This document shows, piece after piece, positions 1-64,000 of a stretch of DNA of 64,000 nt. The notes under the pieces were generated by a model that had not been told where the DNA came from, did not search any database, and worked only from the letters and a program-made list of their open reading frames with translations. Origin of the DNA: a virus (lineage: Duplodnaviria; Caudoviricetes); the IMG/VR virus record IMGVR_UViG_3300018079_000012, positions 560 through 64,559 of that record. One strand, given 5' to 3'. The first letter of the stretch is position 1, and every line of letters begins with the position of its first letter. The position numbers and the translations under genes were made by a program.

Positions 1-881
1 AACTCCGGCAAGCCTCTGCGTATCCCGCGTTCAATCTGCGGCCAGCAGTGTTTCCATAACGTCTGCTCGATGTACTTAGATTCTTCTTCCAATACGTCGC
101 GTGTTAGTTCCGTCAGCAACGCGGGTATATCGCGCATACTCCCTTGGAGTTTACCGTCGTCACGTAAATGCTGGACGACTTTACTCCACCGCGCTTCAGT
201 TCGTAACGCGATAACTAACTTCGCGATAACGTCGGAGTTCGACGGATTCGCCGATTTCCATTCCGCCGCGTGACGCTCCTTGAACTCCGCGCGGACGATT
301 TTGGCGATTAACAATTTCCCATCTCGGCCAAATATATCACCATTCGCAGGCTTCAGTACGACACCTTCTATAGGACCGCCGAGGATAGATTCGTTCGTCA
401 GAAGTTCGTTTAGCGTATCGGAGAAACCAGGAGTTGATATCTTGAATTCTCCGTAGTAAGGAATACACTGGAAATCGATACGCGCACACGCTCCCGGTTT
501 CTCATTGACCGATAAGAATCGGCTCGGCGAAGCCTCGATATCGAAGACGATAATATTCCCACGCGGGACGACACGGTACGCAAGTGTGGTATGTTTAGGC
601 TTCGACAAGTACTCTCCGCGATACGTCCAACCGTCCACCAGTAAATCCTTCCTCGCGACTATCTCTTCTACCGCCTTCTTGAACATATGTCCGTCGGGAG
701 CGGGTACTGGGACGATGGCACCGCGACTACGGACGTAGATATCGTCACCGATGCGGCCGAACGATATCTGCGATCCGTCGATTTTCTCTTCAGCGATTAC
801 CGGGACGTTCAGTAATGGGTCTAGTTCTCTATGGCCAAGCGGCCAAATATGCGGGTAGCTAGATAAGCGTTCGTTGTCCAT
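1..881 (-). CDS. ATP-dependent RNA ligase, Rnl2-like (3' end runs off the window; absent from the ORF track)
   Basis: Hand translation from ATG at 881 (SD AGGGGA): MDNERLSSYPHIWPLGH...AEEKIDGSQISF (KxDG motif I)...YRGEYL...IVFDI...IEGVVLKP...LIAKIVRAEFKE. The frame stays open to the window edge. Confidence 0.85.
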   Translation of the reverse strand, partial: MDNERLSSYPHIWPLGHRELDPLLNVPVIAEEKIDGSQISFGRIGDDIYVRSRGAIVPVPAPDGHMFKKAVEEIVARKDLLVDGWTYRGEYLSKPKHTTLAYRVVPRGNIIVFDIEASPSRFLSVNEKPGACARIDFQCIPYYGEFKISTPGFSDTLNELLTNESILGGPIEGVVLKPANGDIFGRDGKLLIAKIVRAEFKERHAAEWKSANPSNSDVIAKLVIALRTEARWSKVVQHLRDDGKLQGSMRDIPALLTELTRDVLEEESKYIEQTLWKHCWPQIERGIRRGLPE

Positions 882-891
882 TTCCCCTCTC

Positions 892-926
892 CTATATAAG
901 ACGTTCCCGACGGCCGGAAGGTTACA
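892..926 (-). promoter_or_regulatory. ECF-sigma-like promoter TGTAACC-N16-CGTC (copy 1) upstream of the RNA ligase
   Basis: Minus strand reads TGTAACC TTCCGGCCGTCGGGAA CGTC TTATATAG. The motif recurs at 7462, 7595 and 21561. Confidence 0.65.
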
Positions 927-1009
927 CGTAGGCCTCAGGTCCGCTACCAGGTCCGGTACCTTTGACTACTAGATATACCAGGACTCCTAGAAGTACTATA
1001 AATAACAAC

Positions 1010-1429
1010 CTACCCACGATCTCCAGCACGTCTCAAAGCCTCCTCAGCGTATTGTTCAGCCTTCCTATACTTCTCCGCTTCTATTAACTCTCGGCTGATG
1101 TCCGCCTGTTCCTTAACGGACTCCGGCCAAGGTCCAGAGCCGTCCCGGTACCCGAGGCCCGAACAGGTCGTACAGGATCTCGGGTCATAGTTCCGGCCGC
1201 CGAGACAATCTGGGCAAGTCGTTTTCTCCAGCAACCGGTCTGCGTCGGCCGCTAGCGCGGAGTACTCCAGTAACTCGGGTGTCTCGCCGATGATCGCTTC
1301 CGATATCTGGCCGTCCTTGACGTACTTCCGGCCTTTGATATTCCGGAGGTCCAGAGTCCGTGCGATCCACTCCGGCGTCCCGACGTATTCGAGGACGCGT
1401 AGAACTCGACACACTTTACTCATCGACAT
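1010..1429 (-). CDS. hypothetical protein with CxxC...CxxC Zn-finger
   Basis: CPDCLG...CTTCSG; co-directional with neighbours. Confidence 0.6.
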   Translation of the reverse strand: MSMSKVCRVLRVLEYVGTPEWIARTLDLRNIKGRKYVKDGQISEAIIGETPELLEYSALAADADRLLEKTTCPDCLGGRNYDPRSCTTCSGLGYRDGSGPWPESVKEQADISRELIEAEKYRKAEQYAEEALRRAGDRG

Positions 1430-1564
1430 TTAGTTTCTCCTCGCGCTTGTATCTATTGATAACACGACGAAGTCTGGCGATCTCGTCCAGCAGTTCCGTT
1501 CCGAGATCTCCGTCTATATATCCTTCAGCTACTAACTGCCGAAGATGCGCGTATCTTTGATAAG

Positions 1565-1726
1565 TCATTTCTCCTCCCAAGCCCAATGTAAGATTATGAA
1601 ATCTTCTAACGCTTCTTGGTCGTTGATATACGAAAATCCTTTACTCGCCGCGTATTCTTTAGACTGAGATATTGCGTCGGTTTCTGAAATTCGCACCAGT
1701 CCTCCGTATTCGTTATAGAGTAACAT
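1565..1726 (-). CDS. small hypothetical protein (likely ATG start at 1726, just after tRNA-Leu)
   Basis: The track start at 1765 lies inside the tRNA; an in-frame ATG gives MLLYNEYGG... Confidence 0.45.
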   Translation of the reverse strand: MLLYNEYGGLVRISETDAISQSKEYAASKGFSYINDQEALEDFIILHWAWEEK

Positions 1727-1733
1727 AAAATTC

Positions 1734-1823
1734 TGGTGGCTTAGGGATGATTCGAACATCCACACTCCGTTAGGAGGTAACCGGGTTTAAACCGGTCGCG
1801 TCTACCAATTCCGCCACTAAGCC
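1734..1823 (-). tRNA. tRNA-Leu(UAA), CCA encoded
   Basis: GGCTTAG/CTAAGCC acceptor plus ACCA; D-loop GGAATTGGTAGAC; anticodon arm ACCGG-TTTAAAC-CCGGT; long variable arm; T-loop TTCGAAT. Confidence 0.92.
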
Positions 1824-2354
1824 CCGTTGGGCACGTTCCAAGATCTCGTCTAAATTCACCGGTGTGTAGTTCGTCCGTTCGACCGACACGTTTATATATC
1901 TCGGATCAGGATGTGGCATAACGTGCAAATTATCGCGGACAAAACCGGCGTGCGTATGCCCGTGTACGTTAAGCCGAAATCTACCGCCGAACTGGCACGG
2001 GTGAACCGGGATATGAGAACAAATCAAACCGTGCGCCGGGTAGATTTTATACGCCCGGACGTCCTCAAAGTATGGTGTGTAGTCTTTGAGCTTGAATATA
2101 TCGTGATTCCCTCGTAGGAGAACTTTACGACCATTACACCGGCCGACCGTCGCTATCGACTTCTTTGCCATCGCTACGTCGCCGAGATGATAGACGCGGT
2201 CCGAAGACTTCACGACAGCATTCCAGCGTTCGATTATCGTCTCGTCCATTTCTTCGACGGACGTGAACGGCCGCAGTCGGCCTTCCGAATACGTGAAGGT
2301 AATAATATTCGCATGACCGAAGTGAGTGTCGGAGATAAACCAGACGTTGCGCAT
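1770..2354 (-). CDS. calcineurin-like metallophosphoesterase
   Basis: SDTHFGH, HLGD, GNHD, SHIP and HGHTH motifs; the C-terminus reads into tRNA-Leu. Confidence 0.9.
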   Translation of the reverse strand: MRNVWFISDTHFGHANIITFTYSEGRLRPFTSVEEMDETIIERWNAVVKSSDRVYHLGDVAMAKKSIATVGRCNGRKVLLRGNHDIFKLKDYTPYFEDVRAYKIYPAHGLICSHIPVHPCQFGGRFRLNVHGHTHAGFVRDNLHVMPHPDPRYINVSVERTNYTPVNLDEILERAQRGLVAELVDATGLNPVTS

Positions 2355-2359
2355 AAAGT

Positions 2360-2434
2360 TGGTCAGGGTGCTTCGGATCGAACGAAGGACAACTCGCTTC
2401 CAAAGCGAGGACTCTACCGCTGAGCTACACCCTG
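2360..2434 (-). tRNA. tRNA-Pro(UGG), CCA encoded
   Basis: CAGGGTG/CACCCTG acceptor plus ACCA; D-arm GCTCAGCGGTAGAGT; anticodon arm CTCGC-TTTGGAA-GCGAG; T-arm CTTCG-TTCGATC-CGAAG. Confidence 0.93.
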
Positions 2435-3019
2435 CTACTCTAGGAATTTTCTGAGATCTCCTAGATTCACGTTAATATTCGTATCCACCACGCCTTGATC
2501 CGCTTGTATTTGTTTCGACGCATCTAACGCGAGTTTCTTTGTCATCGGATCGTCGGTCACGGCGCCTTCTAGGAGTAATTTGTTCAAGAATCCGGCACGC
2601 GTTTTCGCTCGGACGTCCGGTTCGAGATGATACACGTCCATAAGAGCTTGAACACACTCGACGACATCACGGCGTCCTTTGAATATAGTGTACGGCAGAC
2701 CGGACGTCTGTAACGCGGCGTCTTCGCGTACTATCCCAGATTTCACTAACTCCAAGAACCGCTCGGCGACTACAGCGTTTGCCGACGATTTCTCCCGTAG
2801 CTCAGGCCCAGATCGTCCGGGACCGGAGATATCCGCGGCTGATATAACGACGAAATTATCTCCCGGCGGGGCGTCTGGTAACGTCGGTGGGACTTCGGGG
2901 ACTTCTTCTCCTTCATCACCGCGAAACTCGAAGCCGACCGGCGAGGGATCGGCGGGCGGGGTATCGTCTGGGATATCCAGGAGCGGGATGTCGGAGAAGG
3001 TTTGGTATTTACGTTTCAT
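2435..3019 (-). CDS. hypothetical protein (acidic Pro-rich N-terminus, helical C-terminus)
   Basis: 194 aa ORF; ATGA overlap with the upstream gene; stop abuts tRNA-Pro. Confidence 0.65.
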   Translation of the reverse strand: MKRKYQTFSDIPLLDIPDDTPPADPSPVGFEFRGDEGEEVPEVPPTLPDAPPGDNFVVISAADISGPGRSGPELREKSSANAVVAERFLELVKSGIVREDAALQTSGLPYTIFKGRRDVVECVQALMDVYHLEPDVRAKTRAGFLNKLLLEGAVTDDPMTKKLALDASKQIQADQGVVDTNINVNLGDLRKFLE

Positions 3020-3234
3020 CGTACGATCTCGTGCCCGTGCTCTACTACTATTTTACCTTCTTCAGTCATCAGAAATTGATCGATACACTGCGCGTGTAGA
3101 AACCCATCCCATTCTTCGCAGAAGTGCGTCACGCCGCCTATTTCGTCGCAGTAGATACAGCGGTGCGGCAGGTCGTGGATCGAATAATATTCAACCCAAC
3201 TTCCTTTGACCGGAAATATTCCACCACACGGCAT
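3016..3234 (-). CDS. small Cys/His-rich hypothetical protein
   Basis: CIYC...HFC...HAQC; coupled to neighbours. Confidence 0.55.
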   Translation of the reverse strand: MPCGGIFPVKGSWVEYYSIHDLPHRCIYCDEIGGVTHFCEEWDGFLHAQCIDQFLMTEEGKIVVEHGHEIVR

Positions 3235-3452
3235 TACGGTAACATCCTATAAACCACCGATGATAGCGTCAAAGGCCCTTTTTCTATGAACTTCACTAGA
3301 AATTCTCCGGATGTTGTTTTAACTATTTGACAAGTAGTCTTTGCGATCTTGGGAGAAACTTTAACCAATTTACAAGTAGCCGTTGTGGTCTTTGGACTAA
3401 ATTTAGCTAACGCCCCACCCGATACAGCGGCGAATAACTCTCTACGTGTCAT
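3234..3452 (-). CDS. hypothetical protein with twin-Arg-like N-terminus
   Basis: MTRRELFAAVSGGALA; coupled stop/start with neighbours. Confidence 0.5.
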   Translation of the reverse strand: MTRRELFAAVSGGALAKFSPKTTTATCKLVKVSPKIAKTTCQIVKTTSGEFLVKFIEKGPLTLSSVVYRMLP

Positions 3453-3919
3453 AGAAACCTCACGTCTTCAGGGCCTACCTGACCGCCGAAGTTCGCCGTC
3501 AGAAAGCGAAGAACGTACTGATAGTAATCCGGGAACACCAGACTGTTGTGAATAACTTTCCTGCCTCTCCTGATAACGGGCGCCGTCCACCGATATGTTC
3601 CGGACGCGAGTCGTAAGAATAGACAGCCGTCGAGTGCTTGTCCTAACAGACCTAATCTCTCGTGTCGTAACGCCCACGTCAGCGTGAAACGCAACAAACG
3701 ACCGATACCGGCGTTTATCGACCGCAGGACTTGTGGGTTAGCTATCTCGACGCGGAATTCGCCGGACGCGAGATCGGTTAAATAACCGGGCGTCGGCGCG
3801 ATTAACTCCACGTCCTCACGCTCCAGTAACGGAGGCGCGGGAGGTTTACGGAGATGGATCTCCGGCCACGGACGCGAGTCGCGTTCATATTCATGGTCCA
3901 GTAGACAAGGATCTTCCAT
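3449..3919 (-). CDS. hypothetical protein
   Basis: 156 aa, tightly packed with neighbours. Confidence 0.6.
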   Translation of the reverse strand: MEDPCLLDHEYERDSRPWPEIHLRKPPAPPLLEREDVELIAPTPGYLTDLASGEFRVEIANPQVLRSINAGIGRLLRFTLTWALRHERLGLLGQALDGCLFLRLASGTYRWTAPVIRRGRKVIHNSLVFPDYYQYVLRFLTANFGGQVGPEDVRFL

Positions 3920-4162
3920 TTACTTCTTCTTATAAGATAACGGCGGGCCGGAGACAATCTCCCAGCGTCCGATAACGCGGCCGTTTAGTAACGTTATATT
4001 CCCCCACTCGTCAAACTCATACGCCCCAGGTTCTAAAATTCCAACCATTGCGCGCCAGAGTTTCCGATAAGTAACCGGTCCGGTGAACGTCTTGGTCCAA
4101 GTTAACTTATCGCGTCCGACGTCGCGGAACTCAATAGTCGTCGGTGGTAAGCCTTTTTTCAC
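3920..4162 (-). CDS. hypothetical protein (likely GTG start at 4162)
   Basis: GTGA overlap with the stop of the upstream nuclease. Confidence 0.5.
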   Translation of the reverse strand: MKKGLPPTTIEFRDVGRDKLTWTKTFTGPVTYRKLWRAMVGILEPGAYEFDEWGNITLLNGRVIGRWEIVSGPPLSYKKK

Positions 4163-4956
4163 AGCGCTACCTCTAACTTCGGTAACCCGAACGCCTGCCG
4201 GTACGCGCACGCTATCCCGGCGTGTACTAAATTCCCGAAACTTGTCTCGTCTGTTTCCTTCCGCTTCGCATCTACCAAATGCGACATCCGGAATTTCTCG
4301 TTACATAACATAAACGTCGTAGCGCCGGAATAAGAGAACGGTTTTAGTAGTACGGGTACCGCGCGCGGCATCGTTCCTGCGCGGCAGAACGTATCAAACT
4401 CGCAGATCCGGTTATAAGCACGGCACGCGAACGGTTTATTCTGCGGCCATATCTCGTGTTCTGATATCGCCGCACGAGATTCGTACAGAGATTCTAAAAA
4501 TTCATCGGCTTCCCATCTGTTATCCTTGGGAACGTCAATCTCTATCTCGCGGACTTTGTGTTCTAACCGCGACACTCCTCGATACACGAATTTCTTAAGA
4601 CCTAACGCCGCCGCAGTTATTCGCCACTGCCACGAGTCGATTTGACGCTGCTGCCACTCGACGTCCAAGGAACCGGTGACGCGCGTCTTCCAGTCTATCC
4701 CGACGTTATCGAGCGCTGCATACACATCGCAGATACCTCGCGACCAGGTAGTATCGAACGGTAATTCTACCGCTGACACTCGATAGGTCGTGAGATCACG
4801 CGCGAGAAATCTGTCCGCGAGTACTCGCACGAGATCCTTAGCGTCTTCGTAATCGAAGTCCGGGATAAATGCGGACTTTTCGGATGCGAGGATTTCAGCG
4901 TCCACTAACGCCCAGTCTATATCGGGGATCAGTAATGACTCGTCAGTTTTCTTCAT
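4159..4956 (-). CDS. Cas4/AddB-like PD-(D/E)XK exonuclease, apparently circularly permuted
   Basis: E-LPF...RGICD...IDWKT...QW core, C-x6-C-x5-C cluster, then SYS...C...FGNLVH at the C-terminus. Confidence 0.8.
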   Translation of the reverse strand: MKKTDESLLIPDIDWALVDAEILASEKSAFIPDFDYEDAKDLVRVLADRFLARDLTTYRVSAVELPFDTTWSRGICDVYAALDNVGIDWKTRVTGSLDVEWQQRQIDSWQWRITAAALGLKKFVYRGVSRLEHKVREIEIDVPKDNRWEADEFLESLYESRAAISEHEIWPQNKPFACRAYNRICEFDTFCRAGTMPRAVPVLLKPFSYSGATTFMLCNEKFRMSHLVDAKRKETDETSFGNLVHAGIACAYRQAFGLPKLEVAL

Positions 4957-5495
4957 CCAATCGGCCCGCCAAACCGCAGTTTACGTAATATCTGTAACGC
5001 AGTTCGTGCTCCGTTTATCGCGCGGTGCGGTAGAGGTTCAGGATCGATGCCGAAATACGGAGCGAGGTTGACCATTGAGAGACTCTGTAACTCCGGCCGC
5101 ATAATAAGCGCCATACTACATAAGTCTAAACGATGATAATCTACGTCGAGCGTACCTAACACCCATTCGGCTTCCATCAAAAAACCCCAGTCGAAAGTAA
5201 CGTTCTGCGCGAGTATTGCGGTGTTCTTACCACCGAGGTAAAACTTAAACGCACCCCAAATATCGGATAGTCGTGGGGCATAGTCCCAATCGATAAGGTT
5301 ATAACCGTTTACCTTAGCGGCTTCTGGTGTCACTGTCACTAACGGACTTGGTTTAACTCGGGTTTCAAAACTGTCAACATCTTTCTCTTCTAACTCTGGC
5401 CAGCTAACCAGCACAGCACCGATCTCGATTATCTCGTCTTTGGCCGGATTTAGTCCAGTAGTCTCCAGATCTACAATCGCGAGTTTGTTTATCAT
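4953..5495 (-). CDS. DEDDh 3'-5' exonuclease (DnaQ/epsilon-like)
   Basis: VDLETTG (ExoI), QNVTFD (ExoII), HRA (ExoIII). Confidence 0.88.
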   Translation of the reverse strand: MINKLAIVDLETTGLNPAKDEIIEIGAVLVSWPELEEKDVDSFETRVKPSPLVTVTPEAAKVNGYNLIDWDYAPRLSDIWGAFKFYLGGKNTAILAQNVTFDWGFLMEAEWVLGTLDVDYHRLDLCSMALIMRPELQSLSMVNLAPYFGIDPEPLPHRAINGARTALQILRKLRFGGPIG

Positions 5496-5496
5496 T

Positions 5497-5805
5497 TTAC
5501 GCTCCTTGTACCACGCGTTTCACAACTACTGACCACGGTAATCTAAACAACGGCCGATTCGTATACCGATCACGTACTGGACGCAGCATGTTTACCGTAT
5601 GTAACCAGGACTGGAAATCCGGGATATCTATCGCATCGACTTTACCACAGTCTTGACACTTCACCGTCCCAATGCCATTAACCGGTGGTACATCGCCGTC
5701 CGGTGTCCATAACTTAGACGTGTCGAAACGAGTTCCCGAGTACGCGGTAGGACGTAACCGGTGGTCGCACGGCGTTATTAACTTAGCGCCGGACTTAACC
5801 TTCAT
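5497..5805 (-). CDS. hypothetical protein, Zn-ribbon
   Basis: CDH...CQDCG. Confidence 0.55.
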   Translation of the reverse strand: MKVKSGAKLITPCDHRLRPTAYSGTRFDTSKLWTPDGDVPPVNGIGTVKCQDCGKVDAIDIPDFQSWLHTVNMLRPVRDRYTNRPLFRLPWSVVVKRVVQGA

Positions 5806-5986
5806 TGCATGCCTCTACGAATCTCGCACGGTCGAAAAGCGGATTAAACCCTGCGAGGACTTCCACGATTTCGTCCACGTCATCTAGCCACTGTCGAAGC
5901 CGACTGCCAGTATCAGGCTCGTAATCCGTTCCCGGCCGCGAGTTCGCTAACGCCTGTGCTAACGCTTCGAAGTGTTTTTTAGTCAT
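5795..5986 (-). CDS. small phage protein (MTKKHFEALA...NPLFDRARFVEAC)
   Basis: SD AGGAG before ATG 5986; NPxFDxxRF is a recurrent phage small-protein motif. Confidence 0.65.
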   Translation of the reverse strand: MTKKHFEALAQALANSRPGTDYEPDTGSRLRQWLDDVDEIVEVLAGFNPLFDRARFVEACNEG

Positions 5987-5990
5987 ATCG

Positions 5991-6440
5991 TCACTCCTTA
6001 TGCAGCACAATTATCTTCGCACACTCGATCCCTTCGTCCAGCGTCGTGCAAATATACCCGCAGCACGTATTAAGTATCGGGTGCGAGTGCAGGTTATCCG
6101 GTTCCATTACTAACACAATCGGTTTACGGAACGCGTCCGCCCAACCGACTTCTATCATCGTACCGATAGTGATCTTCGACGCGCCGAGAAGATTCACGAG
6201 CATCAAGTCGCACGTGTACACGTCGTTGCGGTCGCGTGTAGTGATGCCTTTCGCTGTAGCGAACGGGTGATGCTCATACGACTGGTTGATAACGCCGACA
6301 GACTTCAAGAATTCTTTCCCACGTAACGGCGAGATACTACCGGGTAACTTAGACGCGACGTACTCACGCCAGTCCGTACATTCGCCGAACGTCAGGCCGG
6401 AAATAGGACCAGAGAGGTAGATTTTACTCATACGAGACAC
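5991..6440 (-). CDS. nucleoside 2-deoxyribosyltransferase / nucleotide N-hydrolase-like protein
   Basis: IYLSGPI, D...CD, GTMIEVGWA, KPIVLV. Confidence 0.8.
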   Translation of the reverse strand: MSRMSKIYLSGPISGLTFGECTDWREYVASKLPGSISPLRGKEFLKSVGVINQSYEHHPFATAKGITTRDRNDVYTCDLMLVNLLGASKITIGTMIEVGWADAFRKPIVLVMEPDNLHSHPILNTCCGYICTTLDEGIECAKIIVLHKE

Positions 6441-6620
6441 TCCTTACCGTAAATTATCCAACACCGGCGAATCATCCGCGCGTTTCCTGCACACTGAACA
6501 AAAGATCGTTATTTCAATCGGACTGTTCGGATCGCGTCGCACGGTGCAAATCTGGAACGCGCCAATACCACGCGACGGCGTGCAATTAACAATGAATTCG
6601 TAGATTTGTTCAGGGGTCAT

Positions 6621-6851
6621 TCAGCAATACCAATCTAAGTTGTTATCCTCGTCTAAATAATCATTCAAGTGGAGAATCGCGCGGTACAGAAAATCTCGGA
6701 CTGCGCAGCTTTCAGCATCTACCATTGCTTTTGCGAGTATATGCACTGGACAATCTGGGGTAGAATACGACAAGTTGAAAATTTCCTCGCGGTTCGCTAT
6801 GAGTTCAGGCGTCATATCGGCCGTCGCGGGCTCCGGTGTACTCTTTCCCAT
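6621..6851 (-). CDS. hypothetical protein
   Basis: ORF track; co-directional. Confidence 0.4.
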   Translation of the reverse strand: MGKSTPEPATADMTPELIANREEIFNLSYSTPDCPVHILAKAMVDAESCAVRDFLYRAILHLNDYLDEDNNLDWYC

Positions 6852-7014
6852 CGTCTTCTCGCCATTTCGCGAGTTTCCCGTATACGCGGCGTTGATAGTC
6901 CTCTCCGCCGTCTACAGAAACACGTTTCCCTTCGGGACACGAACATGAGACAAAATCCCAGCGGGAACGTGAAACGATGTACTCGCCGCAGTTCAGACAT
7001 GTAACAGCGTTCAT
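6805..7014 (-). CDS. small Zn-binding phage protein (likely ATG start at 7014)
   Basis: MNAVTCLNCGEYIVSRSRWDFVSCSC...VSVDGGEDYQRR; ATGA overlap with a 44-aa ORF at 7011-7145. Confidence 0.65.
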   Translation of the reverse strand: MNAVTCLNCGEYIVSRSRWDFVSCSCPEGKRVSVDGGEDYQRRVYGKLAKWREDDGKEYTGARDGRYDA

Positions 7015-7152
7015 ACGCGACGCTCGGGAACTTCGTCTGGACGCCAGATCAACGTATTCTGAGCATACGAACCATCCGGGTACTCCCGAATACCTAATCT
7101 CCGTTCCCAATCCAAGAGATCCTGTGCGGACGCTGGTGACGTCATCCAATAG

Positions 7153-7431
7153 TTAATAGGTAGCATTAACATCTTCAACTTCCCTTAACTTCCTTTTCGC
7201 CACTTCTAACATATCGTGCATCTCAGCACCTAACGTCGGGTCTCTGTTGACCAACCGGCTCGCCTCGGGCGTCAGGGACCGGGAGACCGTCGATCCCAGG
7301 TTATGATCGAACTGGTACATCTGGAATCGGAGAGCCGGAGACTCCGGCCCAGGTGGGAGGTAAGTGATTCTGACGCCCGAGGAGTCGATGACCGTTCGAC
7401 TACCTAATAGGTCGCTTTGCGGTGTGGACAT
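7153..7431 (-). CDS. hypothetical protein, first gene after ECF-like promoter copy 2
   Basis: ORF track; SD GGAG upstream. Confidence 0.55.
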   Translation of the reverse strand: MSTPQSDLLGSRTVIDSSGVRITYLPPGPESPALRFQMYQFDHNLGSTVSRSLTPEASRLVNRDPTLGAEMHDMLEVAKRKLREVEDVNATY

Positions 7432-7589
7432 AGTTTACTGTCTCCGGTCCGTTGACGGACTCTATATATAAGACGATGCAAGGGTCCGGTAGGTTACAGG
7501 GAGAATTATTAAAGACCTGGTTCTGAGAACGTACTCTTCCGTACCCCACTACCCTTGACCAATGTACTTTCGACTACCTAATAAGTCGC
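7395..7589. repeat. 21-bp direct repeat TTCGACTACCTAATA(G/A)GTCGC at 7395-7415 and 7569-7589
   Basis: 20/21 identical; internal CGAC...GTCG dyad. Confidence 0.75.
7462..7498 (-). promoter_or_regulatory. ECF-sigma-like promoter (copy 2)
   Basis: TGTAACC TACCGGACCCTTGCAT CGTC TTATATATAG. Confidence 0.65.
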
Positions 7590-7594
7590 CGGGG

Positions 7595-7621
7595 TGTAAC
7601 CTTTAGTCGTCCCAGAACGTC
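7595..7621 (+). promoter_or_regulatory. ECF-sigma-like promoter (copy 3), antisense to upstream genes
   Basis: TGTAACC TTTAGTCGTCCCAGAA CGTC, same 16-nt spacer. Confidence 0.5.
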
Positions 7622-7974
7622 CTTTCTGTATAGGCGAAAGGCCGAACGGAAAGCACGAGTTTACTCAATTTTTTGGGTCTTTCTTTTGTAATATTTAGCA
7701 CGCCAATACGCCCTAGCTTCCTCCGGTGTCCGTTTACTCCGCCAACAGCGATAACTTCGGCACTTTTCGGTTTCCGCCACGGCGGACCGTTCTCATAGTA
7801 CCGGCGTAGTTGTCCAGCATTGTGCCGCGCGCGGTTATCTCGGACCCACTGTCCGTAAATCGCTGAGGCGCATGGTTTGCAGTTGGAGCGAAGAACCGGA
7901 TTTCCTTTGTACCGATATGCGATTGAGAATTCTGACAAAGGTTTAGTTAAATTACAATGTTTACAGATTTTCAT
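7603..7974 (-). CDS. Zn-finger protein resembling the N-terminus of HNH/EndoVII homing nucleases, with no nuclease domain
   Basis: MKICKHCNLTKPLSEF...SNCKPC. Confidence 0.6.
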   Translation of the reverse strand: MKICKHCNLTKPLSEFSIAYRYKGNPVLRSNCKPCASAIYGQWVRDNRARHNAGQLRRYYENGPPWRKPKSAEVIAVGGVNGHRRKLGRIGVLNITKERPKKLSKLVLSVRPFAYTERTFWDD

Positions 7975-8336
7975 TTCCGAAGACCGTAGTTATGCTTTAT
8001 CACTACGCCCAAACCCCCCGCCGCCGCGAAGTTTACGAAGGTAACCGAACGGTGTATCGACTGGTTGTTCTCGCGTAACTTTCTATTAGACCACCACAAC
8101 CATCCCCCTAAAGCACCTGCTTTGATCGCTACTCCTCGATAACCGAATCTTTGTCCTTTTCCAGTCAGGATCGGGTTAGCTTCCAACCGCCCCCAACTGG
8201 AATGGATGTCCAAGCTATTAGCTGCGATCAAGGCTACTTGGCTGATCCGGTACAATCGGTTTTTCTTACCCATCGCGAGATCTTTTGCTCCTAACACTGT
8301 TGCTAGCACTAGCCCTGCCGCTATTTTCAGTCGCAT
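7971..8336 (-). CDS. membrane protein (DUF5658-like)
   Basis: Hydrophobic segments; LD..SS...EANP motif. Confidence 0.6.
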   Translation of the reverse strand: MRLKIAAGLVLATVLGAKDLAMGKKNRLYRISQVALIAANSLDIHSSWGRLEANPILTGKGQRFGYRGVAIKAGALGGWLWWSNRKLRENNQSIHRSVTFVNFAAAGGLGVVIKHNYGLRK

Positions 8337-8342
8337 AAGATT

Positions 8343-8513
8343 CTACACTTCGTCCGACATACCGTAAACGAACTTTTCGGACTCTACCACATATTTCTTA
8401 AACCAAGGATCAACACCGGAGCATTTTGGACAGCGAACCGGAGCTTTAGCCGTACACCAACTAAAATTGCAACGCCAAATTCTTTTACACTTTGGACATT
8501 CATGCGACGTCAT
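8343..8513 (-). CDS. 56-aa Zn-knuckle protein with FVYGMSD tail (not in the ORF track)
   Basis: Hand translation MTSHECPKCKRIWRCNFSWCTAKAPVRCPKCSG...KFVYGMSDEV. Confidence 0.7.
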   Translation of the reverse strand: MTSHECPKCKRIWRCNFSWCTAKAPVRCPKCSGVDPWFKKYVVESEKFVYGMSDEV

Positions 8514-8527
8514 TGTTTACCATCCGC

Positions 8528-8689
8528 TTAGTCTGACACCCCATACACAAATTTTGGATTTCTGATAGTATAAGACTCTTTCGATCCGGAACACCTGGGG
8601 CAGCTCGTCTCGAAACTGATTTTACACATATACACACCACAAAGCCAAATCTTTTTACACTGCGGACATTTATGCTCTGCGTTCGGCAT
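8528..8689 (-). CDS. 53-aa Zn-knuckle protein with FVYGVSD tail (paralog of the previous gene)
   Basis: SD GGAGAG then MPNAEHKCPQCKKIWLC...CPRCSG...KFVYGVSD. Confidence 0.7.
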   Translation of the reverse strand: MPNAEHKCPQCKKIWLCGVYMCKISFETSCPRCSGSKESYTIRNPKFVYGVSD

Positions 8690-8690
8690 A

Positions 8691-8957
8691 CTACTCTCCT
8701 TCCTCCGACATACCATAAACGAACGGCGGGTTATCCGAACGGCCCCAGATCGCGAAGCACGCAGAAACACCGTGCGCATGGTGTTGTCCAAAGTGTCCTT
8801 TTTCACGCGTACAGTGGACATTTATGTTCCGCTTGTAGTACGCGTCTTCGGAATACCTGAAACACATAACCGACTCCGGCGAGGTTTTCTTTTCCGGGTA
8901 TAGTTTACTGAAGTCCGCGCATTTAGACTGTATCATAATTCCTTCTAACACGCGCAC
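8691..8957 (-). CDS. small Cys/His protein with CTxxKGHFGxHHAH motif and FVYGMSE tail
   Basis: HCTREKGHFGQHHAHGVSACFAIW...FVYGMSEEGE. Confidence 0.65.
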   Translation of the reverse strand: MRVLEGIMIQSKCADFSKLYPEKKTSPESVMCFRYSEDAYYKRNINVHCTREKGHFGQHHAHGVSACFAIWGRSDNPPFVYGMSEEGE

Positions 8958-9535
8958 GTGAAAAACGTCGTCTTCTTATCCTCGGGAACTTCGACGCCGG
9001 TTACACTTTCGTAATGGAACCAAAAGATATCGGGGATATAGAAACCCTCCCATTTTCCGCCGTCGCACAGGTATTCCCCGCTATCCAAAAAGTCTCGTGC
9101 GCCGGTCATTAGTTCGTTGTACGTAATATCCGCTTGTAGTTCGGCGAATTTTCTTAACCATTGCTCCGACGCGGAGCATTGAACCGTTTTAGGATCAACT
9201 TCGGACGTCGTGAACGCCGGATGCGTCCAGTCGTGTCGTAGCGACGTTATCGTGTTCGGGAGTAAAAACATCCAGAAGCGCTGGCCAGGTTCTAATCCTT
9301 CACTCGGTAAGAACGGGTCCACGATACCTACGGCGTCGTCCTTACCTTTCGCCGCGCGGACTTTATCGCTGCCCGGAGAAGTTAGCTTAATCCGTTCGCC
9401 AGGCCAAAGAAACTGTGGACCTACGACGACGACCGGCGCCACAGCGATATGAATTGCGTCGCGAGAGACATCCGCGCCGACGGGGATAAGTTTTCCGATT
9501 CCTAAGTCTTGCACGTTAGTTTTCCTCCTCAACAA
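8945..9535 (-). CDS. hypothetical phage protein
   Basis: RDAIHIAVAPV...GIVDPFL...SLRHDWTHPAF...FTCAC. Confidence 0.7.
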   Translation of the reverse strand: MLRRKTNVQDLGIGKLIPVGADVSRDAIHIAVAPVVVVGPQFLWPGERIKLTSPGSDKVRAAKGKDDAVGIVDPFLPSEGLEPGQRFWMFLLPNTITSLRHDWTHPAFTTSEVDPKTVQCSASEQWLRKFAELQADITYNELMTGARDFLDSGEYLCDGGKWEGFYIPDIFWFHYESVTGVEVPEDKKTTFFTCAC

Positions 9536-9702
9536 GGACAGCGATAAGTCGTGTCATGTTCATCGTCGTCGAAGTCCGCTTCGTCGATCAGTTCGCGAAG
9601 TTCTTGGAGTTTAGCCGAGGAGACTATCGAGCTGTTGCCACTTAGCTCTTCGGTGCTGTTCAACAACTCACGAATCACACGTTCTAATTTCGTCATCGTC
9701 AT

Positions 9703-10002
9703 TTACCTCTTAAAGTCCGGCAAGAATACCAGTTCCGCTTGATTAGCGTAATCGGCGTTACGAAAATCCAGCACTTTCTGTGCTTCCTCTCGCATCATTC
9801 TCACAGAATATTTACTATGGGTTCCGGCTTTATCAAACCAAAAGACATTGGGACATATCGTGCATCTAACCGCCCACACTGGGAGATCGGCGATGCGGAG
9901 GAACGGGAGTAGTGTTGTGCTGAATAACGTTCGTCGTGTCATTCTAACTCTCCTAATAACTTCTCCGCGAGTTTCCGCAATTCCTTTTGCTATCGATCTC
10001 AT
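9703..10002 (-). CDS. hypothetical protein
   Basis: ORF track; CTIC; start uncertain. Confidence 0.4.
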   Translation of the reverse strand: MRSIAKGIAETRGEVIRRVRMTRRTLFSTTLLPFLRIADLPVWAVRCTICPNVFWFDKAGTHSKYSVRMMREEAQKVLDFRNADYANQAELVFLPDFKR

Positions 10003-10007
10003 AAGCG

Positions 10008-10367
10008 CTACTTCTCCTTTGGTAACAAAGCAGCGCGTCGAAGTACTTGTAATGCGCCGCGCGGCGTTTTCGGTAGCTCGGTATCGAATAGCACCGTGAG
10101 TGACCGATGGTATTTATCGTACTTACTATCCGAGAAAACGTCGAACTGCGAACCAACCGAACGCCCGGCGAATACCGCTAAGGGACACGTTAAGCAATGT
10201 AACCCGCCGGTATAAAATCGGATCTTTCGGTTACCAACGTTCTTCTGTAACCATCGAACGAATGTGGAAAAGCGGTATAGTTTCATTGTAATCTCTCCTA
10301 AGACCTTTTGTCGCGGCGTGCTGCTCGTGACACTATCCCCGGCATACGCCAGGGCACGGATTCGCAC
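10008..10367 (-). CDS. hypothetical protein (start probably MKLYRF after the GGAG SD)
   Basis: ORF track; CLTCPLA. Confidence 0.45.
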   Translation of the reverse strand: MRIRALAYAGDSVTSSTPRQKVLGEITMKLYRFSTFVRWLQKNVGNRKIRFYTGGLHCLTCPLAVFAGRSVGSQFDVFSDSKYDKYHRSLTVLFDTELPKTPRGALQVLRRAALLPKEK

Positions 10368-10644
10368 CGTGTCTTCCGCGATATTTGGGCCGAAAGGTCG
10401 CGTGCATGGCTCACGCTCGTTGCATCGCCCAGCTTGTCTTTCGACCTAGAGAACCGTTCCCGAAGGACTCTCTGTCTCCGCCAGACGCCGTGGCCTGGAC
10501 TGGACGAAAAACCTTTCGACCGTGTGTTGGAAGTAACGACTCCACGTACTCCTGCTAAAGGCATATTTACTCACGCGAAGAAAACCCACGTCGTACGACG
10601 GTTAAACGCGTAGTAAGGATCTCTAACAGGAGTACGTCGAGTCG

Positions 10645-10836
10645 CTACTGTATCTCTGGTCCATGATATGTCTTCTCGCTAGTCGTCCACTCGGGCTCTG
10701 GACACTCGCACTTCGCGTAATTCCGCCCGCATTTACGACACATTCGGTAGACAAAATGCGACGAACGTCCAAGCGTCGCGAGACGAGCGGCTAAGTCTTC
10801 ACAAGTACACGTCGCAAGATCAGAGTTGCATTTCAT
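10645..10836 (-). CDS. small Cys-rich protein (MKCNSDLATCTC...CRKCGRNYAKCEC)
   Basis: Overlaps the stop of the phosphatase gene; exact start uncertain. Confidence 0.55.
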   Translation of the reverse strand: MKCNSDLATCTCEDLAARLATLGRSSHFVYRMCRKCGRNYAKCECPEPEWTTSEKTYHGPEIQ

Positions 10837-12215
10837 ACACCACATTGTCCGACCTCTTCCTTCGTCGCCCGATGCGACACGCAGCAGAAACCGTCTTCGG
10901 TACATAGGTCGTCGGTAGAGATTATCTTTAACGGCAACGCATGATACCATTTATTCCCGCACGGGCATTCGTGCCAGCACTCAAACGTATCGTTCGGATC
11001 TGAAGATTTATCGAGACACGAATCACATAGACCGTGCAAAGCACACGGCGCGTCTTTTGACTCTACAAAATGCGACCAGGCTTTTCCACAAGACAACGAC
11101 GAGCAGAAATGCTGGCACAAGAACCCGTTAGGCGCGTCTTCAGATAAGACAATTTGACCGTCCATAGGTTTCTCGACCGCGCTTAACTTTACCTTATAAC
11201 ACAACTCGCACAAATCGCGACCGTCTTCTGATAACGTACATGCGCTCGTGTTCGCTGGAATATCGTGCTTCCAAATCTCTCCACAAGGACAAGTATGTTC
11301 GCATAGAGCACCGATTATTCCCGTAGCGGTTCTCTTCGAGAAACACCTGCTGCATAAGTCCCTGTCTTTCTCCGGATACGTACATCCCGTCGTCGCCGCA
11401 CTAACATCGTGTTGCCACTTATTCCCGCACGGGCATTCGTGCTGACAGTCTTTTCGTTCTCCTCTACCACTTGCGATATGAGAGTAAATCGTGCCGCTAG
11501 TAGCGTTATCGTCGTACTTCCAAGTCCTCGTGGCCGGGTCCCAAGCGGAATAATTATTGTTGAAACTAACCTTCATCGCCGGTACGTTATACTTCTCCGG
11601 TAACGGCCGTCCTAAGATCTCATATATCGCTTGGCGTTGCGAGAAAGACTCAACCGCTTCAGTGCAATATCTCTCTCGTAACGCCGAAATCGGATCGTCG
11701 ATATCGGGTTCTAACTTCGCGATCAGCGACGCGACCAGAGTACCTGTCCGCCCGTGTCCGCCTGTACAAAAGATCAGTAGTTTTCGACCTTCTGTCATCA
11801 TCGTACTAAAGTAATCGACTATAACACGCCAAGTCTCCGGTTTCGGCACGTTGTAATCTTGCATGAGACAGTCGATTATATAGAGTGGTTTCAAGTACGA
11901 ACCGCTGGGTAAATTACCGTTCAGCGAAACCACGATATCGATCTTGTCGAGATCGGTGACGGTTATCGATTGCTCACTGCCCGCAAAGACGGTGTACACG
12001 CCGCATTTTATCGCAGTCGCAGCGTGCCGACATTTACCGACAGAAGACCACCACTTTGTCTCCGGCTCCGGATTACAGATACCCCCGTCGAGGTGTTTTT
12101 CAGTAAGTATCTCGCTACGGTGATTCACATTGTCTCCTTTGACATCGTCGCCAGAGTTCCATAGAGAAAAACTAATCCCGCGCCGCAGTTTCCTGTATGC
12201 TCGTGAAAGTTTCAT
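10833..12215 (-). CDS. protein-tyrosine/dual-specificity phosphatase with four C-terminal Cys/His repeats
   Basis: P-loop FCTGGHGRTGT (Cx5R), MQDY acid loop, AVES..Q; repeats CxHxCPCGxxWxH. Confidence 0.88.
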   Translation of the reverse strand: MKLSRAYRKLRRGISFSLWNSGDDVKGDNVNHRSEILTEKHLDGGICNPEPETKWWSSVGKCRHAATAIKCGVYTVFAGSEQSITVTDLDKIDIVVSLNGNLPSGSYLKPLYIIDCLMQDYNVPKPETWRVIVDYFSTMMTEGRKLLIFCTGGHGRTGTLVASLIAKLEPDIDDPISALRERYCTEAVESFSQRQAIYEILGRPLPEKYNVPAMKVSFNNNYSAWDPATRTWKYDDNATSGTIYSHIASGRGERKDCQHECPCGNKWQHDVSAATTGCTYPEKDRDLCSRCFSKRTATGIIGALCEHTCPCGEIWKHDIPANTSACTLSEDGRDLCELCYKVKLSAVEKPMDGQIVLSEDAPNGFLCQHFCSSLSCGKAWSHFVESKDAPCALHGLCDSCLDKSSDPNDTFECWHECPCGNKWYHALPLKIISTDDLCTEDGFCCVSHRATKEEVGQCGV

Positions 12216-14602
12216 TGATTTCGTCCACCATGGTCAAGTAACTTACTCATTTCCGCGAATCCGGTCTCGGCTGTCTTCCAATCTGGAAAAACGGATGGGA
12301 GCACCATGATTTCGTCCGCATTGTCGTAAGACCCCTCTAAAGCGACTTCGGGCTCCGAGTTTTCCTTTTCAACCTCCGCCTCGGTGTCCGGACAGTCTAT
12401 CGCAAAATGCCCAGTCTTTTCGCAATTACTACAGTAGTCGGCTTCGCCCGGATTTTCTCCTTCAAACTCCTCTTCTACTTCCGGCGTGTCTTCTTCGTCC
12501 TCTTCTTCTTCGTCTAGCGGCGCGGGAATAACCTCCGCCTCCGCCAAATCTGGATCTATTTCTTTTCGCGTTAGTAAATATGGCCAATACGCTGTGACCG
12601 GCAGCTTTTCGGTGCATTCGGATTCTGGCATCGCGTCACAGTATAATTCTATTTCTTTAAACGCTGGTGTCCCACACTTCTGCTTGTAATTTAGAACGCG
12701 TATGAGAGCGTCGTCCCCTCCTTGCAATCCGATAGTTAAATTCGGACGTTTGTTAAACACTAAGCACGAATTGTGTTTTAGATTAAAAACCCCGTCCAGG
12801 AAGACAGAGTCATTTATCCGGCCTGTCATCCAAAGCAATAAATGCTCTGAGATATACGCCCATTTTTTTCCGCCATAGCTACTGGACCAGGAGAAGTTCT
12901 TGAAAAACCCGTATACTACAGAGATCAAGTGCGTCTTAGCCGATTGAGATAAATCCATAGGAAACTTGCTCAAGTACGCATCCCGACTCAGTTTACCTTC
13001 GGCGGTGGGAGCAGCATTCGGTGCTAGTTTATTCAGTGTCCGTATTAGTTTTCGATAACGGATTCCATCTTCCCGCGACATATAACTCTTCATATGCCGA
13101 AGTTCCGCTATGCACGTGAGCCACAAATACGCGCTCATTAACTCCGCGTACTCGGCGATCCGGCCGTTCTTATCCCCCGCTTCCCAGCGGTGATAAAAAT
13201 CCAGCATCAACGAGACGACGTAGATATAACTCCCGTTGTACTTTTCTACCAGCGGGTCACGAAGCGTCCGCGACGTCGCCGTCTTCACGACTTCTGGTAC
13301 TACAAAGTCCTTTGGTAATACGAATATTTCGCCGGTCGCGCCACTAACGAGCGCTTTCTTCCGGCACTTCAGCAGAGCCGTCTTCAATTTGTAATAGTCG
13401 TCATCGGACACTAATAACGCCGGAAGTCCTAATTCTCTCGCTATAATCGCCGCGTGACACGTTGACGATCCGGTGTTTGTGAATATCGCTTTACTCTTTA
13501 ACATCGACCGGTACATCTCAGGGGAGAACGATTTTAGGTAACACGACTTATCGATATCCGATAATACCATCGACGAGGCCGCCCCAATCGACACGGCGTC
13601 AAACAGCTTTTCAGCTTCGGCCGGGACGTCGATTTTAACACTGGGTTTCGCTAATTTTAACGCGCGGTGTTGCAAGAACCAAATGGTTAGCCCATCAATG
13701 GAAACTCCGCTATAGTTACTCTTCTGAGGAGCGAAAGTCGCGCACCATTCGACATCCGACGGTCCGAAGTTCTGGTGTATTTGCAATAAATGTTTGAGTA
13801 AATGTTTGAATCTTAAGTCAGTGTTCTCGACCCGCGTGCCAGTCGCTTCCCCATTAACCAGCTTCACTCCAGTTCCTTCCACTATTTCTATCGCGGGGTT
13901 AAACGACGGACTACTTGTGTTCGGGTCGGAAGTAAATGCGACTCCGGACATCACTATATTTCTCGGGATTAGTTGTACGATAACTGCCGTTCCCGTGTCG
14001 GGGATATCGTTTGCTTCCCGGTACGCAACGGACTCCGGCGAGTTCCAAGACTCATATACTTCAACGACCGCCGCGCGTATCGCAGGAAGACCAGACACTG
14101 GTAAAATAGTCTTCATCATACCGGGCATACTGACCGGCGCCCCACTGCGAACAGACACGTCGCGCGTCAGTAAAAAGGACTCCGGTTCTATATCGAGAGG
14201 AAAACATACTTCGACCGGAGTCTTAGCTACGGAGAAGACCACATAATTCGGGACGCGCAGTGAAAGTTCTGTTAACTTATGCAGTCCTGCTGCTTTTCCC
14301 CCGATCTTCGCTGGAGACAACGAACTGTCAGTGAAATAAACGTGCGATACTCCGTCGTCGGAGACAATTAGACCGCTGGGATTATCAACAGCGGTTTCCG
14401 TTTTTTCGTCGATTTCATTCGGTGCCGACATCCAAATCCTGGAACACGAAGCGAAAGAGTGCGCGTGATGCGGTCCAAAATGACCTTTTAGTTCTGTGCA
14501 ATGCCATTTATTATTGTCCCCCCAAAGACCGGCATAACAAACGTCCGGTGAGGCTCCCAGAGTTGTAAACGGGTTCATTAGGTCGAAATTCTCGCACTTC
14601 AC
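12212..14602 (-). CDS. PPDK/PEP-synthase-like dikinase: ATP-grasp domain, phospho-His swivel domain and an unknown C-terminal domain
   Basis: IGGKAAGL, VSVRSGAPVSMPGMM, AVIVQ, SGVAFT, DVEW, LQHR; His domain GSSTCHAAIIARELGLPA; no PEP/pyruvate TIM barrel. Confidence 0.85.
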   Translation of the reverse strand: MKCENFDLMNPFTTLGASPDVCYAGLWGDNNKWHCTELKGHFGPHHAHSFASCSRIWMSAPNEIDEKTETAVDNPSGLIVSDDGVSHVYFTDSSLSPAKIGGKAAGLHKLTELSLRVPNYVVFSVAKTPVEVCFPLDIEPESFLLTRDVSVRSGAPVSMPGMMKTILPVSGLPAIRAAVVEVYESWNSPESVAYREANDIPDTGTAVIVQLIPRNIVMSGVAFTSDPNTSSPSFNPAIEIVEGTGVKLVNGEATGTRVENTDLRFKHLLKHLLQIHQNFGPSDVEWCATFAPQKSNYSGVSIDGLTIWFLQHRALKLAKPSVKIDVPAEAEKLFDAVSIGAASSMVLSDIDKSCYLKSFSPEMYRSMLKSKAIFTNTGSSTCHAAIIARELGLPALLVSDDDYYKLKTALLKCRKKALVSGATGEIFVLPKDFVVPEVVKTATSRTLRDPLVEKYNGSYIYVVSLMLDFYHRWEAGDKNGRIAEYAELMSAYLWLTCIAELRHMKSYMSREDGIRYRKLIRTLNKLAPNAAPTAEGKLSRDAYLSKFPMDLSQSAKTHLISVVYGFFKNFSWSSSYGGKKWAYISEHLLLWMTGRINDSVFLDGVFNLKHNSCLVFNKRPNLTIGLQGGDDALIRVLNYKQKCGTPAFKEIELYCDAMPESECTEKLPVTAYWPYLLTRKEIDPDLAEAEVIPAPLDEEEEDEEDTPEVEEEFEGENPGEADYCSNCEKTGHFAIDCPDTEAEVEKENSEPEVALEGSYDNADEIMVLPSVFPDWKTAETGFAEMSKLLDHGGRNQ

Positions 14603-15201
14603 GCTTCGCCTCCGCCGGACTGCCGCCAGCCGTTCATCTCCGCTTCATGAATAACAGCGATGATTTTCTTGCAGAGCCAAAAACTTTCGTTCAACGCGAC
14701 TCCGACGCCGGATTTACCTAATACAATCTCGTCGAATTTACCCGATAATTCAGAGTACTTCTCGCGCTCAAAGTCCGTAATATCGTGCTTTAACGCGCGA
14801 AGGAACAATAAACGCATAGTATCCGCGACTACCGTCAGCATCGGACCTATAGCGTTCTTGCGTTCTACTACTTTCGGTTCCCATTGCCGGATTAGCCGTT
14901 TCGTACGCGACGCCAATGACCAATACGTTTCATAGACCCAAATACCGTCTGACTCAAAGACCAAGTGTGCGGACGCGGGCGGTGGTGACAGACCAACTAA
15001 TAGAGAAGGAATTTTCTCACTTCGTAACTCGCGCGTCTCTGCCGGTAACGCCCGGAGTTTCGCTGTCCCGTCACTCCGGAACGCTACATGTATCTTATCT
15101 CCTTCTACGAACGGAGTCTCGGGACGGGAGAACGTTGTGTCGGCAAATGTTATGAATGAAGTAGTCATTTCCAGATTTAACTTTACTCCCAGTAATCCCA
15201 C
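14599..15201 (-). CDS. hypothetical protein coupled to the dikinase
   Basis: 200 aa; GTGA overlap with the dikinase start. Confidence 0.6.
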   Translation of the reverse strand: MGLLGVKLNLEMTTSFITFADTTFSRPETPFVEGDKIHVAFRSDGTAKLRALPAETRELRSEKIPSLLVGLSPPPASAHLVFESDGIWVYETYWSLASRTKRLIRQWEPKVVERKNAIGPMLTVVADTMRLLFLRALKHDITDFEREKYSELSGKFDEIVLGKSGVGVALNESFWLCKKIIAVIHEAEMNGWRQSGGGEA

Positions 15202-15255
15202 ACCACCAATACGACTAGAACTACGACTAACAACACGAGGATATATAGCAAACAG

Positions 15256-15389
15256 CCCTTTCGGGGTAAGTTAGAACTGCGGCCCAACGGGGTAGTCGGT
15301 GGTTTAAACGACCTACTCGACTCCCCGTTAGGGTAAATTTAGTTAACTGTTAACTCCCGTTTACAGGGGACCACGAGTCCCAGCGGGAA
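15256..15389 (-). ncRNA. candidate structured RNA or leader upstream of the dikinase operon
   Basis: Hairpins at 15355-15388 and 15283-15333, plus CCC-GAAA-GGG, in a ~200-nt gap. Confidence 0.45.
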
Positions 15390-15406
15390 TTTTTACTACC
15401 GCCGCA

Positions 15407-15664
15407 CTACACGTGCGACAGTGACTTGGATGCTGCGGCAATCGCCGACGCTAGATCGGCGACGTCGTAGACGATAAGCGAAAAGCGATTTCCTTCGCTC
15501 GACGGCCGTTTCCAGCAGTCCGACTTGAACTCCGGGACGCTGACTAGATCGTTTATCCTCGGTTCCAGTCGGACCCTGAACCCGCTGGTGAGTTCACGGA
15601 ATCCCAGGCGCCCGAGCGGCGTCGTTAGGACTTCCGTGTAAGGTTTTCCTTCGGGACCTACCAT
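15407..15664 (-). CDS. hypothetical protein
   Basis: SD GGAGGG upstream. Confidence 0.55.
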   Translation of the reverse strand: MVGPEGKPYTEVLTTPLGRLGFRELTSGFRVRLEPRINDLVSVPEFKSDCWKRPSSEGNRFSLIVYDVADLASAIAAASKSLSHV

Positions 15665-15668
15665 AGAT

Positions 15669-15968
15669 TTACCCTCCTTTCGGACATATCGTAAAGTCCT
15701 TCACAACTCCTTCGTGTCCACACTCGCAACACGTAATAGGAGAGGTATCTTCCCACGTCGTATCCCCGTGCGCCTCGGTACCGTCGTCCCAGATTTGGAT
15801 CGTCGCTGTCATCTCAATAAGAAACGGTTCTTTGCTGTGACAAACGGGACACGCGATTCCTTCGAGGCAGTTAGTGTTTGGCATCGGAACTGTTAACAGT
15901 GCTGTCCGTCCAAAAGACACAATAGAACCGCGATCCATCCGGCGGTCGCTGCGCTGATACGAACGCAC
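15669..15968 (-). CDS. Zn-ribbon protein (likely start MPNTNCLEGIACPVC)
   Basis: CPVC...CCECG. Confidence 0.6.
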   Translation of the reverse strand: MRSYQRSDRRMDRGSIVSFGRTALLTVPMPNTNCLEGIACPVCHSKEPFLIEMTATIQIWDDGTEAHGDTTWEDTSPITCCECGHEGVVKDFTICPKGG

Positions 15969-16028
15969 AACGCGCGTAAAAAGTCCATAATCTGTTTCTC
16001 TTTATCGTAGCGTCCGGCGTTGTAAATT

Positions 16029-16244
16029 TCAATCATCGCTTTCCGCGTCATCCCATTCCCCCGCTTTCCGATTCCACTTATACCCCCACTCCAGCATTTT
16101 GGAGTGCTCAGGATCGTCGCACCGGCAAGACCCGTCCGCGCGGTAGTGCATTGGGTCGAGAATATACCAAGGACAAAGAAGTACATCTGACTGTTGCAGA
16201 ACAGTCTCGATTAGGCCGTTGGGTAGTTTTCTTTCGCTTTTCAT
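16029..16244 (-). CDS. small Cys/His protein
   Basis: CPWYILDPMHYRADGSCRCDDPEH; ATGA coupling. Confidence 0.55.
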   Translation of the reverse strand: MKSERKLPNGLIETVLQQSDVLLCPWYILDPMHYRADGSCRCDDPEHSKMLEWGYKWNRKAGEWDDAESDD

Positions 16245-16456
16245 CCTGCACGCCCCAACTCTCGCAAATGATCCTCGATCATATGGAACTCGGCGACCGA
16301 AAAAGTTTTCATCGCACCGGCAAACGACCGCGCGGGTAATCGTTCTTCGCCGTTAAACTCACCACGATGTTCACGGGCCGCGTCTACGGCGCGCAGCAAC
16401 GCGACTTCTAACTCTAATCGGTGCTTCAAGGCTGTGTAGGTGTGTTTAGACGTCAT
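16241..16456 (-). CDS. hypothetical protein
   Basis: SD GAGGAG; coupled. Confidence 0.55.
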   Translation of the reverse strand: MTSKHTYTALKHRLELEVALLRAVDAAREHRGEFNGEERLPARSFAGAMKTFSVAEFHMIEDHLRELGRAG

Positions 16457-16458
16457 TT

Positions 16459-16740
16459 TTACTCCTCTTCTACCGCGCCAAGGTGCGAGTCGTTCCGAGG
16501 TAATAGAAGCGAATACGGACGCAGAACCGGTTCTTCACTCCCACGAACTTGTGTCCGCACCATAATCGGTGGACGACAATCCACGTGCGGCGCGTAAATC
16601 TTCTCCGCCTCTCCACAATCCAACCGGAAGTGCGAGATCTCAATCCCACATAGGACGCACGTGTGTGAACAGTAATCGCGCGCCGTCGGCGATCCGTACC
16701 ACAAACGACGTAATAGTTCGCGCCATCGTGCTCTTCTCAT
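16459..16740 (-). CDS. hypothetical Cys/His protein
   Basis: CSHTCVLCG...C...H; coupled. Confidence 0.5.
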   Translation of the reverse strand: MRRARWRELLRRLWYGSPTARDYCSHTCVLCGIEISHFRLDCGEAEKIYAPHVDCRPPIMVRTQVRGSEEPVLRPYSLLLPRNDSHLGAVEEE

Positions 16741-17006
16741 TTCCGCGCCTCGTACATACCCGACCCAAGCATCTGCCGGATATGTTGGAAAATTTCTTCC
16801 AGCGTCTCACGGTCCGGTTCGTGTTCGTGCCAGCTATCTTTGCCCAACGCGTCTTTCCGGCGCACTTCTATCCCGTGGCGGTCTAGTAGACTGTTGCGTC
16901 CGGCGACGAACATGCGCTTAGCGTTCATCACAACGCGGTAGTGTTCCGTCTCAACCAACACAAATGGAGAATTCATTTCCTTTCCTTCTCCTGTACACTT
17001 TCCCAC
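16737..17006 (-). CDS. hypothetical protein
   Basis: ORF track; coupled. Confidence 0.5.
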   Translation of the reverse strand: MGKCTGEGKEMNSPFVLVETEHYRVVMNAKRMFVAGRNSLLDRHGIEVRRKDALGKDSWHEHEPDRETLEEIFQHIRQMLGSGMYEARK

Positions 17007-17377
17007 GTCGCCCAGAACTCTTCACGCTTCTTCCGGTCCTTCGGGTGAATCTCGCGTACCGTGCGGGCTAGAGATAACAACTCTCCTCTGCGAACGTCGA
17101 AGACGTCAAGTAAACTGCAATTTGCGGCGCTGTGGAACGGCTCGCATCCTGGCCCCTTCTGCCTCGAAGAATTGTACAATTTTATTCCTGGCAGTCGTGT
17201 CCGCCAAGACCGTTTGGTAAAAAATACGATGCAACTTGTCTCCCCGCCGACTGGAAGGACGCCAAAACTTCCTATCTTTTCGACGGGCCGTCCGTCATCA
17301 TTCGTCGGGAGTTTGTAATAGCGATAGTGTGTAAAATCCACCTCGTATCGCCCGTTCCCGTTCTCAATTGTCGTCAT
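16973..17377 (-). CDS. hypothetical protein
   Basis: SD GAGGGAG; 134 aa. Confidence 0.55.
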   Translation of the reverse strand: MTTIENGNGRYEVDFTHYRYYKLPTNDDGRPVEKIGSFGVLPVGGETSCIVFFTKRSWRTRLPGIKLYNSSRQKGPGCEPFHSAANCSLLDVFDVRRGELLSLARTVREIHPKDRKKREEFWATWESVQEKERK

Positions 17378-17417
17378 ATGGCTCTCCCTCGACGTACGCC
17401 GCGACTCGCCAAGTACT

Positions 17418-17666
17418 TTAACCCTCTGAGTTAGACGCCCAAATTAACCATGCGTCCAAGTACCAGTACCGAATACCGCCCCACGGGCTTTTGCTTCGCC
17501 ACCACCGCTCGCAAAAACGTCCGTTCCACGGCCGCAAATTCAATCCTATGCAGATATGGTTCGCGGCTGTTACGGGTCGTCCGTACCACACATGAACGTG
17601 CGGATCGGGCCAACGAATATGTGCGGTGAATTTCATTTTATCTCCAAATCCGATGGCTCTCGGCAA
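17418..17666 (-). CDS. Trp-rich hypothetical protein
   Basis: ORF track; start probably MKFTAH. Confidence 0.4.
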   Translation of the reverse strand: MPRAIGFGDKMKFTAHIRWPDPHVHVWYGRPVTAANHICIGLNLRPWNGRFCERWWRSKSPWGGIRYWYLDAWLIWASNSEG

Positions 17667-17717
17667 CCCACCAGCTTATGGAACTTGTGATTAACAAATG
17701 CTACGGCGGTTCCTTTT

Positions 17718-17963
17718 TTAAGCGACTCCTAAACAAGTCCAAGCGCCAGATCTTAGCGGCGTACCACCGTTCGCTTGAATCAGCGTAGCGTTCGCACGAA
17801 GTTTAACTATCTTATCGCAGACCGGTACGCCGCACGCTGTACATCGGTACCGTACCTCTGTAGCCCCCGGCTTTTTAGCCAGCGAATTGTGTAATCGGCG
17901 ACCGACGCCATAAATCGCGTCCTGTTGCGGCGAGTAACACGCGTGCGGTGCGATGATTGTCAT
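17718..17963 (-). CDS. small Cys/His protein
   Basis: HAC...LHN...YRCTACG. Confidence 0.55.
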   Translation of the reverse strand: MTIIAPHACYSPQQDAIYGVGRRLHNSLAKKPGATEVRYRCTACGVPVCDKIVKLRANATLIQANGGTPLRSGAWTCLGVA

Positions 17964-17968
17964 TTCGT

Positions 17969-18283
17969 TTATTCGCCTTTGAGCAATCGGGTGTACTGTT
18001 CTGCGCGGCGTCGATAATCTTGCGCGTCGTCTAATCTCCCGAATCTTTCACAGTATTCCGCTGAAGCCAGACAGTCTGCGTACCACTGTCGTAAAATAGA
18101 CGGGCGCGCAGCAAACTCGTAAATGTGAAGTGGTTCTCCAATCGTAGTCACGTATTTCATTGTCCCTCCCTCTTTTTCCGTTTGACTCCGGAATAAGTAA
18201 TAAAACTCACAACAGAACACGTCGCCACGCGAACACGCGGGCTGATTTCCTCGCACCTCTTTACCGCGCAAACCTCTCCGCAC
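17969..18283 (-). CDS. hypothetical protein (start probably MKYVTT at 18160)
   Basis: Strong SD GGAGGG before the internal ATG. Confidence 0.5.
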   Translation of the reverse strand: MRRGLRGKEVRGNQPACSRGDVFCCEFYYLFRSQTEKEGGTMKYVTTIGEPLHIYEFAARPSILRQWYADCLASAEYCERFGRLDDAQDYRRRAEQYTRLLKGE

Positions 18284-18299
18284 GGAAAACTACTTTACA

Positions 18300-18941
18300 C
18301 TACAAAGTACTTTTCTCCGCAGAGAGCTTCATTTGACAAACTCGCCTCGCCCACTCTCCAGGGTCCGTAAAGGTAGTGTCACGGTCGAACGACGCGCTAA
18401 GGTGCGACGCGAGGCAAATGCGTTCGGAGATAACGCGGTGCTCCCGGGTGTCCAGAGGGACTGGTTTCACGCCTGCCGCGATTAGTTCGCGGACCGCTCG
18501 GACGTTAGCTCCGTTCGTCGATCCGACCGCAGGGACGTCAAGGACGTTATCGTCCAGCGCCACGTCCGGACGACGGAGTAACGGTGTCGCACGCGCCCGG
18601 TATAGTTCCTCGCGGCGTTTATCGGCGAGTTTGTCAAGGGTAGCAGAAACGCGGTGCGCGTGTGGGGCGGTAGATAACGCCGTTAGCGAGACGGCCGGTA
18701 CAGGACGCCGCCGTGGATCGGCGGTCGCCGATACGGGCGAACGTTGCGCGGCCAAGATACTCTTTACCTCGCGTTCGCGGGCTTGCCGAGCGGACAGCGT
18801 GGACAATGAGAAGCGCTGTTGCCGGGTAGGTGTGACTACTCGAACTTCTGCCGTCGCAGAGTCGGCCAGGCGCGCTTTTTGCAAGCGCTTTGCCTCGCGG
18901 CGAGCGACCGTCAAAGCTCGATATTTAGCACGTGTGAGCAT
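18300..18941 (-). CDS. Arg/Ala-rich basic hypothetical protein
   Basis: 213 aa; co-directional with the early block. Confidence 0.5.
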   Translation of the reverse strand: MLTRAKYRALTVARREAKRLQKARLADSATAEVRVVTPTRQQRFSLSTLSARQAREREVKSILAAQRSPVSATADPRRRPVPAVSLTALSTAPHAHRVSATLDKLADKRREELYRARATPLLRRPDVALDDNVLDVPAVGSTNGANVRAVRELIAAGVKPVPLDTREHRVISERICLASHLSASFDRDTTFTDPGEWARRVCQMKLSAEKSTL

Positions 18942-18998
18942 CTAGCACCAATCTGGCGATCAGCAGCAGCCATAGGACGGCTAGACCGAATCGAACTG

Positions 18999-19283
18999 TC
19001 ATGCCTGAACTCGTCGGCCGGGTCCTGGGTGAGCCGCCTGGCTTCGCCGGTGCTGACCCAGTTGACGTTCGATTCCGGGCCGACGGGAGCCGGATCGCCT
19101 TCCGTTCCGAGAAGGAAGAAGTACTCGGTTGTATGCGGTTGCCAGAATGGTGACCGTATCTTGCTCAGCTATAGTGAGCGGTCGGTCAACCGGAAAGTCT
19201 AGATACAGATACACGCGCTCTAACTTTGCGAGCGCATATATACGGTCGTTACTCGTCATAGATCGTATCTCCCCCCAGCGCAT
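18999..19283 (-). CDS. hypothetical protein
   Basis: ORF track; SD GGGGGAG before the internal MTSNDR. Confidence 0.4.
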   Translation of the reverse strand: MRWGEIRSMTSNDRIYALAKLERVYLYLDFPVDRPLTIAEQDTVTILATAYNRVLLPSRNGRRSGSRRPGIERQLGQHRRSQAAHPGPGRRVQA

Positions 19284-19343
19284 ACGCGGCGCGCCCCCAA
19301 GCGGGTCTTAATCGACGCGGCGCTGGAACTGATACGAGGCTGT

Positions 19344-19811
19344 TTACTTCGCGGACTTCGCGGCGGGCGCTGTAGCTGGAGCGTCCATCGGCACCGCGAG
19401 CTCCTCGCCCACACTCGCTTGCATTGCCGTCAACGCACTCGCGCCGACGGTCGCCGTGAGCGTTATCGGAAACCGTTTCCCCCGATCTTCGGCGACCGGC
19501 CAGTCCGCTGGAATCGTGTACACGAAACTCACGGGCGAACCTTTCGCGGAGAGGAAAATCGGTTTCCCCTTGATCTTCGGCGTTTCCGACAGCGCCGTTT
19601 GTAGAACGTAATTCAGCGAGAGAGATTGTACAATCTCCAATCTCCCGTCCATCGTCGCACGCAGGTACACGGACGCTTTGTCCGTTGCAAGGGTTTGCTT
19701 CCCGTTCCCCTGCGATAATTGCGTTAACGACGCAATTTGCGTCTTTTCAGCCATTTCGTTTTCCTTGAGCAGAAAGTTAGGGACTCGATACGCGGGGGAA
19801 AGCGGGCGCAC
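19344..19811 (-). CDS. first early gene, hypothetical (start probably MAEKTQ at 19754)
   Basis: SD AAGGA; follows a sigma70-like promoter. Confidence 0.6.
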   Translation of the reverse strand: MRPLSPAYRVPNFLLKENEMAEKTQIASLTQLSQGNGKQTLATDKASVYLRATMDGRLEIVQSLSLNYVLQTALSETPKIKGKPIFLSAKGSPVSFVYTIPADWPVAEDRGKRFPITLTATVGASALTAMQASVGEELAVPMDAPATAPAAKSAK

Positions 19812-19846
19812 CCAGGACAGTCCAACCAGCGTCCGAGTCCATCTCT

Positions 19847-19875
19847 AGTATGCGCCGAGGTCCACTGAAAGTCAA
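19847..19875 (-). promoter_or_regulatory. sigma70-like early promoter
   Basis: TTGACT-N17-CATACT pointing into the leftward gene block. Confidence 0.6.
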
Positions 19876-19894
19876 GAGGTATTCTCACGTCCGC

Positions 19895-20320
19895 TCTAGG
19901 CTACTATGACCTGTAGTACAGACCGCTAACACCCGTGCACTAGTCTACTAGTGACTACACACTACTACTAACGATCACTACCTATACGCTACTACCTACT
20001 CACTACTACGCACTGCGGACTACCTATACACCGATACATACATAGCACGCATACATAGATATTAGTAGAATACGTATTACGGATACATAAGTATTACCAG
20101 AAGGTTCCGTAAGTCTTAGCCGGGGGTACAGACCCCTTGTACTTAGGTAGCAGTGCGAGGTAAGTATGAGAACGCCGCCTTTTGGCGTTCTAACGTCGTG
20201 CGTGTTCCAGATAAAATTTTGGCGAAACATGACAGGTACTTGGCGGGCGACAACGCGACGCACGCGGGAGAGAAAAATTTCCTGAGAATTGGCGGCGGTC
20301 ACTTGGCGCGGTTGGCGAAG
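19895..20320. repeat. non-coding switch region: CTAC/ACTA-rich tract followed by six TTGGCG copies
   Basis: Low-complexity tract at ~19895-20100; TTGGCG at 20182, 20219, 20240, 20289, 20303 and 20312. Confidence 0.65.
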
Positions 20321-20432
20321 GTTTATCATGGCCAGGTTAACTAACGCGGCCGTGGGAATTCACCGCGAGGACGATTAGCCATCCCGACTGGTCCGACGCC
20401 TCCGGCTCCGGCAGCGGGCGGTAGAATTAAGT

Positions 20433-20918
20433 ATGGGAAGTAACGCGTTCATAGACGACCTGGAGAACTTCGCAGCGTCCGCCGGAGATAAACTCAAGAA
20501 GTTATTCAAAGTCCCGATTTATACTCCGGGACCAGAAGACCGCGCGGCTATAGAAGCCGGGCCGTTAACCGGTGATCCCGGTGGTCCGCTGCGGTCTACC
20601 TTAACTCCAGCCGCCTCTAACTTTTTTCGGCATTTGGTGCAACAAGCGAGAGCCCTTAAAAAAGGCGGTATAGAAATTGGGAAAAATCTTCCTAAGGCGA
20701 TGACTAAGGAGAAGGCGGGGGAATTGATAAAAGAACTTATGGAACACGGGTACGGAAACTCGGTACCCGGCCGCCCTGAGCGCATAATGCCTTTCTCTAC
20801 AGCAAGTCGGTCTGCTAGAGTACAGAAAACTAGAATCCAACCACCCGGAACCCAATCCAGTTGGGGATATTTAGAGATTCCGTGGGAAGCGCGAGATTGG
20901 GAAGATCTTCTAAAGTAA
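20433..20918 (+). CDS. hypothetical protein
   Basis: 161 aa; -10-like TAGAAT just upstream. Confidence 0.6.
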   Translation: MGSNAFIDDLENFAASAGDKLKKLFKVPIYTPGPEDRAAIEAGPLTGDPGGPLRSTLTPAASNFFRHLVQQARALKKGGIEIGKNLPKAMTKEKAGELIKELMEHGYGNSVPGRPERIMPFSTASRSARVQKTRIQPPGTQSSWGYLEIPWEARDWEDLLK

Positions 20919-20931
20919 CCGGGCGTCGTCG

Positions 20932-21135
20932 TTACTTCTCGCCTTCGTCTGACCGCATCAACTCTCCGACGTTCACTAGTGCTTTTACCCCCCACTCTTC
21001 GCCCATCTTCCACCCGCGCGCGAATCCTCTCTGCCAGCCATAGTAAAACGCGCCGTACACGACGCCAGCTAACAGGATCGCGGCTAACGACGCTCCTTGT
21101 ACAATCTGTTCGTAAGTAAAACTAACTACGTTCAT
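20932..21135 (-). CDS. small membrane protein
   Basis: One TM segment followed by GWQRGFARGW. Confidence 0.55.
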   Translation of the reverse strand: MNVVSFTYEQIVQGASLAAILLAGVVYGAFYYGWQRGFARGWKMGEEWGVKALVNVGELMRSDEGEK

Positions 21136-21538
21136 AACGTCTCCGTTTCGGAAATGGTATCCGTCCGGCCAGAACGGCCTTCCAGTATAACTTTTGCTTC
21201 TTTGTCCGCTGCGCCCGTGTCTTCTTCCGGTGACACGGGATACACAAGGTCTGGTAATTCGTCAACTCGTCTTGAAGCTCGGGATGTGAGTGTCTCGGCA
21301 ATATATGATCTGCGTCCCACCATGTCAACCGGTTCTGCTGATCCAAAGTCAACCGGTAGCTACGGAACCCCGGCCAACGACGGCATCTCGGTCGTTTTGG
21401 GTCCGATTTCCAAGTCTTCCATTCCTCTCGTAAAGCGACAGTATCTAAACCGCAACTCGCACATATCCCTGCATCTCGTTGAAACAGAAAGTCTTTAACT
21501 TCCTTCCATCTCGTCCAGTCTTTGGTCTTGGCTATCAA
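21122..21538 (-). CDS. HNH endonuclease
   Basis: RDAGICASCG...ADHILP...NYQTLCIPCHRKKT. Confidence 0.88.
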   Translation of the reverse strand: MIAKTKDWTRWKEVKDFLFQRDAGICASCGLDTVALREEWKTWKSDPKRPRCRRWPGFRSYRLTLDQQNRLTWWDADHILPRHSHPELQDELTNYQTLCIPCHRKKTRAQRTKKQKLYWKAVLAGRIPFPKRRRYERS

Positions 21539-21560
21539 CTTTACCTCTGAGGAAGTTCCT

Positions 21561-21597
21561 CTATATAACTGACGTACCCGAGACTCAAAGGGTTACA
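21561..21597 (-). promoter_or_regulatory. ECF-sigma-like promoter (copy 4)
   Basis: TGTAACC CTTTGAGTCTCGGGTA CGTC AGTTATATAG. Confidence 0.65.
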
Positions 21598-21680
21598 TTT
21601 ATTTAGTAGACCGAGGGAATCTAGCTAACACTCGACGTTTACAGGACTTCTAGTGTGATAGTAGATATAGGAGAACGATT

Positions 21681-22292
21681 ATGGCTAAACTTCCCGGTGC
21701 GACGATTCAGGCAAGTGTGTACGGTATTACCGACTCGGTGTTCAACGATCACATGCGTCTGGAGACTACGCACGATGGTAAACAGGTGAAACTGAACTCG
21801 CGCGACTTCTCGCAAGCGACTGGCGACAGCATCGCGTTTAACGCCGTTCCTAACCAGATCGTCACTACGACCGGCGAAGTATTCGGTGGCCAGATCAAAC
21901 CTAGGATCGCCGATGCTATCTCGGCGTCGGCTTGTAGCGGTCTTGGGATCGACTCAGAACTTAAAGGCACTGGGGCGACCACGGTAACCAGCGACCTGCG
22001 CGGGATTAACATGTACCTCGGCGCCGCTGCTGCTGCCCATGTAATCGGCGGCGACGTCGTAGCGTTCCGGACCCGCGCGGAAGTCTCAACTAACCCGACC
22101 GGCCATATCGTTCTTCACAAAGTCGTTCAGCACGAAGGATCGCAGGGCTGGGATGCGTTCGTGAAGTTCAGCGAAGCGCTCGGTACGCACTCGATGACGA
22201 CCAATGCAGATAAGACTGCGAACGCGAAGTCCGGGACGATTAAAGTTATCGCGAACAACACCGAGTACCATATTCAGTTGTATGCCGCTTAG
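21681..22292 (+). CDS. putative virion structural protein
   Basis: SD AGGAG; A/G/T/S-rich; C-terminal GTIKV...YHIQLY resembles fibre or decoration proteins. Confidence 0.65.
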   Translation: MAKLPGATIQASVYGITDSVFNDHMRLETTHDGKQVKLNSRDFSQATGDSIAFNAVPNQIVTTTGEVFGGQIKPRIADAISASACSGLGIDSELKGTGATTVTSDLRGINMYLGAAAAAHVIGGDVVAFRTRAEVSTNPTGHIVLHKVVQHEGSQGWDAFVKFSEALGTHSMTTNADKTANAKSGTIKVIANNTEYHIQLYAA

Positions 22293-22300
22293 GAGATCGC

Positions 22301-22900
22301 GTGCCGCACATTGACGGAGTAAATGTTCCAGAACAGTTCGTCCGGCATCGCGTTAACGCGACAACTCTGGGCGCGTCCAAGACGATTACGGGTGCGACGA
22401 ACGCTAATCCTATCGTCATTACATCCGTCGCGCACGGCTTTGCTAACGGCGATGTAATCATCGTCGGCAGCGTCGGCGGAAACACAGCGGCTAACGGCTG
22501 GCGGAAAGTCGCGAACAAAACTGCCGATACGTTCGAATTAAATTACCTGGACGGAACTAGCGTCGCGGGGAACGGTGCATATACGGCGGGAGGGTCAGCA
22601 CAATCGGTAGTATCGGCGACTACAGCGGTTGTATCGACCCGCGATATCTGGGTTACGAAGGTTCGTTTAGCGAACACGACCGGCGCCGCTATCACTTTCA
22701 ATCTCTATGACAATCTCGATGGCGGCTCAACGCCTTCTGGACCGAACCTACGTTACGCCGCTGTTTCAATCGCCGCGAATTCAGTGAGTTTAGAGTCTCT
22801 GAAGTCTCCCGAGCGGTTGGAACAAGGAGCAGTTATATTCGCTTCTGCTACCGGGTTGCAAGTCACCATTGAGGGTTGGCGGAAACCGAATTTCACATAG
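22301..22900 (+). CDS. virion protein with FCCH-like beta domain
   Basis: ITGATNANPIVITSVAHGFANGD...TADTFEL...YTAGG. Confidence 0.7.
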   Translation: MPHIDGVNVPEQFVRHRVNATTLGASKTITGATNANPIVITSVAHGFANGDVIIVGSVGGNTAANGWRKVANKTADTFELNYLDGTSVAGNGAYTAGGSAQSVVSATTAVVSTRDIWVTKVRLANTTGAAITFNLYDNLDGGSTPSGPNLRYAAVSIAANSVSLESLKSPERLEQGAVIFASATGLQVTIEGWRKPNFT

Positions 22901-22907
22901 GTAATTC

Positions 22908-23327
22908 ATGGCCGCAACGTTTGAATATCTTGCTGGAATGATCGATGGGGAAGGTTGTATAGCTCTCTATCGTAAAAAGGACAAGAAGGCGCTGCGCGGT
23001 TTTACTTATTGTCCCTACTTAAAAATCGCGAGTAAGGATAAATGGTTTCTAGAGGAACTCGGCCAAGTTTATGGAGGCCGCGTCGGAAAGGGTGGGAGAG
23101 GTTTTACAGGTACTCAAATTTGGCAACTTTGGTTTACCGCGAGTGAAATACGAGAACTTCTTCCAAAAGTACTACCACACTTGATTTTGAAGAAACAAGA
23201 AGCCGCGCTTCTTCTGGATGCCTTAGAAATTACAAAGTGGCATCGAAGTAGTGATTATGATGACTCGACCTTAGATGGAGTTGTCTCGGCCCTAAAAATC
23301 CTGAAAGTCGATAGGAGGCCAGCATGA
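22908..23327 (+). mobile_element. free-standing single-motif LAGLIDADG homing endonuclease
   Basis: YLAGMIDGEGCI...PHLILKKQEA. Confidence 0.88.
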
Positions 23328-23854
23328 GCGCGACCTTCGAGTGGGACGAGTCTAATGGCGCCGGTGAAACGGTAACTCACGCGCGTACCGAAGTTAACTG
23401 GAAGAACATAGACGATTCGACGACCGCATACTCCTCGTCGTCTATCGCCGCCGGTAACAACTCGTTCAGTAAATGGCAGAACGCGCATTTCACTGGCACG
23501 TTTAACTCGATCTCAGCCGGACTTATCGCGCACACGGCTGGAGCGTTCGGCGCTGGTCTAACTCTTAAAGGCCAACCGGCGATGACAGTGGACGCGGATC
23601 GGCTTGCGTACACCACTCCCGGAACAGCGGCTTTAGGAACTCTGACCTTCGACGAGACCCCCGTTATCGCTATCGGTTCTGGACGCGCGGTTTTCTTCGG
23701 AGCGACTGGACCGGCGGCCGCTGGAAAAGCCGCGAGCACAACCTCTAATCCTGCGTACACGAATTATATGACCACTCAGTTACAGACTACCGGATCGGCC
23801 GGTGCGGGCGATACTGCGACGGCGACGCGGACATTGCAATTTGACGAGAATTAG
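23324..23854 (+). CDS. putative virion structural protein
   Basis: A/G/T-rich beta protein; ATGA coupling. Confidence 0.65.
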   Translation: MSATFEWDESNGAGETVTHARTEVNWKNIDDSTTAYSSSSIAAGNNSFSKWQNAHFTGTFNSISAGLIAHTAGAFGAGLTLKGQPAMTVDADRLAYTTPGTAALGTLTFDETPVIAIGSGRAVFFGATGPAAAGKAASTTSNPAYTNYMTTQLQTTGSAGAGDTATATRTLQFDEN

Positions 23855-23856
23855 AT

Positions 23857-24084
23857 ATGAGACACCTCTACTGTGCGTCGTGCCAAAAATCTATGGAACA
23901 CGACACGAAGATCGATAAGAACGGCGAACTTATATGCACTTGTTTGTGCGGCAGATTCCTGAAGTTCTCAGACGCGACTTTTGCCGACCCGCCTCAACCT
24001 AAGCAATCCAATGCTCCTCGACAATCCCATGTCCCAGACATTCCAGTTAAAGTATCTTTTTGGCGTTCATTATTCCGACGGTAG
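23857..24084 (+). CDS. small Zn-ribbon protein
   Basis: YCASC...H...CTCLCG. Confidence 0.5.
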   Translation: MRHLYCASCQKSMEHDTKIDKNGELICTCLCGRFLKFSDATFADPPQPKQSNAPRQSHVPDIPVKVSFWRSLFRR

Positions 24085-24430
24085 CGAGTTTTTCCAAACT
24101 CCCGACGACGTTTCTGCGACCGATCCAATCCGGTCGGCGTTCTACGACGTAGACCTGGACCGCGTCGAGTTGTTCCAATTAGAAGGCGACGGTCACAAGT
24201 ATCTAGTCGATCTCCGCGACGGACATTTCGAGATAGACGGGTTGCCGTTTATCGCGGGCGATCCTAGAGTTCAACCTATCGGACAAGAACTTCGCCTCGT
24301 TTACTTCCGGCGTCATCGCGAATCTCAGCACAGCGACGGTACCACGTCCAGCGCGCCTGTTGAATATCATTTTGGCTGGCAGTTCACCGTAGACGGGAAG
24401 AATTATCAGCAGACGTTAGCAGTAACGTAA
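23981..24430 (+). CDS. hypothetical protein (start probably MSQTFQLKY at 24029)
   Basis: YLVDLRDGHFEIDG...LVYFRR...YHFGWQ. Confidence 0.65.
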   Translation: MPTRLNLSNPMLLDNPMSQTFQLKYLFGVHYSDGSEFFQTPDDVSATDPIRSAFYDVDLDRVELFQLEGDGHKYLVDLRDGHFEIDGLPFIAGDPRVQPIGQELRLVYFRRHRESQHSDGTTSSAPVEYHFGWQFTVDGKNYQQTLAVT

Positions 24431-24433
24431 TGT

Positions 24434-25687
24434 GTGACTAGAAGACGAAGGATACGAGGAAAAGCAAGAATAGTTCACATGGCCGCTCCTACATATTTCG
24501 GTTCCGCTAGCAATCCGGCTGATAACGGTACTGGTGCGGAACCAGTAACTCTCCCAGTTACTCCACCTGTCAGCATGGTCTCTGGCGATTTGGTCTTGTT
24601 AATCGGCCAAATGCAAGTCACAACAGCGGGACAGATCACATTATCCGCTCAGGGCGGACAGAGTTGGAGCGCGGCGTCCGTAGTAACCGGCGCCAACGAT
24701 CAAGTAATGGCCTTGTTCTGGTGCCAGTTCGACGGCACTTGGGATACAAATCCTTCTTTGGCTTTTGCAGCGGCGGGCGGTACCCAACCCTGTACTGCGA
24801 TCATGCACGTGTTCCGACCCGCCACAGTAGGTACTTGGGCGCAGGACACCGCTATCGCAGGAGGCGCTGAAGCGTCGGCATCTCCGGTTGTTATCAGTGG
24901 GATAACCCCTGTCAATCAAGGAAACGTCGTACTAGCGGGCTGGATGATCCCGAACGTCAGTACATGGGGAACGTTGGCGGGTACAGGGTGGGTGGTTACA
25001 GGAGCGGCCCAGTATCGGAATACTTCCGGGTCTGACCAGTCCGCTAGCTTCGCTCACCAATTACAGAACGCGGCCGCCCCGACTACCGATGTTTCCAAAG
25101 TCCCATCGACCGCCGCTGCCGGTATATCCTTCACGATGGCTTGGTCTACTTACACAAAGACGACTAAGACTCAGACCGGCGTAGCGCGGATTACAGTCAC
25201 CACTACTAAAACACAAACCGGTAAAGCCCGTATCCAAGTTACTGTTACTCAGACGCAGACAGGGAAAGCCAGAATTACAGTAACCACGACGCAAACGATA
25301 ACGGGTAAAGCACGTATACAGAAAACCGTTACACAAATTCAAACTGGCGTCACTAGAATTCAGAAAACGGTCGTCCAAACTCAGACTGGCGTCGCAAATA
25401 TCACTACCGGCGTACAAACGACTAAGACGCAGACGGGGAGAGCTCGTATTCAGAAGACCGTTGTACAAACGCAGTCAGGAGTCGCGAGAATTACCGTCGT
25501 GACACTACGAACGCAGATGGGGAAAGCTAATATCCTAGGTACGACGACCCGGACGCAGACTGGAGTCGCGCGTATCGGAGGCGACGAAGAGCCTTGGGTA
25601 ACGACGTTAAAAACTATCGTGATCTTCGACAGTCCGATTGCGTTGTATAAAATTATTTGTCCTCCACGGACTTTACCGCCAGTTTAA
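24434..25687 (+). CDS. fibre-like virion protein with ~10 tandem 14-aa TQTGxARI repeats
   Basis: Beta-sandwich N-domain (GDLVLL), then repeats (K/Q)TQTG(V/K)ARI. Confidence 0.75.
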   Translation: MTRRRRIRGKARIVHMAAPTYFGSASNPADNGTGAEPVTLPVTPPVSMVSGDLVLLIGQMQVTTAGQITLSAQGGQSWSAASVVTGANDQVMALFWCQFDGTWDTNPSLAFAAAGGTQPCTAIMHVFRPATVGTWAQDTAIAGGAEASASPVVISGITPVNQGNVVLAGWMIPNVSTWGTLAGTGWVVTGAAQYRNTSGSDQSASFAHQLQNAAAPTTDVSKVPSTAAAGISFTMAWSTYTKTTKTQTGVARITVTTTKTQTGKARIQVTVTQTQTGKARITVTTTQTITGKARIQKTVTQIQTGVTRIQKTVVQTQTGVANITTGVQTTKTQTGRARIQKTVVQTQSGVARITVVTLRTQMGKANILGTTTRTQTGVARIGGDEEPWVTTLKTIVIFDSPIALYKIICPPRTLPPV

Positions 25688-25699
25688 GAACGAGGTGTT

Positions 25700-25969
25700 A
25701 TGCCAATCACAATAGAAATTCTGTCTCAACGGGAACGAGATATAGAATCGCGTCTCGACCAGCTACGCGCTGACTACAACGCTTACTTCGGCGCTTTGCA
25801 AGAAGTTAAATCGTGGACAGCGCTGCTCCGGTCAGAGGACGTTCCAGTAGCGACGGTGCGACTGGAAGATCTGACAGCGGCGTTGTCTCAGAATCCTGCG
25901 GTTCTAAACCTAGACGCTCTATCGTCGCCTGAGACTCCTCCGACGCCCGTTGAAAATCTTCCGGACTGA
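25700..25969 (+). CDS. small coiled-coil protein
   Basis: SD GAGGTG; GALQEV motif. Confidence 0.55.
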   Translation: MPITIEILSQRERDIESRLDQLRADYNAYFGALQEVKSWTALLRSEDVPVATVRLEDLTAALSQNPAVLNLDALSSPETPPTPVENLPD

Positions 25970-26261
25970 CCTTCGGGTCCGGTAAATGCTTCCAGTCTTT
26001 CCTCGCGACTATACGCCAGATCTGCTGGCGAGTTATCATCACGTCTCGCGAGTGCCGGAGCGTCAATAACGACGAGAAGTTCCGGGATAGATCGGCTGTC
26101 GAGAACCCCAGCATATACCCCGCGCGTATCCCACCGACATCGTCGGCCGTTAACTTAGAGGTCTGTACTCGTTCGCCACGTCTAGTCGCCGGTAACCTCC
26201 GAATCTTCTTCTGTTTCTTCATCGTGTCCAGCAGTTGATCTAACTTATGTCTCGGTCTCAT
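25806..26261 (-). CDS. HTH-type DNA-binding protein (like the C-terminal module of HNH homing nucleases)
   Basis: GER...SKLTADDVGGIR...ITRQQIWRIVARKDWKH; SD GAGGAG and TGGTATAGT -10 upstream. Confidence 0.6.
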   Translation of the reverse strand: MRPRHKLDQLLDTMKKQKKIRRLPATRRGERVQTSKLTADDVGGIRAGYMLGFSTADLSRNFSSLLTLRHSRDVMITRQQIWRIVARKDWKHLPDPKVSPEDFQRASEESQATIERLGLEPQDSETTPLSDLPVAPSLLERPLTGAALSTI

Positions 26262-26342
26262 AAATCTCCTCTACGTAAACTATACCACTTTGCAAGTCGG
26301 TGCGGCCGTGAAGTACATTGAACTTAGGAAAGGAAAACAAAC

Positions 26343-26582
26343 ATGGCTATCGGTTTTGCTCTTAATCTCACTCTCGGCGCAGGCGTTTATACTCCGGCCG
26401 CACAGCGTTCGGCGGCTGGTAATTTAACTATGGCGGCTGGTGGAACTGCGTTGACCATCCCGTGGGTCACGAACAACATGGAAGCGACTCCAGCGACCGC
26501 TACCGCGAACCTGAAAGTCGCGATTCAAGCGGGTGTCGCGGCGGTACTGAACAGTCTCGCGGCGTCTGGCGTCCCGACTTAG
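26343..26582 (+). CDS. small Ala-rich virion protein candidate
   Basis: SD AAGGA; TTGCAA-N18-TACATT upstream. Confidence 0.6.
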   Translation: MAIGFALNLTLGAGVYTPAAQRSAAGNLTMAAGGTALTIPWVTNNMEATPATATANLKVAIQAGVAAVLNSLAASGVPT

Positions 26583-26609
26583 GCGCGTCGGTATGGTATA
26601 GTTAACTGT

Positions 26610-26810
26610 AGGGGAGATAGCCCGTTAGGGCAATGACCTCTTCCTATTTACGGCGTCGCTGGGCAAACGTATTTCCCTTTTTCGGCGCTGTTTGTCCCCA
26701 GTCGCTCTGGGGCTTTCCTCGCGAGAGGCGCGGTTAACCTGCTTCGGCAGGCCGCGTTCGGAAGGCTTCTGCTCCGTTGTCTGCCTTAGTGAGAACGGGC
26801 TATTTTCTCT
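26610..26810 (+). ncRNA. ~200-nt multibranch structured RNA of unknown class
   Basis: 17-bp closing stem 26610-26626/26794-26810; GCGA and UUCG tetraloops; extended -10 TGGTATAGT at 26594-26602. Confidence 0.7.
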
Positions 26811-26851
26811 CCCGTACCTCCCCTGTATAATCTAAGTAGAGAGGAAGACCT

Positions 26852-27718
26852 GTGCCTATCCAAATTCCTAGCGGTACAATCCGCGATACACTTACCGCAG
26901 CCGCGACGACTAAAACTCTCCTCTGCGACTTTATCAAAGACGAAGTAGTCGCCGCCGGGTGGACGGTTGCCAGCGGGGCGTCTGGCGCCTGGGTCTTGGA
27001 CTCCGCTATCTTCAACGCGAATCAGATTAGGATCACCGTAGACAATTTGGGAACGAACTGCGCGAGAGTGCAGTGTAAGAAAGTTAACGATACCCAAGCG
27101 CAGACGAACTTCATGTTCGTGTTACCGGGCGTCGCGTGGCGCCAGATTTCGTACAACCAGCAGTTTTTCCTGTTCGTACCGGGCACCGAAGTCGCGCGAG
27201 GTAACGTTATGGTATCGGCGTTGTACACACCGAGTGATATCCTTGGAAGTCCGACACCGAACGCTATTGCCATAAGTAACGCGATCTCAGATACCGACGC
27301 GACGAATAGATTCAGTTTTCGCAGTATTCCTCACGCGGGATCGGGAGGGATGTCCGGTACTGTCTATTGTAATTACAACGGGACGTTCTGGAACGCGATT
27401 AACTCAGTTGGTATTGGATGGCCGCAGATCAGCATCCCGAGAGGCGACGGAAATAACGCAGTCGCACAGTTAGGCTGTCAGACTTACAAAGATGGATCTA
27501 AGCTCGTTACCGAACCGCTGGTCGGGTTTGGAAATACGGGGCAAGGAGACGTTGCCGAAGTCGCCGGTCAGCTATGGGGAATGTTTATCACCAGCGAAGT
27601 AAGGGCGCTAGATACCACTATAACTTTTAACGGCCGGACTTATAGGACAGTCGGAGTTTACAGCGCTGCATCGAATCCGTCGCGCGGTATCGGATCGCTT
27701 ATGGCGTTGGTCGCTTAG
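26852..27718 (+). CDS. putative virion structural protein
   Basis: 288 aa, G/N/T-rich; TATAAT and SD upstream. Confidence 0.65.
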   Translation: MPIQIPSGTIRDTLTAAATTKTLLCDFIKDEVVAAGWTVASGASGAWVLDSAIFNANQIRITVDNLGTNCARVQCKKVNDTQAQTNFMFVLPGVAWRQISYNQQFFLFVPGTEVARGNVMVSALYTPSDILGSPTPNAIAISNAISDTDATNRFSFRSIPHAGSGGMSGTVYCNYNGTFWNAINSVGIGWPQISIPRGDGNNAVAQLGCQTYKDGSKLVTEPLVGFGNTGQGDVAEVAGQLWGMFITSEVRALDTTITFNGRTYRTVGVYSAASNPSRGIGSLMALVA

Positions 27719-28363
27719 ATGTTACTGACTAAAACTACTATTCGGCAGCAGGATGTAATCGACGTCCTCGGCGTTCCTCACGCGCAAACGTACGTGGACG
27801 GCGGGATAACTGGACGCGGATCGACGATATTCATGTCCACGCGCTGCTTGATTACTTACGCTGGTATCGGAGACACAACCGGCAGCGTATTAGTACCCGT
27901 ACCGTGCGCGTGCTCAACGCCGCCTATCTTCGCCGATCCCCCGTTACCGCCGGTCTGGCCGTATCCGGTGGGAGCCGTTTATCAAAGGGAGCATTGGTCC
28001 ATGGACGTACAGATGATTCGGATTGACACTAAGGTAATCGACTTTGTCGCGTACAACGGCGACGGGACAGTGATGGACTTGACCGGAGCGACGATACGGT
28101 TCACCGCCAAATGGGATTACTTCGACGCGGACGCGGACGCAGTGATAAAACTGGACAACGCGATACTTACCGGGATTACGGTTACCGCCCCGGCAACGGC
28201 CGGTGTGGGAGTCGTGACTATTCCAAAAACCGCGACAAGTTCGCTTCCGAAACACCGGTCGGATTTAGTCTACGATATCAAAGTTAAGAAAGCGGATACT
28301 ACAGAGCATACAACAGCGCGCGGCCGATTCGTCGTTCTCCCTAACTCGACTGAGACTATCTAA
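27719..28363 (+). CDS. structural protein with BppU-N-like domain
   Basis: MDLTGATIRFTAK...VYDIKV...GRFVVLP. Confidence 0.65.
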   Translation: MLLTKTTIRQQDVIDVLGVPHAQTYVDGGITGRGSTIFMSTRCLITYAGIGDTTGSVLVPVPCACSTPPIFADPPLPPVWPYPVGAVYQREHWSMDVQMIRIDTKVIDFVAYNGDGTVMDLTGATIRFTAKWDYFDADADAVIKLDNAILTGITVTAPATAGVGVVTIPKTATSSLPKHRSDLVYDIKVKKADTTEHTTARGRFVVLPNSTETI

Positions 28364-28614
28364 CGATGGCGACTATTACTTTAACTGACGCGACACCGCT
28401 AACGGAACAAGGGATTTGCGAATCTGTTATTATGAACCCGCTGGAACCTTGGATGCGTTTGTCTCACTCCGATCCGATCTTCTTAATTACTCCGTCAAAC
28501 CCAGAGATGTCTATGGAGATTTGCGATTCATGATCATATGTGGAACGGTAGACGACTCGTATGACCCAGACGAAGTATGGGAGGCTTTGGAATCCTGGTA
28601 CACACTGAGGAACT

Positions 28615-30429
28615 ATGCTAACCAAATCTGCAATCGACAAATGGCGCCAGAACCGCTGGCGGGCGCGGACAGATCTGATCTGGTTGTGTAACGAGGTTCT
28701 GAGTTACCCCGACGTTAGCTGGAAAGTCCAAGGGCCGTTTATCAATAAACTCCAGAAGTTCCCGACGCCCGAGGACTACGAACAAGCAGAAAAGCACGAC
28801 CGGTTCGACGGGAAAAAGTGGACGTACCGGCCGCTGACTCCGATGTACGAGTTGCCCGGCGGCCGTAGAGTTCTAATCCTTGACCCTCGCTCGTTCTTGA
28901 AAACCACCTCCAACGTAATCGCGCACACGATACAATGGATTTTGAACTACCCGGACGTCACGTTATTAGTGGTTCAAGCGACTACTAAGAAAGCACACGA
29001 CTTCCTGCGCGAAGTAAAAGGCAAGTTCCAGGTAAATCCGTATCTGCGCGCGTTGTTCCCCGAGCACTGTCCAGAGGAAAAATACGCTCTGGACTGGGGG
29101 ACGCAGGCTGAATTCGTCACAGAAGCACGTACACGCGGTTATGCGCCGAAAGAAGCGACGGTTATGACCGCTTCTATTGACTCAGGAACCGCCGGTTACC
29201 ACTTTGACGTGATGAAATTCTCCGATATCGTCGAAGAGAATAACTCGCGCACGGTAGATCAGAACTTATCGGTCATCCGGTCGTTCTACGTGATGGAGAA
29301 TTTGCTAGTCCGGCCCGATAGCTGGATGGATGTCGAGGGAACTACGTATCATTACGCCGATTTGTACACGGATCTGATGGAAACAGAGACTAAAAAGGTC
29401 AAAGAAGAGAGAACCTGGTCGATTCATGTTCGCGGTTGCTACAAACGCCGAGACCCAGAGACGAAATTGGAGCAAAAAGACTTCTACCCGGAGACTTTGG
29501 ACTGGCCATATATAGTGGATGAGGAAAAACCGGCGCCGAAAGACGAGGAAAGCCCGGATTTCCGCCGCCAGTCGTGGTGGCCAGAGCGTTTTCCGACTGA
29601 GGTACTCGAATTACGTCGTCTGCACCCGATTCAGAGCGTTTTATTCTCCTCGCAGATGCTCAACAAGCCCAAAGAATCGGTACACTCGGCTTTTCCGTGG
29701 GACGCGAAGAAAGGTTACCCGAGAATCATCCCTCGCGACGTGTTTCAACGCAATGTTCGAGTCGCTTATTACGACGTGACAGTCGATACCGCCGATACAA
29801 CCGGTCCACGGTCGGATTACACCGCTATGGTCGCTGGCGGCTGGTCTGATTCCGGCGTTTTGTACATCGTCGAAATCGTCCGTGCCAGACTCGACCAAGA
29901 TCAGATGATAAACGAGATTCTGCGGCTGAATCGGAAGTACAAACCGGAACACGTGAAGATCGAGAAGACTCCTTATGTCCGAGGGATGGAACCCGCGCTT
30001 CGCAGAATCATCGATATACGCCGCGAGTACGTGCCGATAGAGTTGATCCCGCGCGATACACAGATCTCCAAAGAAGAACGGATACTGCGAACCTTGTCAC
30101 CGTGGTACAAGCGGAAGGAGATCGTTTTCGTTGACGACTGCGGACATTTGGACGAAGTACAGGAAGAAATGACGAAGTTCCCGAATAACCGGTTCGACGA
30201 TGTCCTAGACGCAATGTCCGATTTGTTTCAAGGTAAAGAATGGTTCGGCCGCGAGACCGTTCGCCGGGGTCCTCGTGGTCAGGTACCGGAGGAATGGCTG
30301 AAGTCGAAATGGCAACGGGCCGCCGAATCCGCTTGGGAACGCACGATGGGATTCGAAGACGATACGTCGATTATCCGGCCGGGTGTCCAGACGTCGCCGT
30401 ACTACCGGAACGTAACCGGTTACAGCTAG
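28615..30429 (+). CDS. terL: terminase large subunit
   Basis: PRSFLKTT (Walker A), GYHFDVMKFSDIV (Walker B), GTTYH, TVDTA...SDYT, IEK and DDVLDA nuclease motifs. Confidence 0.92.
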   Translation: MLTKSAIDKWRQNRWRARTDLIWLCNEVLSYPDVSWKVQGPFINKLQKFPTPEDYEQAEKHDRFDGKKWTYRPLTPMYELPGGRRVLILDPRSFLKTTSNVIAHTIQWILNYPDVTLLVVQATTKKAHDFLREVKGKFQVNPYLRALFPEHCPEEKYALDWGTQAEFVTEARTRGYAPKEATVMTASIDSGTAGYHFDVMKFSDIVEENNSRTVDQNLSVIRSFYVMENLLVRPDSWMDVEGTTYHYADLYTDLMETETKKVKEERTWSIHVRGCYKRRDPETKLEQKDFYPETLDWPYIVDEEKPAPKDEESPDFRRQSWWPERFPTEVLELRRLHPIQSVLFSSQMLNKPKESVHSAFPWDAKKGYPRIIPRDVFQRNVRVAYYDVTVDTADTTGPRSDYTAMVAGGWSDSGVLYIVEIVRARLDQDQMINEILRLNRKYKPEHVKIEKTPYVRGMEPALRRIIDIRREYVPIELIPRDTQISKEERILRTLSPWYKRKEIVFVDDCGHLDEVQEEMTKFPNNRFDDVLDAMSDLFQGKEWFGRETVRRGPRGQVPEEWLKSKWQRAAESAWERTMGFEDDTSIIRPGVQTSPYYRNVTGYS

Positions 30430-30455
30430 TATAATTTACTTAGGGGAAGATCTCT

Positions 30456-32768
30456 GTGCTGGAACTAGCACCGCCTAATTTACCGGAAGCGAACTTAGAA
30501 GCCGACGATATCCGAATGCTTGAGGAAGCGGTTAACGATTCTCAAGCATTAACGATGGTCAATCAGTCGTTCTACAGTTACGAGCAGTACCGGTCGAATA
30601 ATCACGATCGCCGGTGGACGAACGCAGACGGGTTGTTCACAGCCTGGGTCCCGACTAAGGTATGGGAAGGTACTAATGTTCCTAGAGCGAGTTTGCCGGT
30701 TCCATTAACGTTCTACCATATCGAAACAATGCTCCCGACCGTGCTGTCCGCGTTATTTGCGAACGGAAACGACGATTGGTTCCAAGTAGAAGCACCAGAG
30801 GACGCAGATCCCGAAGCGGCGCGCGCTCAAAAAGGCGTTCTCCGTTACGCGGTGGAAGACGCGAACGTCGAGTCCGGGAGATCGGGGAAGTCTGAGATCG
30901 GGTTGGCGGTCCAGAATATCCTTCAGTACGGGAACGGGTTCATACACTTAGAGTACAACTCGAATCTTGGAATCCCTACTCCGTCTTGGTTAGACATCCG
31001 CGACGTGTACATAGATCCAAGCTGTGCGACGCCGAATATAGACGATTCTAGAAGCATCGTGATTCGTAAAACGATACCGATTGAAGATCTGGACTCTATG
31101 CGCGGGGCGGGGGTGAAAATCCCGTCGCGGTCGATACTGGCGTATCTCTCGCGTAACGCTCCGAATACAATCGGAGACACGACTAAGCAAGTACAGGAAG
31201 CCGTTCGCGGAGTACAATACTCGCCGCCGGAGCACCGGCACTCGCCGGTTCCTAGCCAGCGAGAAGTCGAAGTTCTCATTTACTACACGAAGTCCAGAAT
31301 CATCTGGGTCATTAACCGCGTCTGGGTAGCCGTGAACCGCGACAATCCGTACGGGTTTATCCCAGTCTGCTCGGCGCCGTGTTATATTTATCCCGGACGG
31401 TTTTACGCGTTAAGCGTCCCTGACGTACTGGAAGGATATCAACGGTATATCGAGGATCTGCTGAATAAACGCTTGGACCACTTGAGTCTGACTGTCAACC
31501 CGCCTCGCGCGTTCAAACGAGGCGCGTATCTGACGCCGTCGCAGCAACGCTGGTATCCGTCGGCGACTTATCCAGTAGAAAACCCGGACACCGATATCGC
31601 GTTGTTAACTCCGCAAGGCTCGACGGACGACGTGTATCGCGATATACAGTTCATCGATATTCTCTCGGAGAAAACCGATGGTCTAAACTCTATGGCGATG
31701 GGCGTTCCTCGCGGAGGAAACGTCAACCGGACGAAAGGCGGTGTGCAAGCGCAACTAGGATCTAGCAACGACCGGACGTCTTATATCATCGATAACATCG
31801 AGCAATATATGATCGTTCCGATGTTGTACAAGATGCAGAAGATGATCCAAGTTCACTCGTCGGACGACCGTTTACTCCCAGTTAGTTCTCCGGACGGTCA
31901 AGGTACTGCTCAAGCGTCTAACTTCCAAGCGCCGGTTCGCTTCCGGATGCTCGCGGCGTCTCGCGTGCGTACGCGGCAGGAAATCGGCGCTATGTTCCCG
32001 TTTATCACTCAGTACTTATTGTCCGGACCATTTATGTCCGAGTTAGGGAAAACCGGTCAAACGGTGGACTTTGGCGAGTTGGTACAAATGATGCAGGACG
32101 CGACCGGGCTAGGACGGATGTACCGATTCGTCCGTCCGCTGACCGACGAAGAGAAACAAGCGATGCAACAGCCGCCGCCGGAAGTCCAAGCTGAGCAGCA
32201 ACGAGCGCAGCAAGACGCACAGGTCAGGTTACAGATGGGTCAGATGAAAGCGCAATCGGAAGAGAAAAAGGTCCAAGGCGCGATTCAACAGGAGATTATA
32301 AAGAAATCGCCAACCCCGCCAGACCCATCTGAGCAACAGTCGCAAATGATGAAGTTAGCGATTGAACAGCAACTCGCGCAGATCAAGATGCAGGTGGAGC
32401 AGCAGAAGTTGGAGATCATGCGGCAGAAGGCCGAAATGGACGCGGAGTCCGCGAGAATGAAGATTCAGCACGAACAAGTACTCGCGCAGTTGAAGTTAGT
32501 TAACCAACAACGCTCGGCGGAACAGGAATTCTCGCTCGAAGGTCTGCGCGGACAGATGAAAGCGCAACGAACGGCGCAGGACGTCGAGATGTCTCGGGTA
32601 CAATCGCAGAACGACCTGGCGGTGAACGCAGCGAAGTCGTCGCAAGATCTCCAGTCGTCTCGCGAGAAATCTAAGATACAGAATGAGAATCTACGGGCGT
32701 CTGGTAGAGCGAAGGCGGCGGCCGGGATGAACAAGACACGCGCGTCGGCGCGAGCTAAGAAGGAGTAG
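30456..32768 (+). CDS. portal protein (P22-like, long Gln-rich coiled-coil C-terminus)
   Basis: Position after terL; YGNG, DVYIDP, NPYGFIP, PGRFY, T.GG; Q-rich tail. Confidence 0.88.
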   Translation: MLELAPPNLPEANLEADDIRMLEEAVNDSQALTMVNQSFYSYEQYRSNNHDRRWTNADGLFTAWVPTKVWEGTNVPRASLPVPLTFYHIETMLPTVLSALFANGNDDWFQVEAPEDADPEAARAQKGVLRYAVEDANVESGRSGKSEIGLAVQNILQYGNGFIHLEYNSNLGIPTPSWLDIRDVYIDPSCATPNIDDSRSIVIRKTIPIEDLDSMRGAGVKIPSRSILAYLSRNAPNTIGDTTKQVQEAVRGVQYSPPEHRHSPVPSQREVEVLIYYTKSRIIWVINRVWVAVNRDNPYGFIPVCSAPCYIYPGRFYALSVPDVLEGYQRYIEDLLNKRLDHLSLTVNPPRAFKRGAYLTPSQQRWYPSATYPVENPDTDIALLTPQGSTDDVYRDIQFIDILSEKTDGLNSMAMGVPRGGNVNRTKGGVQAQLGSSNDRTSYIIDNIEQYMIVPMLYKMQKMIQVHSSDDRLLPVSSPDGQGTAQASNFQAPVRFRMLAASRVRTRQEIGAMFPFITQYLLSGPFMSELGKTGQTVDFGELVQMMQDATGLGRMYRFVRPLTDEEKQAMQQPPPEVQAEQQRAQQDAQVRLQMGQMKAQSEEKKVQGAIQQEIIKKSPTPPDPSEQQSQMMKLAIEQQLAQIKMQVEQQKLEIMRQKAEMDAESARMKIQHEQVLAQLKLVNQQRSAEQEFSLEGLRGQMKAQRTAQDVEMSRVQSQNDLAVNAAKSSQDLQSSREKSKIQNENLRASGRAKAAAGMNKTRASARAKKE

Positions 32769-33131
32769 TTGAGGGGACATATGAACGCACCGATTTCGGC
32801 GAAAGATCTAGGGCTGATAGCGAATCTGATTTACGATAAAGGCTATATGCTTCTGATGGATTATATGCAGTCAGTGTTAGATGGACATATGGAGCGGTTA
32901 TCCGATCCTTCGTTGTCCGCCGAGGACTCTTTGAGGCAATTGCAACACTGGCGCGCGTTACGAGAAGTTTATGCGAATTTAGTTAATCAACCGCAGTACT
33001 ACGCGCAGCAGGCCGCGATAACTCCGGACGAGGACACGACAGAAGCGCTTATGATCCGGACGAATACGGGATATCAAAGTCCACCGGCCGAGAGTCGCAT
33101 AGAGTATACTTTAGTTAAGGAGAGTGTATGA
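32769..33131 (+). CDS. hypothetical head-region protein
   Basis: Helical; lies between portal and scaffold. Confidence 0.6.
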   Translation: MRGHMNAPISAKDLGLIANLIYDKGYMLLMDYMQSVLDGHMERLSDPSLSAEDSLRQLQHWRALREVYANLVNQPQYYAQQAAITPDEDTTEALMIRTNTGYQSPPAESRIEYTLVKESV

Positions 33132-33922
33132 GCACCACACCGAACCCTTTGAACACAGTCTCAGAGGATGATTTTTACGCATATCTACGAGGGGAAGCTA
33201 AGAAAGCGTTAGACGAGGAACGAAGAGCGGCCGCCGCCGCAGACGCGAACCGAGGCGTGACGCCAGTGTTATCTGCGGTAGAACCCGATACACCAGAGCC
33301 GGTTAAGCTGAAAATCTTTGGTCAGGATCGGGAATTCAAAGACGTCGGCGAGGTTTCTGGAGCGATTGAGAAATTAGTGAACGAGTACCAAGCGGTAGTC
33401 GCTCGCGCGGCACAAGCGCCGCCGGTCGTCGAACCGACTACGGAAGAGCCGAAAGTCGATCTCGACGAATTCGTGAACCGGATTCAGAAAGACCCATCGG
33501 ACGCTATCGACTTCGCGTTCAAATCCAAATACGGCGTCGGGATGGAGTATTTGTTGAATCAAGCGCGAAGGACCGAAGAAATCGAAGGCGCGTTAGTCGC
33601 GATTCAGTTTAAGGAAATGAACGAAGATTACCAAGCGAACCCGGCGAATACTCAGATATTGAACGGGATACGAGGTAATCTAGGACTACCGTTTTCCGTC
33701 CAAGGTCTGAATGCTGCGTACGCGGTCGGTAAACAGTACGGGTATTTCCAGCCGACGGGCGCTCAGGGAAACAGAGCGCCTTCGTTACCGCCTCCGCCGC
33801 CAAGTATCAACTTTAACCGAGGCGGAAGTACACCGTCGCAGTCCGAAGATCTAATCTCTATGGTTGAGAATATGTCGGCGGATAAAGCAGCGGAGTTTGT
33901 AAATCGGATGTTCCAAAGGTAA
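33128..33922 (+). CDS. putative capsid scaffolding protein
   Basis: Acidic and helical; VKLKIFGQDREF; lies before the capsid gene. Confidence 0.65.
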   Translation: MSTTPNPLNTVSEDDFYAYLRGEAKKALDEERRAAAAADANRGVTPVLSAVEPDTPEPVKLKIFGQDREFKDVGEVSGAIEKLVNEYQAVVARAAQAPPVVEPTTEEPKVDLDEFVNRIQKDPSDAIDFAFKSKYGVGMEYLLNQARRTEEIEGALVAIQFKEMNEDYQANPANTQILNGIRGNLGLPFSVQGLNAAYAVGKQYGYFQPTGAQGNRAPSLPPPPPSINFNRGGSTPSQSEDLISMVENMSADKAAEFVNRMFQR

Positions 33923-33955
33923 TCGTACTTTGCAGATGTCCACTAATTCTTCACG

Positions 33956-34068
33956 AATACGACCCGCGCGAGACAACGAGCCTCGCGTTCCTCAAGTACT
34001 ACCCCTCCTTGGGAAAGGCGTTAATCTCCGACCTATGAGCCCCGGACTTAACGCCTTGGCGTCGTGTT
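33956..34068 (+). ncRNA. candidate four-way-junction RNA upstream of the capsid gene
   Basis: AATACGAC/GTCGTGTT closing stem enclosing GCGCGAG/CTCGCGT, TCCTCAAG/CTTGGGA and AAGGCGTTAA/TTAACGCCTT. Confidence 0.5.
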
Positions 34069-34115
34069 ATGATATTATTCAGTTAGGGAAAGAAGAAGGA
34101 ATTTAAGAGGTAAAC

Positions 34116-35117
34116 ATGTCTTATTCGCCTGCCGCAAATTTAACAACGTCCGCGACCTTACCGCATTTACAAGCTCTCGTTTACAGGAAGAAAGCTCTCG
34201 ACCGGCTTCAGAAGAAGTATGTCTTCGACATGTTCTGTATGAAGGATATTTTGGAGCGGCAGTCCGGGATGACCGTGCAGTGGTTCCGTTACTCGAACCT
34301 GACGACTATTCAGGCGCCGACGACTGAAGGCACAATCGGTACGTCGCTGTCGCCGAGTTCTCGGATCGTGCAGGCGACGATGTCGCAGTTCTCGAACTTC
34401 ATCAACTTCTCCGATTTACTCTCGGAGACCGGTATTGATCCGGTTGCGCAGTCGTACTCCGAGTTACTCGGGCAGCAAGGCGGGTTGCTGGTGGACACTG
34501 TGACCCGGAACGTTCTGGACGCGGAAGTAGCTTCGGTGACTCAGGCGTTGCTGTCCGGTACTACGATTAAATCGGCCGACGTGAAAGCGTCGCGGCATAT
34601 TTTGCAGAACGCCGACGTGAAGCCGATGGACGACGGGTATTTCTGGATGGTGATGTCGCCGTTCGTGTCGTTTGATTTCCTGAACGATCCTACGGCTGTT
34701 GGCGTCGCCGATATCTACAAGTACAACACGAACATTCCGAGTTCTCCGTTCGTGAAGCTGGAAGACCGTGGCGAAGTTATTACTTACGGTGGCGTGAAGG
34801 TGTTTGAATCGACTAACGTTAAGACTCTATCCGGGCCGAATCGGTATCACACGTACGTCGCTGGTAAGAACGGTATCGGAGCCGTGGATCTGGAAGGTCG
34901 CGGACCGACGCGCGTGAAGGACCCGACGAAGCAGCGGTTTAACGTCCGCGTCGTACCGGGCGGGCAGGACGCGCTGACTATCGCAGATCCGGAAGGCGTG
35001 ATCGGTGGAGCGGTTAGTTACAACGTCAAGTTCGCGGTCGTGATTCTGGAAGGTCCGGCGGGTATAGGTGGTTCTTACCGATTTCGCATCCTAATTCCGC
35101 AATCGACTTTAGGATGA
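34116..35117 (+). CDS. major capsid protein (N4-gp56-like)
   Basis: GMTVQWFRYSNL...TEG...QFSNFINFSD...GEVITYGGVKVFESTN...DPEG. Confidence 0.88.
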   Translation: MSYSPAANLTTSATLPHLQALVYRKKALDRLQKKYVFDMFCMKDILERQSGMTVQWFRYSNLTTIQAPTTEGTIGTSLSPSSRIVQATMSQFSNFINFSDLLSETGIDPVAQSYSELLGQQGGLLVDTVTRNVLDAEVASVTQALLSGTTIKSADVKASRHILQNADVKPMDDGYFWMVMSPFVSFDFLNDPTAVGVADIYKYNTNIPSSPFVKLEDRGEVITYGGVKVFESTNVKTLSGPNRYHTYVAGKNGIGAVDLEGRGPTRVKDPTKQRFNVRVVPGGQDALTIADPEGVIGGAVSYNVKFAVVILEGPAGIGGSYRFRILIPQSTLG

Positions 35118-35138
35118 CGCTTTGCACTTCAGAGTTTC

Positions 35139-35171
35139 AAGAGTCGGAACATTAAAACTCCGGCTCTTTTT
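35139..35171 (+). terminator. intrinsic terminator after the capsid gene
   Basis: AAGAGTCGGA-loop-TCCGGCTCTT followed by a T run. Confidence 0.7.
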
Positions 35172-35186
35172 GTATTCGGGCTTTTT

Positions 35187-35822
35187 ATGCAATCATATCC
35201 TAACCGCAGACGAGAAAAGTCTGTAGAAGCATACTACAAAAATCCTAAGTATTGTATACAGTGTAACATAATGCTGATGATACGTGGAAAGGAAAGCGTA
35301 TCGACTCGAAAAAAGCACAATTTTTGTAGTTTCGTTTGTGTTGGTACTTATACACGTGCTCGTCATGCCGGGCATGATGTACCAGACTTGGTGCCACACA
35401 TACCTACGTATAAGCGTGAAAACTTTAATATCAAACTGAATACGTCGCCATTCAAGACAAAGGGCGAGACGAAAGAACAGATCATTCGACAGCACGCTCG
35501 TAAGGTCTTTCGCGCGAAACATGGAGATAAAGCTCCCTGCGTCGCTTGTGGATACGACCGATATGTTGACGTCTGTCACGTAAAACCTATCCGTGATTTT
35601 CCAGACGACACAAAACTTTTTGAGATCAACACTAATACTAACTTAGTCGGACTCTGCCCGACTCACCACTGGGAATTCGACAATGGGATACTAGTATTAG
35701 GAGAAGACGAAATGTCGGTGCGGGGACCCGAGGTGGGAGGTCCGGTTCATGTCCGAGACTGCGCGGTGGGTCCGATTCCTACCCCCGCTACCAAACTCCT
35801 AGTTTCGGTTGAGGTTTCCTAA
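35187..35822 (+). CDS. HNH endonuclease (AT-richer insert)
   Basis: CIQC...FCSFVC; CVACGY...VCHVKP...NLVGLCPTHHWEFD. Confidence 0.85.
   Translation: MQSYPNRRREKSVEAYYKNPKYCIQCNIMLMIRGKESVSTRKKHNFCSFVCVGTYTRARHAGHDVPDLVPHIPTYKRENFNIKLNTSPFKTKGETKEQIIRQHARKVFRAKHGDKAPCVACGYDRYVDVCHVKPIRDFPDDTKLFEINTNTNLVGLCPTHHWEFDNGILVLGEDEMSVRGPEVGGPVHVRDCAVGPIPTPATKLLVSVEVS
35719..35793 (+). tRNA. divergent tRNA-Met(CAU), initiator-like or pseudo-tRNA, inside the HNH C-terminus
   Basis: TGCGGGG/CCCCGCT acceptor plus ACCA; CGG-TTCATGT-CCG; GTGGG-TCCGATT-CCTAC; 75 nt. Confidence 0.6.
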
Positions 35823-36226
35823 TGGCAATTCCACGAGTCGGACGGTTCTCCCAGGACGCGACGCTCTCGTGGACCGACTCAAGTTTATTTAACGGCTTCA
35901 TACTCGTCGGTATAGTCCCTCCTACGTCCGGCGGTACCGACTGGGCGCAGTTATCGATCAGCGATTACTACCCGCCGCAGCGCGTGCCGGTGTTCGCGCG
36001 CGTACCGATTACATTAGGAAAATACAACTCCGTCGCCGGGTTGTTCTTTACCGCAGACCTAGAACCCCCGAATACCCGATACGTCTGTTGGTTCTATGAC
36101 TCTACCGGCCGTCAAATCGCCGGTCCGTCGGCGCAGTTCCAAGTGACTACCGACCCATTCACACCACCGACCCCGACGTTGACTGTACCGTCGGTAGGAT
36201 CTGTGAATCCGACTCCGGATACATAA
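35822..36226 (+). CDS. hypothetical virion-region protein
   Basis: 134 aa, P/T-rich; SD GAGG. Confidence 0.6.
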   Translation: MAIPRVGRFSQDATLSWTDSSLFNGFILVGIVPPTSGGTDWAQLSISDYYPPQRVPVFARVPITLGKYNSVAGLFFTADLEPPNTRYVCWFYDSTGRQIAGPSAQFQVTTDPFTPPTPTLTVPSVGSVNPTPDT

Positions 36227-36460
36227 ATGACAATGACGATTCAATATGTTATTTGCTCCGGACTCGCGTTCGCCGTTTTGCAAAACTCGTTACCGGCGGA
36301 TTCGTTGTTACATCTCGCGTCGTCTTTCGGTCTCGGCGGCGTCATGTTCTATTTTTATCGCCGCGACGTTGTCGGCGTCCGCGATAACTACGAGAAAATA
36401 ATCAAGGATAATACGGAAGCGATTACAAAACTAACGACGTTGATTGAACGGAAAAGTTAA
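36227..36460 (+). CDS. holin-like small membrane protein
   Basis: Hydrophobic segments followed by coiled coil NTEAITKL. Confidence 0.55.
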   Translation: MTMTIQYVICSGLAFAVLQNSLPADSLLHLASSFGLGGVMFYFYRRDVVGVRDNYEKIIKDNTEAITKLTTLIERKS

Positions 36461-37106
36461 TATGCTTGTTAAGGATTCAGAGGCTATCGAAAAAGCTCGG
36501 AAGTTAGCTAAACTAGAAGCGTACCGGGAGATGATCGAAAACTGGGCGCGGTTAGAAGCGGCGAACTGTCAGTATTTGCTTGACGAACGAACAGACCCGA
36601 CGTTTATACCCGGACGTATTGGGACGCCTATGACGCACGAAGAGTTAGAGCGAAAAGTCCGCCGATTAGTCCCTGGGATGCAATTTATCTACGGACCATT
36701 GACCGAGGTAAAAGGTACGAAGAAAATGGCGCTGACCGGCGCTGATGGAGCGGAGATCTGGTCGTGCGTTTACAACACCGGGATGCTTCCGGAACGGTCG
36801 ATTATGGCACGCGTGTCGAAGGACGTCTTAGATACGTCGAAAGCGACGTTTTGCCGAGCCGACCTGCCGAAGTACGAATTTGTACCGGGCGAGGGATATA
36901 GGTGGGACGATAGTACTCCGGCGCCCGGTTTCAAGCGAGTAGACCTGCCGTACAAAGAGATCCGGCGAGGTTGGCGGACCGTACTCTTGCGTCTGATCGT
37001 GGAAAACGTAGTCAGCGTCGATGCGATAGAGCGCGTTTTCCACTCCGACAACACACCGAACTGGCAGCAGCATACTGGGAAGAAAGATCACCGGTTGCCT
37101 TGGTAG
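36444..37106 (+). CDS. hypothetical protein
   Basis: 220 aa ORF in the late block. Confidence 0.65.
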   Translation: MNGKVNMLVKDSEAIEKARKLAKLEAYREMIENWARLEAANCQYLLDERTDPTFIPGRIGTPMTHEELERKVRRLVPGMQFIYGPLTEVKGTKKMALTGADGAEIWSCVYNTGMLPERSIMARVSKDVLDTSKATFCRADLPKYEFVPGEGYRWDDSTPAPGFKRVDLPYKEIRRGWRTVLLRLIVENVVSVDAIERVFHSDNTPNWQQHTGKKDHRLPW

Positions 37107-37134
37107 CCGGGGTAAAATTAGTTGAGGAGATAGT

Positions 37135-37506
37135 ATGGCTGAAATGAAGAACATCGAGTCCGCACCTGCTGGAGTTCCTGGAAACGAAGACATCCAACGT
37201 CGTTTAGCTTTGTTACAACTCAAGAAATTGGAGAAAGAGGTAACGGACGAAGCTGAGCACCAGGAGCAGTTGAAAAACTTCCGGCTGATGAACGCGTTGG
37301 ACGCGAAACGGAAGGAAGAAGAGAAACAGATGACGCAGCTTATGTGTAATCATCTGAAACCGAATAACGCGTCCGCTGTGGTTGGGTACCGCAGTCATCA
37401 ACACGTCGAGCAGTGGATTTGCCAGAACTGTTTCAAAGAATGGTTCGGCGCCGACGTTCCTCCGATGTTACGCCCGGCGCGGGAAAAAGTTGGCGGACCG
37501 TTGTAA
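37135..37506 (+). CDS. hypothetical protein, coiled coil plus CxH/CxxC
   Basis: SD GAGGAG; CNH...ICQNC. Confidence 0.65.
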   Translation: MAEMKNIESAPAGVPGNEDIQRRLALLQLKKLEKEVTDEAEHQEQLKNFRLMNALDAKRKEEEKQMTQLMCNHLKPNNASAVVGYRSHQHVEQWICQNCFKEWFGADVPPMLRPAREKVGGPL

Positions 37507-37516
37507 GGAGTTATAG

Positions 37517-38215
37517 ATGGCCGCTCTCTATCGCCCATCCGCTGCCTTCGACTTCGTGAAAACGATGGTGAAGAATCTTCCGCTCGAAGACGTTGGACCA
37601 GCGATTCTCGACCGCGTGAATAAAATCATGTGGATGGTGGCGCCGTGGCGATGGTCGTTAGGCGCGATGACCGAGATAACATTGACCACCAATACGCAGG
37701 ATTATCCTATCGCCGCACTTCCTGCGGACTTTCTGTATCTAATCGACGCATATATCACGGAAGGAGAACAGACACGGCCGATTACCGTTGTCCCGATTCT
37801 GCCGACGTTGGTTGGGACAAAAGGCTTCCCGAATAAAGTAGCTGTTACCGGCACGGCCGGGATGGCGGGGACAGCGCGATTTGCGCCCCGGCCTGGGACC
37901 GTCGTCACCCCGACTCCAAAGGTATATATGTTGTACAAGAAAACCGCGCCGACGATTAAGAACAGTAATCAGTCTACGGCCGGAGTTCTGGTAATGGACG
38001 ACGAGTGGTTCTGGGTGTACGAGTCCGGCGTACTCTGGATGTCTTACGCGTACGCAGACGATCAACGAGCGGGATCAGTGACGACTGATGCACAGGGACG
38101 TGCACAGTTCACGGCTCAACGCGGGGTATTTGAGGCGAATCTCGCGATTATGAAGACACGCGAGAAGATACCGGATATTAGTTTGTTCCCGACAACGCAG
38201 GTGGCGGAGAAGTAG
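37517..38215 (+). CDS. head-tail adaptor / tail tubular protein A-like
   Basis: PWRW...TQDY..LPADF...FAPRP...Y.K; paralog of the next gene. Confidence 0.65.
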   Translation: MAALYRPSAAFDFVKTMVKNLPLEDVGPAILDRVNKIMWMVAPWRWSLGAMTEITLTTNTQDYPIAALPADFLYLIDAYITEGEQTRPITVVPILPTLVGTKGFPNKVAVTGTAGMAGTARFAPRPGTVVTPTPKVYMLYKKTAPTIKNSNQSTAGVLVMDDEWFWVYESGVLWMSYAYADDQRAGSVTTDAQGRAQFTAQRGVFEANLAIMKTREKIPDISLFPTTQVAEK

Positions 38216-38229
38216 ACGGATAGCTGAAC

Positions 38230-38973
38230 ATGAAAACCTACACCTTCCTCGACGCTTGGAACATCGCGCGTAAACAAGTCACTTCGGCGACAGAAGCCGA
38301 TCACGCGGCGATAGTCTGTAACCTCGCGTTGAACGAGATCTGGAATTCATGGGACTGGCGAGAGGCGTTGGACGACTTGCCGCCGTTCTATCTAATCCCA
38401 TCCGAACAGGACCACGGAGCGCCCGCAGTGGTTATCCCGACGGACTTCATGGGACTCCGAGAAGCGTTCTTGATCTGTACAAACTCCGAACCGGCGTATC
38501 GGCAGGAGTTAGAAGTAATTAAAGACCTCCGGTTGATCCACGGACGGCAAATCCCTCATGCGATAGGCTATGAACCGTCGAAGAACGTGTTCCGATTGTT
38601 CCCGCGCGTACCTGATTCGTTTACTCCACCGCACTACATGGTAGACGGGATTTATAAGAAACGCCCGACTAAAATAACGTCAGACAACCTCTCGACTCCG
38701 TTACCGTTCGACGACGTGTTTTTGAGTGTATCCGTTGAAGCTATCAAATGGGCCGGGATGCGGATCGGGGGAGATCCGCGCGCCGGTGAAGTCCAGATCC
38801 GTCAGAACGGGCAACGCGTATACACCGGTCAGTACGCGATTATGAAAGAGCGGATCGAGGAAATGGCGCAGACAGAGGCCGTGGATCTTGGTAACCCAGT
38901 TATCGCTCCACGGGAAGCGTACCCGAGGACGCGGGGCGGGGGAAGTGGGACGTCGGGAGTATATTGGTATTAG
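38230..38973 (+). CDS. second adaptor-like paralog
   Basis: WDWR...EQDH..IPTDF...LFPRVP...YKK...D.RAG. Confidence 0.65.
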   Translation: MKTYTFLDAWNIARKQVTSATEADHAAIVCNLALNEIWNSWDWREALDDLPPFYLIPSEQDHGAPAVVIPTDFMGLREAFLICTNSEPAYRQELEVIKDLRLIHGRQIPHAIGYEPSKNVFRLFPRVPDSFTPPHYMVDGIYKKRPTKITSDNLSTPLPFDDVFLSVSVEAIKWAGMRIGGDPRAGEVQIRQNGQRVYTGQYAIMKERIEEMAQTEAVDLGNPVIAPREAYPRTRGGGSGTSGVYWY

Positions 38974-38982
38974 AGGTGAGTC

Positions 38983-39225
38983 ATGCCGCACGGAGTATAT
39001 GAGAGGCCGAGATTGATAGAGAACCCCGACGGAAAGATTGTCGATATGGACAAAGAGTGCCGCGAGGAACAGATGAAGTGTGAGAAGAAGTTACGGAAGC
39101 ACGGGCTGTGGGCGGGTGACGAAGAGATCGAGTCGTATCACTATAAATCTGTGCATATTATCTTCCCCGGCGACGATCCCGAGGCCGGTTACGAGAACTC
39201 CAATCCTCACAAAGGCCGGTACTAA
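38983..39225 (+). CDS. hypothetical protein
   Basis: SD GAGGTG. Confidence 0.55.
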   Translation: MPHGVYERPRLIENPDGKIVDMDKECREEQMKCEKKLRKHGLWAGDEEIESYHYKSVHIIFPGDDPEAGYENSNPHKGRY

Positions 39226-39313
39226 ATGCCCGCTAAGGTACTGAAGGGGTTCCGACCGCCTAAGAAACGCCGTCCAGTAAAGTCAGACGTGGAGAAACCG
39301 AAGGAAGAAGGTA

Positions 39314-39490
39314 GTGCCGCTAAATAAATACTTCGGCGGGCACGGGGACGTAGTCATGGCTGGGATGCGTAAAAAGTATGGTAAACGCGCAGAATCGGTG
39401 TTCTACGCAACGGCTAACGCTAAGCACCAGACGCCGAAGGAAAGATCCGGGCAATCTGAATTATCTCGCCCGCGCCGGAAACGCCGATAA
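39314..39490 (+). CDS. small basic phage protein (not in the ORF track)
   Basis: MPLNKYFGGHGDVVMAGMRKKYGKRAESVFYATAN...; KKYG...VFYA is common in podophage late regions. Confidence 0.55.
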   Translation: MPLNKYFGGHGDVVMAGMRKKYGKRAESVFYATANAKHQTPKERSGQSELSRPRRKRR

Positions 39491-39555
39491 GCACTTTGCA
39501 CACTCGTCGTCTGTCCTCGCCGATAAGCGATAATATATAGAGAAGGAGAGTTAAT

Positions 39556-39915
39556 ATGGCTTTAGAACCTGGAGCATTTGTAAATGTTTTTAGCGGTAAC
39601 CGCGTACACGTCGAAGGTCCCGGTAGTGGGCCAGTTGTGGTAGCGTCATCGAGTGATGTTAACGCTCCCAACGCCGCTCAAGTTGCGTTTGTCGTCAAGC
39701 AACTTGCCGCTGCTCGTGTGAAGATCGAACACGCTGGTTGGAACCCTGTGCCGTGGGTCCGGAAGTTCCGACCTCAGACGCAAGAGGAAGCGATTGCGTT
39801 ACTAGGACTCGCGCATGATCTGATGGACCCGGAACTGAGTCCGACCGATCTGGAGAATCTCTCCCGCGACGTTATTCGAGAGAACAAAGTTGCTAAGTTC
39901 TTCATGTTCGTTTAA
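39556..39915 (+). CDS. hypothetical protein
   Basis: SD AAGGAG. Confidence 0.6.
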   Translation: MALEPGAFVNVFSGNRVHVEGPGSGPVVVASSSDVNAPNAAQVAFVVKQLAAARVKIEHAGWNPVPWVRKFRPQTQEEAIALLGLAHDLMDPELSPTDLENLSRDVIRENKVAKFFMFV

Positions 39916-39923
39916 GGATCTTT

Positions 39924-40235
39924 ATGCCAGAAGTTAAACCGACCGACGAAAGTTTGATGGAGAAAATCCGGGCGTTTCTGTTCGCGCGTAAGGCGTTGGA
40001 AGACGCTGCTGGGACGTCGAAGCCGAAGTCTACCGGTGGACCGCTGGTACAAGACAACTCGTACTTGAAGAAACAGATCGCGTTACAAGAGGAGCGGAAG
40101 AAAAAGAGCACTGCTATTCCTATCATTCCTGCGCCTCCTCCTCAACCTCCGGTCGCCGGTTTACAGGAATTATCGAAACCACGAGCGAAGAAGAAACTAA
40201 CTATCGGCCGTATTACACAACCGAAGGAAGAGTAA
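39924..40235 (+). CDS. basic Pro-rich hypothetical protein
   Basis: SD AAGGA. Confidence 0.55.
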   Translation: MPEVKPTDESLMEKIRAFLFARKALEDAAGTSKPKSTGGPLVQDNSYLKKQIALQEERKKKSTAIPIIPAPPPQPPVAGLQELSKPRAKKKLTIGRITQPKEE

Positions 40236-40239
40236 ACAC

Positions 40240-40923
40240 ATGACCTCTTGGACCAGTCCTTTTCAGCAGCAACCTCGCCAGCAGAACGGCGGGGTAATAG
40301 AAGGACCTCCGCCAGAGTGGAATCCCGGCGGCGGAGGGATTGCGGGTCCTCTACCAAGCGGGACTCCGGGGAGTAATTATTTAGCTGGAGCTGGGACTAG
40401 GTTTGAGGGTCCTCCTCCGGGATGGAACCCAGGCGGATCGCTCCCCGTTAGAGAAGGTCCTCCACCGGAGTGGTCGGCTAAAATGAATCCGGCGATGTCG
40501 GTTCTATCCGGAACGTCTCCGAGTTTCACAAGGTCATCGATTGCTAAACGGGCGCCAGTACGACGGCCGCCGATAAGTAAGCCCTCTGTTTCGCGTCCAG
40601 GTGTACTAACTAAACCTCCGATCATGAAGAATAATCCGATGATGGAGCTTGCGGGGAATAAATTCCTTAGCACTCCGTTTTCCGGTGGTGGCGGATCGCC
40701 GGTTATAGAAGGACCACCGCCCGGTTGGAACCCAGGTGGAACGCCAGCGCCAGTAATTGAAGGCCCCCCTTCGGATTGGAGCCCGAGTGGTACATGGTCG
40801 CCGCAGAACCAAGCATTTATGCAAGTCGGCGGTAACAATGGAACCTTAGGGAATTTCGCTGGAGCGAATGGGCCTGCCGGACAGCAATTTCCCGGTGGCG
40901 CTTTAGGATATTGGGGCGGATAA
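40240..40923 (+). CDS. disordered G/P-rich protein with five EGPPxxW(N/S) repeats
   Basis: IEGPPPEWNPG, FEGPPPGWNPG, REGPPPEWS, IEGPPPGWNPG, IEGPPSDWSP. Confidence 0.65.
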   Translation: MTSWTSPFQQQPRQQNGGVIEGPPPEWNPGGGGIAGPLPSGTPGSNYLAGAGTRFEGPPPGWNPGGSLPVREGPPPEWSAKMNPAMSVLSGTSPSFTRSSIAKRAPVRRPPISKPSVSRPGVLTKPPIMKNNPMMELAGNKFLSTPFSGGGGSPVIEGPPPGWNPGGTPAPVIEGPPSDWSPSGTWSPQNQAFMQVGGNNGTLGNFAGANGPAGQQFPGGALGYWGG

Positions 40924-40924
40924 C

Positions 40925-42337
40925 ATGCCTGACGCGAATGGTTTTTGGACAGCGGCGGAACAAGCGGGGTATCGAGGCGCCGGTGACGGTGGAGAAGCGC
41001 CCGGTACGACCGACGAACAACGGCAAGCGACACGGGAACAGACGTACGGGACACAGACGTACACCGATCCGACTGGAAAAGCCGTGCGAGGCTGGGAAGG
41101 TTCGTGGCAGGCTGATCCGTTAGCCGGAGCAGCGGGCGGAAGTCTGTGGATGCCTGGTGAAGCCGGTAGGGATTGGGGTACCGGATCGGCGTCCCGCGCG
41201 AATCCCGCCGGGATGTCTACGTTTCTCCGCGATATAGCGCCCGATACATTTGGCGCGAACACAAATATCCAGAATATCCTCGGTGGTCGCGGGTTGTACG
41301 GCGGTATGTATAATCCGGGCGGCGAATCACCGGCGGGGAATGCGAATCTCTCACGTCCGATCCCGTCGCGTAGTCGGGCGCGCGCGGGATTACCAGCGGA
41401 CACTAATATGGCGGCGGCATCAGCTAACGCTGCACAACAGCAAGGGAATCAATTGTCTCCCGAGGCTTACCAGAACTTCCAGAACTGGTTCCAAGGCCGG
41501 ACGAACTGGGAGCCGGGGTCGGGAATGGTCGATACGACAAGTACGGCTCCATTTGACCCGCGTACCGGGCAATCGACCGGTGGTCCAGTTAGCTTCGGTG
41601 ATCTGTACCAAGGTCAGGGTGTCGGACCGCCAGTGGTCGGGCGTCAAGGTCAATCATTCTTACCGGGATATCAGAACCTAGGTATCGGGTACAACACTCA
41701 ACTAATGCAATCTAATCCCGGTCTGTTTATGGCCGAACTGCAACAGCAGCAGCTACAGAACCCCCGGCAGACCGTCTCAGGTACGCCAAGTCCATGGTTG
41801 CCTCCTCAGCTAACGGGCGGTCAGGCTATGAGTAACCCGGCCCCGGCCGCATATGCTCAGCAAGGGATACATCAGGGTCCAGGAGCATTCAGAGGTCCAG
41901 GAGGCGGTCAAGGACCAGGGATGGGTCCAGGAGGTCAGCCAGCCGGTCCTATGGGTCCGGGCCAAGGACCTCAACCGGGTCACCAAGGCGGACCGAGTGG
42001 CCAAAGTCAAGCTGGCAGTCAGCAGCAGCAGATGCTAATGAATTTCCTGTCTCAACTATTCGGCGGTGGTCAAGGTATGGGCGGAGGTTCGCCGTTCGGG
42101 AATCCCCTTAGCTTTGGCGGCCAAGGCGGACAACAAATGCAAGGCGTCGCGCAGTTACTCGCGTTTATTCAATCTCTACGCGGACAATTCGGCGGAGTCG
42201 GCCAATTCCAGCAACGTCCGCCAGCACGAGGTAATATATTTAGCGGACGCGGCGCTGGAAGTTATTTGTATCCGGCCGGATACGGACCTGCTCAGTCCCC
42301 GCGCGCTCCGGACGGCGGTCCTGCTTGGGGTCAGTAA
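40925..42337 (+). CDS. G/Q/P-rich low-complexity protein (internal virion candidate)
   Basis: 470 aa; GPGGGQGPG and poly-Q tracts. Confidence 0.65.
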   Translation: MPDANGFWTAAEQAGYRGAGDGGEAPGTTDEQRQATREQTYGTQTYTDPTGKAVRGWEGSWQADPLAGAAGGSLWMPGEAGRDWGTGSASRANPAGMSTFLRDIAPDTFGANTNIQNILGGRGLYGGMYNPGGESPAGNANLSRPIPSRSRARAGLPADTNMAAASANAAQQQGNQLSPEAYQNFQNWFQGRTNWEPGSGMVDTTSTAPFDPRTGQSTGGPVSFGDLYQGQGVGPPVVGRQGQSFLPGYQNLGIGYNTQLMQSNPGLFMAELQQQQLQNPRQTVSGTPSPWLPPQLTGGQAMSNPAPAAYAQQGIHQGPGAFRGPGGGQGPGMGPGGQPAGPMGPGQGPQPGHQGGPSGQSQAGSQQQQMLMNFLSQLFGGGQGMGGGSPFGNPLSFGGQGGQQMQGVAQLLAFIQSLRGQFGGVGQFQQRPPARGNIFSGRGAGSYLYPAGYGPAQSPRAPDGGPAWGQ

Positions 42338-42360
42338 ACCTTTAACGAAAGGGGGGTCCG

Positions 42361-44688
42361 TTGGCGTTCGTCACTCAACTCGACGCATTAGAGTTTACCT
42401 CGCTGGAGTTTCCTTATGACCGGATCACTAACGAACTAGAAGACTCACCGCCGCGTTTAGTCGATGGGCAAAATGTATATGTAATGCTCGGCGGGAAGCT
42501 GGCGAAACGTCCTGGTACATTAGAGATCGGGACTAACACGTCGGTAAACACACGCCGGGTCACTCGTACCTGGGAAGTAGAGACACTCGCGACTCCGCCG
42601 TTGATATTTATCCTCGCATCGGTGTACGATTCCGTTATCAGCAAATACCGGATGGAGTACATACGGCCGGACGCCGCAACACCAGCCTGGACGACACTTG
42701 GAGCGTTACGGGATATACACGAGAGCGTTTACCCGCACGAAGTCGTAGTGTCACGAGGTCTCGCGTATATTAAGGGTTTCCCGTCGGCGACAGGAGATAA
42801 ACTCGGTTCTGTCGTATTCGATGCGTCCACAGGGACCCCTATCGTCCGTCCATGGGGTTTACTTCCGCCTACCTCTCCAGCAGCAGCAGTAGGAGCTATA
42901 ACACGTTTGTCCGCCGCGATAAACGCCGTCACCACGACTATTCCCGTAGTCACCGACACTGGATTCCCAGCGGTTCCATTTATCATCCAAGTCGAGTTTG
43001 AACAAATGCAAGTTACCGCCGGTTTACCGGGAGTTTCGTGGACAGCGACTCGCGGGTTTAACGGGACGGTCGCGGCGATTCACGATAAAGACGTACCGGT
43101 GTTATGGAGAAACTGGTCGGCGTCCGATCATCAAGTAGACGTGAGTTTGTTCTGGCGTTACTCATATGTTAAGAAATCCGTTACTGGTCAGTACTCGTCG
43201 CGCGCGCCATTACAAACCAATCCCGATAAACTCCCGTCACAAACCGGTCCGTTCTTCGATCTGATCCCGAAGTTAACTATCACTGGGGACGCCGATACTA
43301 CTAACGTTCCGTCGTTAGTCGTTATGCGTTCCGAAGACGGCGGCGGTGCGTTGTATGAACTACGAACGTACACGAACACGGGCGCCGGATCGATTACCGT
43401 GGAAGATAAATTCTTGGAGTCAGGCGCGGCAGGTGGAACTTTTAACGATCCTACGCCGGACGAAGTTTTAAACCGAGGGCTTCGGTCACCGACGGAGATC
43501 GGAAATAACCCTCCGCCGACTGTCACCGGTACGTTAGTCGTCGGTACCGACGCGGTGAAACGTTCTACTCCTGTCGAACCGTACTCCGGACGTCTGTGGT
43601 TTGCGATTGATAATATTTTGTTCTTTAGTGGTCAGGAAGAAATACTTCTCGGCGTCCCAGAAGAATGTTGGGACTACTCCGCAACCGGCCGGTTCTTCCG
43701 GTTCCCGACGCAGATCACTAATATCAAAGCTACTAACGACGCGTTGTATGTGTTCACTATATCTGGCGCGACGTACCAAGTTACCGGGACGAACACCGCG
43801 ACGTTTAACTACCGGCCGTTATTCGATAACGTCGGGGCGCCATACGGACAACCAGCGGCGATAACACGCTTCGGCGGGACGATTGCGATGCTGACACACG
43901 ATCTTCGCGTGGTACTGATTGAAAACGACCAGTACTTGACGATCTCCGATCCGTTATTCACGGATCTAGTGGACGCCGCTAACGCCGGAGCGCGGTTCGA
44001 GATCGAGTATTTTGGGGATCTAGAGAAGGAATGGCTAGTAGTCGCGGCGCACAACGACGCCGATACGACGCTTAGTAAGCAATGGATTTATGACATCAAA
44101 CTCTCAGAGAAAAATAAACGGCACTTCTGGTCGCCGCCATGGAAGATTCGCTCGACCGCGATGTTCTCGTACCGGATCGCGGAAGGATCGTCGCAGCGGA
44201 GACTCTGTTTCTTCGTCTGGGACCAGACTGCGACGACTGGACGTTTGGTGCGGATCGACCCAACGGGGCGAACAGGAACCGACCCTCATCCGGAGACTGG
44301 TGTTGCAACGGGTTACTTCGTGGATTCTCGGACTAATTTGTTCCGAGTACCTCCGGGGAACCACGTGAATTCTCTGCGGCAGCCCGCTAGCGTTCCAGTC
44401 GCGTACGACGTCCGGATGGACCGGATGCAATTCACAGGTATAACTGAGATGCCCGATCAAGATCCGTTAGTGTACTACTACTGGGACGACTTCGGGAACG
44501 ATCCTATACAGACTAAACCGCGAGAAGAACCCGCTCGACGCGCGCAAAGCACCGGGTACCGGACGATGATATTCCCGATCTATACAACTGGCCAGCGGAT
44601 ATCTGTGCAGATCCGGAAACTTGCTAGTAAGGATCTTATGCAGATCTTAAATTTAACGGTCGTCTTCGCGCCGAACAGCGGGACGTAG
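42361..44688 (+). CDS. tail tubular B / packaged-DNA stabilisation protein
   Basis: LVDGQNVY...GKLAKRPG; YSGRLWF; LYVFT; ISDP; GQRISVQI. Confidence 0.75.
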   Translation: MAFVTQLDALEFTSLEFPYDRITNELEDSPPRLVDGQNVYVMLGGKLAKRPGTLEIGTNTSVNTRRVTRTWEVETLATPPLIFILASVYDSVISKYRMEYIRPDAATPAWTTLGALRDIHESVYPHEVVVSRGLAYIKGFPSATGDKLGSVVFDASTGTPIVRPWGLLPPTSPAAAVGAITRLSAAINAVTTTIPVVTDTGFPAVPFIIQVEFEQMQVTAGLPGVSWTATRGFNGTVAAIHDKDVPVLWRNWSASDHQVDVSLFWRYSYVKKSVTGQYSSRAPLQTNPDKLPSQTGPFFDLIPKLTITGDADTTNVPSLVVMRSEDGGGALYELRTYTNTGAGSITVEDKFLESGAAGGTFNDPTPDEVLNRGLRSPTEIGNNPPPTVTGTLVVGTDAVKRSTPVEPYSGRLWFAIDNILFFSGQEEILLGVPEECWDYSATGRFFRFPTQITNIKATNDALYVFTISGATYQVTGTNTATFNYRPLFDNVGAPYGQPAAITRFGGTIAMLTHDLRVVLIENDQYLTISDPLFTDLVDAANAGARFEIEYFGDLEKEWLVVAAHNDADTTLSKQWIYDIKLSEKNKRHFWSPPWKIRSTAMFSYRIAEGSSQRRLCFFVWDQTATTGRLVRIDPTGRTGTDPHPETGVATGYFVDSRTNLFRVPPGNHVNSLRQPASVPVAYDVRMDRMQFTGITEMPDQDPLVYYYWDDFGNDPIQTKPREEPARRAQSTGYRTMIFPIYTTGQRISVQIRKLASKDLMQILNLTVVFAPNSGT

Positions 44689-44692
44689 AGAT

Positions 44693-44968
44693 ATGCGAGC
44701 GGTAACCCTATTTCTGCTATTTTTCTTGACGCCAGAAGTCCTGCGCGCGCCAGAGAACGATTTTATCCGTCGTGTCGCGGCGTTCGAACGAGTTTGGGTC
44801 AAATTCATTAACCGGGTAGCGGGGTGTCCAGAAGGCCGGGTATTGATAGATCCGGCGTCGGAGTGCCGACCGGCCGTCGGTTTGATAGACTACAGGCTAT
44901 ATAGACAGTCTTGTTTGAAAGCCTCTGACCTATACAAATTCCCAGCGGACGTGTGCCGTGCCGAATAG
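44693..44968 (+). CDS. exported protein (signal peptide, Cys)
   Basis: MRAVTLFLLFFL; four Cys. Confidence 0.5.
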   Translation: MRAVTLFLLFFLTPEVLRAPENDFIRRVAAFERVWVKFINRVAGCPEGRVLIDPASECRPAVGLIDYRLYRQSCLKASDLYKFPADVCRAE

Positions 44969-46214
44969 TTATAAATCTCTGTCGGAGATAACTGGGAGAG
45001 TGAATCGGATCAACTCCGACTCGACCTTTGTGACCGAGATCGCGGTTAACCAATTAGGATCGGCGGAAGGAAGTCTGCTGCCGCCGAAGCAGAAAGGTCA
45101 ATTCCGGGTCCCGTTCGTGACCGGTTTGCGAGTCCTGAAACGCCGGACGTATTTGGCGGGCACGGAGTTTACTCTGACGTGGCAGGAGCCCGAAGGGCTC
45201 ACGAACATCGCTCATTACAATGTTTATGTCACTGGGTTGTTAGATAATAACAAAACTCCCCAAGGTCCGAGTACAGTACAACGTTCTCCTGCCGTAATCC
45301 GGTTAGTCAGCGGGTCGTTATCGCGGATATCGTTTATCGTTCAGACGCAGTTAAAGAACGGGATGGTTAGTGATCTGCGCGAGTCACCGACGGTTAGCTC
45401 CGAGACATTAGTCGCCGGTTTTGTGACCTCCGATCTTAACGGTATCGGTACGACTGGACAATTACTGACTTGGAACAGCACGGTCGCGACGTTGATCGGA
45501 CCGGGAGCGGTTAACGAGATATTGACGGGCGACGGCGCGGCGATCCCGGTGTTCCGAAGCCGGACGACTCTGGATTTAGTGGAAGGCCGGAGTAATCTGA
45601 CGACGGCGGATCGGTTAGTACTGGTCTCCTCGTCTGGAGTCGTTAAACAACTCGGGAGTCTTGGGACTACGACGACCGTACTGCACGGTAATGCCGCCGG
45701 ATCTCCGTCGTTCGGCGCCGTGTCGCTGACCGCCGACGTAACTGGGACCCTACCGGTCGCGAACGGCGGGACCGGTTCTACTAGCTTCACCGTTGGGTCA
45801 ATAGTGTTCTCAAATGGAACTATTCTGACCCAGGACAACGCCGGGTTATTCTATGACGACGCGACGGACCGATTAGGAGTCGGGACTATAACGCCGAAGT
45901 CCACGTTGGAATCCGGCGGGTCGTTTGGTCTGAAGGTTAAATCGATAGTCGTCGGCGATTCGCCGTATACCGCTGCGTCGGAGACTGTGATCCTCGCGAA
46001 CGCTACCGGCGGGAATATCACCGTTAACTTACCCGCTTTGTCGGGAGTCGCCGGACGCATATATAATGTGAAGAAAACCGACTCGTCGGCGAATACTGTG
46101 ACGCTGGACGGCAGTGGAGCAGAGACTATTGATGGCGCTGCGACCCAAGTTCTGACGACACAGTACCAAAGTCTTATGATTTTCGCTGGTCCGTCAGAGT
46201 GGAGTGTTATCTAA
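44958..46214 (+). CDS. tail fibre protein
   Basis: LTADVTGTLPVANGGTG; RLGVGT..P...L; ANATGGNITVNLP...VKKTD...ETIDG. Confidence 0.8.
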   Translation: MPNSYKSLSEITGRVNRINSDSTFVTEIAVNQLGSAEGSLLPPKQKGQFRVPFVTGLRVLKRRTYLAGTEFTLTWQEPEGLTNIAHYNVYVTGLLDNNKTPQGPSTVQRSPAVIRLVSGSLSRISFIVQTQLKNGMVSDLRESPTVSSETLVAGFVTSDLNGIGTTGQLLTWNSTVATLIGPGAVNEILTGDGAAIPVFRSRTTLDLVEGRSNLTTADRLVLVSSSGVVKQLGSLGTTTTVLHGNAAGSPSFGAVSLTADVTGTLPVANGGTGSTSFTVGSIVFSNGTILTQDNAGLFYDDATDRLGVGTITPKSTLESGGSFGLKVKSIVVGDSPYTAASETVILANATGGNITVNLPALSGVAGRIYNVKKTDSSANTVTLDGSGAETIDGAATQVLTTQYQSLMIFAGPSEWSVI

Positions 46215-46624
46215 TGAGTTATACATCGTTCGTACGATCCTATGCGCCGCAAGCGTTATCTACGTCGGCCGTGGACTTGACAGCCAACGGACTCACGAAC
46301 ATAGTGAATGAAACGGAAGCCGGGGTGCTGCACGCCGTTGGAGTCGCGATAAACACCGTCGTCCTTACCACCGCGACTGTAAACGTCGAGATCCAAGTAG
46401 ATGGCGGTAGTACAGTTTCTATACCGTTGTTCGCGGCGTCCGCTTCGTTCTCGGCGTCTTGGAAAGCGTTAACTGGATCTGGAGTATCGGGGGTTAACGA
46501 TTTTCGTACGCTGATTTTAAATGCGCCGTATACAACGTCTCTCCGCGTCGGGATAAACGTAACGACGGCAGCCGGGGTTACGGGGAATTTGCAGGCTACG
46601 GTACTTCGATCTAAGCGTGTTTAA
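46199..46624 (+). CDS. putative virion protein (start probably MSYTSF at 46214)
   Basis: A/V/T/S-rich beta protein. Confidence 0.55.
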   Translation: MECYLMSYTSFVRSYAPQALSTSAVDLTANGLTNIVNETEAGVLHAVGVAINTVVLTTATVNVEIQVDGGSTVSIPLFAASASFSASWKALTGSGVSGVNDFRTLILNAPYTTSLRVGINVTTAAGVTGNLQATVLRSKRV

Positions 46625-46693
46625 CGACTGCAAAGTACGATACCTAATCCTTAACAAACGCGGTAAAATAGAGAAGAAGAAGAGTTTCCGAAC

Positions 46694-48397
46694 ATGCCAC
46701 AAGGGATACCAGAAGGGATTTCCGGATCGCTAGGTGCTATCCTAGACGGGATAGCTAACGGTAACAACGATCAGTGGATGAAAGCCGCCGCGATCCAGAT
46801 GTTGGATTATGCCCGTCAAATGGGGCAGATTTCACTGGAACGGTATAACGAGTTAGCAGGCCCATTACGGCAAACTCTAGCAACCCAACAAGGAACAGTC
46901 GGCGGATATCTATGGGGCGGCGGAGAAGATGGCGGCGCCGGTCAAATCCCACAGTTCGGGGATCAGATGCAGCAGCAGGGCGCTGGGATACTGGATCTCT
47001 TCCGGAACCTCGGCGAGTACACTACGCCGCAGATGCAACAGGCGTACGAACAGATGTTCGGGTTGAATCAAGGCGCCGCGCGAACCGGAGATCTCGCGGG
47101 GCAAGTCTTCGCTGGCGGCGGCTGGTCGCCGTTCGGTCAACGCGTGTTAGACCGCGCTATGGATATGGGCGAGGGCCAAGGCTGGCAGTTAGGTCAATTA
47201 GCGACGACCGGCGGAGATTTACTCGGACAATTCGGCCGGAATCAGTTGACCAGCGGAATACAGGACAGAGCGCTGGCTGGTCTCGCGGGACAAGGTCGTA
47301 CCGGAGGGATAGATGCTCTTTCGGGCGCGGGACAGAGTACTCTCGGCGGGATATTTGGGGTCGGAGGTTTGACTCCTACTGGCGCGGTAGGCGAGGGAGT
47401 AGGTCTGCAACAGCTACTTGAAGGCGGGAGAACGCCGCAGACCCAGTATCTCGCGGACGTCGGAGCGACACAGGCCGGGCAGGAACCGTTGTTACCGATG
47501 GACGAAGCGTTGAACTTCGCCCGGCAGGAAGCGGCTCGGAATGTCTCCGGACAACGCGAAGGCGCTATGCGCCAGATATTCGCGCGCGGTGGCGGACCAG
47601 CGGCGTTATCGCAAGGCGGAATGGGCGGGACGCAAGCGGCCGGAGTCGCGGAATTCGCCGATTACGCATTAGAAGCCGAGTCCGCTGCGATCCGAGATGC
47701 TTTGATGAAGCAACAGGGATTACAATTGCAACGACAAGAACAAGGTACATCGATGTCGTTGAACGCGTTAGATCAGGAACGCGGCCGGATGCAGGTCGGA
47801 TCATCGTTACTTGGGAACCTAGAAGACGTCGCGTCCCGGCGGTTCGGAACCGGTGCGAGTATGATGACCGATGCCGAGCGTATCGCGGCGCAGCGCGAGT
47901 TAGGTCTCGGCGGTCTGGGAATAGATTCTGGACAACTAGAGAACGCCCGGATGGGGACCGGCGGGAATTTGATGGATATTTACAATCGCTACCGACTCGG
48001 CGGATTGACGTTAGGTCAACAAGGGCTGGAAGGAATGAACCGATATGCGTTAGGCGCCGGTGGCCTTCAGAACAATCTGACTGGGACACAAAGCGCGAAT
48101 CTCAATAATATCCTGAATAACATTCTCCAAGGCGGACAATTAGCTACGAATCGAGCAACGGGGATCTCTGGAGCGCAGAACACCGCATTCGGGAATCAGA
48201 ATCAGTTGTACGGGCATTTACTGAACGCTTTGTCCAATACTTATAACCCGATGGCATCGATGGCTAACACAGCATTCGGCGGGTTCACGAATTCCGCGAA
48301 CTTCAACCCGTTCACGCAGTACACTACGGCCCCGAGCCAACGTGGGAATATAGCCAGTGGAGCCGGTCAGATAATTGGTATGATACCAGGGTTATAA
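46694..48397 (+). CDS. DNA ejection / internal virion protein
   Basis: G/Q/A-rich, helical, amphipathic C-terminus. Confidence 0.65.
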   Translation: MPQGIPEGISGSLGAILDGIANGNNDQWMKAAAIQMLDYARQMGQISLERYNELAGPLRQTLATQQGTVGGYLWGGGEDGGAGQIPQFGDQMQQQGAGILDLFRNLGEYTTPQMQQAYEQMFGLNQGAARTGDLAGQVFAGGGWSPFGQRVLDRAMDMGEGQGWQLGQLATTGGDLLGQFGRNQLTSGIQDRALAGLAGQGRTGGIDALSGAGQSTLGGIFGVGGLTPTGAVGEGVGLQQLLEGGRTPQTQYLADVGATQAGQEPLLPMDEALNFARQEAARNVSGQREGAMRQIFARGGGPAALSQGGMGGTQAAGVAEFADYALEAESAAIRDALMKQQGLQLQRQEQGTSMSLNALDQERGRMQVGSSLLGNLEDVASRRFGTGASMMTDAERIAAQRELGLGGLGIDSGQLENARMGTGGNLMDIYNRYRLGGLTLGQQGLEGMNRYALGAGGLQNNLTGTQSANLNNILNNILQGGQLATNRATGISGAQNTAFGNQNQLYGHLLNALSNTYNPMASMANTAFGGFTNSANFNPFTQYTTAPSQRGNIASGAGQIIGMIPGL

Positions 48398-48400
48398 AAT

Positions 48401-50008
48401 ATGCCAGACGAGACTCAAGACGATCTTTACGAACAGTTCGTTCGCGATACGATCCAAGCGACGCCGGAGAAGAAGGTCGAAGAACGTCTGAAGAAGTTAT
48501 TCGGTGATAAGTGGAAAGGTTCGTCCGGGCGTCAGAAAGTTAACCGAGTCGCGGATTTCTTCGCCCAAGTGCTGGCCGGAGAAAAAGTCGGACAAGCATC
48601 AAAAACTCGTCAACGCGCGTTGGAAGAGTACAAGACAGTCGCGCCGACGTTACAGCGAGAATCGGCGGTTATGTCAGCCGAAGACCGCGCTCGTATGTCC
48701 CAAGAAACCGCTCGTGAACGTAATGAGATCGCGCGTATAAGCGCGAAAGCCTTGGAGTTTAAGAATCAATCGCACTCTTTGTACGAGCAAGGCGCATTAG
48801 CTATACAACAAGGAAATTTGCAGTTAGCACAGGAGAAGTTTGCCGAGGCAAAACGAGTACAAGAAGAACACGGACCGAAGTTATCGAATCTTTTTGAGAC
48901 GTCGGAGTATATGCGACGTCTAGAAGCGACCGATCCAGCCAAAGCTAAAGCGTTACGCGATAGTTTCATCGATTTATCAGGAATTCAAATGATAACTCGG
49001 GGCGGTGGAAGTCAAGGCGGGACGACGGTTACATCTGGACAACAGTTTCTTCCGCCGGTACAAGATCGTCAAGGGAAGTGGCATTTCTTCAAAGCGGACA
49101 GGGAAAGTACCTCCGTTAGAACCCCTAGCAGCGGCGGAAATATCGCGGAAAAACTGCAACTGCTAGAACAAATGAAACAGCTCGGCCCGTACCAAGGAGG
49201 GGTTGGGCAACAAACGCCTCAAGCAGCGCCGCAACAGGCACCAACGTTACCTATGGGTCCGCAGCAACCGATGCAAGCGCCCGGACCGCAAGGCGTTCTA
49301 CAACAAATGATCCGGCCACCAGCGCCTATAGGTCCGCAACAGTCTCAAGCCGGACCCGGACCCGCGCGCGGTGTCCGTGAAGTTATGACTCTGCCTGAGG
49401 AATTTTCGCGTACTACACAAGAAACACAAGGTAAGAACTTAGCAGCGGACCGCGAGATGCGAATCTCCGGACTCGCACGATCTCTACCGGGCTGGTACGC
49501 ATCTGGCGCATTAGACGACTTCGTTGGGACGCCGGAAGGGTGGGCAGAAGGACTTAGAAAGAAATTCGGTACGAGTAACGAAGAGATCCAGACTCTCGAC
49601 TGGGTCGTGACTAAAGGTGTGCCTTCGGAAGTCAATGAGTCGTCGGGTTTGCAGTTCTCTATAAAAGAAGTAGAAATGGCACAACGATACTGGCCGAATA
49701 TCACCGATCATCCGAGATCGATTATGCAACGGATGAATATGATTAACTTCTCGGTTCAGGGTAACCGATATATGCGAGAACTCGGGTTGACACCGCGACA
49801 ACGCGATCTATTAGCTGGCGAATGGTTCAAGGAAATGGCTGCGCAGTCGAAGCGTATAACCTCGATGTCCGAGACCGCGCGCGGAACTACTAACTGGAAG
49901 AACGCCGTACCGACTAACGTCGATATGGACCCGAGGATAGTAGTGGCTAAAGCGTTACGGAAGGCTAGATCCGCGAATCCTTCCGAGTTTCCTTTGAGGA
50001 ATAGATAA
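48401..50008 (+). CDS. internal virion / ejection protein
   Basis: Coiled coil with Q/P linker; position. Confidence 0.6.
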   Translation: MPDETQDDLYEQFVRDTIQATPEKKVEERLKKLFGDKWKGSSGRQKVNRVADFFAQVLAGEKVGQASKTRQRALEEYKTVAPTLQRESAVMSAEDRARMSQETARERNEIARISAKALEFKNQSHSLYEQGALAIQQGNLQLAQEKFAEAKRVQEEHGPKLSNLFETSEYMRRLEATDPAKAKALRDSFIDLSGIQMITRGGGSQGGTTVTSGQQFLPPVQDRQGKWHFFKADRESTSVRTPSSGGNIAEKLQLLEQMKQLGPYQGGVGQQTPQAAPQQAPTLPMGPQQPMQAPGPQGVLQQMIRPPAPIGPQQSQAGPGPARGVREVMTLPEEFSRTTQETQGKNLAADREMRISGLARSLPGWYASGALDDFVGTPEGWAEGLRKKFGTSNEEIQTLDWVVTKGVPSEVNESSGLQFSIKEVEMAQRYWPNITDHPRSIMQRMNMINFSVQGNRYMRELGLTPRQRDLLAGEWFKEMAAQSKRITSMSETARGTTNWKNAVPTNVDMDPRIVVAKALRKARSANPSEFPLRNR

Positions 50009-50009
50009 C

Positions 50010-52016
50010 GTGCCCCAAACTCCACAAAAACGAGAACGCGACGAGTTAGACGAGATACTCGATAAGTATGGCGCGACTGAAGATCCTCGTGACCGAGAGG
50101 CGGTACGGAAGGTATACAAAGAAGACATAGGGAAAGCTGCGTCGCCGACAGTATTCCGGAAGCCTGGAGAAGAAGACTCGGATACCGGTGCTGGCGGTGG
50201 GATACGCGCTAAGACCGCTGAAGATATGATTAAGGAGTTTGTCTCGCGCGGGTTAGACGTGGCCGCAGGTGCGGTTGGAGGACCAACGTCGGCAGGAGTC
50301 GCGGCCCTCGCTCCTGAAGTCATGCGTATGTTATTCTCGTCACAGAAACCGCCAGAGTACACGTCGCCCGAGAACGCCGCGTCGCTAACTTCTCTCCTGA
50401 CTAACCTCGCGACTAAAGCGTCGCCGTTAGGACGAGCGACAGGTCCAGCGCCGTTAATCCTGAAAGGAATGATAGAAGGTGCGGCGCCCGGAGCCGCTTA
50501 CGTCGCGGAGTCAGAACGCGAAGGACAACCGTTAACTGGCGCTTCGAAGGCGTTTGCACTAGGATTCCCTACGGCTATGGGGGGTATTGGCGGCCAAGTA
50601 GGCGCGAGTACGTACAAACGCGCGACTAAAGGTCCGGCGGCATTATCGACGCAAGGTCCGGAGCGTGTAATGTCCGGCGAGTTAATGGAACAAGTACTTC
50701 CGGCGGTCACTGAAGCGCGTACGATGCTGGAGAGTTTGGAGAAACGTTCTAAAATCGCGTCTGGCGGATTCCAACGCTTGAAAGATCTGAAGTCTGAGGC
50801 CGCTGCGAATTTACCGGGAACGCAACAGACTCAAAACGCCGCTGCTGGATCGGCACAGTTAGCAGAATCTTCATTGGCGACAGCGCGGCAACAGAGAGAC
50901 CTATTACGCGCGCAGTTAGTCGATACTAAGCGAGATCTGAAGTTATTACCGGTAGAAGAGAAGAAGTTAAAGTCCGAGTACGCAGGACTAGAAGGTTCGA
51001 ATCCCGCATCTATGACCGAACGAGCCAAGAATTCCCGACGGATGCAGAAGATCGGAGAACGCCTAGGACAGATCGACGAAGAGAAAGCGACTTTGATCTC
51101 CAGGTCGGCGGAGTTAGAGAAACGAGTTATGGCTACGACGCCACAGATAGAACAATTGCAGACGGCGGCGAGGTCAGCACGGAGTACTTCCAAAATCGCG
51201 CTGGAGAACTGGGAGACGATCAAGAACAACGACGCGGCGATTACGTCAGTCGTCGGCGATATTGACGCGCGGACTGGCTGGAAGTACGCGACTCTCAGCG
51301 CAGAAGATAAAACTTTGATCCGAAAGATGGCGTCGGAGTCTCCAAACGCTATGATCGATACTACGATTGGTGCTGCTATGTCCGGTAGAGTTAAAGCCGG
51401 AGAAGAACCGGCGCTGAACTGGGTTAGATCGATGAACAGAGTTCTTAACGACGATGAAAAGTCCGCGATGCGTACGATAGTCGCGAAACGCCTAGTCGGA
51501 GAAGCATACGACCAAACGAGTGCGAAATTCGGTTCGTTCGGGGTTACTAAAGGCAGCGAGGGCGCATTTACTCCCAGCGGTTTATCACGTATCGGTGAGA
51601 CCGCGACGAACGAATTATTCGACTCGCCGAACGCTTACAAGAATCTTATGGCGTTGTCTCGAAATCTGCACGAGGCTAATAAGCCCGGTCTCAAGTTAGC
51701 TTGGTTCGGTAAAGGTGGTACGTTGCTCGGCGGCATGGCGATGTTCTTTTGGGGCGCGCGGTTCGCCGGACAGAACCCCGGTTTATTCGGTGGTGCGGCA
51801 GCAGCCGGGGCGTTGATCGCCGGTAAAATCGGGTGGGATAAGTTCGTCGATGCCGTAGTTAGGAAAGCGCACGCGGACCCCAGTAAAGCGTTGTTCCAGT
51901 CTCTAGAGAACCGAATGCTTATGCCCGCGAAGGGCGTTACCGGATCGACGTTAGGCCAAGCGGTCGCGGAGCCGATGGTTCGTGCGAAAACTCGTCAAGA
52001 ACCCGTCGTTCAGTAG
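50010..52016 (+). CDS. internal virion / ejection protein
   Basis: Ala-rich coiled coil; glycine-rich hydrophobic segments near the C-terminus; last late gene. Confidence 0.6.
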   Translation: MPQTPQKRERDELDEILDKYGATEDPRDREAVRKVYKEDIGKAASPTVFRKPGEEDSDTGAGGGIRAKTAEDMIKEFVSRGLDVAAGAVGGPTSAGVAALAPEVMRMLFSSQKPPEYTSPENAASLTSLLTNLATKASPLGRATGPAPLILKGMIEGAAPGAAYVAESEREGQPLTGASKAFALGFPTAMGGIGGQVGASTYKRATKGPAALSTQGPERVMSGELMEQVLPAVTEARTMLESLEKRSKIASGGFQRLKDLKSEAAANLPGTQQTQNAAAGSAQLAESSLATARQQRDLLRAQLVDTKRDLKLLPVEEKKLKSEYAGLEGSNPASMTERAKNSRRMQKIGERLGQIDEEKATLISRSAELEKRVMATTPQIEQLQTAARSARSTSKIALENWETIKNNDAAITSVVGDIDARTGWKYATLSAEDKTLIRKMASESPNAMIDTTIGAAMSGRVKAGEEPALNWVRSMNRVLNDDEKSAMRTIVAKRLVGEAYDQTSAKFGSFGVTKGSEGAFTPSGLSRIGETATNELFDSPNAYKNLMALSRNLHEANKPGLKLAWFGKGGTLLGGMAMFFWGARFAGQNPGLFGGAAAAGALIAGKIGWDKFVDAVVRKAHADPSKALFQSLENRMLMPAKGVTGSTLGQAVAEPMVRAKTRQEPVVQ

Positions 52017-52874
52017 TCACCCTGCTATCACGCCCTGATCGACTTCTTTCTCGAATCTCACACGGAGATCGTTGAGTTGATTGACTGTGAAAATCAATTC
52101 TCGAACTGGAGCTTCTCCGTGCCGCGATATCCACCGCGTTCTAATCCGCCACGCTTCGTGTGAACAGCCCGACATCTGCGGTAAACGCATCATCGTGGCC
52201 AGCGTATCCATATCTCCGTACCAGTTCGACGAACCTCGGAAGTTGTACGGATCTAAACGGTCGAACGTCCACCGAGGGTCACGCGACGGTTTGCCAAAGT
52301 GGTGCGAGATTATCACCGATAGATCTAGATCCCTATAGTCCGAGATCAGATGATCGATATTCAAGAGTAGACGGGCGATCTCGGTATTCGAATTCTCGTC
52401 CGAGGTATGGAACTTACTAATCGGGTCCAGGATTAGAACGTTCGGCCGGACTTGATCGACTAGACGCGCGATAATACCGCGTCCCTCTGGAGTATCAAAC
52501 TTCATCTCCGGGTGCTTCGACGACCACCAGAGGTTTTCGGCGAGACATTCGACCGGGTGACCGGCGAAGATTTTCCGCGCGCGCGCTTGCAGACCGTACG
52601 CGCCGAGTTCTTGGTCGAGAAGCAGAACACGCGCGGGATCGCGGACGGAGAACTTCGGGTAACCGAAGGGAACGTCGGCGGACGACAGCGCGCGCGCGAG
52701 TTCTAGGACTAACAACGACTTCCCGATCTTCGCTTCTCCACCGAACATCAGTTTCCCCGACCGTGGGAGTACCGATGGATATATCCAGCACGGGGTATCT
52801 GGGATCGGCGCCGCGATCAGATCAGAGAGTGAACGTGCGACTAACGGGTTATCCATTCGCCGTCGTGGTATCAA
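52017..52874 (-). CDS. RepA/AAA_25-type SF4 helicase-like ATPase
   Basis: GEAKIGKS (Walker A), LILDP (Walker B), DEN, HHFGK, RGSS. Confidence 0.85.
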   Translation of the reverse strand: MIPRRRMDNPLVARSLSDLIAAPIPDTPCWIYPSVLPRSGKLMFGGEAKIGKSLLVLELARALSSADVPFGYPKFSVRDPARVLLLDQELGAYGLQARARKIFAGHPVECLAENLWWSSKHPEMKFDTPEGRGIIARLVDQVRPNVLILDPISKFHTSDENSNTEIARLLLNIDHLISDYRDLDLSVIISHHFGKPSRDPRWTFDRLDPYNFRGSSNWYGDMDTLATMMRLPQMSGCSHEAWRIRTRWISRHGEAPVRELIFTVNQLNDLRVRFEKEVDQGVIAG

Positions 52875-53202
52875 CGGACGACGGGTTCACCCGAGGACGT
52901 AATAAGGAACTTAGGAAGTCTTTGGCTTTGTCTAGCTTCGAGGGTTCCGGTGGAATAGGAATAATCTCTTCTAGACGACTCCCGACCGACTCATTCTCCG
53001 GAGTCCTTAACGACTGTTTCGCCGCGACCATTGCGAGGGCAGCGAAATAACACCAGTCCGCAGATTCCAACGACGGACCGTAATGGAATAGATCCTCTAC
53101 AAAGCGATTAAAAGTAACAGGGTTATTTGCTGCCAACATATCACTGTGCTGCTCAACAACCTCGGCTAAGATATTCGAGTCTAGTTTATCGTACTCAGGC
53201 AT
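52849..53202 (-). CDS. hypothetical protein
   Basis: SD AAGGAG. Confidence 0.55.
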   Translation of the reverse strand: MPEYDKLDSNILAEVVEQHSDMLAANNPVTFNRFVEDLFHYGPSLESADWCYFAALAMVAAKQSLRTPENESVGSRLEEIIPIPPEPSKLDKAKDFLSSLLRPRVNPSSVDTTTANG

Positions 53203-53211
53203 ACAGCTCCT

Positions 53212-53613
53212 TTATTTCTTCCGTTTCCGACTTCGGCGGAATTTCACTCCCGCTAAATCCATAGTCTTCTCCCAGAGGTCGGGCGGAATACCGCGAACCT
53301 CTAAATCGAACCCGCCATCGCCAGACCAGAACGCCTCGGCTTTCGGCGCCAGTAGATTCTTAGCTTTCACTAGATGTTTAACTTCGCCCAACTTCATCCA
53401 ACACAATCGACCGGAGTCGAAGTACAGATGGCCGTTTTTTCCTGGTAAATAGGAATCGCCACACTCGTCTAATAACAACGTCGTTCGGTACTTAGCTGCA
53501 AACTCCTCTTCCGACCTCGGAATACGGTCGGCGGGTACTTGACGTTTCCTAGAAGGCGTTATTTTGCTCGATCCCTTGGAAGCCATTGCAGACAAAGCAG
53601 TTAGAGATTTCAT
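53212..53613 (-). CDS. hypothetical protein
   Basis: DECGD...PGKNGHLY. Confidence 0.6.
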   Translation of the reverse strand: MKSLTALSAMASKGSSKITPSRKRQVPADRIPRSEEEFAAKYRTTLLLDECGDSYLPGKNGHLYFDSGRLCWMKLGEVKHLVKAKNLLAPKAEAFWSGDGGFDLEVRGIPPDLWEKTMDLAGVKFRRSRKRKK

Positions 53614-53636
53614 AGGTTTTGTTTGTTTTCAACAAC

Positions 53637-53858
53637 TTACGAAATTGTCTCGTCGTTGTCCAGGAGCGGGTCTACGAACACACCATCTTCATACCGGCGC
53701 CAAGGAGCTTTCCCACGGTCGGCGAAGTGTTGTTCTTGGCATCCGCCGTAGGTCAAATGACCCTCTAACGACGCGAGGTTATGGAAGCCTTCGGAGCAGT
53801 AACGGCAGATCCAATTTTCATATCTGGACGTCGGGAGTGTATCTTCGTAGTCAGACAT
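53637..53858 (-). CDS. small protein with a classical C2H2/C2HC-type zinc finger
   Basis: WICRYCSEGFHNLASLEGHLTYGGC. Confidence 0.6.
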   Translation of the reverse strand: MSDYEDTLPTSRYENWICRYCSEGFHNLASLEGHLTYGGCQEQHFADRGKAPWRRYEDGVFVDPLLDNDETIS

Positions 53859-54242
53859 TTAGATCTCCTTGTTCTTAGCTTTCAGCACTTCGAAAAGATA
53901 CCCAGAGGCATTAAAGATCACCGCACAGAGACTCTCTTCCAGGTCTTCCGTCTCCGGTACCCCACGATGCGCCTTCCACCATGCCATCAGGTGCCGAACA
54001 GCGGACTTCATGTATGCGTTCCTTGGAATACCTTTCTGCCAATTATCCCCGTCGCGCAGATTGCCGTCGGATTGTACCCGGTGTTTATGAAGGTACTGTG
54101 CGTACCGTTCGAGAACTGCTGGCGACAGGAACGCTTCATAATCTAGCTTCCCGATTTCAGCGTTCCGAGTCGCGCCTGTGTCGAATTTTCTAACTCCGGG
54201 ACGTTCACACGGAGGTAGATCCTCTGCGCTTAGAGTTAGCAT
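53859..54242 (-). CDS. dATP/dGTP diphosphohydrolase-domain protein (DUF5664-like)
   Basis: RKFDTGATR...KLDY...NWQKGIP...SAVRHL...AVIFNA. Confidence 0.75.
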   Translation of the reverse strand: MLTLSAEDLPPCERPGVRKFDTGATRNAEIGKLDYEAFLSPAVLERYAQYLHKHRVQSDGNLRDGDNWQKGIPRNAYMKSAVRHLMAWWKAHRGVPETEDLEESLCAVIFNASGYLFEVLKAKNKEI

Positions 54243-54245
54243 CGT

Positions 54246-54479
54246 CTACGTCTCCTTCATACTAAAAAGATAATACACTAACGGCATAATCTTCGTCGGC
54301 CACGTGTGCCAAGACAAATCTTGATTCTTTGAGAATTTGTTCGTCCTTTTCAACGCTTTTCGTGCGGCGACGAGAGTGGGAAACACGGTTATGTTGTCTC
54401 CAAAGTACAACAAGTGCTTCTCAACATCCTTATTCCAAAATAACTCCAACGGTCCTTCTTCTCTACAAACTACGAACAT
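54246..54479 (-). CDS. hypothetical protein
   Basis: ORF track; SD AAGGAG. Confidence 0.5.
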   Translation of the reverse strand: MFVVCREEGPLELFWNKDVEKHLLYFGDNITVFPTLVAARKALKRTNKFSKNQDLSWHTWPTKIMPLVYYLFSMKET

Positions 54480-54480
54480 A

Positions 54481-55323
54481 CTATTTCTCCTTTCCGTAAC
54501 GTTTTCCGTTAACCGTGAATTGCGATCTGTTGATAACTACGACTTGATCGGTAAATTCGCCGTCCGGCCAGAACCATCCATATAGAAACCCGTGCATAAA
54601 GTTCGACGGTGCGAATTTGGTGTAGTATGGGTCGCGCGAGGCCAGTGCAGGTACTATTATACCGGTGTGATAGTCTTGCTTATCAACCGGTGATTTCAGA
54701 GTAAACGCGTCGTAGGTATGTACATGACCAGCGCGGATGTTCTTGTTGTACGCCGTAACCAGAGTACGCGCAGGCGACTTGTACTGTTGACTCTTGAGAA
54801 TCACGTCGCCGTGAACGAAGTATAGTTTTCCCCTCTTCGTGCCATAGGACAGTTGGTACATTTCTCCTTGTGATACAGTCTCGGCCCATTGGCCCTTCAA
54901 GTATGACTGCGGCTCCACCATCCCTTCAAGACCTGGATTCTCGTCTACTAACCCGTGTATCCAAGCCTCATGATTTCCGTCCATCCAAATCGTCCGGGGG
55001 ATTTTGATAAGCGTATTTCCGAATAAGTCTTGGAACTTGTCGAGTTCGTTCTTCAACCGGAAACCTTCTACGAGACGCGGTTTGCCTTTCAACCAATGAC
55101 TCACCGGCCCGCAGTTGATCTGGTCACCGCCGAGGATTAAAACGTCCGGAGCGAAGTCGTTAACAAAATCCAACGTCGCGTGGATCGCCGGTTCGTTATG
55201 CGTCGGCCGCTTTACTAGCTCCCCGCCGACCCTCGCCCACTCCCAGCCGACGTGGATATCGAATAACGCGACGAAGCGTGTAGCGGTGGACGACAGCGGT
55301 TCCTTACGTACAGACTTGGACAT
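54481..55323 (-). CDS. metallophosphoesterase (second copy)
   Basis: FDIH, GGD, GNHE, VHG, GHVH. Confidence 0.85.
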   Translation of the reverse strand: MSKSVRKEPLSSTATRFVALFDIHVGWEWARVGGELVKRPTHNEPAIHATLDFVNDFAPDVLILGGDQINCGPVSHWLKGKPRLVEGFRLKNELDKFQDLFGNTLIKIPRTIWMDGNHEAWIHGLVDENPGLEGMVEPQSYLKGQWAETVSQGEMYQLSYGTKRGKLYFVHGDVILKSQQYKSPARTLVTAYNKNIRAGHVHTYDAFTLKSPVDKQDYHTGIIVPALASRDPYYTKFAPSNFMHGFLYGWFWPDGEFTDQVVVINRSQFTVNGKRYGKEK

Positions 55324-55336
55324 GTAGACTCCTTAA

Positions 55337-55927
55337 CTACTTTTTAACACGTGGCGCCGAATTCACAATCGATGAGAACCAATCGGTGATATTCGCCGCC
55401 GTCCGAAAGATAAACGACATATACCCGATCATGACTCGTTGCTGCGAGGGGTCTGGCGACTTAGCGATATCGCTGGGACACATGACGGACTCTGGCGTCA
55501 TCGAGAGCAGATTTTTACCGCTGGGGTTTTCATAAACCAGAAACTCTCCGGTACTTGCGCGTAGCTCGAACTTCCGGTTCTCCGTCGTAATCGTAGTCTT
55601 ATCGCAGATCCGCCCGCCGAGGTTCGTTAACTCCCGAACGGCGGTCCACAGTCTCGCTTGAGTAGCGATTTGGGTCACTGGAGCAACGTCTTTAGCCGAT
55701 ATCGCGCGTTCGCCGGACTTGGATTTCCGCGTTACTATCTCTCTCTCGAAGTCTACCGTGTACTCAGCGTCCGAACCGACGATCTTTTCATCCTCGTCGT
55801 GGAGAACAGTTTCCCACGTGAACAACTGAGACTCGGCTTCCGATAGGGTCACGTGGTCGATGCCTAAATGTGTATCGGCAGCGATAAGTATCCCGAACAG
55901 TGTTAACGGTATCAATAATCTACGCAT
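55337..55927 (-). CDS. exported protein
   Basis: Signal peptide MRRLLIPLTLFGILIAA. Confidence 0.6.
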   Translation of the reverse strand: MRRLLIPLTLFGILIAADTHLGIDHVTLSEAESQLFTWETVLHDEDEKIVGSDAEYTVDFEREIVTRKSKSGERAISAKDVAPVTQIATQARLWTAVRELTNLGGRICDKTTITTENRKFELRASTGEFLVYENPSGKNLLSMTPESVMCPSDIAKSPDPSQQRVMIGYMSFIFRTAANITDWFSSIVNSAPRVKK

Positions 55928-55931
55928 CTCG

Positions 55932-56444
55932 TTACTTCTCCTTCACGTCGTCGGTTAACTTCAGATCGACGAGTACTTGACGAACTAGATCACTGGCACC
56001 GGCCAGCATATTCGCGTCTTCACCGCCGACTTCTTTGATCGAATCTTGCACCGCGAGACCGGACGCGAGAAAGATCAGAACTAATTCTTCCGGACGCAGC
56101 AAACCTTCTTCAACGTGCGAATTAACCTCATCGACCATCGCTTTGACATACCCGGACAATCGGAACAACCGCTTCCGAGGCATCTCGGCGCCGAGTGTCG
56201 CGGGCCGTAACGCGGCGATAACCGCGTTATTCAAGTACGTTTTTATCTCGCGCGACGAGAATAGGTCGTTGGCTTTCTTTTTAACTTGCATGGGATCATC
56301 GGTCTCCAGCGGACTTCCGCCCTCTTGGGACGCAGTTGGGAGCAGGAACTCCCGGATATCTCGGACCACCGCCTCTGCGCCCCAAAGTTGGGTACGGGGG
56401 AATCTTGGCCAGCGTAAATAGTAACGACGATAACGTGATGGCAT
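55932..56444 (-). CDS. hypothetical protein
   Basis: ORF track; start uncertain. Confidence 0.55.
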   Translation of the reverse strand: MPSRYRRYYLRWPRFPRTQLWGAEAVVRDIREFLLPTASQEGGSPLETDDPMQVKKKANDLFSSREIKTYLNNAVIAALRPATLGAEMPRKRLFRLSGYVKAMVDEVNSHVEEGLLRPEELVLIFLASGLAVQDSIKEVGGEDANMLAGASDLVRQVLVDLKLTDDVKEK

Positions 56445-56461
56445 TCGGCATTACCGTCTCC

Positions 56462-56785
56462 CTATATATTAGACGACGCGGCGGGGACAGAAGTTACAGG
56501 GGTCAGATAAGTAATTGTCTTAATCAGTACCTTGGGGACGGCCAGCGTCCGCCGGTAACCCGCTACTTCGTTCGGTGCGGTGGCGTAACGTTCAAACCCG
56601 AGAACTAACCACTCTTCGGACTCGACGACTACGTACCCAACGTCGTAGTTGAGTAAACCGGTCTTCCGAAGTTCCCCGATACGAGAGTAGCCAGAGTCGA
56701 ACTCCGCGTCGATCCAAGAGATCTCGACCATCGGCGGGACGGGCATTGGTTCTTCAAGAAGAAGGTTTTCTATTTCTATAGTCAT
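56462..56785 (-). CDS. small phage protein (VEISWIDA...VGYV...IP-type)
   Basis: W-x-D-A and VGY motifs. Confidence 0.6.
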   Translation of the reverse strand: MTIEIENLLLEEPMPVPPMVEISWIDAEFDSGYSRIGELRKTGLLNYDVGYVVVESEEWLVLGFERYATAPNEVAGYRRTLAVPKVLIKTITYLTPVTSVPAASSNI

Positions 56786-57021
56786 TTAATCCATCCGATC
56801 CGGTGACGCCAGCCATATTTACCGAAGACACCACCATAGTCACCTAGAGAATCATAAAATACAGTGTGGTCAGCCTCGTCCAGTAACTCAAACATTTTAT
56901 CGAACGCCTCAAGTAGTAACTCGGCTTCCGATGGTTTCAGACCTTCCGTTAACATATGGATATTCAGTAGTCGATGTATCTTCAGGCCTTTTCTATTCAC
57001 CATAAACCTCCTGAACCGCAT
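56782..57021 (-). CDS. hypothetical protein
   Basis: ORF track; coupled. Confidence 0.45.
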   Translation of the reverse strand: MRFRRFMVNRKGLKIHRLLNIHMLTEGLKPSEAELLLEAFDKMFELLDEADHTVFYDSLGDYGGVFGKYGWRHRIGWIK

Positions 57022-57199
57022 ATTTATAATGCTGCAACTCTCTCGCCGCCGGGTTACATTCGCAGTCTACTATCCACATGAAAGACTGGAGTAGATTAGC
57101 GGCCGCTAGGACACGCTGTAAAGCTACCTCAGACGCCTCGTGCCGCTTGGACCAGGCCTGTGCGAGTTCTTTGAGTTCTTGTAGTTTTAGTCCTGTCAT
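56993..57199 (-). CDS. hypothetical protein
   Basis: SD AGGAG. Confidence 0.45.
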   Translation of the reverse strand: MTGLKLQELKELAQAWSKRHEASEVALQRVLAAANLLQSFMWIVDCECNPAARELQHYKYAVQEVYGE

Positions 57200-57286
57200 G
57201 GTAGTTCTCCTACTAGAATTCCAAAAAGTAGAATGGAGTCTATTAGAAACGCTATAAGCAATAGCGCTATCAGCGTAACTACTGCG

Positions 57287-57457
57287 TTATCTTCCGACAT
57301 ATGCACCTTCTCGACGTAAAACTTCATCGACTAACTGAGATTTCAATAAATCTTCAAAGTCCTTTGGTTCCCCTGCCATCTGCCAACAGTCGAAGCACAA
57401 TCTGTACTTTGCTTTCCACAAGCCGTCTATTGAACGACGGCAAGCCGCGCATGTCAT
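57287..57457 (-). CDS. small Zn-finger protein (MTCAAC...CFDC)
   Basis: ATGA overlap with the polymerase stop. Confidence 0.5.
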   Translation of the reverse strand: MTCAACRRSIDGLWKAKYRLCFDCWQMAGEPKDFEDLLKSQLVDEVLRREGAYVGR

Positions 57458-60400
57458 TGGAGCACCAAAGGATTCTTGTCCGCCGCGTTCATCGCTTCCA
57501 GCCAATTCTCACCGAGCCCCGCGTCTACGGGACAAGAGAAGCCCGGTAATCTCCATGTCTCTTCTTGCATAAGTCCGATAAACTCCCCGCAGCGTTTATC
57601 CGGCCACTCGCGCGGGAGTTCATATACTAACTCGTCGTGTACCTGAAGGATCGGTACATATCCAGTTTCCCTACGGTATCGGAGCATAACCGCCTGTACG
57701 TGGTCGGCGGAAACGCCTTGCCCGTACGCCGCAAGGACAATTTTAGAGTCTTCTTCCATCGACCGCGTTAAAGCTGTCTCCTCACGAAACGGTCCGATAA
57801 GACGAATGAACCGCCCGGTCGGATATTTGACGTACCGACGGGCTTCGAATTCGGCTAACACTTTCTTCTGCCAGGCCCGGATCTGCGGGAAAGCGGCGAA
57901 GTAAACGTCCTCTTGGATTTCGAGGGCTTTTTTACGAGATCCAAACGATTCGTCTCCAAATAACATGTTGGCGAGATGTTTTCCAGTAAAAGCGACAACG
58001 CCGCCCGCAAAGGGCCAGTCTTTGTATACACGAAGGGCACCCGCCAGTATTGCGGATTTGACATAACTAGACTCCAGATCTTGTGACGTTACGACCTTCA
58101 AACCCATCCCGTAATTCGAATTACCGGAAACCATAACCCGGTCTTTATACCGGATCATGAAGTAGCCTGTCGAAGTCGAGAAGCAATACACCTTGCCAGA
58201 GAACGGACGTGTAAAGCGGTCCGCAGATCCCACACACATATTTCGTCGTTTATTAAACGACACGGTGTATACGAAACAACCCTTTCCGAATCCCCGACAC
58301 TGCGCGCCTCGCACTAATGCTTGAGTTCCAGACAAATGCGCAATGGTTTGAACCCATACTGCATTAGAGTAATTCGTTGTTCGGTACACTCGGGAATTAG
58401 GATATGTACTGCCATCCCACTTAGGTAACTCCGCTAAGAAAACCTCCCGCTGTCTTTGCGTCAGTTTCAGGAGTTCCGAAGTAAAGTTCTTCTGTTTTGT
58501 TCCGTCTAGTAATGGAGAAGACCATTTTACGTATCCTGCTCTACCATGTGGTTTGTGGTCAGAACAAGGCTTCAGTTTGCACGAAAACAAGGACTCCATA
58601 CGCTCGATTTTCCGAGTTTTTATAAAGTGGAACTTTACGTTACCCCATTTGTCTACACTTCCATCAGCCTGTACCGCAACCGCTTGCATAACCTCGCGGT
58701 CGGAATAGACCGGTCCGGGCGTAATAAGAACGCCAGAGGTCGCTAAGTAATCTTCGTTCTCTAAAGAGTCTATTCTGACTTTGTCTACATGCAGATACCG
58801 TTTCTTGCCCCAATTAGACCGTCGTATCTTAGGCAGTCCGTGTTCAGGTGTCCCTTCTATTGAGGCAGAACGTCCGTGTAATACATGAGTCGGACCTGTA
58901 TAATCATACTCGTGGTACTTTTCTGGCGTCTCAAAGAAAATCCCATACGTCTCGTCCCAGACTGCGATCTCTTGCCCGGACCACTTAGATATATCGATCC
59001 AGCCATTAGATGTTAGTACCTCATGTCCGGCTGCGACACAGCCGTGCGACGTGATCTTCGCTAAGTCTCTCGGTTTCTTACCGCCTAACTCTGCGGCTTT
59101 ATCGAATTTCCCCTCGGAGTTCTGAACTAACCATGTGAACAAATCCTTTGGGAAATCGCGGATGTCAAATCCTGCTAAATACATAATGCAGCGGGCTTCG
59201 AGCTGCTTGTAATCCGCTCGGCATAGCCGGAAATCCTGGCTACGCGGTATAATCGCCGCCCGCGCTTGTTTTCCTAACCCATATTTCTGGAAATTATGCG
59301 CGTTCGGAGAAGAAGAAGATAAACGTCCTAACGACGAGCCGGTCGTATTGAACCGCGAGTGTAGAAATACACCTTCCGACTCTTCGGTCAAATGCTTCTT
59401 ACCGAACCACGCTTCGGTACCCTTACCGCCTTCCTTGGACTTCCAGAGGTCTAACACCCCCGACTCTAACTCCGTTAACGGCGCCTCGGATAGTTGTTCT
59501 GCGACTTCGTTCGGTTTGTCGATAATCGAATACTTCCGGCCGATCTTTAGCATCTCGTCGCGGAGAGTGTTTTTCTGCGTATCTTTGAGCCGCAGACCAC
59601 GTTCCTGCATCCAGGTTTTAACTTGCAACGAGCTACGGGGGTTAAATCGCCGATTAGCTTCGGGGAATAGTGCGTCTTGGAGATTTGAGATCCGCAAGTT
59701 CAACGCTTCGACCGTCGGTATATGAACGCGCATACCGCGTTCGCGCATTACTTCGCAGAGGTCGGTTAACTCTAGTAACTCACGGCGGAAGGTTATTGGG
59801 ACCTTCATCCGGTCGAGTTCCTTGCTGTTCTCAACGTGAACTTTGAGTCCGGCCCAAGAATCTACACCGTTATAACCCCAGATGTTATGCGTCGGGCAAG
59901 GATATTGGCCGGAGCAGTACTGACGCCAACAAGACTTCCAGTTCGGGACGTCTGTGACTAACGATGTAGCGGACCATAAGTTCATGAAGCCGAGAGAACC
60001 GGGATCGTCGTCTTCCTCGCGGTACGCGATTTTACATAGATGCTGATTCGCGAGATAGTGTGTGAGCATCGCGTCTTCCCAGAAGTCCAGCGACGACGGG
60101 CACCCGGCGTTATCGAGGATCTTTTTGTCCGCAGAGATCGAGGAGTACCCGACGAGAGCGATATTATGACGTTTAGAAAAGTCTATGGCGTATTCGGCGA
60201 GCCGTTTGTCCCAACCGACCGACGCGGCTTCCCGGAGATTCGCGACGCCGAGGACGCTCGGACGTCCGGTGTCGGAGAATTCTAGATCTATCCCGAGACC
60301 TTCTGGTCCAGCGGCTTCTACTACACGTCGGAACGCGTCTGGGGTCCTATGTACCGGCGGGTATTCATCGGAAATCTCGTCGGACGACTTATGACTAGAG

Positions 60401-60459
60401 AACAACCCGTACTGAAGTTTAGCGTCCGGGAGAACGATTTGGAATTTACGCCGTGCCAC
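57454..60459 (-). CDS. polA: family A DNA polymerase with intein
   Basis: IDLEF exonuclease; GRLSSSSPN; motif A ADYKQLEAR; motif B RDLAKITSHG|SNYG; motif C QVHDELV. Confidence 0.93.
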   Translation of the reverse strand: MARRKFQIVLPDAKLQYGLFSSHKSSDEISDEYPPVHRTPDAFRRVVEAAGPEGLGIDLEFSDTGRPSVLGVANLREAASVGWDKRLAEYAIDFSKRHNIALVGYSSISADKKILDNAGCPSSLDFWEDAMLTHYLANQHLCKIAYREEDDDPGSLGFMNLWSATSLVTDVPNWKSCWRQYCSGQYPCPTHNIWGYNGVDSWAGLKVHVENSKELDRMKVPITFRRELLELTDLCEVMRERGMRVHIPTVEALNLRISNLQDALFPEANRRFNPRSSLQVKTWMQERGLRLKDTQKNTLRDEMLKIGRKYSIIDKPNEVAEQLSEAPLTELESGVLDLWKSKEGGKGTEAWFGKKHLTEESEGVFLHSRFNTTGSSLGRLSSSSPNAHNFQKYGLGKQARAAIIPRSQDFRLCRADYKQLEARCIMYLAGFDIRDFPKDLFTWLVQNSEGKFDKAAELGGKKPRDLAKITSHGCVAAGHEVLTSNGWIDISKWSGQEIAVWDETYGIFFETPEKYHEYDYTGPTHVLHGRSASIEGTPEHGLPKIRRSNWGKKRYLHVDKVRIDSLENEDYLATSGVLITPGPVYSDREVMQAVAVQADGSVDKWGNVKFHFIKTRKIERMESLFSCKLKPCSDHKPHGRAGYVKWSSPLLDGTKQKNFTSELLKLTQRQREVFLAELPKWDGSTYPNSRVYRTTNYSNAVWVQTIAHLSGTQALVRGAQCRGFGKGCFVYTVSFNKRRNMCVGSADRFTRPFSGKVYCFSTSTGYFMIRYKDRVMVSGNSNYGMGLKVVTSQDLESSYVKSAILAGALRVYKDWPFAGGVVAFTGKHLANMLFGDESFGSRKKALEIQEDVYFAAFPQIRAWQKKVLAEFEARRYVKYPTGRFIRLIGPFREETALTRSMEEDSKIVLAAYGQGVSADHVQAVMLRYRRETGYVPILQVHDELVYELPREWPDKRCGEFIGLMQEETWRLPGFSCPVDAGLGENWLEAMNAADKNPLVLQ
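58120..59040 (-). mobile_element. intein (307 aa) with LAGLIDADG-like endonuclease, inserted in PolA motif B
   Basis: N-terminus CVAAGHEVLTSNGW, block B TPEH, VQADG/KWDG, C-terminus KVYCFSTSTGYFMIR...VSGN followed by Ser. Confidence 0.9.
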
Positions 60460-60628
60460 ACAGCCTCTTGTACATAGTATTTAGCTCTTCGTCGGACATG
60501 TAGTACAACTCTTTAAGATGAATCTTAATTGTTGCCCAAGGCGCAGTCACGATATAGGTACCTTCACCAACCTCGACGGCTTCTGCAAACATTATGTCAC
60601 GCGCCGCTCGGATTTCTTCTAAAGTCAT
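60446..60628 (-). CDS. small hypothetical protein
   Basis: Coupled between the UDG-like gene and polA. Confidence 0.45.
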   Translation of the reverse strand: MTLEEIRAARDIMFAEAVEVGEGTYIVTAPWATIKIHLKELYYMSDEELNTMYKRLCGTA

Positions 60629-61368
60629 TAGAATAACATTAACGGTTCAACTAACTTCTTCACAGACTTCTTTCTTCGCCACGACGCCGGAGTCACAGGT
60701 CTAAAGTTTTTCAGAACACTCGTCGTCGGCGATATTAACTTCCGTTCCGTCCGCAGACTCCCGGCAAAATAATGCCCGCGCCAATAACTCACACCCCCAA
60801 TGCCTTCAATAGCGGGTAAAACCAACGCCGCAGCTTTATCGCCGCACAGTACGCAGACCCGGTAACCCTTCTCCATAAACCGCGCGGCTTTCTCAAAGTC
60901 CCGGCGGACAAGGAAGAAGTACGCGTTTTCGCGCAGTACGGCGGCTGGATGTAAAGTAATAACAAAGAGATTAGGATCCCAGTCAGCGATCCCGCCGGGA
61001 GCCAAATTCCCTCTTTGGTCACCATGATACCAGTCGTACTGGCGGCAGACTTGCTCGGCTTTCTTCCGCGTAGGGCCGTTAGGATATTCATTTTCCTCTC
61101 CCCGGCACCGGATACAATTGTCCAAGATAACGTCGTCGCGTTCCAATCCTAACGGCCGCAGAAAAGCGTGGAACATTAGGTCTCCGGACATACCGACGAG
61201 CGGTGTACGTTTGAGAGCTTCGTTCTCGCCGGGTGCTTCCAGTAAACACGCGAACTTAGGATATTTAGGGACCCAACCGGGGACGAAACTGTGTGACGAC
61301 GAGGACCACGGACATAACGCGCAGAGCGAAGGCTTACTGAGGACGCCGAGGATAGGAAAGGTCGTCAT
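60628..61368 (-). CDS. uracil-DNA glycosylase family 4-like protein
   Basis: CALCP, EAPGENE, PLVGMSG, DNCIRCR, HPAAVLR. Confidence 0.85.
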   Translation of the reverse strand: MTTFPILGVLSKPSLCALCPWSSSSHSFVPGWVPKYPKFACLLEAPGENEALKRTPLVGMSGDLMFHAFLRPLGLERDDVILDNCIRCRGEENEYPNGPTRKKAEQVCRQYDWYHGDQRGNLAPGGIADWDPNLFVITLHPAAVLRENAYFFLVRRDFEKAARFMEKGYRVCVLCGDKAAALVLPAIEGIGGVSYWRGHYFAGSLRTERKLISPTTSVLKNFRPVTPASWRRKKSVKKLVEPLMLF

Positions 61369-61380
61369 TAGATATAACTA

Positions 61381-61475
61381 GGGAGTGAGACGCTGGAAGT
61401 TGTAGTCCGGCTTAACAAGCTAAGGGCCGGTGTCTACTCCCCCGTTTATTCCCCTAAATATTCACGGCGTCTCCC
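61381..61475 (-). ncRNA. candidate rod-like structured RNA downstream of the split tRNA
   Basis: GAGACGC/GCGTCTC, GTAG/CTAC and CCGGC/GCCGG nested stems; strand uncertain. Confidence 0.4.
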
Positions 61476-61485
61476 ATAACTCTAG

Positions 61486-61974
61486 TGGGCCATTCGGGAG
61501 TTGAACCACGAATTTGGCGCTTATAAGATACCGGCTTCTACTTCAGCATGACAATTACTACATAACATGTCACACTTCCTCAATTCCTTTAGGACAATTT
61601 TCCAATTCTTAGAGTATGCTAAAGAAAGAGAAAACATCTTCGAGGCTTTATTCCTATGATGAAATTCCAAAGCCTTTATACAACGTGAGTAACCACACTT
61701 TTGGCACTTTCCACCTTTTGTTTCGACCATCTTCTTCTTTATCAAATCCCTACGGGATCTGTTGTATACCACCGCGCGTTTCTTACGTGATGTATATACT
61801 ATGCAGGGAAGAGGTCTTGTATTGTACTTGCCGAATGGGGAACATACTAAGCAGTACTTTCGGTTTCTAAGAAATCTTACTTTGCCTTTTATGACAACCC
61901 TACGTGGAAAACTTGAGTTACAGTTTTGACAAAACATTAAATGCGCCCGCTCTAGTCCGTTGAGCTAATGGCCC
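61486..61974 (-). tRNA. tRNA-Ile(UAU) split by a 415-nt HNH insertion (halves 61943-61974 and 61486-61527)
   Basis: GGGCCAT/ATGGCCC-A acceptor; GCTC/GAGC D-stem; GGCGC/GCGCC anticodon stem; loop CTTATAA; GGTTCAACTCC T-arm. Confidence 0.75.
61521..61937 (-). CDS. HNH endonuclease inserted in the tRNA
   Basis: CQNC...CLVC; KGGKCQKCGY...ALEFHH...ELRKCDMLCSNCHAEV; AT-rich. Confidence 0.9.
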   Translation of the reverse strand: MFCQNCNSSFPRRVVIKGKVRFLRNRKYCLVCSPFGKYNTRPLPCIVYTSRKKRAVVYNRSRRDLIKKKMVETKGGKCQKCGYSRCIKALEFHHRNKASKMFSLSLAYSKNWKIVLKELRKCDMLCSNCHAEVEAGIL

Positions 61975-61984
61975 GAAGATCATA

Positions 61985-62048
61985 AAAGTGGCCGCGTTTG
62001 TCCCCCACGCGTTTAACGAGAACCTAGGGGTCGTTCTCGCACCACTCT
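61985..62048 (-). ncRNA. candidate three-way-junction RNA with complementary loops
   Basis: AGTGGT/GCCACT stem; CGAGAAC-GACCCCTAG-GTTCTCG; CGCGT-GGGGGACAA-ACGCG. Confidence 0.55.
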
Positions 62049-62056
62049 AACGCCCG

Positions 62057-62152
62057 CCGACTTGTAGTCAGCGAACGTTACTGGCTGGGTCTTTAAGCCG
62101 CCCCATTTAACTCCACCCTGGTCCGCGCGGAGCACCCCTGACTACTAGCCGA
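62057..62152 (-). ncRNA. candidate ~96-nt structured RNA
   Basis: TCGGCTAGTAGTCAG/CTGACTACAAGTCGG closing stem (14 of 15 pairs) with inner hairpins. Confidence 0.5.
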
Positions 62153-62153
62153 T

Positions 62154-62756
62154 TTACACTTCGAACGTCATCACGTATCGAGCCGGATCGGCCGCCGCTT
62201 TCTTAGCGAATCTCTCTGCGTCCGTCTTCGTCGCGGGGAAGAAGTACCCCACGTCGTAGAAGCGTGTCAGGGCGCCCGTGTCGCGGTCTTTCTTTTGCTG
62301 CATAACATACCCGAATATAGCACCGGGCTCAGGTGGGTCGGCCGACGCGTTTCCTTCGGAGTACTTCATAAACCGGTCCGCGAGTAACCGCTCAACTCCG
62401 TCCGGCGATTTATCGGCGAGCGAAATCAACTCATCCGATAACGTCAGATAACGCTCATCGGCAGATTCGTCACTGCCAACGAACGCGCGTAACGCTGGTG
62501 TTTGATCCGACGCGACGTTCTTAGAAAAAACGAACATCGGGCCTTTCTCCAGCGAATTAGGGTCGAAATTCTCCACCAGCCAATCCGGCCGGTACATGAA
62601 GTTGTATTTCGTTGAACGACCGGCTTGGATAGCTTGGATCTGTACGTTAGTCATCACGTAACCAGCGGGCGACAACTTCGTCGGTCCGACAGACGCAACG
62701 CGACCGATGCAGACTAAATCCGGCTGCTCGGGAATATCAGGTGCTTTGAACGGCAT
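62154..62756 (-). CDS. hypothetical replication-region protein (possible ssDNA-binding OB-fold)
   Basis: SD AAGGAG; location next to a Sak4-like gene; function is a guess. Confidence 0.55.
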   Translation of the reverse strand: MPFKAPDIPEQPDLVCIGRVASVGPTKLSPAGYVMTNVQIQAIQAGRSTKYNFMYRPDWLVENFDPNSLEKGPMFVFSKNVASDQTPALRAFVGSDESADERYLTLSDELISLADKSPDGVERLLADRFMKYSEGNASADPPEPGAIFGYVMQQKKDRDTGALTRFYDVGYFFPATKTDAERFAKKAAADPARYVMTFEV

Positions 62757-62793
62757 TACTATCTCCTTTGTTTCGATTTTCAGCGAACGTGAC

Positions 62794-63165
62794 CTACTGT
62801 ATTACTACGGGCTTAATCCCTTCCTTCTGCCCATCGAGAATAGCCCGTATTTGAGTTACCATCTCGGCGCCCATAACTACCATGACGCCCACGATCTCCG
62901 GTTTAATCATCTCCGGGATTTTGAACTCCGACGCTACGAATATAACATCGTGCGGCGACGTGATCCAGCCGTATTTGGGGGTACTGGCGAGAAAAGTAAC
63001 GACGCCGTTGACCGTCTTGTACATCTCGTTCATCAACTCCGCCCATAGTTGCTCGGCGGTCTTCGGCGGAGAAGCGGGATCGACGGTGACACTTTCTCCT
63101 ACCGTGCCTTCCGGAGTCGGAGTAGTGTTAATTTCTCCCGGTACTGGTGCGTCAGTCTGTTCCAT
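62794..63165 (-). CDS. hypothetical protein
   Basis: SD AAGGA. Confidence 0.6.
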   Translation of the reverse strand: MEQTDAPVPGEINTTPTPEGTVGESVTVDPASPPKTAEQLWAELMNEMYKTVNGVVTFLASTPKYGWITSPHDVIFVASEFKIPEMIKPEIVGVMVVMGAEMVTQIRAILDGQKEGIKPVVIQ

Positions 63166-63310
63166 AACTATTCCTTAAGTCTCGATGACTTTAAATAAAG
63201 CGCCAGTAGCACAAAATAGGTGCCCCAAGCAGGCTCTCCAGTATACACAGAAACAGCAGCGCCTGCTAAAGAACTAATTTCTAGAAGTGCTAATATTATT
63301 ACCCACAGCA

Positions 63311-64000
63311 TCACAGGCTCCTTTTCTTCGACAACATCGCCCACAGCACCGCCATATCTGCGGGCATTTCAGCGGGTAACTTAACTCCGCGCGACTTTGC
63401 CGTCTGAGAATCTGACGGCGCTGTACAGTACAAGAACTCCGACGTCTTATCGACCGCCGATGTCTTCACTCGCGTCCGGATAATGAAATCAAACGCGCCT
63501 TCGACTAACTTCTTAGCGCCGCCGTGAATCAGCATCGAGTTCTTCGCGCGGTATTTAGGTTTAGAATCCGCGCCGGACAGATCTTCGATCCGTTCTTTCT
63601 CTTGTTCCTTAAACGTCAGAATTTTATGCCAGCGTTTACCGGTTCGGACATTGTACATATTCAGATAGTCTTTCACCATCCTGACCGTACCGTTGAGAAC
63701 CATCGACCAGTCACGTGTTTCTAGTTGCAGACCGGACCGTCTCGCGTCAGATATCTCACGCTCGTTCTTCGGCAGAATACTCTCGCCGATATACTCTTCT
63801 AATTGGACTAACTGACCTTCTGACCCGCCGTCCCAGAAGAACAGATCGACGTTCAGATCGTATATCTCTGAGATCAATTTCTCCGGCGAACGCAGGAACG
63901 TAGTTAACGTCCGGTAATCCGTTAGTCCTTCTAACTCATAAAGTCTGGAGAGTTCGTCCGGCGACGCTTCTTCTTTAACCGTTCGCAGACCGGAACCGCC
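63311..64000 (-). CDS. Sak4/AAA_24-like recombination ATPase (5' end off the window)
   Basis: Frame open to the window edge: GGSGLRTV...FFWDGGSE...DW...FDFIIRT...AKSRG..LP..MPAD. Confidence 0.65.
   Translation of the reverse strand, partial: GGSGLRTVKEEASPDELSRLYELEGLTDYRTLTTFLRSPEKLISEIYDLNVDLFFWDGGSEGQLVQLEEYIGESILPKNEREISDARRSGLQLETRDWSMVLNGTVRMVKDYLNMYNVRTGKRWHKILTFKEQEKERIEDLSGADSKPKYRAKNSMLIHGGAKKLVEGAFDFIIRTRVKTSAVDKTSEFLYCTAPSDSQTAKSRGVKLPAEMPADMAVLWAMLSKKRSL

Follow-up and report, generated by a model that had tools for sequence, protein, structure and literature searches.

An HNH homing-endonuclease gene that interrupts a phage tRNA-Ile(UAU) gene at the anticodon loop, probably inserted at the DNA level

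Homing endonucleases are, to our knowledge, thought to persist inside genes solely under the cover of an intron or an intein. The stretch of phage DNA analysed here (64 kb, hereafter the window) includes a tRNA-Ile(UAU) gene split at its anticodon arm by an HNH open reading frame (ORF) of 138 aa, and this raises the question of how a nuclease gene came to lie there and what has become of the tRNA. The original prediction, which described the locus from its sequence, left three options: a protein-spliced, nuclease-encoding tRNA intron; a tRNA-like clamp that defines or stabilises the nuclease mRNA; and a homing element that recently inactivated the tRNA.

The minus strand carries the whole split-tRNA feature, which reads from 61974 to 61486. 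Its parts are as follows (from reading of the sequence where no other source is given):

61943..61974, minus strand: 5' half of tRNA-Ile(UAU), 32 nt, made up of acceptor strand, D arm and 5' strand of the anticodon stem (sequence reading and ARAGORN with introns allowed)
61974-61968, minus strand: acceptor strand GGGCCAT, followed by TA
within the 5' half, minus strand: D arm GCTC/GAGC with a loop of 9 nt, followed by G
61947-61943, minus strand: 5' strand of the anticodon stem, GGCGC
61938..61942, minus strand: spacer ATTTA, 5 nt, between the anticodon-stem strand and the HNH ATG
61521..61937, minus strand: HNH homing-endonuclease ORF, 138 aa, ATG at 61937 and TAA at 61523-61521 (ORF list)
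61528..61942, minus strand: insert of 415 nt, the 'intron' of ARAGORN with introns allowed
61486..61527, minus strand: 3' part of tRNA-Ile(UAU), 42 nt (sequence reading and ARAGORN)
61527-61521, minus strand: anticodon loop CTTATAA
61520-61516, minus strand: 3' strand of the anticodon stem, GCGCC, followed by a variable region of 4 nt, AAAT
bulge at 61508, minus strand: T stem TCG[T]GG / CCCGA with loop TTCAACT and one bulged T
61493-61487, minus strand: acceptor 3' strand ATGGCCC
61486, minus strand: discriminator A
61483..61485, minus strand: CTA, compared with the CCA encoded by the phage's two intact tRNAs

The ORF fills the insert except for 5 non-coding nucleotides, so that the description of the insert as almost all coding holds. 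The anticodon loop CTTATAA is at the same time the end of the ORF, providing its last sense-codon bases and its TAA stop. The break lies at the 5' edge of the anticodon loop region, between standard tRNA positions 31 and 32 (nucleotide 32/33 by count), a location shared with group I tRNA introns. Read in the sequence, the borders of the insert are GGCGC/A (5') and U/C (3'), and no shifted borders give the same spliced product. The spacer at 61938-61942 includes no Shine-Dalgarno sequence before the HNH ATG, and neither a sigma-70-like nor a TGTAACC-N16-CGTC promoter was found just upstream of the split tRNA. The acceptor, D and anticodon stems retain all 16 of their pairs, and the canonical loop bases are in place; a minimum-energy fold computed over 521 nt has the acceptor and anticodon stems closed across the insert. 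The tRNA has two lesions, the predicted one-base bulge in the T stem (the T at 61508) and CTA for CCA.

ARAGORN does not call the split gene at default settings. With introns allowed, it calls a tRNA-Ile(tat) of 75 nt at 61485-61974 with a 415-nt intron after nucleotide 32, which confirms the split; when these 415 nt are removed in silico, the spliced tRNA is called at 110% of the ARAGORN threshold, and five intact phage tRNAs reach up to 110-120%. A bare intron-tRNA call of this type is not rare: 30 dinucleotide shuffles of the 64-kb window yielded three, two of them with an intron of at least 300 nt, or about 0.1 per shuffled window. Chance does not, however, account for the match between the borders and the HNH ORF (5 nt off at the start), the stop codon in the loop and the tie of the nuclease family to tRNA genes. 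Both junctions are bridged with 0 differences by contigs from two sequencing runs, which is not independent support because these runs may be the source samples. Read depth at the locus is only about 7. No insert-less allele was found in the contigs of three runs, although contigs lose rare variants and absence is therefore not implied.

The insert is AT-rich and of foreign composition, with a GC content of 37-42% compared to 52-60% in its flanks (37.9% for the HNH ORF and 52.2% for the whole window). As predicted, it has no group I or group II core. An Rfam search at E up to 10 over 60400-63200 returned three chance matches, none of them an intron or a tRNA; at the same threshold there was no match to the group I model RF00028, nor any tRNA-like element inside the insert. 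A profile built from 39 tRNA group I cores, which finds the cores at four homolog loci (L154, L184, L042 and L075), gave just a 29-nt coding overlap on the window (E 0.71). A group I intron is expected to have U before its 5' site and G as its last base; here the bases in question are C at the end of the 5' exon and U at the end of the insert. A group I intron was consequently rejected, given the absence of a catalytic core in either search, of U(-1) and of omega-G. A group II intron was rejected as well, there being no Rfam match and a 415-nt insert filled by the HNH ORF. In keeping with the absence of a ribozyme, the fold gives z = -1.75.

Archaeal introns are recognised by a bulge-helix-bulge (BHB), two 3-nt bulges with a 4-bp helix between them at the splice sites. 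Archaeal rRNA introns such as that encoding I-DmoI have a BHB, are spliced by proteins and consist mostly of an endonuclease ORF. In contrast, only one of the four central pairs is present at the borders of the window's insert, where, in agreement with the original prediction, no BHB can be built; the 35 loose matches to the motif elsewhere do not join the halves. An archaeal-type intron was rejected on this basis. The splicing endonuclease family PF01974 had no match in the virus record (the control was positive in four archaea) and no RtcB was found in the phage. We also set aside the possibility of two flanking tRNA copies, each truncated, which would need two exact deletions.

The 138-aa protein matches phrog_2255 (E 1.9e-30); the Pfam HNH model reaches it at E 0.049, below the Pfam cut-off. 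It has 373 homologs, the best at 65% identity, and most of these cover 94-100% of the query, a coverage seen in the best 70 of the 373 matches. In an alignment of 14 sequences, HNH domain residues C78, C81, H93, H94, C126, N128, C129 and H130 are invariant, and these two Cys pairs, HH, Asn and final His are predicted to form the beta-beta-alpha metal motif. Also invariant are C3, C6, C29, C32, S33, P34 and F35 of an N-terminal zinc ribbon, CxxC...CxxCSPF. Both termini align with those of the homologs, which indicates that the protein is full length. From this alignment, the window's HNH is the complete long (zinc-ribbon) form of a phrog_2255-like family of tRNA-array HNH proteins.

Members of this family live in or beside tRNA genes. 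A tRNA is present in the flanks of 15 of 24 homolog loci and, in a larger set, of 111 of 160, and annotated homologs lie in the tRNA arrays of Bacillus phage Bastille and Escherichia phage VEcB. In the closest homolog, P0001 (65% identity), the tail of the protein matches a translated whole tRNA; P0001 and P0002 are 63-65% identical to the window's protein. Some of the ORFs directly abut a tRNA, with the ATG 2-7 nt past the tRNA 3' end (L003, L007, L021/L022) or the stop inside the next tRNA or at most 13 nt from it (L004, L020, L021-L023, L025, L026). A short form of the protein is found inside group I introns of tRNA genes at 35 of the 184 homolog loci, all bacterial (33 identified with Rfam and two with our own profile). 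These are anticodon-loop introns in which the ORF directly follows the 5' splice site, and their proteins match only from residues ~33-62 to the end, without the zinc ribbon.

The original prediction had proposed a search for HNH homologs enclosed by tRNA halves, and the 184 homolog loci include four further ribozyme-free elements inside a tRNA (L048, L085, L108 and L132), which makes five with that of the window. The scan for enclosed elements required intact arms. In three of the five (L048, L108 and L132) the anticodon arm cannot be restored; in L048 and L108 the ORF is still surrounded by acceptor, D and T arms despite the missing anticodon arm, and L132 has, besides the split tRNA, an intact copy of it. 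L085 is a second, independent tRNA-Ile(UAU) split in the loop and forms a perfect cloverleaf when rejoined; its insert holds a tRNA match (Rfam, 29.1 bits). Positions 158-629 of L085, inside the tRNA-Ile(UAU), are 85.8% identical to positions 1312-1782 of L074, which lie between two tRNAs in a related phage. A related cassette has evidently been mobile. We treated as ghosts, and left uncounted, the intron that ARAGORN called on the opposite strand of L041 and its second calls on L085/L088 (a 983-nt 'intron').

A DNA query of 61300-62200 had no match in the phage collection, and neither had a protein query with a 200-aa neighbour; locus scans with neighbour genes returned the same one relative record three times and no other. 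This relative is ~70-75% identical in DNA and has tRNAs Gln, Ala, Tyr and Met(CAU), with no Ile, Leu or Pro tRNA in its record; an HNH search of the record, run without positive control, was empty. tRNA genes turn over fast here. The uninterrupted allele which the original prediction hoped to find in related phages did not emerge, exact searches of viral contigs for parts of both tRNA halves giving 0 matches each, and no decayed relative of the split tRNA was found.

We consider it probable that the insertion took place at the DNA level and brought a free-standing HNH homing-endonuclease gene into a tRNA gene that is likely its target, leaving a young tRNA pseudogene. Among the three options of the original prediction, the homing element fits best because the protein belongs to a full-length, free-standing family, its GC content is foreign, the L085/L074 cassettes occupy two contexts, three of the five enclosed elements cannot be restored and the tRNA has two lesions; the clamp is a live but secondary option, and the protein-spliced intron is without direct support. 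A bare, AT-rich foreign ORF cassette would have entered the tRNA-Ile(UAU) gene at the 5' edge of the anticodon loop (standard positions 31/32). Since no splicing element arrived with the nuclease gene, the tRNA gene is left in two pieces and has most likely become a young pseudogene. The nuclease gene itself is intact and would be transcribed by read-through from upstream genes. Its own target would be the anticodon-arm DNA of the tRNA-Ile(UAU) gene, and by occupying this site it would protect the genome from self-cutting. This would be the logic of intron- and intein-borne endonucleases, minus the splicing element. Loss of the tRNA may be tolerated because phage tRNAs are presumably dispensable.

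The two lesions count in favour of a pseudogene. Several observations count against it, among them the 16 intact stem pairs, the score of the spliced form, which is like that of intact phage tRNAs, the perfect cloverleaf of the independently loop-split L085, and the failure of the searches to turn up an insert-less allele or a decayed relative. The intactness weighs less as evidence than it might, however, since halves can be detected only if they still pair; for this reason the earlier argument that intact pairing favours an intron or a clamp is a weak one. Also on the side of a working tRNA, a tRNA-Ile(UAU) would be useful to the phage, as ATA is common (179 of 668 Ile codons, 27%, in 42 long ORFs, some of them possibly spurious) and no other tRNA-Ile was found in the phage. 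The phage further encodes an RNA-ligase-family protein (PF09414, E 1.2e-11) and a calcineurin-like metallophosphoesterase. Their genes, that of the ligase-family protein at 454-1440 of the virus record and that of the phosphoesterase at 1770-2354 of the window, adjoin the other tRNAs of the phage and lie, when circular permutation is allowed for, ~2.5-3 kb upstream of the split tRNA on the same strand. A search with PF09511 (T4 Rnl1) was empty, the control genomes being silent as well.

The alternative that survives best, although we regard it as rather unlikely, is that the tRNA halves no longer make a working tRNA but have been retained, or put to new use, to give the nuclease mRNA a tRNA-shaped scaffold. 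Acceptor and T arms would pair across the insert, RNase P and 3'-end enzymes would trim the transcript, and the folded ends would stabilise or gate a poorly translated mRNA. The family ORFs set flush against tRNA structures and the pairing over the insert in the 521-nt fold are consistent with this, as is the phosphoesterase gene, whose ATG lies 5 nt past tRNA-Pro without a Shine-Dalgarno sequence and with the same spacing as ATTTA-ATG at the split tRNA. The arms retained by L048 and L108 without an anticodon arm point the same way, but such survival is partly a matter of ascertainment, intact arms having been demanded by the scan. Moreover, ribosomes would have to melt the anticodon stem to start 5 nt past it and to stop in the loop, and the bulged T stem falls in the part that RNase P reads.

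It is improbable that the insert is a true intron, free of both ribozyme and BHB, whose removal gives a working tRNA-Ile(UAU). Host or phage RNases would cut both borders, and the halves, kept together by the acceptor and anticodon stems, would be joined by the RNA ligase of the phage, helped by the phosphoesterase where ends require healing. The halves are indeed exactly restorable, ATA codons are common with no other tRNA-Ile to read them, the two enzymes are encoded near the locus on the circular map, and the 5' border GC/AUUU presumably fits the RNase E consensus. The 3' border, however, has no matching cut motif and the insert neither a tRNA-like element nor a recognisable processing signal; no BHB can be built, and neither a splicing endonuclease nor RtcB was found in the phage; three of five comparable elements are not restorable; and splicing leaves the T-stem bulge and CTA unexplained. 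Ligase and phosphoesterase modules also have an ordinary role, as counter-measures to anticodon nucleases (T4 Pnkp/Rnl1). A precedent that speaks for splicing is provided by Lak megaphages, whose tRNAs are reported to have ribozyme-free 'enigmatic' introns, one possibly encoding a tRNA (Devoto et al. 2019, PMC6784885). There, as here, a phage tRNA gene is interrupted by an insert not recognised as self-splicing; a tRNA within the insert, as in the Lak account, is absent from the window's insert and present in L085.

Still less probable is a remnant of an HNH-carrying group I intron which later lost its catalytic core. HNH proteins of the same family do occur in group I introns of tRNA anticodon loops (35 of 184 loci), but these are short forms lacking the zinc ribbon, whereas the window has the long free-standing form, with full-length homologs as its best matches; in addition, the searches found nothing left of a core, the border bases are C and U, and the deletion would have to be base-exact at the ORF end. 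Least credence is due to an artefact, whether through chance in the ARAGORN call or through a chimeric assembly, since the rate of false calls (~0.1 per shuffled 64-kb window) and the depth of only ~7 are set against borders that coincide with the ORF ends, a cloverleaf of high quality, junctions bridged with 0 differences in two runs (even if these may be the source samples) and four further enclosed elements elsewhere.

DNA-level insertion, the reading we favour, can be compared with known systems. Free-standing homing endonucleases are found in phage tRNA clusters, such as F-TflI, F-TflII and F-TflIV of T5. HNH genes occur in tRNA clusters of T5-like and many other lytic phages (PMC10194208), and T4 SegB, a GIY-YIG enzyme, is like the window's HNH encoded by a small nuclease gene among tRNA genes and recognises a conserved tRNA T-arm motif in DNA (PMC2330249). 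In these accounts, free-standing endonucleases of tRNA clusters lie between tRNA genes, whereas the window's ORF lies inside one, with the loop serving as stop codon. Endonuclease genes have also split host genes by transposition-like insertion, examples being mobE in nrdA of phage Aeh1 and mobA within the topoisomerase gene of T4 (PMC2988022). Like these, the window has a free-standing HNH gene in a functional gene, now in two pieces, and the ORF lies inside the tRNA gene without intron or intein, as mobE does in nrdA. In contrast, the split proteins of Aeh1 and T4, as described there, reassemble from two polypeptides, whereas no tRNA cut in its anticodon loop can work until it is ligated; the gene invaded here moreover encodes an RNA and is probably dispensable. 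Group I tRNA introns resemble the window in having an anticodon-loop insert with a homing endonuclease, at 35 loci a short form of the same HNH family, and differ in that the window's insert has no core, U(-1) or omega-G and is filled by the ORF in all but 5 nt (21 types are listed in Williams 2020, bioRxiv 10.1101/2020.01.27.920355). In the article texts searched, no account of a tRNA anticodon loop occupied by an HNH ORF alone came to light.

If the insert were spliced after all, it would represent a new mode of tRNA splicing in bacteria, and the endonuclease gene would be a harmless passenger and not a gene-killer. As the data stand, one HNH family is found side by side as a free-standing gene by tRNA genes, in group I tRNA introns and naked in an anticodon loop. 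With a small enzyme and a target of 74 nt, the routes to mobile introns known as 'endonuclease-gene invasion' and 'collaborative homing' (PMC3984707, section 12) can both be put to the test. The locus also indicates that selfish nucleases are able to wear down the tRNA sets of phages, which may help to explain why two phages ~70% identical in DNA have no tRNA in common.

The window, nearly the whole of a 64,559-base IMG/VR virus record, carries a tRNA-Ile(UAU) gene split by an open reading frame (ORF) for an HNH endonuclease, an anatomy that the original prediction had read from the sequence. The parts are:

61974-61943, minus strand: tRNA 5' half, 32 nt, the last 5 being the anticodon-stem strand GGCGC
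between the 5' half and the ATG, minus strand: spacer ATTTA, 5 nt
61937 (ATG) to 61523-61521 (TAA), minus strand: HNH ORF, 138 aa
after the anticodon loop to 61486, minus strand: tRNA 3' part, with GCGCC, a 4-nt variable region, the T arm and the acceptor strand
61486, minus strand: discriminator A, then CTA

The canonical anticodon loop, CTTATAA with anticodon UAU, is formed by the final seven bases of the ORF. ARAGORN missed the gene in its default run; with introns allowed it agrees with this reading, calling tRNA-Ile(tat) interrupted after nucleotide 32 by an intron of 415 nt, and it still calls the spliced form, built by script, at 110% of threshold (five intact phage tRNAs reach up to 110-120%). 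By itself the intron call is weak, because three calls in 30 shuffles of the window put the false-call rate near 0.1 per shuffle. Chance does not account for intron borders that coincide exactly with an ORF whose family is linked to tRNAs.

The ORF matches phrog_2255 (E 1.9e-30) and eight more HNH families, while the Pfam HNH model reaches E 0.049 at best. A protein search yielded 373 homologs, the top two aligning over the full length with 65% and 63% identity. When the protein is aligned with 13 homologs, its two N-terminal Cys pairs, its CSPF motif and its HNH residues prove invariant, and both termini coincide with those of the family; the cassette is therefore exactly one complete ORF. 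It occurs once in the window and has 37.9% GC, against 52.2% for the window.

The family was surveyed at 184 homolog loci, 24 from a single-protein search and, from an alignment search, the best 80 of 548 viral and the best 80 of 562 genomic loci. A flanking tRNA occurs at 15 of the 24 and at 111 of the 160 (best 80 of each set), the viral loci alone (best 80 of 548) giving 73/80. Many of the ORFs directly adjoin tRNAs: in L003, L007 and L021/L022 a tRNA ends 2-7 nt before the ATG, and the stop lies within, or at most 13 nt from, the next tRNA in L004, L020, L021-L023, L025 and L026, several of these loci being duplicates of one another. In cultured phages, the homologous gene lies between two tRNA-Asn genes (Bastille) or is followed after 1 nt by tRNA-Pro, within a run of 13 tRNAs (VEcB); FO1a has no annotated tRNA within 1.5 kb of it. 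In P0001, the closest homolog, the C-terminal tail matches an entire tRNA in translation (E ~1e-4, against 597 tRNAs), and this tRNA-like copy abuts an intact tRNA. In L004 (416-1401 / 2635-3006), ARAGORN reports an 896-nt intron in a tRNA-Leu(UAA), and the HNH homolog has an internal stop codon. Loci L127, L129, L130 and L134 (tRNA-Thr GGU), L045 and L109 (tRNA-Asn GUU) and L061 have the layout termed collaborative homing (PMC3984707).

The HNH match lies inside a same-strand ARAGORN intron-containing tRNA at 38 of the 184 loci (which include the best 80 of 548 viral and the best 80 of 562 genomic). Thirty-five of these are bacterial genome contigs, mostly with tRNA-Asn(GUU) and tRNA-Thr(UGU), and all have a group I core, 33 above the Rfam gathering score (7/7, 19/20, 7/8) and 2 by our own profile. 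These intron-borne forms match only from residue ~33-62 to the end and are devoid of the zinc ribbon. The loci lie within L138-L192 (e.g. L163 1430-2053), on contigs labelled CPR, Nitrospira, Acidobacteriota, Planctomycetes, Omnitrophota and others. Their introns, of 510-680 nt, interrupt anticodon loops of tRNA-Asn(GUU), tRNA-Thr(UGU), tRNA-Gln(CUG) and one tRNA called as Ser, with the short HNH ORF directly 3' of the 5' splice site.

The search for HNH homologs enclosed by tRNA halves also added four distinct ribozyme-free elements to that of the window. One, present twice (L085 110-695 and L088 1263-1848, 99.7% identical), is a perfect tRNA-Ile(UAU) cut after U33 by 512 nt comprising a tRNA-like element and an HNH gene, the latter with a different N-terminal domain. 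Its segment L085 158-629 is 85.8% identical to L074 1312-1782, on a contig from the same metagenome, where the cassette is flanked by tRNA-Arg and tRNA-Lys within an array of 18 tRNAs; this likeness shows the cassette moving between an intergenic and an intra-tRNA site. Also in L085 (2013-2085, equal to L088 3166-3238), there is a tRNA to which ARAGORN assigns four anticodon bases (taaa), so that its anticodon loop would have 8 nt. L048 has a full-length HNH gene surrounded by good acceptor, D and T arms and has no credible anticodon arm. L108 and L132 came from a custom scan for ORFs flanked by acceptor, D and T arms; by our reading neither can restore an anticodon stem, and both were checked for group I cores by our own profile alone, not by Rfam. 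In L132 (83-829), a tRNA-Ile(GAU) remnant (acceptor and D arm on one side; loop, T arm and CCA on the other) surrounds an intact tRNA-Ile(GAU) and a full-length HNH gene; the nuclease gene seems to move together with a substitute for the tRNA that it breaks. As the tRNA can be restored in two of the five elements and not in three, and the break points differ, these look like DNA-level insertions around the anticodon arm rather than constrained introns; decayed cases are invisible because both detection methods need paired halves. The split tRNA of the window is best read, with some confidence, as a young pseudogene that arose when a free-standing homing-endonuclease gene entered the site it probably targets.

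Two signs speak for decay, both of which had been predicted: a T stem with a single bulged T (61508), and CTA in place of CCA. In its T loop and the CCC after it, the split gene agrees with the L023 tRNA-Ile(UAU), which has a regular T stem; CCA is encoded by both other tRNAs of the phage and also ends the relative's tRNA-Tyr. Against decay, all stems other than the T stem pair perfectly, 27% of Ile codons are ATA with no other tRNA-Ile present, and two genes lie beside the phage's other tRNAs, an RNA-ligase-family gene (PF09414, E 1.2e-11) and a calcineurin-like phosphoesterase:

record 454-1440: RNA-ligase-family gene, directly downstream of the phosphoesterase ORF and extending past the window start
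2354-1770 (within 1734-2434), minus strand: calcineurin-like phosphoesterase ORF, overlapping tRNA-Leu(UAA) by 54 nt

The record is circularly permuted, as the relative shows, so that the ligase and the split tRNA share a strand, with the ligase ~2.5-3 kb upstream. The intact pairing would suit reuse of the halves as a scaffold, which we consider rather unlikely. No promoter-like site was found upstream of the split tRNA, so the HNH ORF is likely transcribed by read-through from upstream genes. It has no Shine-Dalgarno sequence, like some other genes of the phage; the phosphoesterase ATG, also without one, follows tRNA-Pro at a distance of 5 nt, just as the HNH ATG follows the tRNA 5' half. 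Immediately upstream of the tRNA, a GC-rich 179-nt spacer (61975-62153, minus strand) folds into long hairpins (z = -2.04), includes a three-way junction (61985-62048), and is not alignable with the relative.

Protein-mediated splicing using the phage ligase seems improbable. Neither a splicing endonuclease nor RtcB was found in the virus and, as foreseen, a bulge-helix-bulge could not be built at the actual borders (1/4 central-helix pairs possible). A decayed group I intron, as the group I-borne relatives might suggest, is highly improbable: the predicted lack of a visible ribozyme is borne out by Rfam, which over 60400-63200 at E up to 10 gave no group I/II intron or tRNA and three chance matches only, and by our own profile. 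The latter was built from 39 group I cores of tRNA introns collected here and recovers cores below the Rfam threshold in L154, L184, L042 and L075; its sole match in the window covers 29 nt on the HNH coding end (E 0.71). The last base of the 5' exon is C and that of the insert U, other placements of the borders do not yield the same product, and the 521-nt precursor fold is not unusually structured (z = -1.75). An artefact is scarcely credible, both junctions being spanned with 0 differences by contigs from two runs, possibly the source samples. Explanations not thought of retain a small share of the probability.

Earlier work reports HNH genes in phage tRNA clusters (PMC10194208), a tRNA T-arm motif as SegB target (PMC2330249), nrdA and a topoisomerase gene split by endonuclease genes (PMC2988022) and 'enigmatic' introns in Lak phage tRNAs (PMC6784885). 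Group I-split tRNA genes are listed in 21 types (Williams 2020). In the literature searched, no paper was found that describes an anticodon loop occupied by an HNH ORF alone.

The one relative is a syntenic 64,338-base record (G001; loci L002, L027, L028) of ~70-75% DNA identity. In the same slot, from a 200-aa gene to a UDG-like gene, it has tRNA-Ala(UGC) and tRNA-Tyr(GUA), with neither tRNA-Ile nor HNH. Between split tRNA and UDG-like gene, ~95 non-coding nt (61381-61475, minus strand) are conserved with L002 2616-2692 (71% identity, identical blocks) and closed by a long-range helix, the fold being no better than shuffles (z = -0.58). The relative's UDG-like gene includes ~1 kb (L002 3040-4070) absent from the window. 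Conversely, ~920 nt (58120-59041, minus strand) within the window's family A DNA polymerase gene (57454-60459), probably an intein, are missing from the relative's gene, unbroken at L002 7578-7580. At 60452-60626, a third run's contig skips 173 nt holding a 60-aa ORF (60446-60628), with 4 other letters between, and therefore represents a related strain without this ORF.

The relative's four tRNAs (Gln, Ala, Tyr, Met(CAU)) and the three of the window (Leu(UAA), Pro(UGG), split Ile) have none in common; tRNA genes are therefore accessory here, with fast turnover. Entry of a homing-endonuclease gene into its probable target tRNA gene would split the tRNA and leave a young pseudogene.
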